A stretch of 64,000 bases of DNA from a virus: IMG/VR virus record IMGVR_UViG_3300017681_000001, positions 1 through 64,000 of that record, one strand, 5' to 3'. Positions 1 to 64,000 of this stretch are shown here, in pieces; positions within the stretch are counted from its first letter, which is position 1; each line of letters opens with the position of its first letter. Position numbers and translations under genes: made by a program. The notes under the pieces are model-generated. The model saw only the letters and a list, made by a program, of their open reading frames with translations. It did no database searches and was not told where the DNA came from.

Positions 1-233
1 GAGAAGCCGCACCGCATCTGGACGCGGGACGGAATCTTGAAGGCGTGGTCCGAGATCGCTGCGCCGGTCTCGACCGGGTGGTCGGTGATGGCGAGGTCGT
101 CGGTATGCACCTCGTCGATCACCACATCGGGGATGATCGTCGAGATGGACCGGAGGGGCGACGAGATTAGCGCGTAGGGCGCGAGGGCGTCGCCGATCAG
201 GCCGGCGGCGGCCCCGAGAAGTCCGGCTGCCAT
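1..233 (-). CDS. Distal tail / baseplate-hub-like protein, N-terminal part (runs off the window)
   Basis: ATG at 233 (cat 231-233) opens a minus frame reading MAAGLLGAAAGLIGDALAPYALISSPLRSISTIIPDVVIDEVHTDDLAITDHPVETGAAISDHAFKIPSRVQMRCGF to position 1. It is absent from the ORF track because it is truncated. The call rests on position after the tape measure and the ITDHPVE.G..ISDH pattern. Confidence 0.45.
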   Translation of the reverse strand, partial: MAAGLLGAAAGLIGDALAPYALISSPLRSISTIIPDVVIDEVHTDDLAITDHPVETGAAISDHAFKIPSRVQMRCGF

Positions 234-1090
234 GGTTCGTTTCTCCACGCACTCCACAGCATGCGGAGGAGGCGTTTTTCCACGTAGCGCTGTGCCCGGT
301 TGTGGGCGTGCAGCTTCGTCTCAACGCGTTCGGCCTCGTAGATTTTGCGCGCGTCGTAGGCCGCCTTGAGCGGCCCACCGGCTTTCACGATGCAAGCCCC
401 AATGTTCCAGACGACCGAACGGCGAGCCGGGCTGTAGCCGTGGTCCAGGGCCGCCATGCCACCGATCTTCCGCTGTCGACCGTCGGGCATGACGGCGAGG
501 CCCATCCGCTTCCACAACTTCGCCGGGTTGGCATAGCTGCCGAGGTCACCTGCCTCGCCCACGATGGCCGCGAGGCTGAGAAGCCCCACGCCGCGCATGC
601 CTTCGACCCAGGATGCGACGGGCAGCGCCTTCGCCAGTTTGATCAGGCGCTTCTCGACTGCCTTGCGGTGGGTCTCAATTGCCTTGCGCGCCTCGTCGAG
701 AGGGAAGATCGCGGCCAGCGCGATCTCTGCCATCTCGTGCGCCCCTTTGCCGAGCGCGGCCTTGTACATCCGGTCCGCCTCTTTCTTGTCGCCGCCTTCA
801 GCGAGGCGCCGGCATAGCGCCTTTGCCTGCAGGGTCAGAGACTTCTCTGCGCGGTGCCATGCCTGCCGGCGGCGCCACTGCTCACGGATTTCGGCAATGG
901 TGTCGGCGAGATCGACGCGCCTTGTATGGGGGACGCTGCCTCGATGGTCGATCTCGCCTTCGGCATTGCTGCCGATCTCTGAAAGGGGTGCGGCGGGCGG
1001 CGCCGATAGACTGGGTTCCACAACATGCTTGGCCGCCCGGCCGCGCCGGGACACACCCGGCATCTCGGGATTCTCAGCTCTCAAGGCCAC
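197..1090 (-). CDS. IS110-family transposase C-terminal (Transposase_20/HhH-like) domain-only protein
   Basis: 297-aa ORF. The segment MRGVGLLSLAAIVGEAGDLGSYANPAKLWKRMGLAVMPDGRQRK...GYSPARRSVVW matches the ipGiG..tA..l.aeigd...F.s...l..y.GL.P pattern of IS110/IS116/IS902 C-termini. The N-terminal half is coiled-coil-like, with no DEDD/RuvC-like motif. Its start overlaps the upstream gene by 17 nt. Confidence 0.55.
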   Translation of the reverse strand: MALRAENPEMPGVSRRGRAAKHVVEPSLSAPPAAPLSEIGSNAEGEIDHRGSVPHTRRVDLADTIAEIREQWRRRQAWHRAEKSLTLQAKALCRRLAEGGDKKEADRMYKAALGKGAHEMAEIALAAIFPLDEARKAIETHRKAVEKRLIKLAKALPVASWVEGMRGVGLLSLAAIVGEAGDLGSYANPAKLWKRMGLAVMPDGRQRKIGGMAALDHGYSPARRSVVWNIGACIVKAGGPLKAAYDARKIYEAERVETKLHAHNRAQRYVEKRLLRMLWSAWRNEPWQPDFSGPPPA

Positions 1091-1598
1091 GAGCTGCCTC
1101 CTGCAGCTCGCGCAGGCGCCTGTCGGACAGGACGTCCGCCGCAGTCTTGTTGCCCGGCACTGACTGAGCGACGAGGCGCAACCAGCGCGCCTTCACGCCC
1201 ATATCCTTGCTCTGGGTCTCGTAGAACGTCGCGGCCTCGCCGATCTCCTCGCGGGTCGCCTCGCCCAGCTTCTTGCCGCCTGGGAGCGGGAACATCAGGA
1301 GCGTGCCGGTCGCGAGCTGGACGACACGATGGGCGCCCGTCACGCGGCTCGCTACCAGCTTTTCGGCCGGGGGCGACCACACCTTACGGCGCTCAACGCG
1401 GCACTGCATCGTCACAGCGGTGTAGCAGGCATTGGCGAGAAGCGGATCGGTGAGGTCATCGCGCAGGCGGCGATCCTGTCGGACCTTCGCCTCCATTGCG
1501 CGGGTCGCCTCGCGGACATCGCCTCCTGCGGCGTCCAGGGCCGCACGGGCGGCTTCGGCTACGAGATCACGGTCCTTGGGCTTTGCGCTTGCTGCCAT
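1074..1598 (-). CDS. Hypothetical protein, co-operonic with the IS110-C-like gene
   Basis: ORF 1074-1643. The ATG at 1598 is preceded by GGAGG (minus strand gtggaggccattATG). The stop overlaps the next gene's start. No recognisable motif. Confidence 0.55.
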   Translation of the reverse strand: MAASAKPKDRDLVAEAARAALDAAGGDVREATRAMEAKVRQDRRLRDDLTDPLLANACYTAVTMQCRVERRKVWSPPAEKLVASRVTGAHRVVQLATGTLLMFPLPGGKKLGEATREEIGEAATFYETQSKDMGVKARWLRLVAQSVPGNKTAADVLSDRRLRELQEAARGLES

Positions 1599-1895
1599 AA
1601 TGGCCTCCACGGCGCCGGCCCGCCAGGGCCTGAAGCGCGTCACAGGTGGTCGAGGTGCGACCGCCGGCGCCGTGAAGCACGGAAACTCGGGATCGCGCTT
1701 GAGCCGCCCTGGCGGGGCGGATTGGTGTGCGGACGACGACAGGTCAGGTGTGGGGAACGGCGTTCCAGTGGTCGTCGCCCGCTCCCGGCCCCGAGGCGGG
1801 CCCGGATCTCTGAATGTCTACAAACTGAACGATTCACCCTTCCCAAATCCTAAGATCACAGGATCAAGGGACAAATGGCCCGATACTCCGCGGTG

Positions 1896-2354
1896 TCAGA
1901 CCGGCCCGACGTTGGGGCGCCCACTACCGACGGCCATCACCGCAGCAATGACCGCCTCGCGCAGTCGAGGCCGATCCTCGAGGCGGGCGGTGATCCGATC
2001 CCGCTCCGCGAAGTCCTCACGCGAGCCCGTCACGGGCTGACCGCGCCACAAGGCTCCATCCGATCCGACCGTGAACCAGATACCCACCGCCATCGCGTCC
2101 CGCAGGTACTCCTCGGCAACGAAGCGGAGATCGGGACCGTTCGCGCGGGCGGCCGGGACCCCGACGACATCACCGGCTAGAGCCGCGTAGGCCGTCGCCG
2201 CTATGCCGACGCTCGGGATGGCAGCAAGAGCGGAGAGAACCGCCCGGCGGGTCTGTGTCTCGTGATTTTCGTCCGACGAAAATTCGTTCGAAACGATCGC
2301 GCGTTTGCAATCGCGCAAATCGCTCGCAAATTTGGTAGAACCAAAAGCAGCCAT
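1896..2354 (-). CDS. Hypothetical protein with a twin-arginine-like signal (QTRRAVLSALAAIPSVGIAATAYA)
   Basis: ORF 1896-2369. The ATG at 2354 has GGAGG 8 nt upstream. An RR motif is followed by a hydrophobic h-region and AxA. Confidence 0.5.
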   Translation of the reverse strand: MAAFGSTKFASDLRDCKRAIVSNEFSSDENHETQTRRAVLSALAAIPSVGIAATAYAALAGDVVGVPAARANGPDLRFVAEEYLRDAMAVGIWFTVGSDGALWRGQPVTGSREDFAERDRITARLEDRPRLREAVIAAVMAVGSGRPNVGPV

Positions 2355-2388
2355 TCCGCGCACCTCCATGCGTTGGCTTGGTCAGGGT

Positions 2389-2437
2389 CCGCAGGGAAAT
2401 CTCACCTTCCCTGCGGCCCGTATTGTTGTTATACGGG
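2389..2437. promoter_or_regulatory. Two adjacent perfect hairpins / inverted repeats in a divergent intergenic region
   Basis: CCGCAGGGAA(2389-2398)-8 nt-TTCCCTGCGG(2407-2416), then CCCGTAT(2417-2423)-7 nt-ATACGGG(2431-2437), ending 5 nt before the RHH gene ATG. Confidence 0.5.
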
Positions 2438-2441
2438 TAGC

Positions 2442-2678
2442 ATGTTTATCATGTCAACGGCTGTAGAACAGAAAAGCAAGGGGCGTCCGCCCGGCAGCGC
2501 GTTCGCGGCCCCCTTCCCTATGCGGTTCACTGCCGAGCAGATGGCGGCCATCGACGCTTGGCGGCGGACCCAGGATGACCCGCCCTCGCGGACGGAAGCG
2601 GTACGCTTCATCCTGTCCGACTGGCTCACAGGCCAGGGCCTCTTGCCTAACCGTGACGATCCTGAGGGGGCAAACTGA
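2442..2678 (+). CDS. Ribbon-helix-helix (CopG/Arc-like) DNA-binding protein
   Basis: Internal ATG of ORF 2262-2678. Reads MFIMSTAVEQKSKGRPPGSAFAAPFPMRFTAEQMAAIDAWRR...SRTEAVRFILSDWL, a typical beta-strand plus two-helix RHH layout. Confidence 0.6.
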   Translation: MFIMSTAVEQKSKGRPPGSAFAAPFPMRFTAEQMAAIDAWRRTQDDPPSRTEAVRFILSDWLTGQGLLPNRDDPEGAN

Positions 2679-2962
2679 TGAGGCAAGTTTGGCACATTGT
2701 CGCGTCCGCATTACCTTCCTCAGTGAAGCGATTCGCCGCCCCGTTGAGTCGACCCCAGGGGACTCTACCGATGACCGATCAGAAAAAGGTCTCTCGGCCG
2801 GGCGCTCCCGAACCCGAGCGTCCTCTCATCACGCCCGAAGAGCTTTCCGAAGCACTGAGAAACAACCTTGAGCGAGCAGATGACATCAGGCGCGACGCAG
2901 GCGAACGAAGAAGCCGACTTCGAGGAGCTCTCCGGGGCCCCAAAAGAAAATTCAGTCTATGA
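2678..2962 (+). CDS. Possible small basic protein (doubtful)
   Basis: TGATG overlap with the RHH stop suggests translational coupling. However, its last 95 nt overlap the 335-aa gene, whose frame has the higher GC3 there (my count about 68% versus about 43%). Confidence 0.2.
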   Translation: MRQVWHIVASALPSSVKRFAAPLSRPQGTLPMTDQKKVSRPGAPEPERPLITPEELSEALRNNLERADDIRRDAGERRSRLRGALRGPKRKFSL

Positions 2963-3875
2963 CTTTCTATATCAAGATGTGCGGCGTGTTGGGTCTTTTC
3001 TTGCTCAATTCGAGGAGTACGGAGTACGGCAGGCGGTAAAGGCAACAGAAAGTGTTGGCCAGACCTCAACCCTTAAGGGAGCGGCGATGGGTACGCTTGG
3101 TCTTCCTACCGTAATGGGTGGGTCGGCTTCGGTGGACTCAACCGTTGCCGATGAAACAAAGGACCTCGCTGAACATACGTTCGATCCGCTTTGGGCCAAC
3201 GCCCGCCGCCTGCTGGACTATATTGAGTCCGGAGATCATCTTGAGACAGATCTTTGGGAGGCAACGATTGGGAGTTTCGTTGAAATAAAAGGCTCTATAT
3301 CTATTGTGGATTTGCACTATGTGCAGAGTATTCTGAAGAACGCAAATCTGAGGCGCACTTTCGTCGAACAGTTTGCGAAATCAAAGGGGCTCGGAAAAAA
3401 TTCTCAAAGCTTAAAAGATTTCAACAATAACTTCGATCTTATAACGAGCCTTCCCCACGGAATACAGCTAACGGTTTACGACCATTCAGATGACGAGAGT
3501 CTTGTCCAGGCGTGGTCTACAATTTCCCATGAATCTCTAACGGCAACTGCGGCGGACCTTATGCTGAAGCATGGTGTCGTGCTTCGCGGTCACAGCTGGA
3601 GGGTAATAGGTATTCTTGATGCTCTACCCGATTTTCGAATTCCTTCGGCAGAAGATCCGGAACCGAAAACGCTTGATGAAATCGCAGTCGACATGATACC
3701 TAACGACTTCGTAAAAATAGCAGCAAATCTTGCCGCCGTGGCCCGTGATTTGATTGGCAGGCCGCGCACAATGTTTGGCGTCACCCCGATACTTATCTTC
3801 CGCGAGGTAAAGAAGGGGAATCGTTCCCCTGCAGGCGCTGCAGATGCGGACCTTTCTACTCAGCAGCCCGGCTGA
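2868..3875 (+). CDS. Low-GC orphan 335-aa cytoplasmic protein, function unknown (moron / candidate defence effector)
   Basis: ORF with TTG at 2868 or ATG at 2880. GC falls to about 40-45% in lines 3241-3360 versus about 70% in flanks. N-terminus reads VYDFLYQDVRRVGSFLAQFEEYG, followed by a Gly/Ser/Thr-rich segment. No catalytic motif recognised. Confidence 0.75.
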   Translation: MSEQMTSGATQANEEADFEELSGAPKENSVYDFLYQDVRRVGSFLAQFEEYGVRQAVKATESVGQTSTLKGAAMGTLGLPTVMGGSASVDSTVADETKDLAEHTFDPLWANARRLLDYIESGDHLETDLWEATIGSFVEIKGSISIVDLHYVQSILKNANLRRTFVEQFAKSKGLGKNSQSLKDFNNNFDLITSLPHGIQLTVYDHSDDESLVQAWSTISHESLTATAADLMLKHGVVLRGHSWRVIGILDALPDFRIPSAEDPEPKTLDEIAVDMIPNDFVKIAANLAAVARDLIGRPRTMFGVTPILIFREVKKGNRSPAGAADADLSTQQPG

Positions 3876-3908
3876 CTTCTAATGCACGCTAAGTCGCCCC
3901 GCCTCGAC

Positions 3909-3926
3909 AGCCGCCACCCGGCGGCT
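3909..3926 (+). terminator. Weak hairpin after the 335-aa gene
   Basis: AGCCGCC-ACCC-GGCGGCT followed by ATCTT. The stem is 7 bp and the T-tract is poor. Confidence 0.3.
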
Positions 3927-3973
3927 ATCTTGGTGGGATGCGTTAAAGAAACGCGCCGACCACCGAGGCTTCG

Positions 3974-4252
3974 TTGGCAAAGCTGATACTTGGGTTCTTC
4001 GGCGGATTGAGCATCCTGACCGGGATCATCATCATTGTGAACGCGGTGGTCACGGGCCCTGCGGAGATGGCTGCGGTGGCCTTTTATGCCGGGTGCGCAC
4101 TGCTGCTCGCGGGCGCACCTCTCCTTGGTTTCGCGCGAGTGATCGTACTTCTTGAGCGGATAGAGCGAAATACGGCGCCGACACTCGCCAAGCCCGCGCC
4201 GCAAACGCTTGAGCAAATGTTGGTTGCCGCCCGCAGCGAGCCGATTCGGTAA
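3974..4252 (+). CDS. Small two-TM membrane protein
   Basis: TTG start with GAGG 6 nt upstream. Two hydrophobic helices are present (LILGFFGGLSILTGIIIIVNAVV and AAVAFYAGCALLLAGAPLLGFARVIVLL). Confidence 0.6.
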   Translation: MAKLILGFFGGLSILTGIIIIVNAVVTGPAEMAAVAFYAGCALLLAGAPLLGFARVIVLLERIERNTAPTLAKPAPQTLEQMLVAARSEPIR

Positions 4253-4294
4253 AGTCGTCTCGACAGACGCGCGGGCTCGCCTATCTTGCGATCC

Positions 4295-4645
4295 ATGCGC
4301 GCTGTCATTCTTGCCGTTGCCCTCACCGTTCCGACGGTCCTACACGCTGGCGACAGCGATCAGGATAGCCCGAGCGCGGGATGGTGGATCATCGCAGGCT
4401 CGTTCGCCAACGACGGGGCGGCGCGAAATGATGCTCTGATCCGCCGAAACTCCGAGGCGGCAAGGCGGTGCGGCCTCACGACCTTCAACGACTTCTCGTT
4501 CAAGTTCCGCGGCCTCAAGCCGGGGTACGACGTCGTCGTGATCGGCCCCTACCCCGAAAGGTCGTCGGCTCGCCGCTACTTGGCCCGCGTCAAGCCGTGC
4601 GTCCCAGGTGCCTACCTCAAAGAGGCAGAGCACCTAGGGGAGTGA
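4295..4645 (+). CDS. Secreted SPOR-like (peptidoglycan-binding-like) protein
   Basis: MRAVILAVALTVPTVLHA|GD is a signal peptide. The mature part, WWIIAGSF....AARNDA....GYDVVVIGPY.ERSSARRYLARVK, fits the SPOR beta-alpha-beta pattern. Its stop abuts the tape-measure stop (tga/tca at 4643-4648). Confidence 0.55.
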   Translation: MRAVILAVALTVPTVLHAGDSDQDSPSAGWWIIAGSFANDGAARNDALIRRNSEAARRCGLTTFNDFSFKFRGLKPGYDVVVIGPYPERSSARRYLARVKPCVPGAYLKEAEHLGE

Positions 4646-7540
4646 TCAGGCCACATTGCCCTGTAGGTTTCGAAGCAGGTCGGCATGGACGCGGGTCTGC
4701 GTCTTGCCCACCTCGGCGCCCACGGCCTTCGGATCCGACGCTCCGCTGATGTGGTAGGTGTTCGACTGCGGGGCCGTAATGGTCGTGCTCCGGTTCGCAT
4801 TCGTGACGGACTGAGACCCCAGCGGCGCGCTTTCCGGCATGACGACCTTCGGTGCGTTCTGGAGGGCCTTGCCAAGGCCGTTGTCGAACCGCTGTAGCGC
4901 CCCCTCGATTTTCGGGATGGCCTCACGGTGCTTCTCAATGGCCTCCAGGGACTTCGCGTTGAGGCCGAAGGGCATTGGGGCCGGCTTGTTCTCTGGGGTT
5001 GGATCCGGACCCGCCTTGTTCTTCCAGGGCTGCGCACCAGCCCATTCGAAGTGCATCGGATCGCGGGATCGTTCGCTCCAGTCGCCGCCCCAGCTGAGCC
5101 CCCATTTGGCCGCCATCTCCGACACGTTCTTCGGCATGTCGGTGATTGAGGTCTTGTAGGGATTCTTACTCGGGTTGATGTCGATGGCGTTGCCGTAGGC
5201 GTGCTGCGAGATGCGGCCGGACCCGTTGGCCTGCCCGCGGTTCGCGTAGCCGCCAAGCGAGTCGATATTGTAGCCGGATGCCTCGAGATCCTTGAGGAAG
5301 CCGGCGAAGGACTCCGCTGCCTCTTTATGAACCGTCGCTTTCTTGCCGGACGGCGTGGTGACGGTCGTCAGGTTCTCCCCGGGCGCCCCGTATTGCCCGT
5401 TCATGAGGTTGGCGAACCCCTTCGGACTGCCGGGCACTCGGCCCGAGGTAGTCGAGCCCTCCTGCCAGCCTTCGTGCCGCTTCATCACGTCCAGCATCGC
5501 GTTGCGCTGCTGAGGCGTCAGATCGCCGAGCGGCGTGTCGCCGGTGATGCCTGCGGCCTTCGCGATGGCGCCGATGTAGCCCTGCGTGTCGTTCTCGCTT
5601 GATGGCGCGTACTGCTGCATAGCCTGCGCCAGGGTCTTGCCCTTGTAGCGCGGGTCATCGAACAGCAGTCCCTCCTGCGCCTTCCGGCCGGTCGCTTCGT
5701 CGGGGAAGACGGCGAAGCCCTTGTCGTCGGCGTGGGTCGCGCCCATCGCCTTCGTGGCGTCGGAGAATTTCAGGTTGCCGGGGTTGTTGTTGCGCCAGGA
5801 GCGCGATCCGCCGGAGCGAGTGCCGCCCGACCCGTCAATGGTGCGGCTCCCATTCGGTGCATCCTTCCCGCCCAGCCACTTCGGCGCATACTTCTGCCAG
5901 AGGTTGCGGCTGTCCTTCCCGTCGGCCGCCCGGCCACCACCGGACTGCCCATAAACCCGATCCCCGAGGCCGGGATCCAGCGTCCGCAACGCACGCTCGC
6001 CGATCCCCTGCCCCGCCTCGCCGGTCCCGAGGATGCCGTTCGCGTTGGCGACGCTGGCCAAACCCGCGACGCCGAGAAGTCCCAGCAGCCACGGCGGCAG
6101 GCGCAGCGCCCCGAACCCCGTGAGCAAGGTCATGATCTTGGCCAGCGGCGCCAGGACGTTGAGCGCCAGCACGGTCCCGAGCCCGATGAATGCGACCGTC
6201 AGCCCGTCCTGGCCCGTCAGCTTCTTCGCGACGGCGTCGAAGCCCTCCCAGATGTCCCGGAACGCCTTCAGGGCGGACGTGATGGCCGGTTCCCACTTCG
6301 CCCAGTCAATGAGCGTGTCGGTGCCGCCCTCCTTCCACTTCCGGAAGTCGTCGTAGAGCGCGAGGATGCCGGTGCCGAGCGCCAGGATAACGCCGAGCGG
6401 CCCAGCGCGCAGCAGCATGAGCGCCGCGCCCATGGCGCCGAGCTGGACGATGAAGCCCTTCGTCGCCGGGTCGAGCCGATCGAACGCGCCGAACAGGTCG
6501 GCCACGCGCCCGACGAGCCGCAGGATGGTCTCACCGATCCGGATGACGCCGTCGGCGATGCGATCGGAGTTCTTCAGGAGCCAGTCGGTGAACTTCGTGA
6601 CGCTGCCGCCGAACCGCTCGACCAGGGCGCCCTCGATGCGGGCGCCGATGATCTCCAGGCCGGTCTGCATCCGGCGCCAGACGTTCATGAACGCGGCGCT
6701 GTCCTTGGCGGCCCTCTCCGGGTTCAGCCGGGCTTTGTCGAGCATGTCGCGGTACTCGGCGACGTGCTTGGTGAACTCCCCGCTCTTGAGGGCGGTCAGG
6801 GTGCGCTCGTCAATGCCGAGGGCGTCGGCGTAGGCCTTCGCTTGGAAGCCGGGCATCTTGGCGAGGACGGAGCCGAGATCCTGCACCACGTCAACCGTGT
6901 CGCGGATCTTGCCGTTGGCCTCCGTGGCGACGCCGAGCCCGTTGAGCATCGAGGCGTAGCCGGGCGAGGACCGCATGTTCTTCGCCAGCGCCTCGAGGCT
7001 GGCATTCGCCTCTCCGGCCGACGAGCCCATCTGGCCCGCCGCGTACCCGAAAGCGCGCAGGTTCGCCGCCGACGACTTCGTCCGCTGGCTGGAGTAGTAG
7101 ACCTGCTCCATGTTGCCGGCGATCTGGACGAGCGCCGTACCGATGCGGGTGGCCGCGTAGGCAGCGGCCGCGGCCATCGCCAGGGTCGCGGTCACGAAGG
7201 CCGTGCTGCGCCCATGGCTGGCCGTGGCAGCGTCCTTGTCGGCGCGCTCGCGGTCCTTGCTCCGGGCGATGGTCTCCTGGGTGTGCTTGGCGTCGGTCTC
7301 GGCGACGCGCTTGGTCTCGGCGATAAGCTGCGCCGCGCCGCGCGTGCGGACACCGGCCTCGCGCCCCGCCTGGAGGATACGGCGAGCGGATCCGACCCCC
7401 TGGGCGTCCGTGACCCGCTTGTCGGAGCCGACGATAGCCCTCTCGACGCGCGCGGCCGATGAGACGGCCTTGGCCTCGGACCCACCGTCGACCCGGTAGC
7501 CGACGGAGACGAGGAATTCGCGCAGCACGTCACCGGCCAT
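4646..7540 (-). CDS. Tail tape measure protein with C-terminal peptidase M15 (VanY-like) cell-wall hydrolase domain
   Basis: 964 aa. It has a central hydrophobic/Gly-rich region and an NNPGNLKF...YAPSSENDTQGY motif. The C-terminal SQHAYGNAIDINP...DPMHFEW matches the SxHxxGxAxD...DxxHFE zinc-peptidase signature. It follows the sheath, tube and chaperone genes. Confidence 0.85.
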   Translation of the reverse strand: MAGDVLREFLVSVGYRVDGGSEAKAVSSAARVERAIVGSDKRVTDAQGVGSARRILQAGREAGVRTRGAAQLIAETKRVAETDAKHTQETIARSKDRERADKDAATASHGRSTAFVTATLAMAAAAAYAATRIGTALVQIAGNMEQVYYSSQRTKSSAANLRAFGYAAGQMGSSAGEANASLEALAKNMRSSPGYASMLNGLGVATEANGKIRDTVDVVQDLGSVLAKMPGFQAKAYADALGIDERTLTALKSGEFTKHVAEYRDMLDKARLNPERAAKDSAAFMNVWRRMQTGLEIIGARIEGALVERFGGSVTKFTDWLLKNSDRIADGVIRIGETILRLVGRVADLFGAFDRLDPATKGFIVQLGAMGAALMLLRAGPLGVILALGTGILALYDDFRKWKEGGTDTLIDWAKWEPAITSALKAFRDIWEGFDAVAKKLTGQDGLTVAFIGLGTVLALNVLAPLAKIMTLLTGFGALRLPPWLLGLLGVAGLASVANANGILGTGEAGQGIGERALRTLDPGLGDRVYGQSGGGRAADGKDSRNLWQKYAPKWLGGKDAPNGSRTIDGSGGTRSGGSRSWRNNNPGNLKFSDATKAMGATHADDKGFAVFPDEATGRKAQEGLLFDDPRYKGKTLAQAMQQYAPSSENDTQGYIGAIAKAAGITGDTPLGDLTPQQRNAMLDVMKRHEGWQEGSTTSGRVPGSPKGFANLMNGQYGAPGENLTTVTTPSGKKATVHKEAAESFAGFLKDLEASGYNIDSLGGYANRGQANGSGRISQHAYGNAIDINPSKNPYKTSITDMPKNVSEMAAKWGLSWGGDWSERSRDPMHFEWAGAQPWKNKAGPDPTPENKPAPMPFGLNAKSLEAIEKHREAIPKIEGALQRFDNGLGKALQNAPKVVMPESAPLGSQSVTNANRSTTITAPQSNTYHISGASDPKAVGAEVGKTQTRVHADLLRNLQGNVA

Positions 7541-7698
7541 CAGCGAGCCTTTGCCTTCTCGGCCTCATGGGCGCGCCACTCGTTCTCGGCCTTCACGTCG
7601 AGCGCATCGTTCATCAGCGCCACGTCGGTGAGGGTGTAGGTGCCGTCCTGCAGTTCCTTGAGGGTGCAGAGCGGCGGGACGGACGTCACCGGCCGCAT
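7540..7698 (-). CDS. Small tail-assembly ORF, likely the downstream part of a -1 frameshifted chaperone
   Basis: ATG at 7698. The same frame stays open upstream to 7932, overlapping the 3' end of 7707-8174 in the -1 frame. The ATGA overlap joins it to the tape-measure start. Confidence 0.45.
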   Translation of the reverse strand: MRPVTSVPPLCTLKELQDGTYTLTDVALMNDALDVKAENEWRAHEAEKAKAR

Positions 7699-7706
7699 GA
7701 GCCAGT

Positions 7707-8174
7707 CTAGGCCGTCGGGGAGTCGGACGGGGTCGAAGCCTGCGGATCGCCCCCGGCGCTGAAACTCGGCCCGAGGGCGGCCATGAAATCCCGGAAGGCG
7801 GCCTCCATCACCTTCGCGGCGATGAGGTACATCTGCGGAGCCCGGATGTCGTCGAACATGGGCCGGCCGGCGCCCGCGCTCCAGACCGGCGCCCAGGCAT
7901 CGCCCTTGCGACGCTCGACGACGCCGAGGCACGAGGCCAGGATGAACTGCGCGTGGTCGTCACGGAGATCGGCGAACGCTGACGTCAGCGCCCGGATCAG
8001 GCCGTCGGGCGAGACGGTGTCGAAGTCGATCTTGCCCTGCCCGCTCTTCAGCGCAGCGAGCGCGGGAATCGCCATGTTGAGGAGCGGCGCGAGCTTGCGC
8101 GTCACGCTTTCCTCAACCATCGCCGACATGCGCTTGGCCTTGTAGACCTGGCCTGCCACCTCGAATTCGATCAT
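7707..8174 (-). CDS. Tail assembly chaperone
   Basis: 155 aa, located between the tube and tape measure genes. A -1 frame ORF overlaps its 3' end. Confidence 0.55.
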   Translation of the reverse strand: MIEFEVAGQVYKAKRMSAMVEESVTRKLAPLLNMAIPALAALKSGQGKIDFDTVSPDGLIRALTSAFADLRDDHAQFILASCLGVVERRKGDAWAPVWSAGAGRPMFDDIRAPQMYLIAAKVMEAAFRDFMAALGPSFSAGGDPQASTPSDSPTA

Positions 8175-8185
8175 CGCTCAGACCC

Positions 8186-8650
8186 TCAGAACGCCAGACC
8201 GGTGCCGAGCTTCTGCGAGATGTGTCCGCAGTCGAAGACCCATTCCTGCATCCCGCCCTCGGTGGCGTTCACGTTGTCGGGGAGCTTCTGGAAGGCGCAG
8301 GCGCGGGCCGTGAAGCTGTCGCCGGCCACCGGGTTGCTCGCGCTGATCACGTTGCGACCGTGGAAGGCCGAGGACGTGGTCTGGAAGTTGTAGAGGTCCA
8401 TCAGCAGCGCGTTGAGCACGCCGGTCTTCTGGACGCGGATGGTGATGGTGCCGGTGCTGGCGACGCGCAGGGAGTGCATCACCGAGCCGTCGGCGCCCGA
8501 CACCATCGTGTTCTTCGGGTCCCGCATGGCGATGGTGATGCCCTCGTCGGCGATGCCGCCCTCGGAGAGCGAGAACGTGCCGTTGGGGGCGTCAATGGCG
8601 GCCTGGAAGTCCGCGAACGAATAGGTGCCGTAAGTGCCGTTGTCGGACAT
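8186..8650 (-). CDS. Tail tube protein (DUF3277-like)
   Basis: MSDNGTYGTYSFADFQAAIDAPNGTFSL..EGITIAM...NTMVSGADGSVMHS pattern, immediately downstream of the sheath gene. Confidence 0.65.
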   Translation of the reverse strand: MSDNGTYGTYSFADFQAAIDAPNGTFSLSEGGIADEGITIAMRDPKNTMVSGADGSVMHSLRVASTGTITIRVQKTGVLNALLMDLYNFQTTSSAFHGRNVISASNPVAGDSFTARACAFQKLPDNVNATEGGMQEWVFDCGHISQKLGTGLAF

Positions 8651-8664
8651 CGATCAGACCTCGA

Positions 8665-10143
8665 TTAGCGATTGACGGAGATCAGGACGTCCACCGAATG
8701 GACCGCGCCGGCGAGCTTCACGGCGACCTGCATGGGCACCGACTTGCGGGCCTCGCGGTCCGCCTGGGACTGCAGCGCGACCGGCATGCAGTAGACGTAG
8801 AACCCGGTGTCGAGGGCGTCGCCGGTCTTCAGGGCACCGAAACCACCCGCGTTCCAGATGCCGGGCGCGACGAGTCCGTTGGCGACGGCCTGGGTCAGGC
8901 GCCCTTCGATGACGGTCTTCAGGAGATGCATGCCCGCGTCGGTCTGGGGCACCTTCGGCTGGGTCAGGAGGGTGTTGTAGAGGGCGGTCTGGATGTCGTT
9001 CTCCAGCCAGTCGAGACCCTGGACCTCGTCGAAGTACGAGCCGTCCGCCATCGTGCCTTCCTGCAGGATGGCCGTGGCGTTGTCGTAGTTCACGAAGACG
9101 TTGACGCCCTTCGCCTTCAGGGTCCGGGCCTGGGTCTCGGTCAGGGTCTCGGCAACGACGCCGGGCTCCCGCTTGAACTTCATCGTCAGGGTCGTATTCG
9201 AGCCCTGGAAGTTGATGGTCGCGGCCCGGCCGAAGAACGAGGCGACGGCGTAGGGGCTGACGCTGGCGTACTGCGTGAAGGTGCGGCGCAGGTTCGCGGT
9301 ATGGAGCAGCGAGCCGAGGTCCGTGGTCGAGGTGGGATCGATCACGGTGGTGCTGTTGAGCGTGGCGCCGAAGATGCGCTTCTTGCCCTGGGCCTCGATG
9401 AAGGAGGCGGCGGCGATCACGTCGGAGGTCGGAACGCTCGTGGCGGCCAGGATCGCGGCGTACCAGTCGCCGGACCGGTCTGCGAGGGCGGCAAGCGCCT
9501 GCACCAGCTTCTCGGCCACGATGCCGGCGACGGGCGCCGAGGCCGTGGTGGACGTCAGCTTGAGCCGGGCGGACACATCGGTGCCGGATCCGGTCGGGGT
9601 GGCGTAGGACAGCGTCGAGGTCGTGCCGGTCGAACTGCTCGCGACCTCGAAGCGACCGATGTTGGCGTTCCAGACCACCGTGGCGCCGGTGAGCGCGGTA
9701 TCAATGATGGCGGCCACCCCGTTGAGGTTGGTCGCACCGGAGAAGTCAAGGCCGGTGAGTGTCTTCACCGTGCCGTCCACCGTGATCGCCATCGACCCGG
9801 CGGTGATCGCCGTGAAATTGGTGATGAGCTGTTCGAGGCCCGTCAGGACACCGCCGCGGAGCGACCCGGAGCTGTCCGTCTGGGCGAAGCGGCCGATGTA
9901 GACGATGTTCGGCTGCGGCGACTGGCCGAAGTGGCGGGCCGCGGCCTGGTACTCCGGCGAGTTGGTCGGGAAGTCGCCCGTCACGCCCGCGAGGTTCGGA
10001 TAGGCGCGGATGCGCTCCACCGTGTCGATGACCGCGCTGGGGCCCACGATGAGCGCCGCACCGAAGTTGCGGGTCGGAGCCGCGACCGGCGAGATGCTGA
10101 CGCTGACGTTGACTACGTCACTGACGGGAAGACCGGATGCCAT
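8665..10143 (-). CDS. Tail sheath protein (DUF3383-like)
   Basis: 492 aa. N-terminus reads [30 protein letters not shown]. Size and its position before the tube gene support the call. Confidence 0.65.
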
Positions 10144-10146
10144 GGT

Positions 10147-10752
10147 TCAGTTCTCCGTGGACCAAGTCTGGTCGTGGGAATCGGTGCGGATGGGGCCGTT
10201 GGCCTCGACGAGGTTGCGAACGGCGTAGGTGCGGTCGATGCGGCGGGTGAAGCTGATCGCCAGATCCTGCCGGCGCCGCGCGAGGCCGTTGGGCAGGTCG
10301 GGCACGGCGATGATCTCGCCGATGCGCAGCACGTTGATGTGCTGGCGGAACAGCGCTTCGCGGTTCTGACTGATCTTCAGCCCCGCCTTGAGGGTTGAGG
10401 CGTAGGCCTCGGAGTTCGGCCCGTAGAAGCCGGTCAGGATCTCGATGGTCTCGTAGTCCCGGAAGGTGGTGGAGCCCTCGCCGGCCCCGTCGTGGATGAG
10501 GTTGCCCCGGATGCCTGTGGTGGAGGCGATGCGCTTCACGCCCACCGCGCACCAGTTCTCATCGACGTTCGGGATGCGCGGAGCCGCCTTGCCCAGCCCC
10601 GTGGCGGATTGGAGCCGTGGCAGCACACTCGTGCCCGGCAGGCCGGTGATGCCGGCCACCATCCCCTGGAAGACGAGGTCGAGGTCGAGGTCGTGGGCGA
10701 TCGGCGCGGAGGCCGGCGCCAGATAGCCGCCAGACGCGCTGTCGTTGGGCAT
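10147..10752 (-). CDS. Putative neck / tail terminator protein
   Basis: Internal ATG at 10752 (MPNDSAS...) of ORF 10147-10842, 4 nt after the upstream stop. The call rests on position between head completion genes and the sheath. Confidence 0.4.
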   Translation of the reverse strand: MPNDSASGGYLAPASAPIAHDLDLDLVFQGMVAGITGLPGTSVLPRLQSATGLGKAAPRIPNVDENWCAVGVKRIASTTGIRGNLIHDGAGEGSTTFRDYETIEILTGFYGPNSEAYASTLKAGLKISQNREALFRQHINVLRIGEIIAVPDLPNGLARRRQDLAISFTRRIDRTYAVRNLVEANGPIRTDSHDQTWSTEN

Positions 10753-10756
10753 GGCC

Positions 10757-11140
10757 TCAGAAGCCCGGCGGATTGATCTGGTTGAGCGTGCAGGCTGCGG
10801 AGACGAAGCCCGCGCCACCTTCCGCCCAATCGTTGACGGCACGGACGGTGTAATCTCGACCCTTCCAGATCACGACGTCCGCATCGTTTTCGGCGTCACC
10901 CGTGGTGAGGGCAAAGCGCGTGTGGACCATGATCGCGCCGGACAGGCCTTGGCCTTCCAGCATGCGGTTCAGAGTTTCGCTCGCGGACGGGTCGACGGTG
11001 CCGGTGAAGGGCACGTCCGCCCAGCTGGAACTGGCCACCCCGTTGTTGCCCACGCTCACCACGCTGCGCCGTGCGATGAGCAAGGCGTTGTTGAAAAGGG
11101 CGATATCGACGAGCGGGGCGAGGAAGGCTGCGAGTTGCAT
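10757..11140 (-). CDS. Putative head-tail joining protein
   Basis: 127 aa. ATGA overlap with the upstream gene. Pattern WADVPFTGTVDPSASE...VIWKGRDYTVRAVND resembles head-tail joining proteins. Confidence 0.4.
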   Translation of the reverse strand: MQLAAFLAPLVDIALFNNALLIARRSVVSVGNNGVASSSWADVPFTGTVDPSASETLNRMLEGQGLSGAIMVHTRFALTTGDAENDADVVIWKGRDYTVRAVNDWAEGGAGFVSAACTLNQINPPGF

Positions 11141-11655
11141 CAGCGTCCCTTCTTCGGCTCAACCCGGTAGTCGATGGCGTCGTACATCTGCTCGGTGTCG
11201 AGGAGTGGCTTGGTGCTAGAGACCCCGCGCGCCCGGCGGGCCGCCAAGGTGCGCTCCGCGAGGGGCGCGAACCCGCCGCCCTCAACCCGGGCCTTCACAG
11301 CCTCTTTCGCAATAGCGCCGGCCCTGTGGAGGCCTTGCTCGACCGCGCCGCCCCCCTGCGCGGTGCCACGAAGGCTGGCGACGTCCTTGAGCGCCTGGAC
11401 GCCTGCTTGCCGTAGGATCTCGACGACCGCCGGTTGGGCATCCCGAATGCCAGGAGCAAGGAAGGGCCGAGCCGGGATGTTCAGCTCCGGTGCGCCGTTC
11501 TCCATCACGTAGCCGATGACCGCGTTGGGCGGCGCGTCCGGTTCGCTACGCGGCGGGCTATCGGCGGGGATGCCGACGGCGACGCGGTCCTTGGACATCG
11601 CCAGGACAGCCTTCACCAGCAGAGGCATCCCGCCGCCGATCACCTTTACCGCCAT
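11140..11655 (-). CDS. Virion morphogenesis / head completion protein (gpS/gpG-like)
   Basis: 171 aa. FAPLAERTLAARRARGVSSTKPLLDTEQMYDAIDYRV resembles the ..pLs..T...k...kpL.dtG.l..si motif. Confidence 0.45.
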   Translation of the reverse strand: MAVKVIGGGMPLLVKAVLAMSKDRVAVGIPADSPPRSEPDAPPNAVIGYVMENGAPELNIPARPFLAPGIRDAQPAVVEILRQAGVQALKDVASLRGTAQGGGAVEQGLHRAGAIAKEAVKARVEGGGFAPLAERTLAARRARGVSSTKPLLDTEQMYDAIDYRVEPKKGR

Positions 11656-11658
11656 GGG

Positions 11659-12066
11659 TCAGACCACCAAGACGGCCGGCTTATTGCGGCGAAGGAGTTC
11701 GAGGTAGCGCCGGCCGTAGGCGGTCGTAGCGAGGCCGCCGGCCGCCGCGGAGTCGCCTCCCGACCCGCCGCCGGCCCCTTCGGAAAAGGATGCCTTCACC
11801 GGCCCCACCTCGGCGCTGGACAGCGGCCCGGTCACGAGCATCTTCTGCCCGTTTCCGGTGTCCAGGGTCGGGGTGCCGTAGAGCTCAACGGCGAGGAGGT
11901 GGGCGGCATAGGCGAGGAGGGCCGGCTGACGGTCCGCCTCAATCCACGTTTCGTCGACTGCGCCCAGCGCTTCCTGCAGCAGCAGCGTGACGAGTTCCGG
12001 ACTCGCATCCTTGAAGGACGGGTAGCGGGCCAGGAACGTGAGCGGGAGCGGCGGCGTCAGGGCCAC
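11659..12066 (-). CDS. Head-tail connector protein (DUF4054-like)
   Basis: 135 aa, GTG start. FLARYPSFKDASPELVTLLLQEALGAVDETW....LLAYAAHLLAV pattern. Confidence 0.5.
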   Translation of the reverse strand: MALTPPLPLTFLARYPSFKDASPELVTLLLQEALGAVDETWIEADRQPALLAYAAHLLAVELYGTPTLDTGNGQKMLVTGPLSSAEVGPVKASFSEGAGGGSGGDSAAAGGLATTAYGRRYLELLRRNKPAVLVV

Positions 12067-12073
12067 GGAGGTG

Positions 12074-12526
12074 TCAGGCGGCCGGCAGCTCGCGAGCCCG
12101 CTGCAGAAGCGTCTCGCGGCTGGGATTGCCCTGGACCGGCTGGCCGCTGCGGTTCTTGATCAGGATCTTCAGATCGGCGTCCGACATCGTGGTGAGGTCG
12201 ATGTTGGCCATCGGATTGACGGCCGGGTTCGACGCCGGGCCCGGGCTCTCAGCCGGCGGCACGTTGACCGTCGGTGCGCCGGGTAGATTGGCGCTGCCGG
12301 CGACCGGGCCGCCGTTAAAGATGGGCTGAGCGATCACGGCCTCGCCTTTCGCATCCTTGCGGAGCTTCAGGACGCCTTCGTCGATCAGGAACTTCACCGT
12401 GGGGTGCTTTTCCATGTCGGCGACGGAGACCTCGTTCGCCTCCAGGACGGTCAGCCCGGCGGGGCAGACCGTCATGTTGGGCAGAATGAGATCGGTGCTG
12501 CTGGTGTTGGTCCACGTGACGGCCAT
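12074..12526 (-). CDS. Hypothetical head-module protein
   Basis: ATG at 12526 (MAVTWTNTSS...) has AAGGAGG upstream. The remainder of ORF 12074-13366 is antisense overprint of the capsid gene. Confidence 0.55.
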   Translation of the reverse strand: MAVTWTNTSSTDLILPNMTVCPAGLTVLEANEVSVADMEKHPTVKFLIDEGVLKLRKDAKGEAVIAQPIFNGGPVAGSANLPGAPTVNVPPAESPGPASNPAVNPMANIDLTTMSDADLKILIKNRSGQPVQGNPSRETLLQRARELPAA

Positions 12527-12561
12527 GGGCGGCCTCCTTTCGCTAGGGTGAGAGGCGGCGC

Positions 12562-13506
12562 CTAGATGGCGTCGAGGTAGCGGACTTCCTTGGGCAGGCG
12601 GATGTCGAGGCCGCCGAGCCGGAAAAGGCCGGGGACTTGGTAGGACAGGCCGATCGGCTGCACAGGCAGGAACATCAGCGGCATGGGATAGTGCAGCTTC
12701 AGAACCTCGGGCGCCTTGCGGTAAGCGATGAGGCGCGGGGTGCTGCCGGTGCCGAAGGTGTCGAGCGCCCGGACGCCGCGGATGTCGAGGGGCTGGCCCG
12801 TGCGGGCGGTGTAGGGGTTGTTCAGCCGGAAGAACGAGAGGATCGACTGATCCGAGCCGCTGGCGCGCGGCGTGGACGAGATCGGCAGATAGCGCGACCA
12901 GGGCACCAGCATCGTGTCGGCCATGCTGACCGTGTTGGTGTCGTTGAACCCGCCGATGATCACCGACGACATGTCGTAGATGACCTCGTCCGGGGTCTTG
13001 TGGTTCGTGCCGATCCATGCCGAGGATCCGGCAGCACCCATCGGCGCAACTTGGATCGGGACGCCAGGGTAGGAGAACAGACCCGGATAGTTCTTCTCGC
13101 TGTCGCCCAGGAGGGCGAGGCGGTCCACGAACTGCTCCGAGGCGAGGCGGGCGGCGCGCGCTTTGAAGTCGGGCAGGTTCATGTTGAGCATCTGGGCCTG
13201 CATGACCTCTTCGATGCTGAACTCGTAGCCGATGGCGGCCATGTTGACGGGGGTCTGCGCGACGTTGCCGTTCACGCTGACGAGCGGCACGTCGCGGCCC
13301 TGGCCGGACTGCCAGCGGGCCACGCCGGCGCGGTCCATGGAGTAGTAGGTGACCGAAGTCGCCCACGGGTTGGCCGAGGTGTCGACCGGGATGAGGTCGG
13401 GGTACTGCACCTCGGGGTAGCGGATCTCGTAGACCTGGGACTCAATGAACGAGGTCTGCGAGGTGACGAACCCGAGGTTCGCCTGAACGGCGTCGGCGGT
13501 GTACAT
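12562..13506 (-). CDS. Major capsid protein (DUF2184/encapsulin-like class)
   Basis: 314 aa. The call rests on its position after the scaffold and decoration genes and on its size. Confidence 0.65.
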   Translation of the reverse strand: MYTADAVQANLGFVTSQTSFIESQVYEIRYPEVQYPDLIPVDTSANPWATSVTYYSMDRAGVARWQSGQGRDVPLVSVNGNVAQTPVNMAAIGYEFSIEEVMQAQMLNMNLPDFKARAARLASEQFVDRLALLGDSEKNYPGLFSYPGVPIQVAPMGAAGSSAWIGTNHKTPDEVIYDMSSVIIGGFNDTNTVSMADTMLVPWSRYLPISSTPRASGSDQSILSFFRLNNPYTARTGQPLDIRGVRALDTFGTGSTPRLIAYRKAPEVLKLHYPMPLMFLPVQPIGLSYQVPGLFRLGGLDIRLPKEVRYLDAI

Positions 13507-13590
13507 GATGCTGAAATCCTTGCTTGCAGCGTGCGGCGCCGTGGAATGCAGGTCGCCACCGGCGACCGCTCGCAGGCAGGCCGGATGGCG

Positions 13591-14064
13591 TTAGGAGATG
13601 CGGAGGATGGCGAGGGTGTTGGCCGTCGCCGACGTGTCGAAGCGCGACCGCGGGATGGCGATGTTGTTCGTCGAGACGTTCGTGATTAGGCCAGTGGCCG
13701 GCACGAAGAACGCAGGGTCGCCGACGGCCACCTGGACGGATGCGACCACATAGATGCAGCCGAAGGTCATGATGCCGGCGGTACGGTTCTGCAGGTACAG
13801 GTTCGGCGCGTACTGTACCGAAGCGCCGGGGTTGTAGGCGTCGGCGGCCTGGTCGCGAACCGTGATGCCGAGGAACGCCGTATGCGTGGCATCAGGCAGG
13901 ATGCAGCCGTGGTCGCCGGCGCCCTGCACCACCACCTTGCCGAAGCCGATGCCGACTGCAGTCTCGACGGTGCGGGAGATGGAGTTCCACTGCTCCAGAT
14001 TGGCGCGGGCGCCCTCGTAGGCGATCGGCAGGTAGGTGTTGTAATCGGTCTGCAGGGCGGGCAT
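13591..14064 (-). CDS. Putative head decoration / cement protein
   Basis: 157 aa, between the scaffold/protease-like gene and the capsid gene. Confidence 0.4.
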   Translation of the reverse strand: MPALQTDYNTYLPIAYEGARANLEQWNSISRTVETAVGIGFGKVVVQGAGDHGCILPDATHTAFLGITVRDQAADAYNPGASVQYAPNLYLQNRTAGIMTFGCIYVVASVQVAVGDPAFFVPATGLITNVSTNNIAIPRSRFDTSATANTLAILRIS

Positions 14065-14101
14065 GGGCCGCTCCTCTGTGCTTGGTTGCGGGGAGCGGCG
14101 A

Positions 14102-15274
14102 TCAGGCCGACTGCGGGAGGTACTGGCTGGAGATGCGGGCCTTCATCGCCTCGTAGGCGCCGGCCGAATCGCCGGCCTGGACGGTGGTGGCCCGCGCCGT
14201 GACGGCCTGGCGCACGTGATCCACGGTGACGGGGCCGGCGGCCGTGAGGGTGTCGAAGGCGATGGCGACGTGGTCGTCCGTCTTGCCCTCGACAGCCTTG
14301 TCGCCGAGGCGCTTGGCGACGGTGGCGCGGCGGATGTCGGCCACGCTCTTGCCCTTGGCATCGAAAGTGGCGCCGAGGACGGGCTTGGCGGCGTCGAGGA
14401 CCGTGGCACGCTCGGCCAGGGCTGCATCGAGCTTGTCGGCCGTGAGGGTCAGGGCCTTCAGCGTGGCGATCTCGGCGTCCTTGGCGTCGACGGCGACCTT
14501 GTGGTCCGCCTGCAACTTCAGGATCTCGCCGTCCTTCGCCTCAAGGGCCGTCTTATGGTCGGCGATGAGCGCGGTCTTGTCGGCCGTGAGCTGCAGGTTG
14601 TCGGCCGTGAGGGTGCCGAGCTGGGTCTGAAGGCCCTTCACCGCGACAATCGCGGCGTCGGACATCTCGACGGCGTTGTCGCCGATCAGGTGCGTCTTCA
14701 TGGGTGTCGTCTCCCGTGCTGGGGCTGAGGTTTCGGTGGGGGTCCACGCATCGCCGATCCGGCACTGCGCGCCGGCGCGCCCTTGCGCGACGATGGCGAT
14801 GTGATCCGCGACGATGTTGGTCTGCCGGGCTTGGTAGGGCGTGCCATCCGGGGCCGTGCCGTCGCCCCAGACGATTTCGGTGCGGTAGCCGACGCTGAGT
14901 TCGCGCTTGCCGGCCTGCACCGCCTGGATCGCCGCCGCGTCCATGATCTTAAGGCCGATCTTCAGGCGCTCACCGTCCCGCAGGACTTCCTCGCCCGTGG
15001 TGCCGACCGCGACCTGCTTCCAGTTGGCCGCCGATACGCCCGTGGGCGGGTGGTCCACCGTGACGGGGATCTTGGCGAAGGAGTGCAGCGACGCGTGCGA
15101 GAACACGTCGGCCGCATCCCGGTAGACGTTGACGACGGCGAGGTCGGGCCGGCCCATCTCGGCGCCGAGGTACTGCTGCACGCCTGTGCGGGCGGTGCGG
15201 GCGAAGGCCTCTAGATAGCCGGTGTCGTTCACTCGGATGTCACCGAGTGCGACGGTATCGGTTGCGTAAAGCAT
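14102..15274 (-). CDS. Prohead scaffold/protease-like protein (DUF2213-like)
   Basis: ATG at 15274 (MLYATDTVALGDIRVNDTGYLEAFARTARTGVQQY...). A C-terminal coiled coil with repeated LQLTADKTALIADHK-type heptads fits a scaffold. Confidence 0.55.
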   Translation of the reverse strand: MLYATDTVALGDIRVNDTGYLEAFARTARTGVQQYLGAEMGRPDLAVVNVYRDAADVFSHASLHSFAKIPVTVDHPPTGVSAANWKQVAVGTTGEEVLRDGERLKIGLKIMDAAAIQAVQAGKRELSVGYRTEIVWGDGTAPDGTPYQARQTNIVADHIAIVAQGRAGAQCRIGDAWTPTETSAPARETTPMKTHLIGDNAVEMSDAAIVAVKGLQTQLGTLTADNLQLTADKTALIADHKTALEAKDGEILKLQADHKVAVDAKDAEIATLKALTLTADKLDAALAERATVLDAAKPVLGATFDAKGKSVADIRRATVAKRLGDKAVEGKTDDHVAIAFDTLTAAGPVTVDHVRQAVTARATTVQAGDSAGAYEAMKARISSQYLPQSA

Positions 15275-15282
15275 GGTGCGTC

Positions 15283-15504
15283 CTACGCCGCGTCGACTAC
15301 CGGCAGGGGGCCGTGACCGCCTTCGTGGGGGCTGGGCCAAGTTGGGCTGGACTCGGCGCATCGGAACTGCGGCGGCACTTCGGGGTGCATCGTGAGCGCC
15401 AAGACGCACGCCACCTCGGCGCACGACATGCGCCCCTGCTTCTGCATCTCCCCGACCATCTCGTGGATGCGGCCAACGATGGATTGCGCCTCTACAGAAA
15501 TCAT
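15283..15504 (-). CDS. Hypothetical small protein
   Basis: 73-aa ORF packed between the head morphogenesis and scaffold genes. Confidence 0.35.
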   Translation of the reverse strand: MISVEAQSIVGRIHEMVGEMQKQGRMSCAEVACVLALTMHPEVPPQFRCAESSPTWPSPHEGGHGPLPVVDAA

Positions 15505-15512
15505 CGCGGCCC

Positions 15513-16427
15513 CTAAATGCTAAGTCCGAGCTCGCCAGCTACGGCTCTGAGCCCGGCAGCGCGGGCCCGAGAGGGCGCAGGCTCGACAGCCTCGGCCCTG
15601 ATCCTGACGATGCCCCGCGCGACGCAGCGGCACCCATAATCCTGCCCTGGGTGGCCCCGCTCGGGCGGCCTCGCCCAGGCGAACACCTGACCGTGCCGGG
15701 CGTAGTGACTTGGGCGCGCCTTCGGATAGGGGCCGCCCGGGTTGCCGCGGACCCGCTCGTCCTCTCGGGTCCACCACTCGTATTCGGTGATGCCGGCCTG
15801 CGTCTGGCGAAACTCGTTCAGGACGGCGTTGAGGGCTTCCATCTCGCCCTTGGCCGCGCGCCCGGCCGCCTTCCGGGCCTTCGCGACCCGTTCCAGCAAC
15901 AGTGTTGCCTGCGCCTTCGCGGTGCCACCCGAAACGATGAGCGAGATCAGCCCCGCCTCAATGCCGTCGGCGACATCGGAGGCAAGCCCCTGGATGCCGG
16001 CCGTGATCTTCTGGACGATGAGCGCCGCGGTCGGCTGAAGGTCGCTCGCCTGCGCCACCGTGCTGATGTCGATGTCGATCGCCGCCTTCACGGCCTGGAC
16101 CCACCGACCATCGAAGCGCGCGATGACCCGGTTCACGAACCCGACAATGGCACCCTTTGCCCGGCCCAATCGCGTGTCCTGTGACGTCCGGAACTGCCGC
16201 ATGGCATCTCGGAAGCCGAGATCGTCGTTGGTGAGTCGTGACTGCGCCCCTCGGGCTGCCATGAGAAGCGCAGCGCGCTCCTCGGCGCCGCCGTCAATGA
16301 CGCCAACGATGATGACCCGCAGGGCGTCCGTATCGGCGCTGCGCGATCCGATCGGCCGGATGCCGACGCGGTTGCGACGCTGACCGGAGCTGCGAGCGAG
16401 GGCCCCAAGATCATACCTTCGGGGCAT
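15513..16427 (-). CDS. Head morphogenesis protein (Mu F / SPP1 gp7-like)
   Basis: C-terminus YARHGQVFAW....GHPGQDYGCRCVARG matches the H..G......HP.CRC signature. It follows the portal gene. Confidence 0.7.
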   Translation of the reverse strand: MPRRYDLGALARSSGQRRNRVGIRPIGSRSADTDALRVIIVGVIDGGAEERAALLMAARGAQSRLTNDDLGFRDAMRQFRTSQDTRLGRAKGAIVGFVNRVIARFDGRWVQAVKAAIDIDISTVAQASDLQPTAALIVQKITAGIQGLASDVADGIEAGLISLIVSGGTAKAQATLLLERVAKARKAAGRAAKGEMEALNAVLNEFRQTQAGITEYEWWTREDERVRGNPGGPYPKARPSHYARHGQVFAWARPPERGHPGQDYGCRCVARGIVRIRAEAVEPAPSRARAAGLRAVAGELGLSI

Positions 16428-17820
16428 CGAGCCGATCCGATGGGGCAGGCAACGCGCCAGAGGGGGGCTGCGGTTGGTTCAGCGCCCGCTGCGCGGCGAG
16501 GTCGTCTTCGCCGTCGTCCGGATCAATTTCGCCCGCCTCGACCTTGTCCTCGTACTCGTCGAAGGCCGCCTCCAGGCCCGGGTACTCACCACTTTCCTGA
16601 AGCTGGTTGCGCACCGCTTTGCCCAGCACTTCCTCGGGCACCAGGGCGGTGTTCACGTAGATCTGCGTCGCCTGCGCCCGCTTGTAGGCCACGTCCGCTT
16701 TCTCGCTCTCGCTAAGCTGCCAGAGCGGGTTCCAGCGATAGTGGATCTCGGGCGGCCGATTGCCGAGCGCAGACCGGATCAGCACCTCGTCGGCGCGCTC
16801 GAGATCCGGGGTGAGCTCGACGTTCTGTTCGGCTGACAAGCGGTCGTAGTAATTGCGGGTGTCGCCGTCGCCGGTGGACTGGAGGCCCGACGGGCTGTCG
16901 TTCAGGAGCCGGGTGACGGGGATGTCGGCCGCGCCGGCCGCCACCTTCAGGTAGAGCTGCAACAGGGGCGGGAAGCCCGCGAACTCGATCTGGCGGGTCT
17001 CCCACTTCTCGGCCTGCTTGTCGTCGCCGCCCTGCAGCAGCAGGACGTTGTGAACGCTCTTGATGAGGGCGGCCTGCGCGAAGCGGTTGGCGACGCGCGC
17101 CGTTCCCTCTGACGTCGCCAGGGCCTGCTGGAGCCCCGGCACGCTGACGATGTCGGTCTTGGCCTCATGGAACAGCGAGGCGACCTGTTGCAGCGATCCG
17201 CCGGCCTGCTGGACGGCGTCGTAGACCACTTGCAACTCGGAATCGCCCCAGCGCTCCTGCCCCTGAAGCTGCCGCGTCACGGGCCGTCCGATGAAGCGGA
17301 TAACCCGGGACGGATGGATCGTGATGGAGCCGCGCGTGCCGGCGCTGAGGGTGTAGTATTCCGGCTCTCCGAAGTAGGGCGACATCGGGTCGAGGATGAT
17401 CTGCTGGGCCGCCAGCTCCCACCGCGTCATGACGTGGAGGTAAAGCAGGCCGTCCCGTCCGATGCGCTCCGGCACGAGTTCCGACGACTGGTCGAGATCG
17501 GCCGTCCCAATGTAAATGGCCGCACCGCCATGTAGGCGGGCCTGCTGCTTTGCCCTCGCGACCTTGGCCTGCAGGCGCAGGCGCTTCTCGGTGGCCTCTA
17601 TCTTCTCGATCTGGTCCTCGTCGGCCTGCCACGCGCGCCACGCACGGGTCATGTCGAAGGCCGGGACGTCGATGATTTTCCGCGCGATCCAGTTCGACCG
17701 GTAGGCCGCTTCAAGCTCGCCCGGCGCGATCGGTGTGAAGTGGAACCGGGTGGACGAGCTCTTGTCCTTCCCGGTGCCCATGCCGGACACGAGATTGGAG
17801 AGGCGATCTGTCAGCCACAT
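16411..17820 (-). CDS. Portal protein (DUF1073-like)
   Basis: 469 aa with an acidic C-terminus, directly after the large terminase. Confidence 0.7.
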   Translation of the reverse strand: MWLTDRLSNLVSGMGTGKDKSSSTRFHFTPIAPGELEAAYRSNWIARKIIDVPAFDMTRAWRAWQADEDQIEKIEATEKRLRLQAKVARAKQQARLHGGAAIYIGTADLDQSSELVPERIGRDGLLYLHVMTRWELAAQQIILDPMSPYFGEPEYYTLSAGTRGSITIHPSRVIRFIGRPVTRQLQGQERWGDSELQVVYDAVQQAGGSLQQVASLFHEAKTDIVSVPGLQQALATSEGTARVANRFAQAALIKSVHNVLLLQGGDDKQAEKWETRQIEFAGFPPLLQLYLKVAAGAADIPVTRLLNDSPSGLQSTGDGDTRNYYDRLSAEQNVELTPDLERADEVLIRSALGNRPPEIHYRWNPLWQLSESEKADVAYKRAQATQIYVNTALVPEEVLGKAVRNQLQESGEYPGLEAAFDEYEDKVEAGEIDPDDGEDDLAAQRALNQPQPPSGALPAPSDRLDAPKV

Positions 17821-17829
17821 GCAGATGCC

Positions 17830-19479
17830 TCAGAGTACGTCGAGCATGCCGTAAGAGACCTGCGGGATCGGCCAGTACGCCATGACGATGGCGTCGGCGA
17901 TGTTCGGGGAGCGGGTGCCCTCGGGCATCTTCTCGATTGCGAGGCGCATCTTGCCATCTCGCTTCGCGGTCGGCTGGCTCAGCTCCTTCTCGATCTGCCG
18001 CAACTGCGGAAGATCGTCAGGGAGAACGATCAGATCCTCGGCGTTCCATGTGAAGCCAGGCTCGTTCCGGGCGCGCCATGTGCGCTCGAATCGCCGCCGC
18101 AGCTGCCACCAAGCCTGGGCCTTCAGATTGGCGTAGTAGTCCTTGTTCAGGGGCGAGTTGTCATCGCCGGGCTCGACGTGCTCGTCGGGGTCGAGGGTCG
18201 CAGCGCCCGCATTCCATGGAATGAGCTGCATGCCTTCGGGTAGTAGCCCTTCGTCCGCGAGCCGGTTGGTCTCGGCCTTCACGCCAGCGCCAACGCCGAT
18301 GCTGTCGTACTGCAACTCGACCGGTCCGACGCCATCCAGGGCAGCCACAGCGCGCCGCGCCGTCGCCCCAGTGTCTCGTTCGCCCCATACGTCCGTGAAT
18401 TTCAGGACGATGCCTTTGCGGGCCGCCTGAGCGTTGCGGTCCCCGCCGCCATCAGCGACGTCGAGGCCGGCACACCAGCCGCCCTCATCCGTAAGGCCCA
18501 GCGCCTTGTCCGCGCCGATGGCCGCCTTCACCCACTCGGCCGGGATGATGACGCCCTCGACGGAGGCGGCATAATTCCGATCCACCTCCTGGGCGAACAC
18601 GTGCAACAGGCCGTCGTCCTGCGCTTTCTGGCGCCGTGCGTCGTACCAAGCTTGCGTCTTAGCGGGGTGGTCCCGCCAGTCCATGACGAAAACGTTGGTC
18701 TTGCCCTTCGTGATCGCCCCACCAGACCACTCAACGCCGGATTCGCGCCGACGGTGGAACACGTTGCCGAGGCCGTTCACCGATGAGATGTCGACTTGCA
18801 CGCGGGTGTTGTCCGCCAGTGCTGCTTCGATCTTCTCAGCGCGCTCGTAGTGGGCGCTCTCATCCTTGAAGTAGATGAGCTTGCGCCCGCCGCGGCCGAT
18901 GTTGTCGCCGGCTTCCCCGGTGATGCTCGCATCATTCTCCGGGTTGATGATCCGCATGTACGTCATGTGGTCGTCGGGCTTGAACCCGGCCGGCCAAAAC
19001 TCGCGAGGCAGCGAGCGGATCAGGATGCGCATCTTCTCGAAGATGCTGTCGGCGTCCCCGATCCGGTCGACGAGCTGCTCCTTGCGAGACCCCCAGCCAA
19101 CCGCAGCGCCCGGCCAGAACAGCCACAGCCACACGGAGAAGGCGCAGCACAGCCAAGTCAGGCCGACGTCGCGCGCCTTTTCGATAAGGCCGTTTTCCTC
19201 GGCGCGCAGAAGCGCCAGCAGGAACACCACACAGTCCTCCTGGCGGGGAAACAGGATGAACGGCATCCGCGTCGGCAGATCCGACCCCGCCACGCGCGGA
19301 TCGTACGTCGTGCACCAATGGGTGATGAACTCGGCCGGCCGGGTCCGATAATATTCGCGCGCGCCCATCCAGAGCGCGGGGTTGCCCCTAAGCTTGAGTA
19401 CCTGTTGCTGGCGCCACGCGAAGACGGAGACGTAATCGGGCGGCCACGCCTCACGCCCCGTCGTTGATGGTGCTGCCAT
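17830..19479 (-). CDS. Terminase large subunit
   Basis: 549 aa. EKARDVGLTW resembles the KsRQ.G.S ATPase region. A C-terminal nuclease-like acidic motif is present. It overlaps the small-subunit gene by 29 nt. Confidence 0.8.
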   Translation of the reverse strand: MAAPSTTGREAWPPDYVSVFAWRQQQVLKLRGNPALWMGAREYYRTRPAEFITHWCTTYDPRVAGSDLPTRMPFILFPRQEDCVVFLLALLRAEENGLIEKARDVGLTWLCCAFSVWLWLFWPGAAVGWGSRKEQLVDRIGDADSIFEKMRILIRSLPREFWPAGFKPDDHMTYMRIINPENDASITGEAGDNIGRGGRKLIYFKDESAHYERAEKIEAALADNTRVQVDISSVNGLGNVFHRRRESGVEWSGGAITKGKTNVFVMDWRDHPAKTQAWYDARRQKAQDDGLLHVFAQEVDRNYAASVEGVIIPAEWVKAAIGADKALGLTDEGGWCAGLDVADGGGDRNAQAARKGIVLKFTDVWGERDTGATARRAVAALDGVGPVELQYDSIGVGAGVKAETNRLADEGLLPEGMQLIPWNAGAATLDPDEHVEPGDDNSPLNKDYYANLKAQAWWQLRRRFERTWRARNEPGFTWNAEDLIVLPDDLPQLRQIEKELSQPTAKRDGKMRLAIEKMPEGTRSPNIADAIVMAYWPIPQVSYGMLDVL

Positions 19480-19933
19480 AGGCGTCGGCGGCTTCCTTCG
19501 GGGTCATCGTCGTCACGACCGCCTGGAGGGCCGCGCCGCCCTTGCCCGTGATCTCCCGGCGGTTCGTGTAGGCGTCGCCGACTTCCTTGGCTGCCTGTTC
19601 GTACAGGGTGGCCGCCAGCGGCAGGTTCTTCATGTCCTCGGCCTTGTGGGCCATGCGCTGAAGGGCGCGGAGTCGGACTGATCGATGGGAGATCGCGATG
19701 GCCGCCGTATCCTCCAGGAAGGACTTCCGGGCCGCGTCGAACATCTCGCGCCATTGGACGGCAAGCTTCCGGCCTGCGCGCTTAGTTGGGTCGTAGGCCT
19801 CAATAGATTGAGGCGTCACCTCAAGGCGAAATTCTTTCTTGATGGCATCCCGAATCGTGGCGAGGCTGTCGAAGCACGCCAGCGACTGCACGATGAAGGT
19901 CCGAACCTCGTTCGGCAGTCCGGGTCGGGCCAT
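19451..19933 (-). CDS. Terminase small subunit (DUF2280-like)
   Basis: EVRTFIVQSLACFDSLATIRDAIKKEFRLEVTPQSIEAYDPTKRAGRKL matches the DUF2280 pattern as I remember it. Confidence 0.65.
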   Translation of the reverse strand: MARPGLPNEVRTFIVQSLACFDSLATIRDAIKKEFRLEVTPQSIEAYDPTKRAGRKLAVQWREMFDAARKSFLEDTAAIAISHRSVRLRALQRMAHKAEDMKNLPLAATLYEQAAKEVGDAYTNRREITGKGGAALQAVVTTMTPKEAADAYGSTINDGA

Positions 19934-19957
19934 GGCGTTTCTTCAAGAGAACTCAGT

Positions 19958-20590
19958 CTACGCGGCCCGCCGCGCCAGGCAGGCTCCGCACACATGCGCG
20001 ACCGATGCCGCTGCGATTTCGGGCCCGCGATTGGCGGCCCTGACCATCTCTTCGATGCCGGTGGCGGCAATGCCATAGCGGCGCACCACCCCGACGAATT
20101 CCTCGACGTCGTGCCCCCGCATCGTGAAGGACGGGCGTCCATCCTTGCCGAACTTCGGGGCTCCGAACTCATTCTGGTCCTGAGCGCAGTGATACAGCTC
20201 ATGCTCGACCAGGGCGCAGAACGAAGCGTCGTCGCAGGACGCGGCGTAGCTGGCATCCAGTGTGATGATGAAGTCCGGCACGTCGCCAAACCATTCCTCA
20301 ACCTGCATCAGGGCGCGGGCTCTGGCCCACTTGCCCATGGCGCCCTGAGGGGCGCCAAGCTCGGCCTGCCCGACGATGGCCCTGCCCTTCCGGGCGTTGG
20401 CGACATTCGTCCAGAGAAAGCCGATGACAGCCTGTTCGAGGTGGGCGTGCTCCGGATTGTGGAGGGGCGCTTCATTTTCAATGAAGGTGTGGCGCACCCA
20501 TGCCGCTAGGTCATTCGACGGATCGAACCGATCAGATGCGTCGGTCAGGATGTCGGCCGGCGGGAATGGCCTCGCCGCCCCTGTCGGCAC
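19958..20590 (-). CDS. Putative phage metallopeptidase (HExxH)
   Basis: 210 aa, GTG start. VEHELYHC HExxH motif within a SprT/phage-metallopeptidase-like context. Confidence 0.55.
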   Translation of the reverse strand: MPTGAARPFPPADILTDASDRFDPSNDLAAWVRHTFIENEAPLHNPEHAHLEQAVIGFLWTNVANARKGRAIVGQAELGAPQGAMGKWARARALMQVEEWFGDVPDFIITLDASYAASCDDASFCALVEHELYHCAQDQNEFGAPKFGKDGRPSFTMRGHDVEEFVGVVRRYGIAATGIEEMVRAANRGPEIAAASVAHVCGACLARRAA

Positions 20591-20595
20591 AGGTG

Positions 20596-20982
20596 TCAGC
20601 CCTCGGCAGCTGCATCGCTCGTGCGCGTACCCCGCGTGCGGGCAGCCTGCGACACGGGCAGACCCGAATCCTGAGCCGGCTGGTTGTCGGCGGCGAGCGC
20701 CGGCGCAGCGACAGTGCCAACGACGGGCTCTGCCACGGCATCGACCTTCACGGGCAGCGAACCGATGTGGCCCGCGACCTGACGCATCGCATCCATGCTG
20801 GCGACCATGCCGGCGACTTCCTGGCGAAGGGCGTCAATACGGTCGTCGAAGGCGTCCTTGCCGCCGTGCTGATGCGCGGAGACAACGGTATCAATGATCT
20901 CGGTGACCCGGGCGTGCTGGCGGTCAAGCGAAGCCGACAGGTTGTCGTAAGCCGTCGCCAGGGTCGGGTTCGTGGCGGTCAT
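20596..20982 (-). CDS. Hypothetical protein
   Basis: 128-aa ORF with a clean ATG, tightly packed with the downstream gene. Confidence 0.45.
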   Translation of the reverse strand: MTATNPTLATAYDNLSASLDRQHARVTEIIDTVVSAHQHGGKDAFDDRIDALRQEVAGMVASMDAMRQVAGHIGSLPVKVDAVAEPVVGTVAAPALAADNQPAQDSGLPVSQAARTRGTRTSDAAAEG

Positions 20983-21134
20983 GGCAATCTCCCGAGGATG
21001 CTGTGAGGCGCACGGTTGCCGAGGCGGCCGGGCCGGCTACGGTACTGTCGCACAATGCCACCCTTGGCCGCCCAACCGGAGCAAGCTCAGTGACGAAGCA
21101 AGAGCAGTTTCTATGGATCGTTCAGACCTGCATC

Positions 21135-21365
21135 ATGGCGAATGGGATCAACATGAGTACTCAGCCCGAATACGCCGACGAGCGCAGACACCAGTACAGC
21201 GGGGTCGGAGCGAAGAACCTGATGGCCGATGCCGTTCGGGCCAGCCTGCGCATCCCCAATGACCTTGATGCCACCGACGCCGCAGACGACTTCTGCATCT
21301 TTATGGTCCTGGGCGACCGTGAAAGGCGCGGGGAGTGCCCGGAGTGGTTCGCGGCTCTCTCGTAA
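21135..21365 (+). CDS. Hypothetical small protein, convergent with the low-GC moron
   Basis: High-GC3 frame MANGINMSTQPEYADERRHQYSG...GECPEWFAALS. The start is uncertain (ORF opens at 21003). Confidence 0.4.
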   Translation: MANGINMSTQPEYADERRHQYSGVGAKNLMADAVRASLRIPNDLDATDAADDFCIFMVLGDRERRGECPEWFAALS

Positions 21366-21371
21366 AGGGCT

Positions 21372-22079
21372 CTATCCGGAAGGCTCGCTTATGAATCGCC
21401 GAAAGGCTTCACCGGTCTCGGAAATTCCAGAAATCTGAACGGTACTGCTGAAATCGACCGACACGTAGTCGAGAAGCCGGTCCCCACTCAGATCGGATAT
21501 AACACGCTTGGCAGCATGCTCATCCGTGCTGCCTCCTATTCCTTCGAGCAGCATCTGTTCGACTGAAACAGCGCCTGAGACAACGTCGGACCTGTTAACG
21601 AGCTTCACAGCCTCGCTGCCTGCTATTTGCACTGCTGCAATGTGTGCATCCGAGTATTTATCCGCGAGGTGGATGAAAGTCCCCCGAAGCACGTCGCTTA
21701 GTCGTAAATTTGCGGCGGTGTTCAAAACAATATTTCGAAGAGCCAGTCTTTTTTGATCGCTATGGGTCTTCATTGCGATCTGGGTCATTTGATAGACCGC
21801 GCTAATAAATTCTTGATTTTCGACTAGCGACGAGGGATCAAATTCAGCTAGTCGGTCCTGCAACTCTTGGACACCGCTTCCAATCAAGGCGAACCATGTC
21901 TCGCGGCGGCGCTCTAGCGGCTCGCCAATGAACCTTTTGATGATCTGCTCGACCGCGTACCCGCCTCCAGGCACATACGACGCCACGGCATCTGCGGAAG
22001 CGACCGCGATATGGTAGGCGACCGATCGATCGTCATCCATTGGGAAATTGGGCAGCCGATTCGGCTTCTCATCGCTCAT
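21372..22079 (-). CDS. Low-GC orphan 235-aa helical protein (moron; candidate Abi/defence gene)
   Basis: ATG at 22079 (MSDEKPNRLPNFPMDDDRS...). My counts give 21721-21780 = 23/60 GC and 21781-21840 = 26/60 GC. No TM segment or catalytic motif. It sits between the NusG-like gene and the packaging genes. Confidence 0.7.
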   Translation of the reverse strand: MSDEKPNRLPNFPMDDDRSVAYHIAVASADAVASYVPGGGYAVEQIIKRFIGEPLERRRETWFALIGSGVQELQDRLAEFDPSSLVENQEFISAVYQMTQIAMKTHSDQKRLALRNIVLNTAANLRLSDVLRGTFIHLADKYSDAHIAAVQIAGSEAVKLVNRSDVVSGAVSVEQMLLEGIGGSTDEHAAKRVISDLSGDRLLDYVSVDFSSTVQISGISETGEAFRRFISEPSG

Positions 22080-22148
22080 CGCCGGATGATGACGACAATT
22101 CCCGCTTTGCGAAAGGCGTAGTCTTCCCTTGGTAGCCTCGCGTGACAA

Positions 22149-22171
22149 AGCCCGCCGGGGTGCGGCGGGCT
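22149..22171 (-). terminator. GC-rich hairpin downstream of the NusG-like gene
   Basis: AGCCCGCC-7 nt-GGCGGGCT, an 8-bp perfect stem with no U-tract, about 140 nt after the stop at 22311. Confidence 0.4.
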
Positions 22172-22310
22172 GAGATCGGTCTGAAATTTGGGACAGAACA
22201 ACCCTGACGCCTCGCCATTCAGACGTGGGCCGGGTCACAGAGACACATCCCGAGACGGGCAGTCCATCTGGATATCCTGGGCATGATGTATGCACCCAGC
22301 TATGAATGCG

Positions 22311-23003
22311 TCAAGTCTTTTCGACCTGACGGAACTCGAGTTCCACAGGCGTGACGCGGCCAAAGATGTCGACGCCGACCTTCAGGCGCTCGCGATCATC
22401 GTCGATTTCCTCGACCGTGCCGTTGAACGACGCGAAGGGCCCTTCCGCCACGCGGATCAGCTCCCCGATCTCGAAGAGGATGGCGGCCGCCTTCATAGCG
22501 TCTCCGCCCCAGCCGGTGATGCAGTCGGCGAAGTTCTGAAGCTCCTGAGGCGGGATGGTGATGGGGCGTCCGTCATGGTGAGCGACGCCGCCCCGGCGGT
22601 ATCCGGTGGCGTCGTCGTAGATGCCCGGGTGCGATTCGACCTTGCGCAGCTCGGCGCCGTCGCTCGTGCCCACGAACAGGATCCGCCGAAGGATCGGGAT
22701 ATGCGCCAGCCGCGCCTTGCCGATCTCCGAGACGACGTGGACCGACTCGCGCGCCTCGAAAACCGGGATGCCAACATCGCGGACCTGCTCGGCCGCGCGC
22801 GCTGACCAGCGAGGCAGGGTCCGCACCACGTGCCACGTCCGGTCCGGGTCGACGATGAACCGCTCCTGCGGCTCCTTCCGCCATCCGTCCTTCGGCTTCT
22901 CGTTGCGCCCCTGGGCGTGCCGCTGGCGGGCCTTGGCGTCCGCGTTGCGGGCCTCCTCGCGGCGACGCTGCTCACGGAGGCGCTGCTTCTGGCTACGGGC
23001 CAT
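22311..23003 (-). CDS. NusG-like transcription (anti)termination factor with a basic N-terminal extension
   Basis: ATG at 23003. NGN-like [29 protein letters not shown]-like [50 protein letters not shown]. Confidence 0.75.
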
Positions 23004-23047
23004 GATGTCGATCCTCGATACGCTACGAGAGGATGGGGAGGGGTGGT

Positions 23048-23362
23048 TCAGGCGGCCGACGTATCGGCGGGCACGGGGGCCGGCGGCTCGGCCTTGATGT
23101 GGTAGCCGGTGCCATCGCCCATGAGGCGCCAGCGGCGTCCGCGGTTGACCGCCATCTTGCGCTCGACCTCGGCCCAGAGGCCGGGGATCCGCGCCAGGCA
23201 GATGACGACGTCTGCGGCCTCGCTCATGTCGTCGGGCTCCGCGCGAAGCTCGTCGAACTCTTCGCTGGCCCGTTCGACGGTCCGGGCGGTGGTGATCGGG
23301 CCGAAGGTGTCCTCGGCCCACTGGCGGATCGTGTCGAAGGTCTCGGTCATGGGGGATCTCAT
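23048..23362 (-). CDS. MazG-like nucleotide pyrophosphohydrolase
   Basis: [10 protein letters not shown]....[10 protein letters not shown]....EAADVVICL matches the small MazG-like pattern. An alternative ATG lies at 23350. Confidence 0.55.
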
Positions 23363-23377
23363 GCTGTGTGGGGCGGT

Positions 23378-23656
23378 TCAGGCTTCGGAGGCCTGAGCTT
23401 CGCGGATGAGCGCCGCCTGGTCGCGCAGCTGCTCAAGGGCGTCGGAGGCCAGGGCAACGGCCCGGGCCGCCGCGTCGAGCGCCGCAGGGTTCATCCCCGC
23501 GACGACGGCATAGGCCTCGGCGGAGACCTCGTAGGTGGTCCAGCGCCAGCCGCAGGCGTTGCACTTCCGACGGCGACGGGTACCCTCTGCGGCCGGACGG
23601 CTGTCGAGAATACCAACGTCGGCGGATCGGCATGTGGGTTGAGGGCAGAGGGTCAT
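23378..23656 (-). CDS. Zinc-ribbon protein (NrdR-like N-terminus)
   Basis: CPQPTC....[17 protein letters not shown]: two CxxC pairs, as in the NrdR zinc ribbon. Confidence 0.5.
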
Positions 23657-25362
23657 GCGGATGCGCCCTGGGCAAGATACCGCTCGGCCAACAACTTGAT
23701 GCGGCTTTCGTCGCTGTATGTCTGGACGACCCCGGCCATCGGGTCCGTGATGCCTCGAGCCTGCGAGCCCTTCACGCCCAAGATGTTCATGATGACGGGG
23801 TCCGACCCCTCTTCGGCGTGCAGATAGATCGCCGTGACCTCGTCGGCGGTCTGGCCCGGCCGGTCGAGGCGACCGATGACCTGCTCGTGAACCTTGGGGG
23901 ACCAGTCCAACTCGCCGATGACCACGGTCGCCGCCCGGGCCTGCAAACCATCCACACCCTCGCCAGACCGGAGCGAGATGATCATCAGCGGGGTGTCGCC
24001 GTCGATGAATCGGGCCTTCTCGCGCTCCTTCGCCGCCGGGCTTTCGGATCCGGTGTACATGGCGGGCCTGTAGGCCGCGAGTTCGCGGTTCCAGATGTCG
24101 TAGACCTCGCGATGCCAGCCTGCGAGGAGCACTGGAATCCCCTGGTCGAGGAGCAACCGAACGTAGGCCGCCACGTGCCGCGCCTTGGCGACGCCGGTGA
24201 CCTGCCGGGCGAGGGCGTCGAGTTCGCGCGCGGCTTGGCCCCGCTCCATGAACGAGGCGGTGGTGACCTTGATCGCCAGGGCACGGGCAAGGTCCGCCGC
24301 ATCGGCCGCCACGGCGGCATCGTACGGCACCTCGTGCACGATCGTGTTCACCGGCTTGCCAGACCGAACCGTGCGCATTAGCAGGTTCTGATCCCGCAGG
24401 TAGGTGCCAAGGGCGTCCGGGTCCTTAACCAGCCACTTGCCGTTGCCGCGCGGTGTGCACCATTCCCGATGGAAGTCTGCCAAATCCCCGAGCGTACCCG
24501 GTGCGATCAACTCGACGATCGGGAAAATCTCGTCGCCGTAGTTGTAGACCGGGGTGGCGGACAGGCCGATGCGCAGCCCAGTAGCTTGGTTCGAGAACAC
24601 CGTCGCGGCCGCGCCCTTGGCCGTTGACGGCCCTTTGCGCATGGCGTGGATCTCGTCGAGGATCACCGATCGAAACATCCCGGTCGCGGCGATGTCGACC
24701 CACCCGGCCACGTTCGAGTAGCGGAACAGGTAGAGGTCTGCCGGGGGCAGGTCGTACGGCTTGGTGCCGGCGATCACGTGGACCCGCAGGTGGGTGAACC
24801 GCGCGGCGTAGCGTTGCCATTGTGCGGTGAGGTGCGGGGGGACGATCACGGCGGCCGGCAGGAATTCGGGCAACGCCACCGCGCCGAGGGCGGTGACCGT
24901 CTTGCCCAGACCAACGTCGTCGCCGATCAGGGCGCGGCGCAGGCGGCGGGTGATCTCGATCCCCTGCGCCTGGTACCCGTACGGGGCCAACCCGTCCCGA
25001 AATCCGGTGAATGGGGGCGGGGTCCAGTCGGGCAGCAGGATTTCCTCGACCGCCGCGATGTCCCGCTCGAACAGCGTCTTGCCGGCGATCATCGCCATGC
25101 GGTCTGCCGCCGCCATCGCCATAGGATAGCGCCCGGTGAACCATTGCAGGTCCGCGCAGGTGTCCGGTGCGTGGGCGAACGTGAACGTGCCGGTCTGCGC
25201 CTTGGGCAGTCGGGGGAACATGCTCTTGAGGCGCAGGGCTACGTGCGGCGGGACGTCGGCCATCACCCACCTCGCCGCGGCGGCATCGAAGGCGAGTCGT
25301 CCGTAGGTACGCCGCGGCGCGGCATCGTCGTGGGATAGGGCGAGTGCAGCGCTCACAGCCAT
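23653..25362 (-). CDS. SNF2-family helicase
   Basis: ATG at 25362. Motifs GDDVGLGKT (I), ILDEIHAMR (II) and SLRSGEGVDGLQ (V-like). Confidence 0.8.
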   Translation of the reverse strand: MAVSAALALSHDDAAPRRTYGRLAFDAAAARWVMADVPPHVALRLKSMFPRLPKAQTGTFTFAHAPDTCADLQWFTGRYPMAMAAADRMAMIAGKTLFERDIAAVEEILLPDWTPPPFTGFRDGLAPYGYQAQGIEITRRLRRALIGDDVGLGKTVTALGAVALPEFLPAAVIVPPHLTAQWQRYAARFTHLRVHVIAGTKPYDLPPADLYLFRYSNVAGWVDIAATGMFRSVILDEIHAMRKGPSTAKGAAATVFSNQATGLRIGLSATPVYNYGDEIFPIVELIAPGTLGDLADFHREWCTPRGNGKWLVKDPDALGTYLRDQNLLMRTVRSGKPVNTIVHEVPYDAAVAADAADLARALAIKVTTASFMERGQAARELDALARQVTGVAKARHVAAYVRLLLDQGIPVLLAGWHREVYDIWNRELAAYRPAMYTGSESPAAKEREKARFIDGDTPLMIISLRSGEGVDGLQARAATVVIGELDWSPKVHEQVIGRLDRPGQTADEVTAIYLHAEEGSDPVIMNILGVKGSQARGITDPMAGVVQTYSDESRIKLLAERYLAQGASA

Positions 25363-25718
25363 GCCTTTCCGAGCGAGAGGACGAAGGTGGGCTTGTCGAT
25401 GCTGGGCAGCGTCGTACTGACCGACGTCGCCAGGATCAGGGCGGCGACCTCGGGGCGCTCGCAGTACCGGACGCACTGGCGGTGGATCGCGCGCTTGCCG
25501 CCGGCGAGCTTCACCTCAATGGCGATGCGGCCGCACATCACGTCGACGATGCCGGAGTCGCCGAGGCGAACTTCACGCTCGGTCGGTATCCCGGCCGCGA
25601 TCAGCGCCTCCGCGATCTCGGCCTGGGTGGTCTTCTCGTTCGTGAGCGAAAAGCGGCGGCCATACAGGGCCGCGACTACCTCGCGCATCTCCATCTGCAC
25701 GCTTGGCGTCGCGGTCAT
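25353..25718 (-). CDS. PD-(D/E)xK (VRR-NUC-like) nuclease
   Basis: 121 aa. GIVDVMCGRIAIEVK fits D...(D/E)xK. It lies adjacent to the SNF2 helicase, as is common in phages. Confidence 0.45.
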   Translation of the reverse strand: MTATPSVQMEMREVVAALYGRRFSLTNEKTTQAEIAEALIAAGIPTEREVRLGDSGIVDVMCGRIAIEVKLAGGKRAIHRQCVRYCERPEVAALILATSVSTTLPSIDKPTFVLSLGKAWL

Positions 25719-26065
25719 GCCTCGTCCTCCAGATCGTCCGGCTCTCCGTAGAGGTAGGCCGTCAGCATCGGAGAGACGGTCAGCTTGGTCTCACCACCGA
25801 AGATCAGGCTCCCGTCCTCGTCCATCGTGTTGATGGTGAAGAGGCCAGAGCGGATCAGCATGACGGTGGCGTCCAGGGCTTCGCCGCCGCATTGCTCCTC
25901 GGATTGACCGAGGAAGCGGTGCAGATGCGAGCCGAGGGCATACGGGCAGATCGGGCCCGTGAGATGCGCCGCGTAGGCGACGGCCTGACCGAACAGAGCG
26001 GCGCGCCACTCGGGCGAGCCGGGAAGGACGCGGGGCGGCTTGGTGTATGCGAAGGGGGCGCTCAT
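25715..26065 (-). CDS. Hypothetical protein
   Basis: ATG at 26065 (MSAPFAYTKPPR...). ATGA overlaps occur at both ends. Confidence 0.5.
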   Translation of the reverse strand: MSAPFAYTKPPRVLPGSPEWRAALFGQAVAYAAHLTGPICPYALGSHLHRFLGQSEEQCGGEALDATVMLIRSGLFTINTMDEDGSLIFGGETKLTVSPMLTAYLYGEPDDLEDEA

Positions 26066-26847
26066 GCGGCTTGCCCCTCTTCTGCAGCTGCCGTCTCCGC
26101 TGCGGCGATCTCCGCCGCCAGGGCCGCCTTGCGCTCTGCCAGATCCCTTTCGGCAGCGGCTCGCTCTGCGGCCTCGACACCGGCCGAGTCCACGTCGGCG
26201 CCGGGACGGACCCGCATGGCGTCCTGCGCCCGCCGTACCGTCTCCGCTCGCTCTTCTGCGCTGGGGCTGAGGTCGGGCACGGCGTCGAGGACACGCTGCA
26301 GCCGGATGATCTGGCCGCGCACCGACGCCTCGACGCTCAAGGCGATCTCCCGCAGGCGGTGCTCTTTCGGCGCGAAGTCGAGATCCCGCCGATTGCCGCC
26401 GACCTCGCCCCGCCGCCACCGGCGCAGAGCCTCGCGCACCGTCCAGGCCGGCAGGTCGTCCAGCGCGTCGCGGTATGCGTCGATCTCGATGTCGGCGAGG
26501 TCAGCATCCTGTCGGGCCGCCGAGTTCCGGTTCACGATGGTGCCAATGACGGCGAGCGTCGAGGCGAGCGGGCCCGGCATCGAGGCCGCGTGCAGTTCCT
26601 CAATGCGCTGCGCGATAGCCGCCCGCTGGGGTCCAGTCGGCATCTTCGACCGAGGAATCGTCGCGACCTGACCGGTGATGGCCTTGGTCACCGGGTCGAG
26701 GACCGTCCGGCCGTACCCCAGGTCCGATACCGCTGCGATCTGCGTGGCGAGCCAAGGCGGTAGCGACAGCAGAGTTTCCGGCTGGCGAACGTCGACCGCC
26801 GGTAGATCCACTGCCGAAGAGCGTAGGGGTTCTAGATCCTGTGCCAT
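26062..26847 (-). CDS. Hypothetical replication-module protein
   Basis: 261-aa ORF with a protein-like sequence. Its 5' 248 nt overlap the tail of the DUF1376 ORF. Confidence 0.5.
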   Translation of the reverse strand: MAQDLEPLRSSAVDLPAVDVRQPETLLSLPPWLATQIAAVSDLGYGRTVLDPVTKAITGQVATIPRSKMPTGPQRAAIAQRIEELHAASMPGPLASTLAVIGTIVNRNSAARQDADLADIEIDAYRDALDDLPAWTVREALRRWRRGEVGGNRRDLDFAPKEHRLREIALSVEASVRGQIIRLQRVLDAVPDLSPSAEERAETVRRAQDAMRVRPGADVDSAGVEAAERAAAERDLAERKAALAAEIAAAETAAAEEGQAA

Positions 26848-27523
26848 TTTCCGCCGCTCTCATCACCCAGTTACGCCACGTTGCCGACCAGTCCCGCTTG
26901 CGTCCGTCCGCGCCGGACTTCGAGAACCAGAAATTCCGGAACTTCTCGCGTTCCCTGGCCGTAGCGGCGTCGCTGCCGAGTTCCGCCAAGGCGAAGGCCG
27001 TATCGGCATCCGAGGGCTCCCAATCGGTCGCGATGAAGCTGCCGCGCTCGGTGCCCTTCGACGGCTTGGGGACAGAGGTCCCTTTAGGGACCGAAGGGGA
27101 ATCTTCTGTAGGGTTAGGGCTAGGGTTAGGGGCTTTTGTTTCGCTAACCCGCACAGAACCCGCCGGGTTAGGCAGATCGTTATTTTTCAACGACTTAGGT
27201 CGCCCACCCTGTTCACCATTCTTGCGATTGACCTCAGCACGCTTGCTGACGAACTCGCGCTCTTTGCTCAGCCGTTTCTGCGACCAGAAACCGGCCTCGA
27301 GCGTCCAGAACTCCATGATGGTCGGCTTGATGCGGAGCCACGTCCGGCGATCCACGCGCGCCCAGCGGGCCAGCCGATCGTCGTCGTCCGCCAGCCGGCA
27401 GTCCGGGCTGCGCCAAGCCACCATCATCAGCATGAGGTAGGCGCCAGTCTCCTGGGCTGAGAGATGGCCCGTGTCGGCGATGAACGCGTCGGTGAACAGC
27501 GGCAGGCTGGGGTACGCGCTCAT
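26600..27523 (-). CDS. DUF1376 (YdaU-like) replication-associated protein
   Basis: ATG at 27523. LFTDAFIADTGHLSAQETGAYLMLMMVAWRSPDCRLADDDDRLARWA fits DUF1376. The last roughly 80 aa look like off-frame R/G-rich read-through. Confidence 0.65.
   Translation of the reverse strand: MSAYPSLPLFTDAFIADTGHLSAQETGAYLMLMMVAWRSPDCRLADDDDRLARWARVDRRTWLRIKPTIMEFWTLEAGFWSQKRLSKEREFVSKRAEVNRKNGEQGGRPKSLKNNDLPNPAGSVRVSETKAPNPSPNPTEDSPSVPKGTSVPKPSKGTERGSFIATDWEPSDADTAFALAELGSDAATAREREKFRNFWFSKSGADGRKRDWSATWRNWVMRAAENGTGSRTPTLFGSGSTGGRRSPAGNSAVATALARHADRSGIGPGVRPDGPRPGDQGHHRSGRDDSSVEDADWTPAGGYRAAH
27081..27200. repeat. GGGTTAGG iteron-like repeats plus an AT-rich tract (candidate origin)
   Basis: GGGTTAGG at 27111-27118, 27123-27130 and 27165-27172. 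An inverted CTAACCC lies at 27144-27150, with degenerate TTAGGG/TTAGGT at 27084-27090 and 27195-27200. The AT-rich tract gatcgttatttttcaacgactta spans 27175-27197. Confidence 0.45.
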
Positions 27524-27969
27524 GCCTTGCCGCCCTCTTCCGGGCGCCAATCCGTTTCGTCGCCCGCGCCCTTCCCCAGATTGCAGTCGTCGCAGAGGAC
27601 CTGCAGATTAGTCACGTCGAGTTCGAGATCGGGGAATCGCGAGCGCGGCTTGATGTGGTCGACGTGCAGGGGCTTCCCGAGGGACGCTCGCGCACCGCAG
27701 CACTGGCAGGCCCCGCCCGCGCGCTTGAGGGCCTGATAGCGGGCCTCGCGCCAAGCGGGCGTCCGATAGAAGCCCACGGCCTTGCCGGCGAGCACGCGGG
27801 CTTGTGCGGCGTCGATCCGTGCGAGCATCTTGGCGTTCGTCCCGCGATGCCGCTCTTGGTGAGACGACAGGCGCGGACCGTTGCCGCCAACGCAGGCGAT
27901 GCCGATCCCTGATCCGCACTTCGGGCAGGGGCGCAGCAGCGATGCGGCGCGTTTCGGGCGCTCTCTCAT
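27520..27969 (-). CDS. HNH endonuclease
   Basis: CQCCGAR....HVDHIKPRS.....NLQVLCDDCNLGK is a classic HNH motif. ATG at 27969. Confidence 0.8.
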   Translation of the reverse strand: MRERPKRAASLLRPCPKCGSGIGIACVGGNGPRLSSHQERHRGTNAKMLARIDAAQARVLAGKAVGFYRTPAWREARYQALKRAGGACQCCGARASLGKPLHVDHIKPRSRFPDLELDVTNLQVLCDDCNLGKGAGDETDWRPEEGGKA

Positions 27970-27976
27970 AACCGCG

Positions 27977-29347
27977 CTACTCCGCAGCCATGAGGGAAGA
28001 CGAGGCGCCGATGGCCTCGACGGTCTCAATCCGCTGACCAATCCACCGCATGGCGTTCACGGCCATGGAGTTACCGAGTGCCTTGTAGCGGGGGCCGTCC
28101 GCCATCATCCCGCGCCCATGGGGGACGAGGGTGTAGCCATCGGGGAAGCCCTGCAAGCGCTCGCATTCGAGGGGCGTGAGGCGGCGGACGGCCCACATGC
28201 TGGGCTCACCGTTGTGGCCGATCGTGGCGATGGCTTCGGCCTGTGGCGACGAGGAACTCAGTGAGCCCGACCGATCCCAGGTGACGTCGGGATCCTGGCG
28301 CGAGTTGAAGGCAATGGCGGGCGGATGGGCGCCTGCCGCGAGGGGATGGCACGGGTCGCCATCCTGCGGGTTGCAGCGGTTCGCGACGCTCGTGATCTGG
28401 GTCGTGTCGAAGGCGATGAACGTCTCGCTCTCGAAGTCCATCCGCCCGCACGACCCACCATGCGCGTTGACGGCGGTGGCGACGCTAATGGGACCGCGCG
28501 TGTCATTGCCGCCGAAGGCGACCGGAACGATGGGCGTGCCCCGGCCCGTGCCGTCTTCGCTGGCGTCAAATCCCTCGCCGCGCAGGCTGTGAGCGACGAG
28601 CAAGCCTTCGCGGCTCTCGTGGTCGCCGTACGGGTTGCTGGCATTGATGGCGGGCGCATGCGGCGCCGCAATCAGTCCGCCGTCGCACTCGAAGTCTGTG
28701 CCGAGCCCGCCACCGCCGCGAGTGCGCGCGCTAAGGGTAGGGGCAGGACGCGCCCCCGCGTCTCGGCGCGGCGCAGGATCCCCGCGCAGGCTCGCGCGCT
28801 CAAGAAGTACCGCTGCGGGACGGCGCCAGTCTCCAAGATATCCGACAACGAACACACGCCGGCGTCGCTGAGGGACAGCCCGTCCAAAGCCGTCCACTCG
28901 GACGTACTGAGCGTCAAGCACTCGGTAGGCGAACCCATACCCGAGTTCGACCATGCCCCCGAGAATGGCACCAAAGTCCCGTCCGCCTCCTGACGACAGG
29001 ACGCCGGGGACGTTCTCCCAGACCAGCCATCGGGGGCGCAGGCGCTGAGCCAGCCTAAGATACTGGAGGGCCAGGTTGCCGCGGTCGTCTGCCAAGCCGC
29101 CTCGGGGCCCGGCGACCGAGAACGACTGGCAGGGGGTTCCTCCCACGAGAAGGTCGATTGTACCGTACTGGCCTTCGCCGATCGTCGTGAAGTCGCCATG
29201 CAGGGGCACCTCGGGATAGTGGTGGGCGAGCACAGCGCGCGGCGCGGCGTCGATCTCGGAGAAGAACTGCGGGCGCCAGCCGAAGGGGTGCCACGCGACG
29301 GTGGCGGCCTCGATGCCAGAGCAGACGGAGCCGTAGCGGAGGGTCAT
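27977..29347 (-). CDS. DNA cytosine-5 methyltransferase
   Basis: Motif I GSVCSGIE, motif IV GGTPCQSFSVAG, motif VI ENVPGVL, motif X LGNSMAVNAM. The ATG at 29347 has GGAG upstream; an alternative GTG lies at 29356. Confidence 0.85.
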   Translation of the reverse strand: MTLRYGSVCSGIEAATVAWHPFGWRPQFFSEIDAAPRAVLAHHYPEVPLHGDFTTIGEGQYGTIDLLVGGTPCQSFSVAGPRGGLADDRGNLALQYLRLAQRLRPRWLVWENVPGVLSSGGGRDFGAILGGMVELGYGFAYRVLDAQYVRVDGFGRAVPQRRRRVFVVGYLGDWRRPAAVLLERASLRGDPAPRRDAGARPAPTLSARTRGGGGLGTDFECDGGLIAAPHAPAINASNPYGDHESREGLLVAHSLRGEGFDASEDGTGRGTPIVPVAFGGNDTRGPISVATAVNAHGGSCGRMDFESETFIAFDTTQITSVANRCNPQDGDPCHPLAAGAHPPAIAFNSRQDPDVTWDRSGSLSSSSPQAEAIATIGHNGEPSMWAVRRLTPLECERLQGFPDGYTLVPHGRGMMADGPRYKALGNSMAVNAMRWIGQRIETVEAIGASSSLMAAE

Positions 29348-29352
29348 CGGGC

Positions 29353-29664
29353 TCACTCCGCAGCCATGAGGGGACTGAACAGATCGCGGCCAGCCGCAGG
29401 CGCCTTCGGGGCAGCCTTGGCGGCCGCAGCACGATCCCGCGCCTCACGGAGGCAATCCGCATCGCTGCAGGCGATGACGCCCCGCGAATGGCTGAAGTTG
29501 CCGAATCCGTTTCCGGCGTTCGCCGATCCGCAGATGTCGCAGTAGGTCTCAAGCGCAGCGCGGGCGGCGCGATCGGCCTCCAGACCTTCAGCGGTCAGGA
29601 CGCTCGGATCGAACCACATGCCGGCTGGGCCGGGCTTGGTGATGTCGTGGGGCTCGCGGGCCAT
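29353..29664 (-). CDS. Hypothetical Cys-rich protein
   Basis: 103-aa ORF with CDICGS...ACSDADC. Confidence 0.45.
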   Translation of the reverse strand: MAREPHDITKPGPAGMWFDPSVLTAEGLEADRAARAALETYCDICGSANAGNGFGNFSHSRGVIACSDADCLREARDRAAAAKAAPKAPAAGRDLFSPLMAAE

Positions 29665-29667
29665 GGG

Positions 29668-30246
29668 CTACTTCGCTGCCTGGAGGGTGACGGGCGCCCG
29701 CCACGAGATCCGGTGCATGGCCGTCGGCCCGCGGTGCGACCGATCCCAAACAAACCAAGCGAATGCCGTGGTGCTGGTGGTCTTCGGACCTTCCCAGCCG
29801 TCCCGGTGCATCATGGGCAGCCGGTTGCGGAAGACGTGGACGCGGGCGAGCGTGCCGTTCTCGAGGATCGGCCGGCGGCGCTCGGATTCGAGGAAGGCGA
29901 GGCGCAAGAGCATGATCACGCGCGGGCACAACTCGAGCGCGCGGGCGACGAACGCCCCGGCATCTTTGAAGGGCGGGTTCGTAACGATGCAATCCACGCC
30001 ATCGGGCGCGGCTGTGGCAGCGAGGAAATCGGCGTCGGCCGTCTGACCTTTGCACCCGCAGTCGACGAGGTCGGAGGCGGTGACCGCGTGGCCGCCAGCG
30101 CGCAGCTCGCGCACGATGGCGCCGGGGCCGCACGCGGGCTCCCAGATTCGATGCGGCAGCCATTCAGTATCCATGAGGGCGCGCACGGCAACGGGCGGCG
30201 TCTCGTAAAGGTCGTGGCCACGGTCGGCCAGGGGATGGCGGATCAT
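29668..30246 (-). CDS. N6-adenine (or N4-C) DNA methyltransferase, small gamma-like class
   Basis: ATG at 30246. Motif I EPACGPGAIV, motif IV VTNPPF. Confidence 0.7.
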   Translation of the reverse strand: MIRHPLADRGHDLYETPPVAVRALMDTEWLPHRIWEPACGPGAIVRELRAGGHAVTASDLVDCGCKGQTADADFLAATAAPDGVDCIVTNPPFKDAGAFVARALELCPRVIMLLRLAFLESERRRPILENGTLARVHVFRNRLPMMHRDGWEGPKTTSTTAFAWFVWDRSHRGPTAMHRISWRAPVTLQAAK

Positions 30247-30446
30247 GCGCGTTGCGCCTCCCGCTGGCGAAGGGCGTGACGGGCGTCCTGCCAAGCCGCG
30301 ATGACCCGGCAGACCGTCGACTGTTCGATTTCGGTGAGGGCCGCGATGGTGGACGTGTCCTGTCGCAGGATCGCCCACCGATGCAGGACGTCGCTGCTCT
30401 GAGCGGGGGTTGGCTCGCGCCAAGGAAAGGTCGGGGCAGCGCTCAT
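30243..30446 (-). CDS. Small HTH protein
   Basis: 67 aa, MSAAPTFPWREP...STIAALTEIEQSTVCRVIAAW. ATGA overlaps occur at both ends. Confidence 0.45.
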   Translation of the reverse strand: MSAAPTFPWREPTPAQSSDVLHRWAILRQDTSTIAALTEIEQSTVCRVIAAWQDARHALRQREAQRA

Positions 30447-31036
30447 GGCCGGGCTCCCGCAAGGATCGCCTCGACCTGTCCGCTCGTCAGACGGTGCGCG
30501 GCGGCGATGTAGTCGGATCGCTGGCCCTCTCGAGCGCGAAGCTCGACTTCGGCGCGCGTCGTATCGTCGATGGGCAGCATGGAGAAGACCATGCGGACGA
30601 TGGTGCCGGCCGACTCGCGAACGGCGCTGACGTTGCGGACGAAGGCCTTGCCGTCGTCGGCGATGACGCCGAGTTCCTTGGCGGCATCGAGGCAGGGCTT
30701 GATGCGGTTGTCGGTGTCGCCGTTGAAGGGCGGCAGGTGGATGGTGACGTCGCACGGCCCGGCGATCCGACCGGGACGCTTCACGCTCGCCATGAGCACG
30801 GCACCGCTGCGCCAAGCCCGGTAGGCCGTGGTCTTGATCCGGCCCTGCGAGCCCCGGTTCGCGTAGAGCTTGTTCGCCGAGGGCGGCATCGGCAGTTCGA
30901 TCGTCACGGAGCCGACGATCCGGCGCTGCGTGTAGCAGGGCCGTTCCTCGGGCTTCATGCGCGCGGCGGCGCGGCGCTTGGCCGAGCGCGACAGCGGCGG
31001 GTCAACCTCTTGTCCCCAGGGGGCGTCTGTGATCAT
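30443..31036 (-). CDS. rusA: RusA-like Holliday junction resolvase
   Basis: LPMPPSANKLY...RIKTTAYRAW......GDTDNRIKPCLDAAKELGVIADD matches the RusA pattern. Confidence 0.75.
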   Translation of the reverse strand: MITDAPWGQEVDPPLSRSAKRRAAARMKPEERPCYTQRRIVGSVTIELPMPPSANKLYANRGSQGRIKTTAYRAWRSGAVLMASVKRPGRIAGPCDVTIHLPPFNGDTDNRIKPCLDAAKELGVIADDGKAFVRNVSAVRESAGTIVRMVFSMLPIDDTTRAEVELRAREGQRSDYIAAAHRLTSGQVEAILAGARP

Positions 31037-31126
31037 CTGCCGGCCTTCCTGCCAAGGAGCGACTGCGCGCCGCCCGATTTCCCGGTTCCAAACGGGGCGT
31101 CGGGCGGCTCTCGTTCGTGGGGCTGC

Positions 31127-31618
31127 TCAGGCGGCCTGGGCGACTTCCGGCGTCGTGTCGGCAGCGCGTCGCAACTGGCCGAGGCCCATCGCCTTCGCGA
31201 GGTCGGAGCGCGCCTTGGCGTAGTTCGCCGCGACCATCGGATAGTCGGACGGCAGGCCGAACTTCTGCCGGTACTCGTTCGGGGTGAGGCCGTGTGACGT
31301 CAGGTGCCGCTTCAGCGACTTGTAGGGCTTGCCGTCGAGGAGGCTGACGAGGTGGTCCGGGGTGATGGACTTGCCGATCGGAACGGCCGGCGCGGCCGGC
31401 GCCTCGCACGCACCGACGGCCTGCTCCCCTTCCGACAAGGCGGCCCGAACCGACCGGATCAAGCCCGGAAGATCGGAGGCCGGGATCGCATTGTGGCTGA
31501 CGTAGGCCGACACGATGCCGACCGTCAGGCTCAGGGCGCGGTCGTAAGGCGGGAAGTCGAGGAAGCCGACCTCCTCGAGGGCGTCGGGCAGCGGCGCGGA
31601 ATCAGCGACGTCGGACAT
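31127..31618 (-). CDS. MucR/Ros-family transcriptional regulator (Cys-less variant)
   Basis: The C-terminus GKPYKSLKRHLTSHGLTPNEYRQKFGLPSDYPMVAANYAKARSDLAKAMGLG is near-canonical Ros/MucR. The usual CxxC position reads SLLD. Confidence 0.8.
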   Translation of the reverse strand: MSDVADSAPLPDALEEVGFLDFPPYDRALSLTVGIVSAYVSHNAIPASDLPGLIRSVRAALSEGEQAVGACEAPAAPAVPIGKSITPDHLVSLLDGKPYKSLKRHLTSHGLTPNEYRQKFGLPSDYPMVAANYAKARSDLAKAMGLGQLRRAADTTPEVAQAA

Positions 31619-31672
31619 GGGTCGATCTCCGGATCGGGGATTGAGGCGGGAGCCGCCCGCCGGCGGGAAGGC

Positions 31673-31996
31673 TCAGGCGACCGAGTGTTCGGCCTGCGGA
31701 TCGCGGACCGGCATGCGGTCGCCATCGGCGTTGAGGCGAGTGGGGAAGGACTCGGCGGCTTCGGCCTTGAGGCTGCGGGCGAGGTCGATGTTGACGGCCA
31801 GCCGCTCCATCAGGTGCTGCGCGTCGTCGGGATGCAGGCAAATCGCGAAGGCGCCGAAGTTGCTGTCGCCTGCCAGAACCATGATCTCGTCGGGATACGC
31901 GGAAACCTCTACCTGCGCGCGAGAGCCGTGGCCCTGGTCCTGGCGAAGCCCCTCGCTGGTCAGGATGCAGCGCTCGACGGGGGTGTTGCGGGTCAT
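31673..31996 (-). CDS. Hypothetical protein
   Basis: 107-aa ORF. ATGA overlap with the upstream gene. Confidence 0.5.
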   Translation of the reverse strand: MTRNTPVERCILTSEGLRQDQGHGSRAQVEVSAYPDEIMVLAGDSNFGAFAICLHPDDAQHLMERLAVNIDLARSLKAEAAESFPTRLNADGDRMPVRDPQAEHSVA

Positions 31997-32358
31997 GGGG
32001 TGCCTCCGCTGGGGGCGGAGTGGCGCAGCCGGGACTTCAGTCCCTCGATGCCCGCCTCGATCTCCGCCATCTCTCGATCATCGCGGCGAAGAGCGCCGAG
32101 ACGGACTGCCAAAAGCTCATTTTCCAGGCTCGCAATCTCAGCTCGGACGGTCCGCTCGACCTCTTCCTCGAGCACGCGCACGAGGCGCGAACGAACGTCC
32201 TTCGGCTCACGATAGAGCAGCGCGAGGATCGAGCCATGGGGCTCGCGCAGCCGGCGCGCGACGGCGCCGATGCAGTCCTTGACCGGACGGCCCGACTTCT
32301 TGGCCTCGGCGTCGACGAGCCGACGCGCGTAGGTTTTGCAGAGCGTAACCGCGCTCAT
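31993..32358 (-). CDS. Hypothetical coiled-coil protein
   Basis: ATG at 32358 (MSAVTLCKTYARRL...). Confidence 0.5.
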   Translation of the reverse strand: MSAVTLCKTYARRLVDAEAKKSGRPVKDCIGAVARRLREPHGSILALLYREPKDVRSRLVRVLEEEVERTVRAEIASLENELLAVRLGALRRDDREMAEIEAGIEGLKSRLRHSAPSGGTP

Positions 32359-32568
32359 TGCACGACGATCCTCTGTCGATTTTGTGCACCGCTGGTGAAG
32401 CATCGCTTCCACGTCCCCGTGTGATGAAGGATCACACACGCAGGACGCGATGCTTCTTGGCGGTGGGGGTTGCAGGGGTACGCAGCACAGAACGGAAGCG
32501 CGCATCCGCCATCAGCTGGCAGGCACGAGGGGTGGATGCGCGGGCAATGAAGAGTGGGGTTCGAGCAA

Positions 32569-32820
32569 ATGGCAGATGCCACCGAAACGGACGGGGCCGG
32601 GGTCATGCTGGCGACACACACCGGCATGGCTTGGCTGGTGGAGCGGGAGATCGAACGGGACCCGGCGGCGCGGGATGCGCTGCTGGCGTTCACGGCAGAA
32701 CGGATGACGAAGCTCGTCGCGACGCACCCAGACCTACTCCGGGTCGCAGACGCGGCCTGCGGGATCGTGGCACGGGCGGCGGACGGGAAGCCGACCGCTC
32801 CCGCCCGGCTGCATGGGTGA
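32569..32820 (+). CDS. Hypothetical protein on the opposite strand within the early-right operon
   Basis: High-GC3 frame MADATETDGAGVMLATHTGMAWLVEREIERD.... An alternative GTG lies at 32554. Confidence 0.45.
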   Translation: MADATETDGAGVMLATHTGMAWLVEREIERDPAARDALLAFTAERMTKLVATHPDLLRVADAACGIVARAADGKPTAPARLHG

Positions 32821-32878
32821 GCGCCCGGTCGGCAACGCGGAACGAGGGGGCCGACCGGGCGGCTACCGGCGGCGGGAT

Positions 32879-33334
32879 TCACGGCCGGATCTTGAGATGC
32901 TGGCGGATCGCGGCGACGGCCACAGCCGGCGGAACGGCGTACGTCGCGTCGATCTCGTCCAGCGTCAGGCCGGCATCGAATACGCGGGCGATGAAGCTGG
33001 CGGGCACCGGCGCGGCCGGATCGGCATGGCGCCGGGCGGCGCGCAGGGCGTGCGCGATGTTGCTGACGGTGCGGTCGACGCGGGCCGGTGGGATAAGGCC
33101 GGACGCAAGCGCTATCCGCGTCCGATTTGTGTAAGCCCCGTTCAACTTCGGCTTAGCGGCCTTCCGGTCACGCCGGTTCTGCAGAACGGCGGGCCAGACG
33201 CCAAGATGTATGGCCCGGTGCCTGATCTGCTGCCGGCTCCGACCTGTCGCCGCTGCGATCTCCGAACCTGCAGCGCCTTCGGCGGCCATCGTGATGATGG
33301 TGCGGTCGTAGGAGGTCTTGATGGGGGCGCTCAT
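32879..33334 (-). CDS. HTH protein, weakly GcrA-like at the N-terminus
   Basis: TMAAEGAAGSEIAAATGRSRQQIRHRAIHLGV resembles the GcrA segment lw.eG.SasqIA..lG.vsRnAViGK.hRLGL. Confidence 0.35.
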   Translation of the reverse strand: MSAPIKTSYDRTIITMAAEGAAGSEIAAATGRSRQQIRHRAIHLGVWPAVLQNRRDRKAAKPKLNGAYTNRTRIALASGLIPPARVDRTVSNIAHALRAARRHADPAAPVPASFIARVFDAGLTLDEIDATYAVPPAVAVAAIRQHLKIRP

Positions 33335-33618
33335 GCGTGCGCACTCGCGACCTTGGGGAGGTCCGTATCGCGACAGGGCGCCAATCCTGCCTTCGGGCGA
33401 TCAATGCCCTCCGGCCACGAAACGAGGGTGTCGGGCCAATGCTCCGCAAAGAACTGCATCGCCCGCTCGTATCGGCCGAGATAGAGGTCCCGACCCGAAG
33501 CAATAGCGTCCAGCTTGTTGGTGTCTTGGAACAGGCGCCAGCTGACCGTCGTGCGTCCGACCTTCATGGCGGCGCCGTAGAGTTCGGCCAACTGGAGGAT
33601 GCGTTCTCTGCCGGTCAT
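33331..33618 (-). CDS. First early-right gene (Cro-position protein)
   Basis: ATG at 33618 (MTGRERILQLAELYGAAMKVGRTTVSW...). It is divergent from the CI-like gene across the operator region. Confidence 0.5.
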   Translation of the reverse strand: MTGRERILQLAELYGAAMKVGRTTVSWRLFQDTNKLDAIASGRDLYLGRYERAMQFFAEHWPDTLVSWPEGIDRPKAGLAPCRDTDLPKVASAHA

Positions 33619-33648
33619 GGGAGCCCGTGTGGTCTGCTTCGGCCAACA

Positions 33649-33721
33649 TCGGTAGTAATACCGCAAATGTCAACGGCTTTCTTACCGCTCCCTCGCCCTC
33701 CTAGGGGCGGTTATCCTACCG
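33649..33721. promoter_or_regulatory. OR-like operator cluster (three 16-bp sites, consensus GCGGTA-N4-TACCGC)
   Basis: tCGGTAGTAATACCGC 33649-33664; aCGGctTTCTTACCGC 33673-33688 (degenerate); GCGGTTATCCTACCGt 33707-33722 (inverted). Confidence 0.6.
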
Positions 33722-33723
33722 TA

Positions 33724-34500
33724 ATGGAACTGCCCGCGATCCTTGCCCGCATCGAGAAGCGCCTTGCCGCTCTTGATCTGTCCGAAACCGCCGCTGGAAA
33801 GCTCGCCGGCAAGCCGGATGCGATCCGCAATTTGCGAAGGGCGTTGGAGAAGGATGAGCGGACAGGGGTCAGTACCGCTACCCTCAACGCACTCGCGCCC
33901 GTCCTTAAGACCACACCGGTATGGCTGTTTGCAGGGGCCGGGCCGGAAACTTCTGAAGGAGAGGCGCCCCCCTCAGTGATGTCGGATTCATCACCGGCGC
34001 TTGCGGGGGATAGCGAGGTCGCTCAGTCGAGACAGCCGATCGTGGCGGTAGTCTATGCGGGCCTGGTCGAGGCTGGCACATTTCGGGAGGTTTCGGATTT
34101 CACCGATCTGGAGCCGGAAGAGATCTACCAGCCGGCCGATCCTGAATTTCCCCATGTCCGCCAGCTCGCATTCGATGTGCGCGGCGATTCTATGAACGAT
34201 TTGAAGCCCCGCCCAATCCTGAAGGGCGACCGAGTCGTAGCGCTGGATTTTGAGGGGCTCAGGGGCCGGGTTGCTCTACACACCGGTATGGTCGTCATCG
34301 TCCAGCAATCGCTGAACGGCGGTCTTCTCGTCGAGCGGTCAGTCAAGCAGCTTGAGGTCCACGAGGACCGCTATGAGTTCCATCCACGGTCCACACTCGC
34401 CAAGTACAAGCCCATCATCATCCCGCACGATATGCAGCCGGAGGACGGGCGCGAGGTGACCATTCTTGCCTGGGCACGCAGCATTCTCAACCGACTCTAG
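33724..34500 (+). CDS. CI-like repressor (HTH plus S24 LexA-type peptidase domain)
   Basis: ATG at 33724. N-terminal HTH-like LSETAAGKLAGKPDAIRNLRR. C-terminus has GDSMND (catalytic Ser) and VKQLEV (Lys). Confidence 0.8.
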   Translation: MELPAILARIEKRLAALDLSETAAGKLAGKPDAIRNLRRALEKDERTGVSTATLNALAPVLKTTPVWLFAGAGPETSEGEAPPSVMSDSSPALAGDSEVAQSRQPIVAVVYAGLVEAGTFREVSDFTDLEPEEIYQPADPEFPHVRQLAFDVRGDSMNDLKPRPILKGDRVVALDFEGLRGRVALHTGMVVIVQQSLNGGLLVERSVKQLEVHEDRYEFHPRSTLAKYKPIIIPHDMQPEDGREVTILAWARSILNRL

Positions 34501-34748
34501 GACGGTCGGCCGCCGACGAAGTAGGCGACAACCCGAGATCGCTCACCGGCGCACGTCGGGCAGAGAAAAGCCGTCCGATTGGCTTTGTGGCGCACGGCGC
34601 GATCAACCTCGGCGGGCGTCCGTAGTGACGCACAGACTGCGACGGACGGGTAAGTTTCCCCGGCACATGAGAGACACCTAACGCGCAGGGTGTACGGCTG
34701 CTGTTGCCCGACGACGCTTCCATTACCCTGCACGCCCTGTCGCCCCAC
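34497..34748 (-). CDS. Possible zinc-ribbon protein
   Basis: GTG start. CLSCAGE...CPTCAGE gives two CxxC pairs. It is convergent with the repressor gene. Confidence 0.35.
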   Translation of the reverse strand: MGRQGVQGNGSVVGQQQPYTLRVRCLSCAGETYPSVAVCASLRTPAEVDRAVRHKANRTAFLCPTCAGERSRVVAYFVGGRPS

Positions 34749-34850
34749 CCTGATGATGTTCCTATTCCGTTCTGTTTTGCGGCCAGAGTCAACCGACTTG
34801 GCCTAGGCCGTTGGGGCTGTGGACAGCAGACAGACCAAAACTGCGTCATC

Positions 34851-34902
34851 GCGGTTTTTCTACCGTTTAAGGCTTGACGCGGTAGTAGTACCGCATCATT
34901 CT
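34851..34902 (+). promoter_or_regulatory. OL-like operators plus a putative early-left promoter
   Basis: GCGGTTTTTCTACCGt 34851-34866 and GCGGTAGTAGTACCGC 34879-34894. TTGACG (34874-34879), 17 nt, CATTCT (34897-34902), with the operator filling the spacer. Confidence 0.5.
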
Positions 34903-34938
34903 GTCTCCATCGCCTCCCGGCAGATGGAGCCGCCTCCG

Positions 34939-35592
34939 ATGTCCGTCACCAGCCTCGCCCGATACGGCACGACCGAGACGCCGGACATCGTCCGCGCCCA
35001 GAACCGCAAGCGTCGCTTCGCCGACCGCAAGCTCCTGAACAAAGAGCGCGCCGCCTACAATCAGCGCATCGCCGCCGCGAAGCCCCTGGTGAGCTTCGAC
35101 GCCGATGACGCCCGGCGCCTCATGGACCTGGCCCGCACCGATGATCGGTCCGGCAGCTTCTGGCGCAAGATGGCCCTGGCGCACCGCGAGGGCGATCAGA
35201 TGCAGGTCCGCGTTGAGCCCGAGGCCGCCAAGGTCTGGGCCGCCTGGATGCGCCTGCCGGGTGTCGATGCCTTCGGCCCCACCCTGACGCAGGTTGAAGC
35301 CGCCGCCGGCCTCAAGCCGAGCAAGGGCGCCGCCATCGCGCTTCACATCAACGACTTCCTCGCGACGCTCGTCGCTCTTGAGGCCGATGCCGCCGCCAGC
35401 ATCCCCGACGCCGGGCCGGCTGCGAACTTCCTGCGCCTGAAGGCCTGCTTCGAGCGAGGCCTCATCCACGTCTACGTGACCCCGGCCCGCGCCGCCCGGC
35501 TCGCCGACGTGTTCGCCGCCGCTGGCATCGCCCGCACTCACATCGTCGCCCTGGACCGCATCGCCGGCCGGCCCGAGCCGCGCGCCTTCTAG
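34939..35592 (+). CDS. Hypothetical early-left protein
   Basis: The ATG at 34939 has GGAG 11 nt upstream. An alternative ATG lies at 34924. Confidence 0.5.
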   Translation: MSVTSLARYGTTETPDIVRAQNRKRRFADRKLLNKERAAYNQRIAAAKPLVSFDADDARRLMDLARTDDRSGSFWRKMALAHREGDQMQVRVEPEAAKVWAAWMRLPGVDAFGPTLTQVEAAAGLKPSKGAAIALHINDFLATLVALEADAAASIPDAGPAANFLRLKACFERGLIHVYVTPARAARLADVFAAAGIARTHIVALDRIAGRPEPRAF

Positions 35593-35669
35593 GCTCGCCC
35601 CCCGCGCGCCCTTGGGCGCCCTGCCCCTCCCGCTTCGTCCCGATCCCCTGTCCACCCCGCGAGGTTGCC

Positions 35670-36134
35670 ATGAGCAATGCGCCCAGCCTGACGCCCAAAG
35701 ACGTCCGCGACCAAGTCGAAGACACCTGCAAGGCTCTCCGTGCCTTCGCCGAAACGGTCATTGCCGTGGCGATCGGCGGCGAGACGACCGACGGGGCCGG
35801 GCCCGTGTCGCTGAAGGCGGCCTCGACGCAGCGCATCAGCGCCGAACTCGCCCTGGACGACTTCCGCAGCGTGCTCGTTGAAGCTCTGACGGGCGCGATG
35901 CCGCCCAGCTACGTCAACAGCACCGATCTGGCGAAGGCGCTCACCGGTCGGTTCGAGGACAACGACATCGCCGCCGGGCGCCGCCCCGCCTCCCCGCTCA
36001 GCACGGCCATGCGCCGCGCCGACGAGGCCGAGCGCGCCGAGCGCCGGGCCATCGCCGACGCTCATGCCCGCGGCGAATCCATCTGCGCCGCCCTCGGCCT
36101 CGACCTCCCTCTCACGCTTCGGGGATCGCTGTGA
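35670..36134 (+). CDS. Hypothetical protein
   Basis: 154-aa ORF with GAGG upstream. Confidence 0.5.
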   Translation: MSNAPSLTPKDVRDQVEDTCKALRAFAETVIAVAIGGETTDGAGPVSLKAASTQRISAELALDDFRSVLVEALTGAMPPSYVNSTDLAKALTGRFEDNDIAAGRRPASPLSTAMRRADEAERAERRAIADAHARGESICAALGLDLPLTLRGSL

Positions 36135-36385
36135 TGTCCAATGCTCTTGACCGCTACGAAAACGGCATGGGCTTCGGCCTCCTGCTGGGCAACGTCACCG
36201 CCGCAGAGAGCCTGATCGGCGCACTGCTCGCGCAGGCCGCCGTCATTGCGGAGCACGGCAGCTGCGACTCTCACGGGATCATGGTGAGCCGGACGCGCGC
36301 GCTGGCGGCCCAGGCGGCCAAGCTCGCCGCCGTTCTGGACGAAGCCGCCGGCGCCCTGCCCGTCACCCTTCGGAAGGCCGCCTGA
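36131..36385 (+). CDS. Hypothetical protein
   Basis: 84-aa ORF. GTGATG overlap with the upstream stop. Confidence 0.45.
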   Translation: MMSNALDRYENGMGFGLLLGNVTAAESLIGALLAQAAVIAEHGSCDSHGIMVSRTRALAAQAAKLAAVLDEAAGALPVTLRKAA

Positions 36386-36386
36386 C

Positions 36387-36527
36387 ATGGCCGCCGCTCA
36401 CATCGTCTTCGGCGTCCTCGCCGTGGTGGTGATCCTCGCCATCGCCCTCGTCGCCTCCCGCATCCCGGCCTTCATCCAGGACGAGCGGGACCACCGTGAT
36501 CTCCGTGATTTCGAGGTCGGCCCATGA
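36387..36527 (+). CDS. 46-aa single-TM peptide
   Basis: MAAAHIVFGVLAVVVILAIALVASRIPAFIQDERDHRDLRDFEVGP. It falls below the ORF-track cutoff and is chained by an ATGA overlap. Confidence 0.35.
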   Translation: MAAAHIVFGVLAVVVILAIALVASRIPAFIQDERDHRDLRDFEVGP

Positions 36528-36670
36528 TCCCGCGCCCTCCCTACCTCACCGCCTGCAACGACAATTGGCCGACGGTCGACATGACCCGGTTCACACTCAT
36601 GGGCTTCGCCGTCGCCCTGATCGGGACGATCGGCGCCCTCACCCTCATCGCGTGCGGGGTACTGCTGTGA
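36524..36670 (+). CDS. 48-aa single-TM peptide
   Basis: MIPRPPYLTACNDNWPTVDMTRFTLMGFAVALIGTIGALTLIACGVLL. It is chained by ATGA and GTGA overlaps. Confidence 0.35.
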   Translation: MIPRPPYLTACNDNWPTVDMTRFTLMGFAVALIGTIGALTLIACGVLL

Positions 36671-36966
36671 TCTCCAAAAAGGCCGTGTTCGGCCTGCCCC
36701 TCCCGATCTCCCATGGCGTTCGGCCCGACAGCAGCACGTACATCGTGTGTGGCGAGCCGCCCGATCATGGGCGGTCCTTCACCTTCTCCGGATCCCCGAA
36801 GGAAGCTCTCGCGCTTGCGCAGCTGCTGAACGCCGCCCCGACGATCCTGGCCGCCCTCAAGGCCGTCCGGTCCGATTGCCGCGATCCCGACACCGATGCC
36901 GGCATTTCGCCCGCCGCTGGCGAGCTCGTCGACGAAGCCCTCCAAGCCCTGGGAGTCCGCCCGTGA
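36667..36966 (+). CDS. Hypothetical protein
   Basis: The GTG at 36667 overlaps the upstream TGA. 99 aa. Confidence 0.4.
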   Translation: MISKKAVFGLPLPISHGVRPDSSTYIVCGEPPDHGRSFTFSGSPKEALALAQLLNAAPTILAALKAVRSDCRDPDTDAGISPAAGELVDEALQALGVRP

Positions 36967-38042
36967 GCGCACAGGAACTCATCACCATCCCGTCGCCCCA
37001 GACGGCCCTTCAGGTCTTCTCGACCGAGGGCGGGATCGACCCGCTGATCGAGCGCGTCCGCGAGCGTGTCGCGGATCTCCCGACCGACATCTCCACGGCC
37101 AAAGGACGCGCGGAGTTGAGGGCCAACGCCTTCCTCATCACGAGGACGAAGACGGCGCTGGAGGCCCGGGGCAAGGAGCTGGCGGCCGAGCAGAAGCTGA
37201 TCCCCGGTAGGATCGACGCCTGCCGCCGCAGGACGTGGGCCGCGCTCGAGGCGATCCACGACGCGTACCGCAGGCCCCTGACCGAATGGGAGGATGCGGA
37301 GAAGGCCCGGAAGGCACGGCACCGCGCCGAGATCGACCGCATCTACGCGCTGCCGAAGGACTCCGCGACGGCGGACGAGATCGCCGCGACCATCGATAGC
37401 GCCGAGGGGATCATCATCGGCGCCGATCTCAAGGAGTTCACGGCCGAGTATGCCGTCGCCAAGGACACGGCCTTGCGCGAACTCCGCGCGAAGCTGGCCG
37501 AGCGTCTTAGGCTCGACGCCGAGGAGGCCGAGCGCGCCCGGCATCTTCAGGAAGCCCAAGAGCGGGCCGCACGGGAGCGTGAGGACCGCATCCGAGCCGA
37601 GGCCGTCGCCGCGGAGCGCGCCCGCGCGGAACGGGATGCCGCAGAAGAGCGCGCCCGGGTCGAGCGCGGGGCTGCCGCCGAGCGCCATCGCGTGGAGATG
37701 GAAGTCGCCCGCGCCGAGGCTGCGGCGAGGGCCGAGCGCGAGGCTGCGGACCGCCGGGAGCGCGAGCTGCGCGAGGCCGCAGAGTCAGACCGTCGGCGCG
37801 CCGTCGATGCCGAGCGCCGGGCCGCCGAAGCGGAACAGCGCGCTAGAGAAGAAGCCAAGGCGGAAGCCGACCGCATCGCCGCCGAGGCCAAGCGCCGGGA
37901 GGACGACACCCGGCGGCGGGCGAAGGTCGAGCGCGAGGCTGTGGCCGCCCTGGTTGCCGATGGCATCGCCGAGGACATCGCCAAGCGAGCCTTTGCGCTG
38001 ATCGCCCGTCGGGCGGTCCCGCACGTCTCCATCGCGTACTGA
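36963..38042 (+). CDS. DUF1351-like protein with a long E/R/A-rich coiled coil
   Basis: GTGA-coupled start. N-terminus reads ELITIPSPQTALQVFSTEGGIDPLIERVRERV. The C-terminal half is ERARAERDAAEERARVERGAAAER...-type low complexity. Confidence 0.5.
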   Translation: MSAQELITIPSPQTALQVFSTEGGIDPLIERVRERVADLPTDISTAKGRAELRANAFLITRTKTALEARGKELAAEQKLIPGRIDACRRRTWAALEAIHDAYRRPLTEWEDAEKARKARHRAEIDRIYALPKDSATADEIAATIDSAEGIIIGADLKEFTAEYAVAKDTALRELRAKLAERLRLDAEEAERARHLQEAQERAAREREDRIRAEAVAAERARAERDAAEERARVERGAAAERHRVEMEVARAEAAARAEREAADRRERELREAAESDRRRAVDAERRAAEAEQRAREEAKAEADRIAAEAKRREDDTRRRAKVEREAVAALVADGIAEDIAKRAFALIARRAVPHVSIAY

Positions 38043-38052
38043 GGGCTGGCCC

Positions 38053-38544
38053 ATGAGAGCCGCAGAGCCCCGCCGCGCGGTGCCCATGAAACTGCAGCGC
38101 GACCTCGCCCTGAAGCTGGTTGCCGACCTCATGCGCAAGCTCGGCATGCTGCCGCCCGAGGCCGAGCCGTCGTTCCAGCTTGATCACGCCCCGGCGCTCG
38201 CCCTACGCGCCGTCGACGAGGCCACGGGCGAACACGTCCCGCACCAGCACGACCCGGCCTATCTGGTCTGGCTGACGAAGGAGGCTCACGCCGCCAAGAC
38301 CTTCGGGACGGGCGCCACTACGCGCGGGGCCGACGCGGGCGATATCGCGCACAGCCGCCGGCTCAGCGCGAAGGAGATCGAGTTCCGGGCCCGTCTCCTG
38401 GCGCGCGACACCGGGGTCGAGCCGCCGGAGCCGAAGCGGCGCAAGGCCAAGATCGCCCAGCGCCCGAAGAGGCCGCCGCGCCAGCAGCGCAGCGCCTCGA
38501 CCATCCCCGAAAAGCTCGCCATCACCTACCAGAGGGACCGCTGA
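38053..38544 (+). CDS. Hypothetical protein with a basic C-terminus
   Basis: 163-aa ORF. LDHAPAL...WLTKEAHAAKT only vaguely recalls HNH and lacks the Cys residues. Confidence 0.45.
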   Translation: MRAAEPRRAVPMKLQRDLALKLVADLMRKLGMLPPEAEPSFQLDHAPALALRAVDEATGEHVPHQHDPAYLVWLTKEAHAAKTFGTGATTRGADAGDIAHSRRLSAKEIEFRARLLARDTGVEPPEPKRRKAKIAQRPKRPPRQQRSASTIPEKLAITYQRDR

Positions 38545-38545
38545 G

Positions 38546-38899
38546 ATGCCTCGCATCACCCTGTCGGACCGGGTCATTGGTGCCCGCATCCGTGAAGCCC
38601 GCCAGCGCAAAGGCATCCATCAATCAGAGCTTGGTGCCTCGGTCGGAGTTCACGGCACCACCGTCGGCCAATGGGAGCGGGGTGAGATTGCTCTGGCAGA
38701 GGGTCGGATCTTTCCCGTCGCCGAAGCGCTCGGGATCGAGCCCGCCCGGCTGTTCCCCCTCGATGTCGTTGAGGTCACCGCCGATGAGCGCGACCTACTC
38801 GAGGCCTACCGCCGGATCGGCCTCAACTCGACCGGTAAGGCCTCGATTCACCGCATCATGGCGGCGATCGAGACGGGACGGGAGGCGGCGTCATGCTGA
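38546..38899 (+). CDS. XRE-family HTH protein
   Basis: IGARIREARQRKGIHQSELGASVGVHGTTVGQWERGE is a canonical HTH_3 pattern. Confidence 0.7.
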   Translation: MPRITLSDRVIGARIREARQRKGIHQSELGASVGVHGTTVGQWERGEIALAEGRIFPVAEALGIEPARLFPLDVVEVTADERDLLEAYRRIGLNSTGKASIHRIMAAIETGREAASC

Positions 38900-39282
38900 G
38901 GCCGTCAGATCTCTCCGGCTTCGATCTCCCGAAGCTCGCCGCTGATCTCGAGGCGACCGCCCTGCGCCAAGACCGGTGCCGGCGCCTTGCTGACCGGTTC
39001 GACGTTTCGCCCGACTACACCGGGACCACGGCGTCCGTTTCGCACATCGACGCCGACGCGGCGGCCACCGCCGAGGCCGCGCGCCTCGTGTCCCTGGTCC
39101 GTCGATTCGCGGCCGATGAGGCAAGCGGTCGCCCGTCCGTTGGGGTTGTTCCGCTCCGCGTCGTCCCGCGCCCGGCGCCCCGGCCCGGCATCTTCGCTCG
39201 CACGATGGCCGCGCTCGGCCGGCCCGCCGGCAAATCCTCGTCGACCGATTCCCTCCCCGCTTCTGAAAGGGCCCAGGCATGA
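38893..39282 (+). CDS. Hypothetical protein
   Basis: 129-aa ORF overlapping its neighbours by a few nt. Confidence 0.45.
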   Translation: MLRPSDLSGFDLPKLAADLEATALRQDRCRRLADRFDVSPDYTGTTASVSHIDADAAATAEAARLVSLVRRFAADEASGRPSVGVVPLRVVPRPAPRPGIFARTMAALGRPAGKSSSTDSLPASERAQA

Positions 39283-40460
39283 CTGCGGACGCCAACACCC
39301 CAAACCTCACCCCCGAGGGACAGCGGCTCGCCGATGCGCTGGACGTGATCCTGCACGTCACGGACATCCCGCAGCACAAACGGGAGGACGCGGAGTTCCT
39401 GCGCGGCGTCGTCTGCTGCGCACGGGATTACGCTCGTGCCGCGTCTCAGGAGTTGCCCGCCGCGCTCCTGCTGACCGCGCCTGAGGGCGAGGGGGCGGGG
39501 CTGCGGGAGGCTGACGCCAGAAATTGGTCTGTCGCGTCGAGCTTCCCGCACACCGCAGAGTCGTCCGCTGCGTGGATGGACAGCGCTGCCATGTTCTCGC
39601 GCAATGCGGACTTCTACCGCGGGATCGTGGTGCAGATCGGCGAGATGTTCGGCGACGCCGCCAAGACAAGCGACGATGGCTCGCTTCAGCACAGCGTTCT
39701 TGCTTTGAAGGTTCCCGGTCTGGTCGCCGCCGCCCTCGCCAAAACCGCCCCGATGGGTGAAGACGAGACGGGGGTGCGAGAGGCGTGGTCTCTCACCGGA
39801 GTATCATCGAGCGGATTTGGGTGGTCTAACAGCGAATGGTTCAGAGCTTCTGACGGTGAACGCAAGTCGTTTCCTATAGGGTTCAACCCGAATACAGGCG
39901 TCTACGAGAATTTTAATTTCGTCAGCAACGCCGCCCCCCAGCCGCCCAAGGCCGAGGCGCCGCCGACCCCCGCTGACGTCTATTACGCCAGAGGCAATTT
40001 CTACCACATGGATACGCAATGCGGGATGGGGAACGATTTCTACCACCTCTGGCGGTCCCGATCCGGCGAGTTCCCTTCCATGCCCCAACCCAAGGCCGAG
40101 ACGCCGGCAGGGGTGGCCGGAGGTGCGCCCGTCTCTCCTCTGCTCGCCTCCTGCATGCCGCCGCTTCCTGACGGTCTCGTTTACGTCCGGACACCCGACG
40201 ATAAATTCACTGTCCAACAGAAGCCCGTCTCTACGAACTATACGATGACCGCCGCCCTCTCCGCCGCTCCAGCGGCACGGCCTCGAGACGAGGTGTCCGG
40301 GTTCGTGCTGGTGCCGCGCGAGCCGACGCCAGCTATGAACCGGGCGGGAGCACAGACTTTCGGCGGACAGGGCGACAATGCAGACGCCCGCTACGAATGT
40401 GCCGTGATGTACCGGGCCATGCTCGCCGCCGTACCGGCCGCTGACGGGGGCTTGGCTTGA
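39279..40460 (+). CDS. Hypothetical protein
   Basis: 393 aa. The C-terminus GFVLVPREPTPAMNRAG...YRAMLAA recalls a motif common in prophage early proteins. Confidence 0.5.
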   Translation: MTADANTPNLTPEGQRLADALDVILHVTDIPQHKREDAEFLRGVVCCARDYARAASQELPAALLLTAPEGEGAGLREADARNWSVASSFPHTAESSAAWMDSAAMFSRNADFYRGIVVQIGEMFGDAAKTSDDGSLQHSVLALKVPGLVAAALAKTAPMGEDETGVREAWSLTGVSSSGFGWSNSEWFRASDGERKSFPIGFNPNTGVYENFNFVSNAAPQPPKAEAPPTPADVYYARGNFYHMDTQCGMGNDFYHLWRSRSGEFPSMPQPKAETPAGVAGGAPVSPLLASCMPPLPDGLVYVRTPDDKFTVQQKPVSTNYTMTAALSAAPAARPRDEVSGFVLVPREPTPAMNRAGAQTFGGQGDNADARYECAVMYRAMLAAVPAADGGLA

Positions 40461-40807
40461 TGGGCGCGATCACATCAACGGTCTTTCGGCGCGACGCCCC
40501 GTGCTTCAATATGGTCGGGCAGAAATTACCCGACCACTTTCAGGATACCGACGAGCAAATCAGCGCCGGTCTTGTTAGGAGACTGTATCGATATGCGCTT
40601 CGCAAGCTTGTGAGTAGCGGATTTAATGTGTCGGAATGGTCCTGTGAAGTCTATGCGATGGATCAGGATCTTCCGCCATCAGAGAGGTACTATATTGTAG
40701 AGTTCAGCAACGATATGGGCGGCATGATTGGCGTTCAGGGCATCCTTACGCTTAAAGGTCATCCGCATATTAACCACGGTATTTGCTGTGATTGGGGACG
40801 TCCATGA
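40460..40807 (+). CDS. Hypothetical protein, lower GC
   Basis: TGATG-coupled ATG. Line 40621-40680 is about 48% GC by my count. Confidence 0.5.
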   Translation: MGAITSTVFRRDAPCFNMVGQKLPDHFQDTDEQISAGLVRRLYRYALRKLVSSGFNVSEWSCEVYAMDQDLPPSERYYIVEFSNDMGGMIGVQGILTLKGHPHINHGICCDWGRP

Positions 40808-41382
40808 ACGCCCCCGAAGACCAGAACGGCCTGCGCGAGGCGCTGGCGTACCCGCAATGGCGAGAAGTCGTCCGTCTGCTGGAAAACTGTACGCACCCAC
40901 TGGACGGGCCGGCCCTTCGATTGTTTCGCGATGAGGGCCGCCTGATCCTTGAGGCGCTTAACCTCGTCATCGCCGAGCGGGATGCGGCGGTGCAACTCGC
41001 CTACGATCTGAAGTACGCGGCGGCCGGCGGCGAGGACGCTCCCGGCTCCGCCAACGCCGTCGCAGTCGCGGACGTAGACCGATGGCGACGCGAGGCCACA
41101 ACCCGCATCAGCGCCGCCGAAGCCGAACTGGACGAGGAGCGCCAGGAGTCCGCACGCCTCGCGCTCGCGGTGACGGAGCGGCAGGCCGAGATCGCGCGGC
41201 TGAAGCGCGATGCTGAGGCGGCCAGCGCCCGACACAGCAAGACGGACATCTTCGGCATCGCCTTGCATGCGCTCGAGGCCGGCTTGCCAGGGATAAAGCC
41301 TGTAGTTCGGGATGCTGTCGCCAGAACCATTGCTCTCCGCATTCGATCTTCATTCGCCCAGAAGGAGCACCCCCATGGCTGA
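40804..41382 (+). CDS. Hypothetical coiled-coil protein
   Basis: ATGA-coupled ATG at 40804. Confidence 0.5.
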   Translation: MNAPEDQNGLREALAYPQWREVVRLLENCTHPLDGPALRLFRDEGRLILEALNLVIAERDAAVQLAYDLKYAAAGGEDAPGSANAVAVADVDRWRREATTRISAAEAELDEERQESARLALAVTERQAEIARLKRDAEAASARHSKTDIFGIALHALEAGLPGIKPVVRDAVARTIALRIRSSFAQKEHPHG

Positions 41383-41821
41383 GACACAGAGCGCGCCGAG
41401 CTTGCGGGAGCTTTCTGAGGCGGCGACGCAGGGCGAGTGGCGTTGCGTCGAAAGCACCAGTTACGGCCATGTGTGGAGCGACACGCGCGAGCTGGGGATC
41501 TGGGATCAGGGCGAATGGCTAGGCCCGGCGCGATCTCAAGGTTATTGCAATGCCGCTTTCGTCACCCGGCTCGTTTCTGACTTCCGCGCCGGCCGCCTCA
41601 TCGATCCCACCACCCTAACCGAGGCTGTCGCCGCCGCACGGGCTGAAGGTGTCCGCGAGGGGCTGGAGCGGGCGGCGGGGATTGCCGAGTGCTTGACGGA
41701 CGCGATTGATGACCTGCGCGTGATCCGCGACATCCACAACGTTACCGCTTGTCAAGAGCGGTACGAGACCACTCTTGCGGCCTACCGTGCCCTCACCCCC
41801 GGAGGCCGGACCGATGGCTAA
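41375..41821 (+). CDS. Ead/Ea22-like protein (weak call)
   Basis: LSEAATQGEWRCVES resembles the AATPGPW motif of Ead/Ea22-like proteins. Confidence 0.4.
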   Translation: MAETQSAPSLRELSEAATQGEWRCVESTSYGHVWSDTRELGIWDQGEWLGPARSQGYCNAAFVTRLVSDFRAGRLIDPTTLTEAVAAARAEGVREGLERAAGIAECLTDAIDDLRVIRDIHNVTACQERYETTLAAYRALTPGGRTDG

Positions 41822-42044
41822 GGGCACGGGACTGACGAGCCGACAGGTCGATAAGGCGTATCGGCTGTTCTACGGCGATGGAATGACCCTGCGGATGGTC
41901 ATGCAGGAGTTGGGCTGCGGCCTCTATGATCTCACGCCCTGGCTGACGGCGCCCGCCGGTCGCATCGCAGCGGCGGCCATTGAAGATGAGCGCTCTCGTG
42001 TTGCCGGCCGCGCCGCCCTCGCTGAACGCGGAGGGGCGGAGTGA
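41814..42044 (+). CDS. Hypothetical small protein
   Basis: MAKGTGLTSRQVDKAYRLFYGDGMTLRMVMQELG, HTH-like. Confidence 0.4.
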   Translation: MAKGTGLTSRQVDKAYRLFYGDGMTLRMVMQELGCGLYDLTPWLTAPAGRIAAAAIEDERSRVAGRAALAERGGAE

Positions 42045-42340
42045 TGCGCAAGGCAGACCAAGCGCGGCTGGACCGCATGAATACCGCCTATCACGAGTGG
42101 GCGCAAAGCCCTGGCGGCCAACGGTACGGCAATGATCCTTGGGCCGCATTCCAAGCGGGGTACCTGACCGCAATCGACCAAGAGCCCTACCCGGCGAACA
42201 AGATCCCGATGCCGCAGAACGCGGACCAAGCCGTGGGGATGTGGCTCACCGGGGAAAGTTGGGTTCGGCACAACGCACCTGAGCGGTTGCGTCCCTCCCC
42301 CACCAGTCCCGGAGCGCAAGAGGATCGGAGCGATGGGTAG
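42041..42340 (+). CDS. Hypothetical protein
   Basis: 99-aa ORF, translationally coupled. Confidence 0.4.
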   Translation: MMRKADQARLDRMNTAYHEWAQSPGGQRYGNDPWAAFQAGYLTAIDQEPYPANKIPMPQNADQAVGMWLTGESWVRHNAPERLRPSPTSPGAQEDRSDG

Positions 42341-42659
42341 AGCACCACTCAATCCGCCGGCCGTTCGGTTTCGGCTTGATCCGGTCTATGCGCCGCCGGA
42401 GAAGATTGCCCGTCTAATGTCGCTCACCCCGGCGCAGTTCGCGAATTGCTGCCCTCGCCTCTACGCGCGCGGCTTCCCCGTGCCCGACGAAACGACCGGC
42501 ATGTACGACATCGAGGCTGTCCAGCGTTGGCGTAAGCGCCAGCGCCCGGACCTCTATCCGGAATTGACGCTGACTCACGCGGAGCCGATCAAGACGCCAC
42601 CACGCAAGAGCATGGGGGATCGCTTTGCCGAGGCCCAGGAGCGCCGCCGGAATGGTTGA
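42333..42659 (+). CDS. Putative excisionase / DNA-binding protein (by position)
   Basis: 108 aa, immediately upstream of int and overlapping it by 8 nt. Confidence 0.35.
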   Translation: MGRAPLNPPAVRFRLDPVYAPPEKIARLMSLTPAQFANCCPRLYARGFPVPDETTGMYDIEAVQRWRKRQRPDLYPELTLTHAEPIKTPPRKSMGDRFAEAQERRRNG

Positions 42660-43914
42660 CCTTCCGACCTACGTGAAAGCGTACCGGAAGCCCTCCGGCC
42701 GCATGTTCTACTATTACGAGCGATACCGGAACACGGATCGCGCCTGGCCGCGCATCGCCCTGCCCTTCGGGCCGCAGACGCCGGAGTTCTGGCGTATGTG
42801 CGACTTGCTGAAGGCGGTGGATGCGACCCGCGACGGCGACGGCTGGGAATGGGCCTGGGCGCCCGAGAGTGGCCGGCGTTACCCTTTACCCTCTCCGCAG
42901 GGCGAGGGCGGCACTGAGGCCTTCCGGCTCGCCCTGGAAGCCGCACGGACCCGCGAGAGCCTAGGCGACGCGACGGACCGCAAAACCTTCCGCGCGCTCG
43001 TGGCTGAGTACAAGGCGCATGCCTCCTACGAGAAGCTGGCCGACCTCACGAAGCTCGACTACGACCGGCACCTGGGCATGATCGACGAGCTATGGGGCGA
43101 CGACCCCGTGGCCGATCTCACGACGATGGACGCCCAGCGGGCTATCGACTCGTTCCAAAAGGCGCCCACGGTTGCGCGCTACTTCCGCGCCGTCCTGTCC
43201 CGCCTCATCGCGTTCGGCATTCCGCGCGGCTACAGCGCCCTCAACGTCGCCCGGCCAACCGAGAAGATCGAGCACGAGGCCGAGCCGCACGAGCCCTGGC
43301 CTGATTGGGCTTTCGAGCTGTTCTGCGAGCACGCTCGGCCAGCACTGATCCTGCCCGTGTTCTCCGCGTTCTACACCGGCCAGCGGTCGGTGGACGTGAT
43401 CACGATGAAGCGCCCCGAGGGCGGCGAAATCAGCCTCATCGCCCGGAAGACGAAGAAGCTCGTGTGGCGGCCGATCCACTCGGAATATGCGGACATCATC
43501 GCCGCGCGCTCGCCCGGTACGTCGGAGGCCCTACACCTCAACGAGGATGGCTCGCCCATGACGCTCGCGGGCTTCCGCACGGCCTGGCAGCGCGACATGA
43601 CGTCGATGAACGCCAAGGGCCAGCCCACGTCCGCGTCGCCGGCCAAGAAGGCGGCCATGAAGCGCATCCGCGACGCCGGGCTCGTGTTCCATGGGCTGCG
43701 GAAGAACGCCGTCAATACGCTTCTGGAGGTCGGATGCACTGAGGCCGAGGTGTCGGCGATCGTGGAGATGTCCGAACAGATGGTGCGACATTACAGCCGC
43801 GACGTGAACAAGCGCAGGCTGGCGATCAGCGGCTCCCTAAAGATGGAACAGGGCTGGTCGGAGACGCGGAAAAGGATCTTCGGAAAGGCGCTGGAGCCAG
43901 TGCAATCGGCGTGA
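42652..43914 (+). CDS. int: Tyrosine integrase
   Basis: C-terminus HGLRKNAVNTLLEVGCTEAEVSAIVEMSEQMVRHYSRD carries the R..H..R..Y catalytic-domain pattern. It lies adjacent to the tRNA-derived att core. Confidence 0.85.
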   Translation: MVDLPTYVKAYRKPSGRMFYYYERYRNTDRAWPRIALPFGPQTPEFWRMCDLLKAVDATRDGDGWEWAWAPESGRRYPLPSPQGEGGTEAFRLALEAARTRESLGDATDRKTFRALVAEYKAHASYEKLADLTKLDYDRHLGMIDELWGDDPVADLTTMDAQRAIDSFQKAPTVARYFRAVLSRLIAFGIPRGYSALNVARPTEKIEHEAEPHEPWPDWAFELFCEHARPALILPVFSAFYTGQRSVDVITMKRPEGGEISLIARKTKKLVWRPIHSEYADIIAARSPGTSEALHLNEDGSPMTLAGFRTAWQRDMTSMNAKGQPTSASPAKKAAMKRIRDAGLVFHGLRKNAVNTLLEVGCTEAEVSAIVEMSEQMVRHYSRDVNKRRLAISGSLKMEQGWSETRKRIFGKALEPVQSA

Positions 43915-43916
43915 GT

Positions 43917-44177
43917 TTGGAAACCCGACGTGATACCTTGGAAACCGTTCTGATTTGCCAGGCGCCGCCGGAGCGCCCCAGGAGGCGAAATTCCCCTTAA
44001 GGATCAACGGACATGACCGAGATTTGTGGTGAGCGCGCTGGGGCTCGAACCCAGGACCTACAGATTAAAAGAAACTCGTTCGCGGAAATAACGTGTTTAG
44101 AAACAGGGTTGGCGGTTGCCAACGGCCTAGACGAGAACGGGGGAAATTGTGGCCTAGCGGGGGGCGGTTTGGAAACC
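43917..44177. promoter_or_regulatory. attP-like region: tRNA-derived core flanked by TTGGAAACC arm repeats
   Basis: TTGGAAACC at 43917-43925, 43938-43946 and 44169-44177. A degenerate TTAGAAACA lies at 44097-44105. The core is at 44027-44071. Confidence 0.55.
44027..44071 (-). other. 3' 45 nt of tRNA-Lys(UUU): anticodon loop to CCA, a fragment only (att core)
   Basis: The reverse complement reads CTTTTAA-TCTGT-AGGTC-CTGGG-TTCGAGC-CCCAG-CGCGCTC-A-CCA. There is no complementary 5' anticodon-stem, D-arm or acceptor strand upstream. Confidence 0.75.
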
Positions 44178-44816
44178 GCCACCCCCACCATCGCCGCCCT
44201 CTACGTCCAGCCGGACGGCTGCTACGCCGATCTCCCCGGCGTCGAGGTCTGGGACCAAGCGCGCGACGCCCGGACCTACGCCGGACCGCATCCGGTCGTA
44301 GCGCATCCGCCCTGCCAGCGGTGGGGACGCTACTGGCACGGCAGCCCGCGCAAGCCGCATCAGCACACGATGGGCAATGACGGCGGATGCTTCGCTGCTG
44401 CGCTCGCCGCTGTCCGGCGCTTTGGGGGCGTGCTGGAGCACCCGGCGCATAGCCATGCCTGGAGCATCTTCGGCCTCGCCTCGCCGCCCCGCGCCGGCGG
44501 GTGGGTTCCTGCCGACAGCGAAGGCGGCTGGACTTGTTGCGTTGACCAGGGGCACTACGATCACATCTCTCGGAAGACGACGTGGCTCTATGCCGTTGGC
44601 TGCGAACTGCCTGCCCTCCGGTGGGGTCGCTCGGCGTGGGCGCCGGACCCGTCCGAAATCGAGCGGATCGGCTTCAGGGCAGCCCAGCGCAACGGGGCGC
44701 TCAGCCGGCCGGGCCTGAAGAACCGCGCTCAGTTGCGCGCCGCCACTCCGCCCGCGTTCCGCGACGTGCTTCTGGCGATGGCCGCCTCCGCCCCCTCCAC
44801 CGCAGAGAGGGGGTAG
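44169..44816 (+). CDS. C5-methyltransferase-like protein lacking an obvious AdoMet motif I
   Basis: VAHPPCQRWG (PCQ, motif IV-like) and VLEHPAHS (ENV-like) lie about 49 aa apart. I saw no FxGxG motif. The start is uncertain (TTG at 44169; the ORF opens inside att). Confidence 0.4.
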   Translation: METATPTIAALYVQPDGCYADLPGVEVWDQARDARTYAGPHPVVAHPPCQRWGRYWHGSPRKPHQHTMGNDGGCFAAALAAVRRFGGVLEHPAHSHAWSIFGLASPPRAGGWVPADSEGGWTCCVDQGHYDHISRKTTWLYAVGCELPALRWGRSAWAPDPSEIERIGFRAAQRNGALSRPGLKNRAQLRAATPPAFRDVLLAMAASAPSTAERG

Positions 44817-44820
44817 GGCC

Positions 44821-45363
44821 ATGGCCTACTGGGACACGCCCGGCCGCTCCGACGAGTGGTACACCCCGCCTCAGGTCTTCGCGGCGCTCGGCTGCCGCTT
44901 CGATCTCGACGTGACCCCGGCCCGCCATGGGTCCGCCCACGTGCCGGCCGACCGGCTGCTGGCCGGCGATGGGCTCACGCAGCCCTGGCACGGCTTCGTC
45001 TGGATGAACCCGCCGTTCGGTGGTCGCAACGGGATCGAGCCTTGGCTGGCCCGGTTCTTCGACCACGGCAACGGAGTGGCGCTCGCCCCGGATCGCACCT
45101 CGGCGCCATGGTTCTGGCTGGCATGGGCGCAGGCCGACCGCATCCTGTTCACGCGCAAGATCAGGTTCCTGCGGCCGGACGGCTCGGAAGGCGTGTCGCC
45201 GTCGAACGGGACTGCCCTGTTCGCGGCCGGCGCCAAGGGCATCGACGCGCTGCGCGAGGCCGCCGACAACGGCTTCGGTATCCTCGCCAAGCCTGAGCGG
45301 TGGACAACTCCGGTTCGGCGCGTCCCCGCCCCCTCCCTCTCCGCAGGAGAGAGCGGACGATGA
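44821..45363 (+). CDS. Phage Dam-type N6-adenine DNA methyltransferase
   Basis: DEWYTPPQVF near the N-terminus and WMNPPFG motif IV. Confidence 0.75.
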   Translation: MAYWDTPGRSDEWYTPPQVFAALGCRFDLDVTPARHGSAHVPADRLLAGDGLTQPWHGFVWMNPPFGGRNGIEPWLARFFDHGNGVALAPDRTSAPWFWLAWAQADRILFTRKIRFLRPDGSEGVSPSNGTALFAAGAKGIDALREAADNGFGILAKPERWTTPVRRVPAPSLSAGESGR

Positions 45364-46148
45364 GCGACCGACCCATCATCTTCAGCGCGCCGATGGTGCG
45401 TGCCCTGCTCGACGGCAGAAAGACCCAGACCCGGCGGGTGCTGAACCCGCAGCCCTACCCGTTCGAGTGCGATGGGCGATCCTACTGGAACGCAAGCGGG
45501 TGCGTTGGCGGCCGTATCAGCACCAGCGACGCCGATTTGCTGAGGCTTCATCGCTGGGCGGTCGGCGACCGGCGGTGGGTCAAAGAGGCATTCAAGATCG
45601 GGATCGATGCCGATGCTGACGACGCTCTCGACCCCTACCTGAGCCCAGACCGCTTCGTTCTCTATGACCCACCTGGGATGCTCGATCAGGACTACATCGT
45701 CCCAGCTGCATACGAGGCCCCGCGCACGGCCGAACGCAAGCGCTACACTCGCGCCAAAGGTACGCCCGAGGCATGGACTGAGCTTGGGACTATCAGCCCC
45801 CGGTTTATGCCGCGCTGGGCCTCGCGCCTGACGCTGTCGGTGACCGAGGTCCGCGTCGAGCGGCTTCAAGACATCAGCGAGGCGGACGCGGTTGCGGAGG
45901 GCATCCGCCTGATGCGTGACGGCGGCGGCATGCTCGTCGGGCGCGAGGGACCGGGCAAATTCGTAACGCCATGGCCGACCGCCCGTGAGGCCTTCACGGA
46001 CATCTGGGAAAGCATCCACGGCGCCAATGCCTGGGACGCCAACCCCTGGGTCGCGGCCATCACCTTCGAGGTCCACCGCGCCAACATCGACGCGCTCCCC
46101 ACCACCCCCGTCGCTCCTAACCTCGCGCAGGGAGGCGAAACGCCGTGA
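45360..46148 (+). CDS. Conserved phage protein (ASCH-like N-terminus)
   Basis: MSDRPIIFSAPMVRALLDGRKTQTRRV is a widespread prophage N-terminal motif. ATGA coupling. Confidence 0.55.
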   Translation: MSDRPIIFSAPMVRALLDGRKTQTRRVLNPQPYPFECDGRSYWNASGCVGGRISTSDADLLRLHRWAVGDRRWVKEAFKIGIDADADDALDPYLSPDRFVLYDPPGMLDQDYIVPAAYEAPRTAERKRYTRAKGTPEAWTELGTISPRFMPRWASRLTLSVTEVRVERLQDISEADAVAEGIRLMRDGGGMLVGREGPGKFVTPWPTAREAFTDIWESIHGANAWDANPWVAAITFEVHRANIDALPTTPVAPNLAQGGETP

Positions 46149-46510
46149 CCGACAAGACCTGTAGCTTCTGCGGCACCGTGCCGAACGCCAGCGATCCGAC
46201 CGTCTGCCGGTCGCGGGATCAAGCCAGTGCGTGCGCATGGGCGGCCGGGCGTTTGAAACCTGACGGCATGTCCGAAGCCGACCGCATGGCGGCGGCTCTC
46301 GACCGGATCACCATGCTCCGGGCATTCCAGGGCGCCCGCCGTCTCGCCAAACGCAATCGGGATCGGAACTGGGTTTTCGCAACGGAGATGTTCGGGCTCG
46401 GAAGCACCTACGCCTGGGGCATGTGCGTCAGGATGGGGATCGACCCGGACGCGTTCTCCGCCGACCCCCTCCCTGCGCCCGCAACCCCGCAGGATGGAGA
46501 AGCGCCGTGA
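46145..46510 (+). CDS. Hypothetical protein
   Basis: GTGA-coupled 121-aa ORF. Confidence 0.45.
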   Translation: MTDKTCSFCGTVPNASDPTVCRSRDQASACAWAAGRLKPDGMSEADRMAAALDRITMLRAFQGARRLAKRNRDRNWVFATEMFGLGSTYAWGMCVRMGIDPDAFSADPLPAPATPQDGEAP

Positions 46511-46758
46511 GCAACCTGTTCCTGATCATCGTGGCCGCTGGCAAGATCGGGGGCGTGGCCGGGCCGCTTCCTTACGATATGGATGAATGCCAGCGACGGC
46601 GCGCGGAGATGGCCGATGCGGTCGTTGAAGCGTGGAAGAAGCCTGAGGTCGTTGCGAAGCTGAAAGCGGACGATCCGGCCATCACGGTCGATGCCTACCG
46701 CTTCGAGTGCCGGCACCTTGCGGAGAAGCCGGCACTCGGCTCGGAGTACGTCCCCTAA
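46507..46758 (+). CDS. Hypothetical protein
   Basis: GTGA-coupled GTG at 46507. 83 aa. Confidence 0.4.
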   Translation: MSNLFLIIVAAGKIGGVAGPLPYDMDECQRRRAEMADAVVEAWKKPEVVAKLKADDPAITVDAYRFECRHLAEKPALGSEYVP

Positions 46759-46801
46759 CCCCCTCCCCTCAATCGGTATTCGGTTTGGGGCGGGGGCGGT
46801 T
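46758..46801. terminator. Imperfect GC-rich hairpin between convergent genes
   Basis: AACCCCCTCCCC ... GGGGCGGGGGCGGTT. Confidence 0.3.
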
Positions 46802-46805
46802 GGGG

Positions 46806-47075
46806 TCAGGGGTCGGCGTCGGGGTTCTCAAGGATGTGCTCGCGGGCGGCCTTGTCCGACACTTCCCAGAGCCGGATGATCGTGCGGAGGTAAGTCGGCA
46901 CGCCGCCCTTCCCCTTGCCGCGCAAGCCTTCCGAGATCGCGTTCTCCCGCTTGCCGGCGAGGCGCGCGAGTTCGGTCTGCGTGAGACCGGCGCGTCGAGC
47001 GCGCTTCTGCCAGGGTTCGTTGTCCACGATTGCGACGGGTAGCCCAGCCGCCGCGGGCGCACAATCCAGACTCAT
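46806..47075 (-). CDS. XRE/Cro-like HTH protein
   Basis: RARRAGLTQTELARLAGKRENAISEGLRG. It is divergent from the DUF4942-MTase gene. Confidence 0.6.
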   Translation of the reverse strand: MSLDCAPAAAGLPVAIVDNEPWQKRARRAGLTQTELARLAGKRENAISEGLRGKGKGGVPTYLRTIIRLWEVSDKAAREHILENPDADP

Positions 47076-47162
47076 GAAAATCGATACTCCGGTGCCGATT
47101 TGCGGTGATCCGCGCTTGCTAGGAATAGCGAAAATCGGTAGTATTGTCCATCAAATCAGGAG

Positions 47163-48596
47163 ATGGGCGTGTCCCAAATCATTCCCCGCGACACCGTCAT
47201 GAGCATCGTGCGCAAGCGCAATGAGCGCCTGGACCTGTACGCCGAGGCTCACGCTTCGATTTCAGCCGCATCGGAGGCGCTTGCCCGCGCTTGGGACGCC
47301 CGGATGAGCCCGTCCGAACACGCCTTTAACTACGCGACGAAGCGCGAAGAGGCCGAGTTCTTGGGCGCTCTCAAAGTGCCGGACCGCGATGGCTACTTGA
47401 CCACAGCCCGCAAGATTACCGACATCGACGTGTGGTCCCGCATCGTGAAGATGACCGAGCTTGAGAAGCTCATGGACAAGACGGCCAAGGATCAGCTGCG
47501 CCAGGAGCTGGCCACCGATCCGCCGGAGGTCACGGAAGAGAACGTCCTGGCGACCGTCGAGAAGTTCGCAGGCGAGGCCGGCATGATCTTCCGACGCGGC
47601 ATCGCCACGATGTTCTCAAAGCTGGATCGGCGCTTCCGGTCTCATGATGGCTGGAAGGTCGGATCGCGCGTGGTGCTGACTCACGTCTTCGACACCTTCG
47701 GTTCGTGGTGCTACCGGGGCAATGAGCGCGACACGATCAGCGACATCGAGCGGGCGTTCTACGTCCTCGACGGCAAGCCCGTGCCGCCGTCCTATGCCGG
47801 CCTCGTTGAGGCGGTCGACGCGGCTCGCAAGGGCAACGGTCTCAGCCCCGTCGCCGCCTCCGTCGAAACCGAGTTCTTCCGCTGCCACACCTTCAAGAAC
47901 GGCAACGCCCATATCTGGTTCAAGCGGGACGACCTGCTGGAGCGGGTGAACAAGCTCCTCGGGGAGTATTACGCCAACCCGATCCCGGAAGAGCGCGAAG
48001 CTGACGAGCGGGACCAGACCTTCGCGGCGAAGACGATGCCGGCGAAGCGCGACGGGTTCTTCCCGACACCGCCGGAGGCCGCGGCCCGCCTCATCGAACA
48101 GGCGAGCCTCTATCGGCGCCAGGATGCTCCCATCCTTCGCGTGCTGGAGCCGAGCGCCGGGACGGGCAACCTCGCATCCTTGGCCGTCGCCAAAGGCGCC
48201 ACAGTAGACTGCATTGAGATCCAGCCGGGCCTTGCCGCGGGGCTGCGCCAGTCGGGGCGTTTCGCCAAGGTGCTCTGCGCCGATTTCCTCGGCATCCAGC
48301 CTGCGCCGACGCCGATCTATGACCGCGTGGTGATGAACCCGCCGTTCGATCGGGAGCGCGATATTGACCACGTCATGCACGCCCTGAAGTTCCTCAAGCC
48401 GGACGGCCGGCTCGTGGCGATCATGTCGGCCGGGACCGAGTTCCGGGAGACCAAGAAGGCCATCGCCTTCCGTGCCCTCATGTCCCGCCTCAAGGCCGAC
48501 TGGCGCGACCTGCCGCCGGGCTCGTTCGCAGCGTCGGGCACCTACTGCAACACCGTCATCCTGACCGTGAACATCAATGGCTGTGAGCCGTACTGA
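47163..48596 (+). CDS. DNA methyltransferase with N-terminal DUF4942-like domain
   Basis: Motif I LEPSAGTGNLA and motif IV VVMNPPFD in the C-terminal half. An alternative GTG at 47169 lies 6 nt after AGGAG. Confidence 0.75.
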   Translation: MGVSQIIPRDTVMSIVRKRNERLDLYAEAHASISAASEALARAWDARMSPSEHAFNYATKREEAEFLGALKVPDRDGYLTTARKITDIDVWSRIVKMTELEKLMDKTAKDQLRQELATDPPEVTEENVLATVEKFAGEAGMIFRRGIATMFSKLDRRFRSHDGWKVGSRVVLTHVFDTFGSWCYRGNERDTISDIERAFYVLDGKPVPPSYAGLVEAVDAARKGNGLSPVAASVETEFFRCHTFKNGNAHIWFKRDDLLERVNKLLGEYYANPIPEEREADERDQTFAAKTMPAKRDGFFPTPPEAAARLIEQASLYRRQDAPILRVLEPSAGTGNLASLAVAKGATVDCIEIQPGLAAGLRQSGRFAKVLCADFLGIQPAPTPIYDRVVMNPPFDRERDIDHVMHALKFLKPDGRLVAIMSAGTEFRETKKAIAFRALMSRLKADWRDLPPGSFAASGTYCNTVILTVNINGCEPY

Positions 48597-48646
48597 CGCC
48601 CCCTCCCCCTAACCCCTTCCTCCGCTCGAACAGGAGACCGGACGCT

Positions 48647-48862
48647 ATGGCTGAGACGACGAGGAAGTGGCGATCAATCGAAACGGCGGCGGGCGGAGTG
48701 GTTGTGGAGACCAAAGCTGACGACGCGGGCGGCGAACGGAACGTCCAGAAGCTTAAGCGCGAGGGGCGGCTTTGGTGGACGCCCGACAATTATATGTGCG
48801 TCTACTACCAGCCGACGCACTGGCGCGAAGCTCCCGATCTCTCGACGGCTGTGGAGGGCTGA
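48647..48862 (+). CDS. Hypothetical protein (DUF551-like, weak call)
   Basis: KWRSIE....LWWTPDNYMCVYYQPTHWREAPD. Confidence 0.4.
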   Translation: MAETTRKWRSIETAAGGVVVETKADDAGGERNVQKLKREGRLWWTPDNYMCVYYQPTHWREAPDLSTAVEG

Positions 48863-48866
48863 GACG

Positions 48867-49208
48867 ATGGGCTACAACACGGTAGCGGTTCTCTACAACG
48901 ACTTCACAGGCGAGTTTAAGCGCGATGGCCGGATCGGCCAACGCATCGCCGACGCCATGCGCGATTACCACGACAAGGACCGGCATCGCCGCAACTTCGG
49001 TGCCGGCGTCGTCATCTCGCAGGATCACGCTGACGGCGAGCAAGTCGTCATCGTCAGCCGCAATTTCGGTTGCCGCGCGGACGAGGCCGAAGTGCTGGGC
49101 CGGATGGCTCTGGATCAAATGCAGTCGTGCCTGGAGCGCCACGGCTACAAAGTGACGAAGCCCAAGCGGAAGAAGCTCGCCGCTCGCTCGACAGAAGAAG
49201 GGGAGTGA
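48867..49208 (+). CDS. Hypothetical protein
   Basis: MGYNTVAVLYNDFTGEFKRDGR..., 113 aa. Confidence 0.45.
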   Translation: MGYNTVAVLYNDFTGEFKRDGRIGQRIADAMRDYHDKDRHRRNFGAGVVISQDHADGEQVVIVSRNFGCRADEAEVLGRMALDQMQSCLERHGYKVTKPKRKKLAARSTEEGE

Positions 49209-49213
49209 GGGGG

Positions 49214-49417
49214 ATGTCCGTACCGACCACAAAGCAACCCGATCCAGAGCCGCCTTTCGAACGGTGCTGCTTCTGCCGCAAGCCGACCATGCACTGGCAC
49301 GCTCCAAAGGATGTGGCGGTGTGCCTTGAGTGCGCCGAGACGCACGAGCCAGCCGAAGTGCCGAGCAAGGCGAACTGGCTCGCGAAGGAAGATGCTCTGA
49401 CGCCGAAATGGCCGTGA
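49214..49417 (+). CDS. Zinc-ribbon protein
   Basis: CCFCRK....CLECAE gives two CxxC pairs. Confidence 0.45.
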   Translation: MSVPTTKQPDPEPPFERCCFCRKPTMHWHAPKDVAVCLECAETHEPAEVPSKANWLAKEDALTPKWP

Positions 49418-49501
49418 CAACACTTCTTCGCCCCTCCCCGGAGCCAGCATGACCACACCCATGCCTGAACGCCCCTGATCCTGCCGCCCCTGCGGAGGCG
49501 A

Positions 49502-49993
49502 ATGGCCGATGCGCAGCAGTTTGCCTATGAGGCGCACAAGGGGCAAGTGGACAAGGCCGGCAGGCCGTACTTTGAGCACCTGACGCGCATCCATTCGCGC
49601 CTGCTGAAGCTCATGGACGGAGTGCCGGAAGAGCATTGGGATGGCCTCCACCGGGGCGGCCTCTTGCAGATCGCCTACCTCCACGACGTGATCGAAGACA
49701 CGCCGTACGACGAGGATGACCTTCGGCGCGAGGGCTTCAGCTCTGATGTCGTGAAGGGCGTGGAGATGCTGTCCTCGCCCGGCACCAGCTACCTCTCTTG
49801 GATTGACTGGTTGGCCGCCCATGCCCCGCTCCCGGTCATCCTCGTCAAGATCGCGGACGTTGAAGACAACTCCGATCCCGAACGCCTCGCGCTTCTGGAT
49901 GAGCCCACACGGGAGCGGCTGAAGAAGAAGTACGGGGCCGCTCTCCCGATCTTGAAGGAAGCCGCCGCGCGAATGGGATGGAGGCAGGGGTGA
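49502..49993 (+). CDS. HD-domain (p)ppGpp-hydrolase-like small alarmone hydrolase (SpoT/Mesh1 class)
   Basis: AHKGQVDKAGRPYFEHL, AYLHDVIEDT, FSSDVVKGVEML and VKIADVEDN match the AH.GQ.rK.G.PY..H / LHDvvEDT / K.aDrl.N motifs. Confidence 0.75.
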   Translation: MADAQQFAYEAHKGQVDKAGRPYFEHLTRIHSRLLKLMDGVPEEHWDGLHRGGLLQIAYLHDVIEDTPYDEDDLRREGFSSDVVKGVEMLSSPGTSYLSWIDWLAAHAPLPVILVKIADVEDNSDPERLALLDEPTRERLKKKYGAALPILKEAAARMGWRQG

Positions 49994-50349
49994 CACCAGT
50001 AATCGTCTCGGCAGGGCTCTTCCTAGTTTTGCAGAGCCTGCACTACGTCAATCCCGTGTTGTCCTTTGGGGTGGCCGGCGGAATGATCATCACTTCGTTA
50101 GCGCTACCGATCGCGGATCGCCCCGTGAAGCCACGCCGCGCCGCCCTCCCGCCATGGATACCCAAAATGGATGAGATCGTGAAGCTGATCAATCTCAAGA
50201 CCGGAGAGGTCATCAACGCCGATAGCTACGAGCTTGCGCGGCGCGGGATGCCGGATGGGTACGAACGCGCGGACGGCGTTTCAGTCGATGGGTGGATCAA
50301 AGCTCTGAGGCGCGCGAAGGGACTTACGGAGACCACCGATGCTGGGTGA
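49990..50349 (+). CDS. Two-TM membrane protein
   Basis: The GTGA-coupled GTG has GGAGG 5 nt upstream. PVIVSAGLFLVLQSL and VLSFGVAGGMIITSLALPI are hydrophobic helices. Confidence 0.5.
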   Translation: MTPVIVSAGLFLVLQSLHYVNPVLSFGVAGGMIITSLALPIADRPVKPRRAALPPWIPKMDEIVKLINLKTGEVINADSYELARRGMPDGYERADGVSVDGWIKALRRAKGLTETTDAG

Positions 50350-50551
50350 TGCGAAGCCGCCAGAGGCCACTCTAGGCGCCATCCACGACAAGGCTCGGAT
50401 CGAATGCCGCCCGGATGAGCGCGCCGCCTACATCGTGAATGCCGACGAGATGTGGGCCGCCGGCATCGACGCCATGCTCGCCCAAACAGGTGGTAAGGAA
50501 TCCTTACGCACTGCGCCTGCCGCTTCGCCCGCAGAGGGGAGAGAGTCATGA
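50339..50551 (+). CDS. Hypothetical protein
   Basis: 70-aa ORF. Confidence 0.4.
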   Translation: MLGDAKPPEATLGAIHDKARIECRPDERAAYIVNADEMWAAGIDAMLAQTGGKESLRTAPAASPAEGRES

Positions 50552-50697
50552 CCCAAGCCGAAGCCGACTGCCTGCGAGGCGTCGTCCGCATCCGAGCGCC
50601 GGGGGGCGGAGAGGTTGTCGTTGATCTGCGTCGGATCGTGGAAAAGGCTCTGCGCCACCCCCGATCCCGTAGCCTGAGCGAAGGAGAGAGACCGTGA
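50548..50697 (+). CDS. Hypothetical 49-aa protein
   Basis: ATGA and GTGA coupling at its two ends. It falls below the ORF-track cutoff. Confidence 0.3.
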   Translation: MTQAEADCLRGVVRIRAPGGGEVVVDLRRIVEKALRHPRSRSLSEGERP

Positions 50698-50912
50698 GCA
50701 AAGCGCCGCTCGTCATGACCGTAAGCAAGGAGATGATTGCCCGGATCGACCGTGAAACGCGCACCTATACGGCGACGATGGAGCTTCGCTTGGCGACGCC
50801 GAGTCGGGCGACGACTAGGCCGCCTCGCCTGCAACAGGCATTCCAGTGGTGCTCGGCCGAAGGCGCCGGGATCGAGTGGCGTGACGTGCCAATCGTCGTC
50901 GTTGACGACTAA
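50694..50912 (+). CDS. Hypothetical protein
   Basis: 72-aa ORF. Confidence 0.4.
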   Translation: MSKAPLVMTVSKEMIARIDRETRTYTATMELRLATPSRATTRPPRLQQAFQWCSAEGAGIEWRDVPIVVVDD

Positions 50913-50920
50913 GGTGCCCC

Positions 50921-51094
50921 ATGACCCCAGCCCAAGCCCTCCTAGCCGAAGCCGTCGACTTCCTCCTGGCCCAAGGCGTCGCCCTGGTGATCACAGAGCA
51001 AGGCTACGAGGTCGACGGCGCGCCGGTTTCCGAGGGTGAGATCGTCGCCAGGGCGTTCGCGCTGGGCATGGCGGGTGCGGAGCGGGTGCAGTGA
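50921..51094 (+). CDS. Hypothetical 57-aa protein
   Basis: MTPAQALLAEAVDFLLAQGVALVITEQGYEVDG.... GTGA-coupled to the next gene. Confidence 0.3.
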   Translation: MTPAQALLAEAVDFLLAQGVALVITEQGYEVDGAPVSEGEIVARAFALGMAGAERVQ

Positions 51095-51315
51095 CCCCTC
51101 GTCGCTTCCCCGCACCCTGGCGGGCCGTCGAACTCGACGCCGCCTTCCGCATCGAGGACGCCACGGGCTACCCCGTCGCCTTCGTGTATTCTGAACGGAA
51201 CGACGAGCGCCGGGCCGCGATGATCGACAAGATGACCTACGACGAAGCCCGGCGGATCGCGGTGAACATGGCGCGGCTGCCGGGATTGCTGGGGGCGAAG
51301 ACGGAGGGGGATTGA
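51091..51315 (+). CDS. Hypothetical protein
   Basis: 74-aa ORF. Confidence 0.4.
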   Translation: MTPRRFPAPWRAVELDAAFRIEDATGYPVAFVYSERNDERRAAMIDKMTYDEARRIAVNMARLPGLLGAKTEGD

Positions 51316-51317
51316 CC

Positions 51318-51683
51318 ATGCGAGTTGTGATCTATGACGCCGAGGACATGGAGCCGATCACGGTCATAAAACTGGATGATCGCTGGGTCCAAATGCTCAA
51401 ACAGGGGCGGGAGGTCACTATGGCCGTGACACCTTTACTGCCGACTTCCTACCTTGAAGAGCCGCTCGATTGGGAGCGCACTTATCAAATTAGCCGGTGC
51501 CGCCTGCGGTTCGAGCGCATCATGAAGGGCGACAAACTCATGATGTGGATCTGCACGACGGTAGATGGGGAGAGCGCGCTTTTGCTCCGGTCCGTGTTCC
51601 TACCGGGCCAACAGAGCGCCGTCGCCGACGAGCGGGAGCGGGCTTTCCGTAAAGGGCTTGGTGCAGCGCTCGGACTGCGCTGA
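51318..51683 (+). CDS. Hypothetical protein, slightly lower GC
   Basis: 121 aa, the last gene of the plus-strand arm. Confidence 0.5.
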   Translation: MRVVIYDAEDMEPITVIKLDDRWVQMLKQGREVTMAVTPLLPTSYLEEPLDWERTYQISRCRLRFERIMKGDKLMMWICTTVDGESALLLRSVFLPGQQSAVADERERAFRKGLGAALGLR

Positions 51684-51691
51684 AACAACAA

Positions 51692-51721
51692 AGCCCGGCT
51701 CGTCGGAGTGACGGCCGGGCT
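51692..51721. terminator. Bidirectional hairpin between convergent operons
   Basis: AGCCCGGC(51692-51699)...GCCGGGCT(51714-51721), with an inner CGTC/GACG extension. Confidence 0.5.
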
Positions 51722-51749
51722 CGGGAGGGGGTCTATATTGTCGAGAGCA

Positions 51750-51848
51750 TCACCTCCGCACCACCCCGCCCACGATAAGCCCCACCAGCACCCCCATGAG
51801 GATGTAGACCGTGCAGAGGTCTTGGGGCTCGGTGGGTGGGCAGGTCAT
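51750..51848 (-). CDS. 32-aa C-terminal-TM peptide at the end of the lysis cassette
   Basis: MTCPPTEPQDLCTVYILMGVLVGLIVGGVVRR. ATGA coupling to the upstream gene. Confidence 0.3.
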   Translation of the reverse strand: MTCPPTEPQDLCTVYILMGVLVGLIVGGVVRR

Positions 51849-52213
51849 GCGTCCCGCCCGTGCGCCCGGTTTTCGATGGCTTGTTCCCGCTCGATATCGC
51901 TCAAGAGCTTCGTCTGCCGGCGGGCCTCTTCGAGCATGCCCCAGACGTATTCGCGGACATGCGCGCCGTCTTCGGCGGACCGGCGGGCGATGTCGCGCAT
52001 CTCCCGCATCAGGTCGAGGGTTTCGCGCGGACCCTGCATGAAGGGCGGGGGTACGTCGGCCAAAGTCGCCGCGGCGGGAGGCGGCAGATGGTCCCGATCC
52101 CCCCTGGCCCGCGTTACCATCCATCCGATGATGAGCATCGTACACCCGCCGACGAAGATCTGAAGCGTCTCTTGGCGAGCGATCGTGTCCTTCAAAAACT
52201 CCAGCCACCCCAT
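51845..52213 (-). CDS. Type-II membrane protein, i-spanin-like
   Basis: N-terminal TM LQIFVGGCTMLIIGWMV followed by a charged helical region. Confidence 0.4.
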   Translation of the reverse strand: MGWLEFLKDTIARQETLQIFVGGCTMLIIGWMVTRARGDRDHLPPPAAATLADVPPPFMQGPRETLDLMREMRDIARRSAEDGAHVREYVWGMLEEARRQTKLLSDIEREQAIENRAHGRDA

Positions 52214-52743
52214 CAGCCAGCGACCTTCTCAAGCTGCGCGATGGCCTGTGCGAGGCGTGTCTTGCGCGCGACGCCGTCGAGGACGGCAATGTAGACGGAG
52301 AGGCATTCGAACCCGGCCAGGGTGCCAAAGACCGGGATGACGAAGCTGGGGGCGTGGGCCACGGTGAAGGCGTCCCAGACCAGGGCCATGGAGAACTGGC
52401 CCATGATGAGGCAGCCCACCCCCGCGCCGAACGCCCGGGCATAGGCGCCCTTCGGTCCCACCCTGGCGTTGTTGATGAAGCCGTTCATGAACAGGGCGCA
52501 GACGCGGATCGCGCCGACCGAGCCGAACACCATCGCCATGTTAGCTTCGCTGAAACCCATCTCGGCGATGGGCCGCAGGGCGGCGCGTTCCATCGTATCG
52601 CCCGGCAGGGCGAGAGTGAAGGCGACCAGCACCATCATGGTCGCCATGCACCATTCGAACAGGCGGTAGGTGCTGTAGGGGCCGGCCGGGTGCATGGGCA
52701 GCAGGGGCCTTCGGGCGACGGAGGGGTCCGAGCGCCAGGGCAT
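52213..52743 (-). CDS. Multi-TM membrane protein (holin/antiholin partner?)
   Basis: ATG at 52743. About 4 hydrophobic helices. Confidence 0.45.
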   Translation of the reverse strand: MPWRSDPSVARRPLLPMHPAGPYSTYRLFEWCMATMMVLVAFTLALPGDTMERAALRPIAEMGFSEANMAMVFGSVGAIRVCALFMNGFINNARVGPKGAYARAFGAGVGCLIMGQFSMALVWDAFTVAHAPSFVIPVFGTLAGFECLSVYIAVLDGVARKTRLAQAIAQLEKVAG

Positions 52744-53291
52744 CAGCGCCGCCCCGGCGTCTGGGGCCCGCCAGGAATCGCCCCCGGCACGCCGTTGACG
52801 CGCTCGTAGGACCGCTGGGCGCCGAGGCCGAGCAATCCCAGCAGGACCGGCATGAGGTCGCCCGTGGATAGCGTCGGCGGCACCGGAAAGGCGATGCCCG
52901 CCGCCGTGCCGATGATGGCCGCGGCCCACGTCATGATGGGCGCGAAGACGAACTGATAAGCGAAGCCTGCGACGCACACCCAGGCTGCGGCCGGCCGCCA
53001 GCGCGACGAGAACCGGTCGTTTCCCTGCGCCTCTGCGAGGTTGACCGCACTCTGCGCCGCGTTCTGTTCGGAGATCGCCTGCATCACGGCGGCCTCGCGC
53101 GCCGTCAGCGCCGTCTCAATGGCTGCCTCCGCTTCGGCGCGCTTGGCCGGATCGGGGATAAGCCGCTCCGTGATCGTGCGCGCGATCTCCGCGACGCTCG
53201 GGATGGCCGCGCCGATGCCCGCACCAATGGCCGGACCGGCGCCGCCCGTGAAAACGCCGCCGATGATGGAACCGATGAGTCCGCCTGCCAT
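52743..53291 (-). CDS. 3-TM holin (GTA-type)
   Basis: AVNLAEAQGNDRFSSRWRPAAAWVCVAGFAYQFVFAPIM matches the vn..Ea.s...F.sgWRP..gWvc motif of the GTA holin family. Confidence 0.7.
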   Translation of the reverse strand: MAGGLIGSIIGGVFTGGAGPAIGAGIGAAIPSVAEIARTITERLIPDPAKRAEAEAAIETALTAREAAVMQAISEQNAAQSAVNLAEAQGNDRFSSRWRPAAAWVCVAGFAYQFVFAPIMTWAAAIIGTAAGIAFPVPPTLSTGDLMPVLLGLLGLGAQRSYERVNGVPGAIPGGPQTPGRR

Positions 53292-53295
53292 GGGA

Positions 53296-54126
53296 TCAGC
53301 CCTTCGGAGGATAGGCGGCGCGCAAGCGCGCCAGGATGCCCGCCAGGAGGCCGGGCTTGGGTTCGGGGGCGGTGGGAGCCGGAACGGGCGCGGCCGGCGT
53401 CAGCACGCCGCTGTTACGCGGCGCTGGGGCTACGAGCGGGCCGATGGGCTTGGTGGTGACGGGCGGGACAGGGACGGTGACCGCAGTCTCCCCCGGGGCG
53501 TGTCGTGCCGCCAGCAGGGCGGTCCGGAACGCCTGGAAATGGCCCGCGATCTCGTAGGCCTTGTCGGTGCCGTTGATGATCGCCCTGGCGCCCGTGGCGT
53601 TCGGCACGGCGCCGTTGAAGTACTGCGACAGCTTGCGGCCGGTGAACCAGCCCTCGGCCATGCCCCGGAACATGATGGAGGCCGCGATATCCGGCACCAT
53701 CGCCATGTCGGGCGTTACCGTCAGGTCCATGGTCCGGTCGAGAACGCCGAGGGCCTGCAACTCGCCCGTCGCCCGCCGGTAGTTCGCCCGCCCGGTCAGC
53801 TGGACATAGCCCCGGCCGGCGAACTTCACGCCGTCGCCCGGCACGGTGTTGCCGAGATCCTTGGCGACCTTCGGCCGGTCGCCCTGAGGATCGTACATGC
53901 GCCGATAGTAGGCGTCGCCCCCGTACTCCTTCACGGGGAGCATGGTTTTGGCCGTCTCATGAAACGCCGTCGCGAGGCAGTAAGCGAGCGAGTCGGTGGC
54001 GAGGAGCGGCGGGCAGGCGTCCAGCAGGCTTTCCATGCCGGAGACCTGGCCCTGCGACAGCGCCCCACCGAACGGCTTGGCGCGCACAGCAGTGAAGAAC
54101 GCGGCTCGGTTGAGCGCAGCGGTCAT
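53296..54126 (-). CDS. Endolysin, GH19 / putative-chitinase class
   Basis: CLATAFHETAKTM...LGNTVPGDGVKFAGRGYVQLTGRANY matches the phage GH19-like lysin signature. Confidence 0.75.
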   Translation of the reverse strand: MTAALNRAAFFTAVRAKPFGGALSQGQVSGMESLLDACPPLLATDSLAYCLATAFHETAKTMLPVKEYGGDAYYRRMYDPQGDRPKVAKDLGNTVPGDGVKFAGRGYVQLTGRANYRRATGELQALGVLDRTMDLTVTPDMAMVPDIAASIMFRGMAEGWFTGRKLSQYFNGAVPNATGARAIINGTDKAYEIAGHFQAFRTALLAARHAPGETAVTVPVPPVTTKPIGPLVAPAPRNSGVLTPAAPVPAPTAPEPKPGLLAGILARLRAAYPPKG

Positions 54127-54572
54127 GGTCTCTCTCCGGGGAATGTCAGGCTGGGAAGCGCGGTGGGGATGGGCGCGCGGGGGAAGGGCGTAAGTTGCGC
54201 CAGTATTCGGAAGGTGCGATATTGAAGCTGTGGGGCCCCAGCGCTCTCTGTGCCACCCTCCTTGCCGGAAGGTAGTTCAGTCTGTGTTGGTCCTGGCCGG
54301 GCTGGCATTCCCTCTTCCGAAGGGATTGCTGGCCCGACTGCTTTTTCGCCTCACCTTGCGACCCGCGTCACGGCGTGGTGTAGTAAGCGGGTCAGTGCGG
54401 CTGCTGGAGAAGCAGGAACCAACGGGGATAGAGCGGTCACCCGCGATTGCGGTGATGCCCCGGCAAAATGGGCCTTGATCGTCGTGCTGTCCGGTCCCAC
54501 CGGGCGGCTCGCCGGGAGCCTTGAGGAACCAAACCGCTCAGCCGGTATCAAGCCCGGCCCGCACTGACGCCC

Positions 54573-54671
54573 CTACCAGTTCCGCGATACCCGAGCCGTC
54601 CAGTACAGGACGATGGGGCTGAGAACCGCTCCGGCCAGGAAGGCGAGCGTGTGCGTGTCGAACTCAGACAT
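54573..54671 (-). CDS. Possible 32-aa TM peptide
   Basis: MSEFDTHTLAFLAGAVLSPIVLYWTARVSRNW. TGATG-coupled to an upstream mini-ORF. Confidence 0.2.
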   Translation of the reverse strand: MSEFDTHTLAFLAGAVLSPIVLYWTARVSRNW

Positions 54672-54766
54672 CAGCGAACTCCGATCCAGCGTTCCATCCA
54701 GAGATCGATCCCGGCCTGCCAGACCGTCCAGCAGAGGGTGAAGTAGGCGCACTCGGTGTCGTTCAT
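54671..54766 (-). CDS. Possible 31-aa peptide
   Basis: MNDTECAYFTLCWTVWQAGIDLWMERWIGVR. Confidence 0.15.
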   Translation of the reverse strand: MNDTECAYFTLCWTVWQAGIDLWMERWIGVR

Positions 54767-54783
54767 GGCGAACTCGTGGTAGG

Positions 54784-55134
54784 GTGTCGAAAGGCTGTCT
54801 GACGCCAAGCCTGGAGGATGCCGTGACTGCCAACACTAGCGTGATCGAAAGTATTGCCTTCGTGGTCGTGGGCGCCCCAACCTATGCCCCCGCCTCTGAT
54901 CTTGACGTCAAGTTCTGGCGCGACGCGGAGGCGGCGCGGCGCCTCACGTCGATCAGCGTGATGGACACCTTCATCCAATCCCTGTGCGAGCATCGAGCGT
55001 GGAATGAGCATGCGGACAGGCCCCTCAACGCCACGACGCGCGACCGCATCGCCTCGCGGCAGCAAAGCCTCCTCGCCGAGTGCGTCGTGCGAGGCCTGTG
55101 CTCCGAAGCAGTTTTGAAGCGGCCCGCCGCCTAG
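54784..55134 (+). CDS. Hypothetical protein, opposite strand
   Basis: 116-aa ORF with a GTG start. Its stop abuts the stop of the fibre-module gene. Confidence 0.35.
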   Translation: MSKGCLTPSLEDAVTANTSVIESIAFVVVGAPTYAPASDLDVKFWRDAEAARRLTSISVMDTFIQSLCEHRAWNEHADRPLNATTRDRIASRQQSLLAECVVRGLCSEAVLKRPAA

Positions 55135-55485
55135 TTACGGCCCGATCGCCACGACGGTCACCACCGTTCCGTTCGGCGCCGTCGTGAATGGGGCCGTGTT
55201 CAGCAGCAGCGTGCCTTGGGAGGCCATCGCCTGCACCGTGCAGCCGGCCGCCGTGGTCGCCGTGACCATGCCGCAGATCATCTGCCCGCCGGACCAGCCC
55301 TCGACCACGAAGGCCAGGGGCACCGCCTTGAACGCTGGGCTGAAGGTGACCTGCGCCACGCCCTGCCCGCCCGACACCGTGCCCGTGAAGGTCTGGAAGC
55401 GCAGGCCCGTGGCGAGGGTGTCGGCGGCCTGGAGCTGTTGCGGCAGCCCATCCGATCCGACGACGAGCGGCGTGCGCGCGGCCAT
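55135..55485 (-). CDS. Small tail-fibre-module protein sharing its N-terminal adaptor motif with the next gene
   Basis: MAARTPLVVGSDGLPQQLQAADT versus MAIRKPLVLGDDGLPQVLQSPDT. Confidence 0.55.
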   Translation of the reverse strand: MAARTPLVVGSDGLPQQLQAADTLATGLRFQTFTGTVSGGQGVAQVTFSPAFKAVPLAFVVEGWSGGQMICGMVTATTAAGCTVQAMASQGTLLLNTAPFTTAPNGTVVTVVAIGP

Positions 55486-55493
55486 GGCCGGAC

Positions 55494-55982
55494 CTACAGC
55501 AGGATCGGAAGCTCGACGTCGACCTCAAGCTCCGTGCTGGACAGGGCCGAGCCGATGCAGACGTTGACCTGGCCGGCCGTGGTCGGCGGGGTGGCGGTGA
55601 GCTTGCCCGGGTTGGCCGCGTCGAGGAAGTAGTAGGCGCCGACGGCGAGGCCGCCGGTGGTGCCGGCCACTGCGTCCCACTGCGTGGTGGACCCGGTGAG
55701 AATGCCCGACTGCGCGACGCTGCCCGTGGCGCCCGCGGCGATGGAGGCGTCGAAGACCAGCCCGACGATCTTCGCCGTGGTCTTGGCATTGGCCTGGCCG
55801 CGCTTCACCGTCGTGCCGGTCGCGGCATAGACGGGCGTCCCGAACGGCAGCGTGGTTGCGCTCTCTCCGTTCGTGGTCGTGCGCAGCGACGGCGCATTGG
55901 TCGGGACCGAGATGGTGTCGGGCGACTGCAGGACCTGCGGGAGGCCGTCATCGCCGAGGACGAGGGGCTTTCGGATCGCCAT
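55494..55982 (-). CDS. Putative receptor-binding / tail fibre protein
   Basis: It shares the N-terminal motif above. The C-terminus KIVGLV...YYFLDAANPGKLT...CIGSALS...PILL resembles common fibre-tip domains. Confidence 0.55.
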   Translation of the reverse strand: MAIRKPLVLGDDGLPQVLQSPDTISVPTNAPSLRTTTNGESATTLPFGTPVYAATGTTVKRGQANAKTTAKIVGLVFDASIAAGATGSVAQSGILTGSTTQWDAVAGTTGGLAVGAYYFLDAANPGKLTATPPTTAGQVNVCIGSALSSTELEVDVELPILL

Positions 55983-55994
55983 GGGGTGTCTCCA

Positions 55995-56243
55995 TTAAGC
56001 TTGCGGCTGAATTGCAGGGCGGGCTTGCTTGAGCATTTCCACTCTGGCCCGCGCCTTGGCGGCGGCCCACGTTCCGGGCGGGCGGTCCGTAAGATTGGCC
56101 AACCAGATGTGATCTTGAGGCTGGTGGCCGCCGCGATTGATTCGGACGGCGCGGCGCTTTCCGGTCGCGGCGTTCTGTTGGTAATCCCAGACGCCGGTCT
56201 GCCCCACCGACCGCCAGCCGAAGAGAGCCCTGAACCATCTCAT
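55995..56243 (-). CDS. Hypothetical protein
   Basis: ATG at 56243 (MRWFRALFGWRSVGQTGVWDY...). Confidence 0.4.
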   Translation of the reverse strand: MRWFRALFGWRSVGQTGVWDYQQNAATGKRRAVRINRGGHQPQDHIWLANLTDRPPGTWAAAKARARVEMLKQARPAIQPQA

Positions 56244-56253
56244 GTTCGCACCC

Positions 56254-56508
56254 TCACTCGACTGAATCGTAGGTGGCCGCGAAGATGTCCGGCTTGCAGG
56301 GGTAGAACCGATCCGGTTTCGGCTCCGGGATGATCCAGTCGCCGGGCGCGAGGTAAGCGCGCTGTTCGTGCGCTGTGATGACGTAGGGATACATGAACTC
56401 GCCATCGTCACCGGAGCGCAGCTCCCAGTGGACGCCTTTCTTCACCCCATTGTCCGGAAACCATTGTTCTGCAGTGATTTCGACGGGCTTCTTGCGAAAC
56501 TTCGGCAT
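56254..56508 (-). CDS. Conserved small phage protein
   Basis: MPKFRKKPVEITAEQW...GDWIIPEP...YPCKPDIFAATY is a pattern seen in many phages. Confidence 0.5.
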   Translation of the reverse strand: MPKFRKKPVEITAEQWFPDNGVKKGVHWELRSGDDGEFMYPYVITAHEQRAYLAPGDWIIPEPKPDRFYPCKPDIFAATYDSVE

Positions 56509-56522
56509 AGGGGCGCCTCCTT

Positions 56523-57134
56523 CTACAGCAGGATCGGATCGGCCTGGATCGCGGCCAGGGTCTGTGGACCGGTGGCGTTGCCGATGCGCACGAGGCAGCG
56601 ACCAGCGGTGAGGTCAGGCGCGGGCGTGATTCCGCCGGCGGCCCCGAGGAAGTACGGCAGGCCGGTGGTAAGCGACGGCGTGCCGGCGATCGGCGTCCAG
56701 TCGTCCAGGGTGATGGGCGCGAAGCAGGCCGATCCGACGAAGCCCACTTCCACCGGCGCGCGGACGAGCCCGACGACGAAGGCCTGCGTGTAGGTGTCGG
56801 CGCGGGCCGGAATCAGCGTCCCGTCGAGGCGTGAGATGCAGGCCGGCAGACCGGCCGGGAGATCGGCGCCGGCCACCGCGGTGACCGCCTCGGCCGGCGG
56901 GCGCGTGGCGAACACCCCCTCGAGATACGCCATCGCCGCATCGGGCGTCGCGAACGTCTCCCCGTCGAGCGCCGCCATCTCTTCCCACGGGCACAGCAGC
57001 TCGCTCTGCGCCGCCAGGGAGTGAACCCGGATCTGACCGTCGTCGCGCAGGTGCGCGCTCAGGGTGAGCGGCGGGAACACCCCGCCCCCAACGATGACGA
57101 TGACGCCGGCTCGATCATCGAAGCCGACCCGCAT
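56523..57134 (-). CDS. Putative receptor-binding protein paralogue
   Basis: ATG at 57134. The C-terminal half FVVGLV...YFLGAAGGITPAP...RIGNATG...DPILL parallels 55494-55982. Confidence 0.5.
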   Translation of the reverse strand: MRVGFDDRAGVIVIVGGGVFPPLTLSAHLRDDGQIRVHSLAAQSELLCPWEEMAALDGETFATPDAAMAYLEGVFATRPPAEAVTAVAGADLPAGLPACISRLDGTLIPARADTYTQAFVVGLVRAPVEVGFVGSACFAPITLDDWTPIAGTPSLTTGLPYFLGAAGGITPAPDLTAGRCLVRIGNATGPQTLAAIQADPILL

Positions 57135-57670
57135 CAGGCGTACCCCTGGGGCGTGATCTCGGGAGAGAACTCGAGAAGCGTCCCGCCTGAGGTCGAAAGC
57201 ATGTAGATCTCGGCGCCGGACGTGGCGAAGCGGCGGCGGGTCTGATTGATGAAGCTCACGGAGCCGCGCTCCTCGTCGCCGGCCTCGGCCGCGAGCACGA
57301 GGGCCTGGGGGCCGAAGTCGAAGTCCGGATTGCCGGCGGGCCGCACCGCGATCCGCAGGGCCGAGCCGCGCAGGGCCGGGACGATGCGATACGAGAACTT
57401 GTAGGAGTAGAGGTCGCCGGGCGCGCGAGCGCGCAACAACCCGTCCGACCAATGCACGAAGCCCGCCCACGGGCCCGAGAGCGGGTTCAGGTTGGCCGTC
57501 GACGGCGCGAGGTTGCGGACAATCCGCACCCACTGGCCGGCGGCGAGCGTGATGGGCGTGCCACTACCATCGGGCGTGACCGCGTCGAGGTCGCTGTAGT
57601 CGATGGAGCCGAAGCCGTGCGCGTTGGCGCCGGGGCGGCCTTGGGGCGGAAAGGCGAGCGGCGTCGGCAT
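57134..57670 (-). CDS. Tail-fibre-module protein
   Basis: ORF 57134-57685. ATG at 57670. Confidence 0.45.
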   Translation of the reverse strand: MPTPLAFPPQGRPGANAHGFGSIDYSDLDAVTPDGSGTPITLAAGQWVRIVRNLAPSTANLNPLSGPWAGFVHWSDGLLRARAPGDLYSYKFSYRIVPALRGSALRIAVRPAGNPDFDFGPQALVLAAEAGDEERGSVSFINQTRRRFATSGAEIYMLSTSGGTLLEFSPEITPQGYA

Positions 57671-57672
57671 GG

Positions 57673-58212
57673 TCAGAACGCCCACGTCGGCACGCCACCC
57701 ACGATGCGCAGCGCCTTGCCCTCGTCGATGAGGGGATCGAAGGCGGGATAAGCCGGCGGCCCCTGCGGACCGATGAGCATCGGCGCCGTGACGATGCGGC
57801 CATCGTAGGGCTGGGCGTCAAGAAGGACGGGCGACTGCGCCGCGAGCGCGATGGCGGCCGACGACGAGCCCGGCAGCACCAGAAGCTCGACGCGCCCCAG
57901 CCACTCGACTGGAGCCGGGTTCGCCGGGTCCGGCCGGCGCAGGACGTCGCCCCGCACCGCCGTCGGCCGCTCGACGCGCCACACGCGGCCTGCCACCGGC
58001 AGGTCGATCCGGAAATAGGGCGCCGCCCCGCCGACGAACGCCAGCGTCCCATCCAACGTCGAGGCCGACATGACCACCGGGCCGCCCCGGATCGGGGTGA
58101 AATCGACGGACAGGGCCGTACCGGAGAAGTCGATGGATTCGCCGGGCCGGACCGCGATGGGCTGGGCCAGCAGAATGTCGGCTATGTCGATGACGGCGGT
58201 GGCGTTGCTCAT
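57673..58212 (-). CDS. Tail-fibre-module protein
   Basis: ATG at 58212 (MSNATAVIDIADILL...). Confidence 0.45.
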   Translation of the reverse strand: MSNATAVIDIADILLAQPIAVRPGESIDFSGTALSVDFTPIRGGPVVMSASTLDGTLAFVGGAAPYFRIDLPVAGRVWRVERPTAVRGDVLRRPDPANPAPVEWLGRVELLVLPGSSSAAIALAAQSPVLLDAQPYDGRIVTAPMLIGPQGPPAYPAFDPLIDEGKALRIVGGVPTWAF

Positions 58213-58300
58213 CTGCCGATCCAAGTGTGTATGCTACTGCAGGATGGCGGCCCCAATCCTGGACGTGTTCGCATTTGTATTTCGCAAGGTAGGTATCGCA

Positions 58301-58777
58301 ATGAATGAAACGGCAGCAACGGCGTCATACCTACCAATTATCATCTCTGCTATTTCTGCGGCTATTTCGGTTGCTTCTGCAACAATCGCGTTTTTTTCTC
58401 GCAAGGCTGCCTTGAACGGTCAGCTCCAATCATGGATGCTTTCATACCTGAAAGAGCACGCCGCCTTGCATAACTCGACCGAACTTGAAAATCCGTTCCA
58501 AGCAAGTGTTTTCAAGGAACTAAAGCCAAAGTTTCAAAACCAAGCAAATATAGTTGCAGGAATGCTGGTCGGAACTATAGACCTGATGTACCGAAGCGGC
58601 GATCCTCGCGCCGAGGTCTGGTCGGGCTACCTGAAGGCGCTCGAAGGCCCAATCCTGGCGACTGGGTTTGATCTCGAAGCGTACGCTACCGAAAAGAAGT
58701 TGAAGCAAAAGATTGCTTCGGAGCGCGAACGGATGAAGGGCAAGCCTCAGAGCGCGGCGCTGCAAAAGTTGCCCTAG
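58301..58777 (+). CDS. Low-GC membrane-anchored protein on the opposite strand (moron)
   Basis: ATG at 58301. N-terminal TM SYLPIIISAISAAISVASATIAFF. About 48% GC in line 58321-58380. Confidence 0.65.
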   Translation: MNETAATASYLPIIISAISAAISVASATIAFFSRKAALNGQLQSWMLSYLKEHAALHNSTELENPFQASVFKELKPKFQNQANIVAGMLVGTIDLMYRSGDPRAEVWSGYLKALEGPILATGFDLEAYATEKKLKQKIASERERMKGKPQSAALQKLP

Positions 58778-58779
58778 CG

Positions 58780-59364
58780 TTACGCGGCCTCCGGCAGCGG
58801 CCAGACCCCCGACAGGTCGCCCTTCGACACCCGGTCGGCGCGCCACAGGCTCTCGATCACGTCGGCCTCGGTGAAGCCGAATACGTCCTTGAGCTGGAGA
58901 AGCTGCGCCAGGAGGACGTTGTTGCTGTACTCGACGCGCTCCTGAGCCACGACGCCGAGCGGGTTGCCCGCGTCCACCAGGGTCTTGATCCGGCCGAGCA
59001 CGTCGGCGAGGCGACCCCAGAGCACCAGGGCCACGCGCCAGTCGCCCAGCGTCGGGTTGTCGGGGATTGGATTGCGCGCCGCTATCTCGTCCGCCGTCAG
59101 CGCCACCACCTCCCGCACCGCCGGGATGGTCTTGGTGTCCGGATCGGGCTTACCCTCGACGGGATCGGAGAGGCGGTGCGTGTCGGGATCGAACGGGGGA
59201 TCATCCGCGATGGCGATGCGGAAGTAGCTCTGTCCCGTGCGACCAGACCAGCCAAGATCGGTGATCTGATCCTCGGACGGGTTGGCGGCCACGAGCCATG
59301 CCGGAAGCGGCCCGGCGGGCTCCAGGGGCGTCAGTTTGGAGAGGGTGAGGAGGCGGTAGTTCAT
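58780..59364 (-). CDS. Hypothetical tail-module protein
   Basis: ATG at 59364 (MNYRLLTLSKLTPLEPAGPLP...). Confidence 0.5.
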   Translation of the reverse strand: MNYRLLTLSKLTPLEPAGPLPAWLVAANPSEDQITDLGWSGRTGQSYFRIAIADDPPFDPDTHRLSDPVEGKPDPDTKTIPAVREVVALTADEIAARNPIPDNPTLGDWRVALVLWGRLADVLGRIKTLVDAGNPLGVVAQERVEYSNNVLLAQLLQLKDVFGFTEADVIESLWRADRVSKGDLSGVWPLPEAA

Positions 59365-59418
59365 GCTGATCCGGCCTTGCGGTCGCGCGAGCGCCCGTGA
59401 TGGGGTAGGCGATGCGAG

Positions 59419-60306
59419 TTGGCGGCTATGGAGTGCTGGGTGGCGGTGCGGATCGACCCGAAGCTGATCTACGAGATTCAGGCCCCGGAGGGCCCTCGCT
59501 ACTTCGGCGACATCTACCGACCCTATGCCGTCGATGTCCGGATCGGCCCAGAACATCGGCTTCGGTTCGGTAGATTTTCGAATGGCCTTATCGGGAACAT
59601 GAGGGTCCTGAACCTCCCCAATGACACCGATGAGGTGTTCACATCCGGGGCGTTCTGTGAGGCTGACATTGATGCTCGGATCATCGTAGGCGGCAATCAC
59701 AGGAACGACACGCCCTGCAACATTACGATCGGCAGCTTCGGTAGTGCCTACGGCCTGTTCATGAGCGAAGAAGACAGGCTGACGTTTTCCTCAAACAGCC
59801 GGCCGGTCCGGTTCGGTAACAACGTCGTCCTGTCGTCTGGTGTGCGGGTCCTCGGTGGCGCCGATGTCGGGACCGCATCAGTCATCGCGGCAGGCGCCGT
59901 TGTGACTGGCCCGTGTCCGTCTTTCGGCATCTATGGAGGCGTGCCGGCGCGGCGGATCAAGGATCGCTTCGATGCCGAAACACGTATGAGATACGATGCG
60001 TTGCGGCTGCCGGAACTGAGGGCACATTGCATCCCTATGATCCCGGCCATGCTCGCAACAACCGCGCAGTCCGACAATTTTGTGCCTCAATATGTCGGCC
60101 GGGTGCCTCGACTAATTTTTGATGGGCAGATTGGAGAGGGTGGGACGGTCAATATCCGTCGGTCCGACGAGTATTACATTGGTTCAGAGAGTATCACCCA
60201 CCAGCCAACGGTTGAAAAGTTGACGCAGTATTTTAATCAAGCCAGAGAGCGGCCCGAAGTTCTTAAATGGTCGCCTGATATTTTCTATGCAATGGGGATC
60301 GAATAG
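59419..60306 (+). CDS. Hexapeptide-repeat (left-handed beta-helix) acyl/acetyltransferase with a C-terminal extension
   Basis: VRFGNNVVLSSGVRVLGGADVGTASVIAAGAVVTGPCPSFGIYGGVPARRIKDRF is typical LbH transferase. It lies on the opposite strand, and its 3' half is AT-richer. Confidence 0.7.
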   Translation: MAAMECWVAVRIDPKLIYEIQAPEGPRYFGDIYRPYAVDVRIGPEHRLRFGRFSNGLIGNMRVLNLPNDTDEVFTSGAFCEADIDARIIVGGNHRNDTPCNITIGSFGSAYGLFMSEEDRLTFSSNSRPVRFGNNVVLSSGVRVLGGADVGTASVIAAGAVVTGPCPSFGIYGGVPARRIKDRFDAETRMRYDALRLPELRAHCIPMIPAMLATTAQSDNFVPQYVGRVPRLIFDGQIGEGGTVNIRRSDEYYIGSESITHQPTVEKLTQYFNQARERPEVLKWSPDIFYAMGIE

Positions 60307-60312
60307 ATCGTT

Positions 60313-60945
60313 CTATGGCTTCGCGCTCCAGAACTCGATGACAACAAGACCGCTACCGCCGAACTGATTGGAGCCTCCGCCGCCGCCTGGAAACCCGCCC
60401 GGCGTCGACACGGACCCCGGCCCAGCGGTAAGAATCAGGTCCAGGCTGTTGTTTTCGCCTCCAGCCCCCCCTCCAGCGTCGAGCGTCCCTGGACCAGCCG
60501 AGACCCCGCCATTGGTGCCAGAATTGCCATATCCTCCACCGCGAGCTGTAACCTGCCCTAACACTACGGCTCCACTCAAGCTTAGATCGCCACTTGAATT
60601 GCCTGTTGGGGCAGAAACTAAAAGCACCCCATCTACAGTAACGCTGGAAGACTGCGTTGTGCTGGGCGCACTATTGCTTCCGGTTACTTTGATCGAAAGC
60701 TGCTGGCCCGGCGTGCAATTGATATCGGATCGCGCAAAGGTTCCGCCGCTGCCGCCGACCCCATTAGGGTTTTGGCCGCCGCCGCCGCCCCATGCTCGAC
60801 AAGACAGCCAGCCTGATTTCGCGGGCACGCTGTCGGAAACGGTTGCGACGGTCCTATAGGCTCGACGCGCAATGAGCGTCGCCCCGCCCCCGCCTCGCGC
60901 CAGCGCGAGGTTACCAATCTGATGCGGCTGCGGTCCCCAAGCCAT
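60313..60945 (-). CDS. Glycine-rich tail protein
   Basis: 210 aa with GGGGG, GGSGG and GGGAGG runs. ATGA-type junction with the upstream gene. Confidence 0.55.
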   Translation of the reverse strand: MAWGPQPHQIGNLALARGGGGATLIARRAYRTVATVSDSVPAKSGWLSCRAWGGGGGQNPNGVGGSGGTFARSDINCTPGQQLSIKVTGSNSAPSTTQSSSVTVDGVLLVSAPTGNSSGDLSLSGAVVLGQVTARGGGYGNSGTNGGVSAGPGTLDAGGGAGGENNSLDLILTAGPGSVSTPGGFPGGGGGSNQFGGSGLVVIEFWSAKP

Positions 60946-61619
60946 CAGTAATCCCCCGCCAACGGAGTGATATCGACATAACCCCCAGACGGAAGCGTCG
61001 AGAGAAGCGCGGCGAAGTACCCGGAGCCGGGGCCGACTGCGAGGGCACGGTTGGGTGAGGCGTCCATGAAAGGCTTGGCGTCGGTGAAGAGGTCGAGCGC
61101 GGCGGTGCCGGCGGTCGAGCCCGCACCCGAGGCCAGGGTGGATGTGCTGAGAAGATGCAGGCGCCAGAATTCGGCGTTGGCCGGCGGCGTCTCGGCGGTA
61201 AAGGTGTTGGCCGGGAACGTCAGCGTGGTCGCGGAAACGGCGGTCGGCTGGGCCGGCTCGACGGCGGGCAGGTTCACCGTGTTGCGGAAGCCGGTGCTGT
61301 CTCCCACGAGCCAGCCATCGGTGATGAAGCTGCCCGTGGTCCGGGCGATTGTGTTCGTGGTGATCGACGCCGTGCCCATGTCGGACACCTTCGTCAGGCG
61401 TCGGGCCGCGAAGAGGCGGATCGCGAGCGCGCCCGGGGTGCTCTGGAACTGCGCGGCCGTGAGGGCGAACAGGCGCGAGCCGCCGGCCAACGGAGGCGTC
61501 ACACCCGAAGCCGCATCCGCCGACGCGAACACGAACACCGGCCGGGTCGCATGAACCGGCAAGATCCGCGCAGGCGAAAACGGCCGGTATGACCCGACGT
61601 GAAGGGGATCAAGTGCCAT
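60945..61619 (-). CDS. Tail-fibre-module protein
   Basis: 224-aa ORF. Confidence 0.5.
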   Translation of the reverse strand: MALDPLHVGSYRPFSPARILPVHATRPVFVFASADAASGVTPPLAGGSRLFALTAAQFQSTPGALAIRLFAARRLTKVSDMGTASITTNTIARTTGSFITDGWLVGDSTGFRNTVNLPAVEPAQPTAVSATTLTFPANTFTAETPPANAEFWRLHLLSTSTLASGAGSTAGTAALDLFTDAKPFMDASPNRALAVGPGSGYFAALLSTLPSGGYVDITPLAGDY

Positions 61620-61628
61620 TTGGATCTC

Positions 61629-62474
61629 TCAGGGGAAGGTCGAAGCGTTGATGAAGCGGGCGGTGCGGAGGGCGCGGCCGGTGTCGCCGTTGACCGGGAA
61701 CGACCAGGTCGACACGCCGTCCGACATCAGCACCGCTTCGGCGCGGGGGCTCGCCAGGACGCGGGCCGGCAGGCCGTTGATCGTGTCGCCGCTTGCCGCC
61801 GCGATCGTGAGGGTGTTGGCGCTCGAGATGCCCCCCACGATGTCGAGGATGCGGAACTGGACGCCGTTGGAGACGGAGGCGGCCGTTGGCAGGGTCCACG
61901 TGCGCGGGGCCGTCAGGGGCGTCGCCACGACGATGATGCGATCGGTGGAGAGAAGCGTCGTGTTCGTGTCGCCGGGGCTCTTGTAGGAGATGCCCTGCGC
62001 GACCTGAGCCACCAGGGCGGTGACGAAGGCCGTGGTGGCGAGCCGCTGCGAGTTGTCGCCCTGGGGCTGGGTCGGCGCCGTCGGCGTGCCGGTGAAGACC
62101 GGGGATGCCAGGGGCGCCTTGGCCGCCAGGGCATTCGTGATGGTCGTCGCGAAGTTCGGGTCGTTGCCGAGCGCGAGGGCCAGTTCGTTAAGGGTGTCGA
62201 GGGCGCCGGGGGCGCTCGCGATGAGCGCCGTGACGGCGGCCTGGATGTCGGCCGGCGTCGCCTTGCTGTCGAGTGCCGATTGCAGGCCCGCCACGTCCTC
62301 GATGACGAGCGCGGCGATGGCCGCCGCCACCGCATCCGCCACCTTGGGGTCAATGGCCGCGATGGCGTCGTAGAGCTCCGTGAAGTTCGCGTTGGCCTTA
62401 CGGAACGCGTTGCGGATCGGATCGCCGCCACGGTCGTTCGCGGTCGCCCCGACGAGGATGAGCTGCTGCGGCAT
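61629..62474 (-). CDS. Tail fibre protein
   Basis: GDPIRNAFRKANANFTELY N-terminal motif and LASPVFTGTPTAPTQPQGDNSQRLATTAFV fibre repeat motif. Confidence 0.75.
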   Translation of the reverse strand: MPQQLILVGATANDRGGDPIRNAFRKANANFTELYDAIAAIDPKVADAVAAAIAALVIEDVAGLQSALDSKATPADIQAAVTALIASAPGALDTLNELALALGNDPNFATTITNALAAKAPLASPVFTGTPTAPTQPQGDNSQRLATTAFVTALVAQVAQGISYKSPGDTNTTLLSTDRIIVVATPLTAPRTWTLPTAASVSNGVQFRILDIVGGISSANTLTIAAASGDTINGLPARVLASPRAEAVLMSDGVSTWSFPVNGDTGRALRTARFINASTFP

Positions 62475-62481
62475 CGGGCGC

Positions 62482-63072
62482 TCAGTCCATCAGCTCGGCG
62501 AAGGCTTTGTCGACGCCCGACTTTGCCCGGATGCTGTTCGCCGCGATTTTGGCGCGGACCGTCTCAGCCACGGCGGTGCACGCCTTCATGTGCTTGCCGA
62601 TGGCGATGATCCGCGCCTTGGCCTCGGCAAGCGTCAGACTCACGGGCCCATTCGTGTCGGAGTAGGTGACCGTCTCGTCGCCCACCAGATTCGCGAAGGT
62701 GAAGGCGTTCGTCAGATGGCTCTGACTGTCGAGGTCAGTCGGGACGCGCGTGCCTTCGACGGTGACGCCGGCCGCCTGCGCATCGGCGAGCACCTTGGCG
62801 GCGTAGTCGTCGAGCGAGGCGTAGACGCCGGCCGGCAATTCGGCCTGCAGAGCTTCGGCCGACTGTGCGTCCTCGGCGTCGCGGGGCCACGGCGTCGCTC
62901 GGCGCCCCGAGCCGATCCACACGGCATAGTCGGGGTCGGATCCGGATACGACGCTGCCTCGCGCAGAAGAGTAGACGGCGCCATCGTCGCGCAACCAGTA
63001 CCAGTCGCCCGGCGTGTAGGGCGGCGGCAGGGTACGCGGCAGGAGGTCTTCGGCAGCTTGATTGTCAGGCAT
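62482..63072 (-). CDS. Fibre-associated protein (DUF4376-like, possible assembly factor)
   Basis: ATG at 63072. Its position between two fibre genes supports the call. Confidence 0.4.
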   Translation of the reverse strand: MPDNQAAEDLLPRTLPPPYTPGDWYWLRDDGAVYSSARGSVVSGSDPDYAVWIGSGRRATPWPRDAEDAQSAEALQAELPAGVYASLDDYAAKVLADAQAAGVTVEGTRVPTDLDSQSHLTNAFTFANLVGDETVTYSDTNGPVSLTLAEAKARIIAIGKHMKACTAVAETVRAKIAANSIRAKSGVDKAFAELMD

Positions 63073-64000
63073 ACTGGCCTCCAAGGGCAGTCGTGCCGGC
63101 CACCGTGCCGGGGAACACGGACTGCCCGGCCCCGAAGACGATGATCACGGCGTTGAGATTGACGAAGTAGCGGGCCCCGCTGGCGCCGCCGGAGAAGCTC
63201 GCGCCGGGCGTCACGTAGATCTGGCCGCCGCCGTTGGCGTAGGCCGCGGCGGTCGTGAAAGTGGGCGAGCCCTGGATGATGACGACAGCCGGGGCGAAGT
63301 TGATGGTGCCGCCAGTCGCGGCGAACAGGCCGGACGACGAACCCGCGAAGATGCAGCCATCTTGGATGTTGATGGTCGAGCCTGGGCCGGCGCCGACATG
63401 GTAGCCGGTCGTTGTCGTGGTGGTGAGGAACGTGACGTTCTTGAACGCGACGTTGACGCCGCCGTTCGTGGTGATGCAGCCGCCCGAAGCGCTGTTGTTC
63501 TGAACGGTGAGGCCGCGAAAATCGACGCCCGCACTGCCGGCCACGCCGAGCGAGCCGCTGATGATGTAGGCCGCCTGATTGCTCAGATCGCCCTGAATGA
63601 CGACGTTCGAGTTGGGCCGCAGGCCGGTCGGCGCCGCATAGGTGCCGGGCGTCCCGAGCTGGATCGTGAGCGGCTGGCCCGTCAGGACGAGATAGGTGAT
63701 GCCGTATTGGTAGGCCGCTCCGATGGAGGCGAAGGCCTTTGACGGGGTGTTGTCCGAGCCCTTATTGGCATCCGAGCCGTCGGTCCGGACGTAGAGGATC
63801 GGGGTCGCGACAACGCGCTGCGCCTCGCCCTGCGCGAGGCTGGTGAGCCGGAAGAACCCGCTGGTGAGGCTGCCGATGTAGCGCAGGATCGCCGGAGCAC
63901 CCTGCGGAAGGTCGCCGCTCTGGAGGGGCGTGCCGTTGTTGCGCCGGATCTCGCGGTTGCCGAGGCCGTTCACCGAGAGGAATGCCGCGTCCGTGTTGCT
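63065..64000 (-). CDS. Tailspike / fibre with a right-handed beta-helix (pectate-lyase-like) domain, 5' end outside the window
   Basis: The frame is open to 64000 (…SNTDAAFLSVNGLGNREIRRNNGTPLQSGDL). ILYVRTDGSDANKGSDNTPSKAF plus a repetitive G/N/T-rich beta-helix-like sequence. Confidence 0.6.
   Translation of the reverse strand, partial: SNTDAAFLSVNGLGNREIRRNNGTPLQSGDLPQGAPAILRYIGSLTSGFFRLTSLAQGEAQRVVATPILYVRTDGSDANKGSDNTPSKAFASIGAAYQYGITYLVLTGQPLTIQLGTPGTYAAPTGLRPNSNVVIQGDLSNQAAYIISGSLGVAGSAGVDFRGLTVQNNSASGGCITTNGGVNVAFKNVTFLTTTTTTGYHVGAGPGSTINIQDGCIFAGSSSGLFAATGGTINFAPAVVIIQGSPTFTTAAAYANGGGQIYVTPGASFSGGASGARYFVNLNAVIIVFGAGQSVFPGTVAGTTALGGQYA

What the first reader, a model, noticed from the sequence alone, without database searches (positions are those of the whole stretch)
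2442..4645. Candidate undescribed system: RHH regulator + low-GC 335-aa orphan + 2-TM protein + secreted SPOR-like protein
Four co-oriented genes run opposite to the surrounding late genes. The 335-aa ORF is compositionally foreign: I counted 24/60 and 26/60 GC for 3241-3300 and 3301-3360, versus about 45/60 at 4681-4740. I could assign no catalytic motif to it (no P-loop, HNH, PD-ExK or HxH). Its N-terminus VYDFLYQDVRRVGSFLAQFEEYG is followed by a Gly/Ser/Thr-rich stretch (TLKGAAMGTLGLPTVMGGSASVDS). This resembles, from memory only, uncharacterised DUF proteins seen in defence islands; I cannot verify that. A cytosolic component plus a small membrane protein plus a periplasmic peptidoglycan-binding protein, under a small RHH, is the architecture expected for prophage-encoded abortive infection or superinfection exclusion.
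Basis: partly seen in the sequence, partly recalled or inferred. Interest (0 to 1): 0.7.

Follow-up and report, generated by a model that had tools for sequence, protein, structure and literature searches.

The report
Overlapping small gene plus DolA-like gene
The proposed four-gene phage system is really a mobile two-gene cassette: a DUF6414 (Dodola DolA-family) gene plus a small overlapping partner gene that annotation usually misses. It sits in a variable cargo slot of a phage tail region, next to unrelated neighbour genes.

Summary
The ORFs and the GC dip are real, but the four-gene system is not a unit.

- **The 335-aa "orphan".** It belongs to Pfam DUF6414, which a review reports as the DolA family of the Dodola anti-phage system. 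Its family has more than 1,300 clusters at 50% identity.
- **A missed fifth gene.** A 63-aa basic, single-helix ORF (2771-2962) overlaps the 5' end of the DUF6414 gene. It occurs once per locus in about 90% of roughly 70 homologous loci, from Alpha- and Gammaproteobacteria to a Clostridium phage. Its TGA always lies inside the [Y/F]-D codons of the SV[Y/F]DFLY motif.
- **What is foreign.** Only this pair is compositionally foreign (GC3 about 0.5, against 0.70-0.89 for the neighbours).
- **How the pair travels.** It is cargo of IS1595-family insertion sequences in 15 of 53 loci. It also sits in lysogeny-type positions of temperate phages.
- **The neighbours.** The SPOR gene belongs to this phage lineage, has its own promoter, and is present in sister phages that lack the rest. 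The RHH and 2-TM genes recur only in one Methylobacterium relative.
- **Dodola.** No ClpB-like DolB gene and no PADLOC hit were found.

Most likely this is a toxin-antitoxin-like defence or addiction module. The biochemistry is unknown: the predicted fold has no match.

The parts
2386..2419 (.). Inverted repeat (13-nt arms, 92% complementary, 8-nt spacer) in the divergent intergenic region just upstream of the RHH-like gene. Candidate operator; inferred only.
   Evidence: I12; sequence
2442..2678 (+). 78-aa RHH-like protein (pI 5.2). Possible local regulator. Not a conserved partner of the family.
   Evidence: No Pfam, NCBIfam or PDB sequence hit. The only homologue among about 70 loci is in L055, directly upstream of sORF-DUF6414, with an SRSEAIRRLV motif and RHH_1 E 0.14. 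GC3 0.75.
2771..2962 (+). sORF, the newly recognised gene. 63 aa, pI 10.7, one long helix (residues 22-54) with basic tails. Preceded by an AGGGGA Shine-Dalgarno sequence. It overlaps the DUF6414 gene by 83 nt, and its TGA lies inside the TAT-GAC (Y-D) codons of SVYDFLY.
2880..3875 (+). DUF6414 (DolA-family) protein, 331 aa, pI 4.85, no TM segment. Alpha/beta fold with a disordered Gly/Ser/Thr-rich loop (residues 55-98). GC 0.51, GC3 0.49.
3904..3932 (+). Promoter-like element TCGACAG-N14-CTATCTTG, copy 1, upstream of the 2-TM gene. It carries a duplicated ATGCG that gives a 2-codon mini-ORF.
   Evidence: (D5)
3974..4252 (+). 92-aa protein with two TM segments, bracketed by the two promoter copies. 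Accessory gene; only a weak similarity in L055.
   Evidence: BLASTP to the L055 2-TM ORF gives 39% over 31 aa, E 3e-4; no other homologue in the loci
4260..4288 (+). Promoter-like element, copy 2. Conserved upstream of the SPOR gene in L006 and L007. The ATG is 7 nt downstream, so a leaderless mRNA is likely (inferred).
4295..4645 (+). 116-aa secreted SPOR-domain protein. Resident gene of this phage lineage. Convergent with the tape measure gene, with no gap between the two stop codons.

Best explanation
**What the unit is.** The functional unit is a two-gene mobile cassette, not four genes.
- The first gene is a small basic single-helix protein (sORF, 2771-2962).
- The second is a DUF6414 (DolA-family) acidic soluble protein (2880-3875).
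- The DUF6414 start codon and ribosome-binding site are embedded inside the sORF coding sequence.
- The sORF stop codon is fixed inside the first conserved motif of DUF6414.

**How it got here.** The cassette is horizontally mobile. It rides as cargo in IS1595-family insertion sequences and as a cargo gene pair in temperate phages. In this phage it landed in a variable cargo slot between the tape measure gene and the Dit-like baseplate gene. Beside it lie a lineage-resident SPOR gene with its own promoter and a 2-TM gene. An RHH-like gene lies upstream and may regulate it locally.

**Inferred mechanism.** The pair works like a toxin-antitoxin or abortive-infection module.
- The nested, coupled translation keeps sORF in excess over the DUF6414 effector, and sORF holds the effector inactive.
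- A disturbance of gene expression, or a phage trigger during superinfection, releases DUF6414. This arrests or kills the cell and so protects the lysogen population or stabilises the carrier element.

**Shown versus inferred.**
- Shown: gene content, the overlap architecture, purifying selection on sORF, mobility, and family assignment.
- Inferred: the sORF-DUF6414 interaction, toxicity, the defence phenotype and RHH regulation.
For: **Family**
- Pfam DUF6414 and PHROG 9699 hit the protein.
- A review reports that the Dodola system consists of a DUF6414 protein and a ClpB-related protein. Dodola is experimentally validated.

**sORF is a real gene**
- It is found once per locus, at the same place, in about 50 of 55 genome loci and 17 of 18 viral loci.
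- Nucleotide entropy is highest at its third codon position, both outside the overlap (1.45/1.33/1.81) and inside it (1.27/1.02/1.54).
- Its stop is TGA inside T[A/T]T-GA[C/T] in 48 of 48 loci. The neighbouring F and Y codons use T at the wobble position only 57% of the time.
- A start codon lies 21-22 codons upstream of the Y/F in most loci. An SD-like motif precedes the assigned start in 48 of 64 loci.

**The same overlap is already annotated in distant records**
- Acinetobacter, Moraxella and Clostridium phages and a Klebsiella prophage carry it annotated; in Bordetella phage IFTN2 the sORF is present but unannotated.

**Complementary charge and shape**
- pI is 10.7 for sORF against 4.85 for DUF6414. 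sORF is a single helix.

**Mobility**
- An IS1595 transposase lies directly upstream in 15 of 53 loci. Terminal inverted repeats (GGGACCTATATAC...) enclose transposase, sORF and DUF6414 in L024, L027 and L033.
- The DUF6414 gene is about 10-20 GC points below its flanks in most loci.
- No other neighbour is conserved.

**Lysogeny-type positions**
- After an S24 repressor, after a repressor-like DNA-binding gene of the Clostridium phage HM T regulatory region, next to integrase, and in cargo islands between tail genes.

**Frequent decay**
- Split DUF6414 ORFs occur in L029, L042, L051, L052, L056 and the Klebsiella copy.
Against: - There is no experimental data on this subfamily.
- No PADLOC model hits this protein or eight relatives.
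- No ClpB-like DolB partner is present, so the Dodola precedent transfers only at the level of the Pfam family.
- The AlphaFold model (pLDDT 79) has no significant Foldseek match in PDB or BFVD, and the profile has no PDB sequence match. No catalytic or pore mechanism can therefore be assigned.
- Many chromosomal copies sit next to ordinary metabolic genes such as carB and acyl-CoA dehydrogenase, not in defence islands. This fits IS insertion but gives no guilt by association.
- The sORF has no recognisable DNA-binding or antitoxin domain.
Confidence: 0.55

Rival explanations
1. **Extended multi-gene system.** RHH, sORF, DUF6414 and the 2-TM protein, with or without SPOR, act together. A membrane component executes or senses, under RHH control.
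For: - In L055 (Methylobacterium thuringiense) a 2-TM ORF, an RHH homologue, sORF and DUF6414 are consecutive, and the first three genes are coupled: TAATG between 2-TM and RHH, and an 8-nt overlap between RHH and sORF.
- The two 2-TM proteins share a weak match that includes an RIER motif (E 3e-4).
- No + strand terminator was predicted between the window genes.
Against: - RHH and the 2-TM gene are absent from all other loci examined, about 70, including four other Methylobacterium loci.
- Gene order differs between the window and L055.
- SPOR occurs without DUF6414 in L006 and L007, and no DUF6414 locus except the window carries it.
- The 2-TM and SPOR genes each have their own promoter-like element.
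- GC3 is 0.70-0.79 for these genes, against 0.49-0.52 for the pair.
Confidence: 0.15
2. **Pure addiction (post-segregational killing) module.** The pair stabilises its carrier (IS, prophage) and has no role against phages.
For: - It travels as passenger genes inside IS1595-family elements and is scattered in ordinary chromosomal contexts.
- It has a TA-like small upstream gene with an overlap.
- Pseudogenisation is frequent.
Against: - A review reports the Pfam family as part of a validated anti-phage system.
- Copies recur at classical superinfection-immunity positions, such as directly after cI-like repressors on the same strand.
- The two roles are not mutually exclusive.
Confidence: 0.2
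3. **Programmed +1 frameshift.** sORF and DUF6414 are made as one fusion protein by a +1 shift at the conserved CT[T/A]-TGA-[C/T] site, which resembles the prfB CTT-TGA-C site.
For: - The sORF stop is invariably TGA, preceded in most loci by a Leu codon (CTT or CTA) and always at the same position.
- The 21-codon DUF6414 leader that it overlaps shows no protein-level constraint.
Against: - A start codon at -21/-22, preceded by an SD-like motif, is conserved in the DUF6414 frame (48 of 64 loci).
- No SD-like stimulator lies just upstream of the stop, as there is in prfB (sequences).
- TGA is forced by the conserved Asp codon.
- The Clostridium homologue ends with TAA two codons earlier.
Confidence: 0.05
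4. **Tail-associated phage function.** The pair acts in assembly or injection, because it lies next to tape measure genes.
For: It is adjacent to the tape measure or tail chaperone genes in the window, L001, Acinetobacter phage qsb1 and Moraxella Mcat13.
Against: - It is absent from sister phages L006 and L007.
- It is on the opposite strand to the tail genes in the window and in L001.
- It occurs in IS elements and in non-phage chromosomal sites.
- In other phages it lies in the immunity or integrase region.
Confidence: 0.03

Closest known systems
Dodola anti-phage system (DolA + DolB; Millman et al. 2022, as cited in bioRxiv 10.1101/2024.10.26.620412, PMC11514479 and bioRxiv 10.1101/2024.10.22.618286)
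   Same: One component belongs to the same Pfam family, DUF6414. Both are small cassettes carried on mobile DNA.
   Different: - No ClpB-like DolB gene is present here or in about 70 related loci.
- PADLOC v2 DolA/DolB models do not hit.
- The partner is instead a roughly 65-aa overlapping ORF.
- This subfamily is mainly proteobacterial and phage- or IS-borne.
- I could not check whether canonical Dodola loci also hide such an sORF.
Type II toxin-antitoxin and Abi pairs with overlapping genes (for example AbiE, or PD-T4-10 and Rst_gop_beta_cll, which mentions as overlapping-gene TA-like systems)
   Same: A small upstream gene overlaps a larger downstream gene. The two products have opposite charge. 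The pair is mobile and decays often.
   Different: - The overlap is unusually long (67-112 nt; 83 nt in this window). The downstream start is nested inside the upstream gene, and the upstream stop is fixed in a conserved motif.
- There is no homology to any known toxin or antitoxin family.
- sORF has no DNA-binding domain.
Lambda RexAB-type prophage exclusion genes (own knowledge)
   Same: Some homologues occupy the same slot, directly after the cI-like repressor and on the same strand. This implies expression in lysogens.
   Different: There is no sequence or predicted structural similarity. DUF6414 and sORF have no TM segments. In this window the pair is in the tail region, not the immunity region.
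IS1595-family insertion sequences with passenger genes (ISNwi1-type elements of ISfinder; Siguier et al. 2009; own knowledge, not checked here)
   Same: In L024, L027, L033 and L064, a DDE_Tnp_IS1595 transposase, sORF and DUF6414 form a unit of about 2.1 kb. In L024, L027 and L033, 23-27-nt terminal inverted repeats beginning GGGACCTATATAC bound it.
   Different: The window copy has no transposase and no such repeats. I could not verify that this cargo is the one recorded for ISNwi1-type elements.

Membership tests
Pfam PF19952 (DUF6414) | HMM score above the gathering threshold | tested here: met
   54 bits against a cut-off of 25, E 2.8e-14, covering the N-terminal half. Eight relatives also match; five reach the cut-off (L058, P0022 and P0014 score 21-24 bits) and two match over the full model length.
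Dodola system | DolA recognised by the defence-system HMMs (PADLOC-DB v2) | tested here: not met
   No PADLOC hit at E<=0.1 for the window protein, and no Dodola model hit at E<=1 for eight relatives.
Dodola system | Adjacent ClpB-like DolB gene | tested here: not met
   Window neighbours are the RHH, sORF, 2-TM and SPOR genes. ORF clustering of 57 loci found no conserved neighbour except sORF and the IS1595 transposase.
Dodola system | Anti-phage phenotype | not testable with these tools
   Needs cloning and phage challenge.
Type II toxin-antitoxin module | Small gene immediately upstream of, and translationally linked to, a larger gene | tested here: met
   There is an 83-nt overlap here. 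Among relatives the commonest overlap is 67 nt, in both genome and viral loci.
Type II toxin-antitoxin module | Toxicity of the large protein, neutralised by binding of the small one | not testable with these tools
   Only indirect hints: opposite pI and frequent frameshifted DUF6414 copies.
Type II toxin-antitoxin module | Antitoxin with a recognisable DNA-binding fold (RHH, HTH, AbrB, Phd) | tested here: not met
   sORF has no significant Pfam or NCBIfam hit (none near a family cut-off), and the model is a single helix.
IS1595-family transporter IS | DDE_Tnp_IS1595 transposase and terminal inverted repeats enclosing the cargo | tested here: not met
   Not met in the window: no transposase, and the repeat motif does not exceed chance. 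Met in relatives L024, L027 and L033.
SPOR domain (PF05036) | HMM score above the gathering threshold | tested here: met
   23.5 bits against 21, E 6.9e-5.
Ribbon-helix-helix (CopG/Arc/MetJ) | Match to an RHH profile or structure | tested here: inconclusive
   No Pfam, NCBIfam or PDB sequence hit for the window protein. The L055 homologue gives RHH_1 at E 0.14. The sequence pattern (beta strand, helix, SRxE-x-(I/V)R helix) fits by eye.

The most novel reading that the evidence does not exclude
sORF plus DUF6414 is a self-contained, previously unrecognised two-gene immunity or abortive-infection system, distinct from Dodola.
- Its small partner has been systematically missed by gene callers because of a deeply conserved nested overlap.
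- The system spreads as cargo of IS1595 insertion sequences and temperate phages. That would make simple insertion sequences vehicles of anti-phage defence.
- A further speculative layer: the Gly/Ser/Thr-rich, partly alternating loop of DUF6414 is a membrane-inserting hairpin, released when sORF is lost.
Probability: 0.3. Interest if true: 0.75.

Novelty: new variant of a known kind. Interest (0 to 1): 0.55.

Why it matters
**If the pair is a working module**
- It adds a compact, DolB-independent branch to a defence-linked protein family whose mechanism is unknown.
- It supplies a missing component, the sORF. Anyone cloning "DUF6414 alone" from database coordinates would truncate or omit it.

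**The conserved dual-coding arrangement**
- The start and ribosome-binding site of one gene lie inside the other, and a stop codon is locked into a conserved motif. This holds from Alphaproteobacteria to a Clostridium phage.
- It is a clean natural case for studying the expression logic of overlapping genes.

**Mobility**
- Carriage inside IS1595-family elements suggests that plain insertion sequences can move such modules.

**For genome annotation**
- Only 65 sORF proteins are on record, against more than 1,300 DUF6414 clusters.

Tried and rejected
- **PADLOC on all window proteins and on relatives:** nothing relevant.
- **Structure and sequence searches for DUF6414:** Foldseek of the model against PDB and BFVD gave a best E of 0.1-0.3 and TM-scores of 0.2 or less. 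A profile search of PDB sequences found nothing. No fold or catalytic assignment is possible.
- **Pfam and NCBIfam on the sORF:** no family.
- **RHH:** no Pfam or PDB sequence support.
- **IS1595 terminal repeat in the window:** not above chance.
- **Promoter pattern:** the first search used the wrong spacer and missed both sites. It was corrected.
- **Tas/IS110-like ORF:** tandem-repeat and Rfam scans of 1-6000, looking for a guide array nearby, found nothing.
- **Plasmid collection:** only one partial hit, which is in fact a chromosome-sized record carrying a prophage.
- **Literature:** a search for ISNwi1 and for IS1595 passenger genes gave nothing usable.
- **Rejected ideas:** a prfB-like frameshift as the main expression route, a tail-structural role, and a ClpB partner elsewhere in the locus.
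Full report
**1. Observation**

Gene calls on the parent contig (L005; window coordinate = L005 coordinate minus 7121) agree:
- 78 aa at 2442-2678
- 331 aa at 2880-3875
- 92 aa at 3974-4252
- 116 aa at 4295-4645

All are on the + strand. They lie between the tape measure gene (4646-7540, - strand, Peptidase_M15_4 domain) and three - strand ORFs. Beyond those come a Dit-like gene and the baseplate genes of an E217/Pam3-type contractile-tail phage.

The GC counts are exact: 24/60, 26/60 and 44/60. GC falls to 0.44 around 3150-3450, against 0.66 for the window. The 2-TM topology and the SPOR hit hold.

Three points fail:
- The protein is not an orphan.
- Its N-terminus is not VYDFLY, because the Val codon is GTC.
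- A fifth co-oriented gene was missed.

**2. The 335-aa protein**

- It hits Pfam DUF6414 (54 bits, cut-off 25) and PHROG 9699 (E 2e-41). It hits nothing in PADLOC or NCBIfam.
- The closest relatives are 52-69% identical proteins of Methylobacterium and Methylorubrum.
- A profile of 39 homologues finds 1,318 clusters at 50% identity at E<=1e-3. The best 150 listed are stand-alone proteins of about 280-350 aa.
- A review states that the Dodola system consists of a DUF6414 protein and a ClpB-related protein. Dodola is experimentally active against Bacillus and streptococcal phages, and its mechanism is unknown.
- The AlphaFold model (pLDDT 79, pTM 0.72) is an alpha/beta domain. It has an N-terminal strand-helix (the SVYDFLY...AQF motif) and a disordered, poorly conserved Gly/Ser/Thr-rich loop at residues 55-98.
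- Foldseek finds no significant match in PDB or BFVD. The profile finds no PDB sequence relative.
- There is no TM segment.

**3. The missed partner**

I clustered six-frame ORFs of 57 loci that encode homologues. Only one conserved neighbour emerged: an ORF of about 70 aa just upstream of, and overlapping, the DUF6414 gene. In the window it is the 2678-2962 ORF. Its likely start is ATG 2771, behind an AGGGGA Shine-Dalgarno sequence.

Its distribution:
- An HMM of this sORF hits once per locus, always at this position, in about 50 of 55 genome loci. Several of the misses are at contig ends.
- It hits in 17 of 18 IMG/VR loci.
- It hits only once in the whole 64-kb window.

It is a real coding sequence:
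- Nucleotide entropy by codon position in its frame is 1.45/1.33/1.81 upstream of the overlap and 1.27/1.02/1.54 inside it.
- Its frame therefore dominates even where the two genes overlap. The 21-codon DUF6414 leader evolves freely.

The junction is fixed:
- In 48 of 48 loci the sORF stop is a TGA formed by the last base of a TAT or TTT codon plus GA of the next Asp codon, within SV[Y/F]DFLY.
- The neighbouring Phe and Tyr codons of the same motif use T only 57% of the time.

DUF6414 starts on its own:
- Its start codon lies 21-22 codons upstream of that Y/F in most loci, and 26-36 codons upstream in the Methylobacterium clade and several other alphaproteobacterial loci. An SD-like purine motif lies 6-16 nt before the assigned start in 48 of 64 loci.
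- This argues for independent, nested initiation rather than frameshifting.

Other properties:
- The same overlap is already annotated in Acinetobacter phage vB_AbaS_qsb1, Moraxella phage Mcat13, a Klebsiella prophage and Clostridium phage HM T. It is present but unannotated in Bordetella phage IFTN2.
- sORF C-termini run ...RGAR(x)3-4RF(R/S)L* throughout the Proteobacteria.
- sORF has no Pfam or NCBIfam family.
- Only 65 proteins match it in a collection of 5.8 billion, so gene callers usually miss it.
- It is basic (pI 10.7, against 4.85 for DUF6414) and is predicted to be one long helix with basic tails.

**4. Mobility and context**

- The pair is compositionally foreign almost everywhere. 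The DUF6414 gene is about 10-20 GC points below its flanks in most loci.
- In the window only sORF (GC3 0.52) and DUF6414 (0.49) deviate. RHH (0.75), 2-TM (0.70), SPOR (0.79) and the tape measure gene (0.89) do not.
- In 15 of 53 loci an IS1595-family transposase ends at the sORF start (DDE_Tnp_IS1595 plus zinc ribbon; NCBIfam transpos_IS1595, 203 bits).
- In L024, L027 and L033, terminal inverted repeats of 23-27 nt beginning GGGACCTATATAC enclose exactly the transposase, sORF and DUF6414, a unit of about 2.1 kb. The pair is therefore passenger cargo of an insertion sequence.
- The window copy has no transposase and no such repeats.

In phages the pair sits in these places:
- between the tail chaperone and tape measure genes (L001, Acinetobacter and Moraxella phages)
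- next to integrase (Bordetella phage)
- directly after the repressor on the same strand (Klebsiella prophage, Clostridium HM T)
- often at the ends of predicted prophages

Chromosomal copies lie beside unrelated genes such as carB and acyl-CoA dehydrogenase. This fits IS insertion rather than operon membership. Several copies are frameshifted. No ClpB-like gene accompanies any of them.

**5. The neighbours in the window**

*SPOR gene.*
- Its only database relatives (95% and 77% identity) are in two sister phages. There they sit at the same spot, convergent with the tape measure gene.
- Those phages carry different cargo (a GT61 glycosyltransferase, or a Cys-rich 144-aa ORF) and have no RHH, DUF6414 or 2-TM gene.
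- The gap between the tape measure and Dit-like genes is therefore a variable cargo slot, and SPOR is its resident.

*Promoter-like elements.*
- A promoter-like element, TCGACAG-N14-CTATCTTG, precedes the SPOR gene with the ATG 7 nt downstream. It is conserved in the sister phages.
- An exact second copy, including the first ATGCG, precedes the 2-TM gene. The 2-TM gene is thus bracketed by a duplicated promoter.
- The element resembles the alphaproteobacterial housekeeping promoter consensus (own knowledge).

*RHH-like gene.*
- It has no profile support. It has one homologue, in Methylobacterium thuringiense (L055).
- There a 2-TM ORF, RHH, sORF and DUF6414 are consecutive and the first three genes are coupled.
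- The two 2-TM proteins are weakly similar (E 3e-4 over 31 aa).
- Four other Methylobacterium loci lack both genes. RHH and the 2-TM gene are therefore at most clade-specific accessories.

**6. Mechanism**

*Shown:*
- a two-gene, horizontally mobile cassette with nested translation signals
- purifying selection on the small gene
- membership of a Pfam family that a review links to a defence system
- positions typical of lysogen-expressed genes

*Inferred:*
- sORF binds and restrains DUF6414, in a toxin-antitoxin-like way.
- Loss of sORF supply, or a phage cue, frees the effector.
- The outcome is growth arrest or death that protects the lysogen population or stabilises the carrier element.

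The effector biochemistry is unknown. The Gly/Ser/Thr-rich loop with partly alternating hydrophobic residues could be a membrane-inserting hairpin, but nothing tests this.

**7. Verdict**

- The system boundaries and the "orphan" label were wrong.
- The interesting result is the conserved, largely unannotated overlapping partner of a DolA-family protein, and its carriage by IS1595 elements and temperate phages.
- This is a new variant of a known kind. Function is unproven.

Noticed in passing
window 197-1090 (- strand): A 297-aa ORF overlaps the start of the Dit-like gene. It scores 86 bits (cut-off 100) on NCBIfam 'TIGR-Tas system RNA-guided endonuclease'. It also matches the C-terminal half of IS110 transposases and PHROG 4285. 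No N-terminal DEDD domain hit was found. No tandem guide-like array or Rfam hit lies in 1-6000. It is absent from sister phages L006 and L007.
   Followed up: partly
window 1896-2369 (- strand): A 157-aa ORF carries a twin-arginine-like motif (TRRAVLSALAAIPSVGIAATAYA) and a hydrophobic stretch, so it may be a Tat-exported cargo protein. No family hit.
   Followed up: no
window 1-4645; L006 7504-8351; L007 1000-2768: The gap between the tape measure and Dit-like genes is a variable cargo slot in this phage lineage. The window has nine genes there (about 4.4 kb). L007 has a GT61 glycosyltransferase plus SPOR. L006 has a Cys-rich 144-aa ORF plus SPOR.
   Followed up: partly
window 3904-3943 and 4260-4299: The promoter-like element is duplicated together with the first bases of the SPOR ORF. 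This creates a 2-codon mini-ORF (ATG CGT TAA at 3938-3946) ahead of the 2-TM gene. In the SPOR copy the ATG is 7 nt after the -10 box, which suggests a leaderless mRNA.
   Followed up: partly
L065 8001-12587; L066 4118-8966: In two unrelated genomes the sORF-DUF6414 pair lies next to carB (carbamoyl-phosphate synthase large subunit). This may be an insertion hot spot or a coincidence.
   Followed up: no
L029, L042, L051, L052, L056; L062 4498-5333: The DUF6414 gene is split into two or more ORFs (frameshifted copies) in several loci, while the sORF is still detectable.
   Followed up: partly
L006 3579-4370: A GIY-YIG/NUMOD3 homing-endonuclease-like gene sits among the baseplate genes of the sister phage. 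It is absent from the window phage.
   Followed up: no
L004 1-6441: The Methylobacterium sp. HMF5984 homologue lies near a TIR-domain protein, a Peptidase_U49 (Lit-like) protein, a transposase and a NUDIX gene. This is a defence-island-like stretch beside prophage tail genes.
   Followed up: no
window 23653-25476, 27977-29356, 47163-48596: Other phage cargo or replication genes: an SNF2-related helicase, a C-5 cytosine DNA methylase and a DUF4942 protein. The window has no tRNA genes.
   Followed up: no
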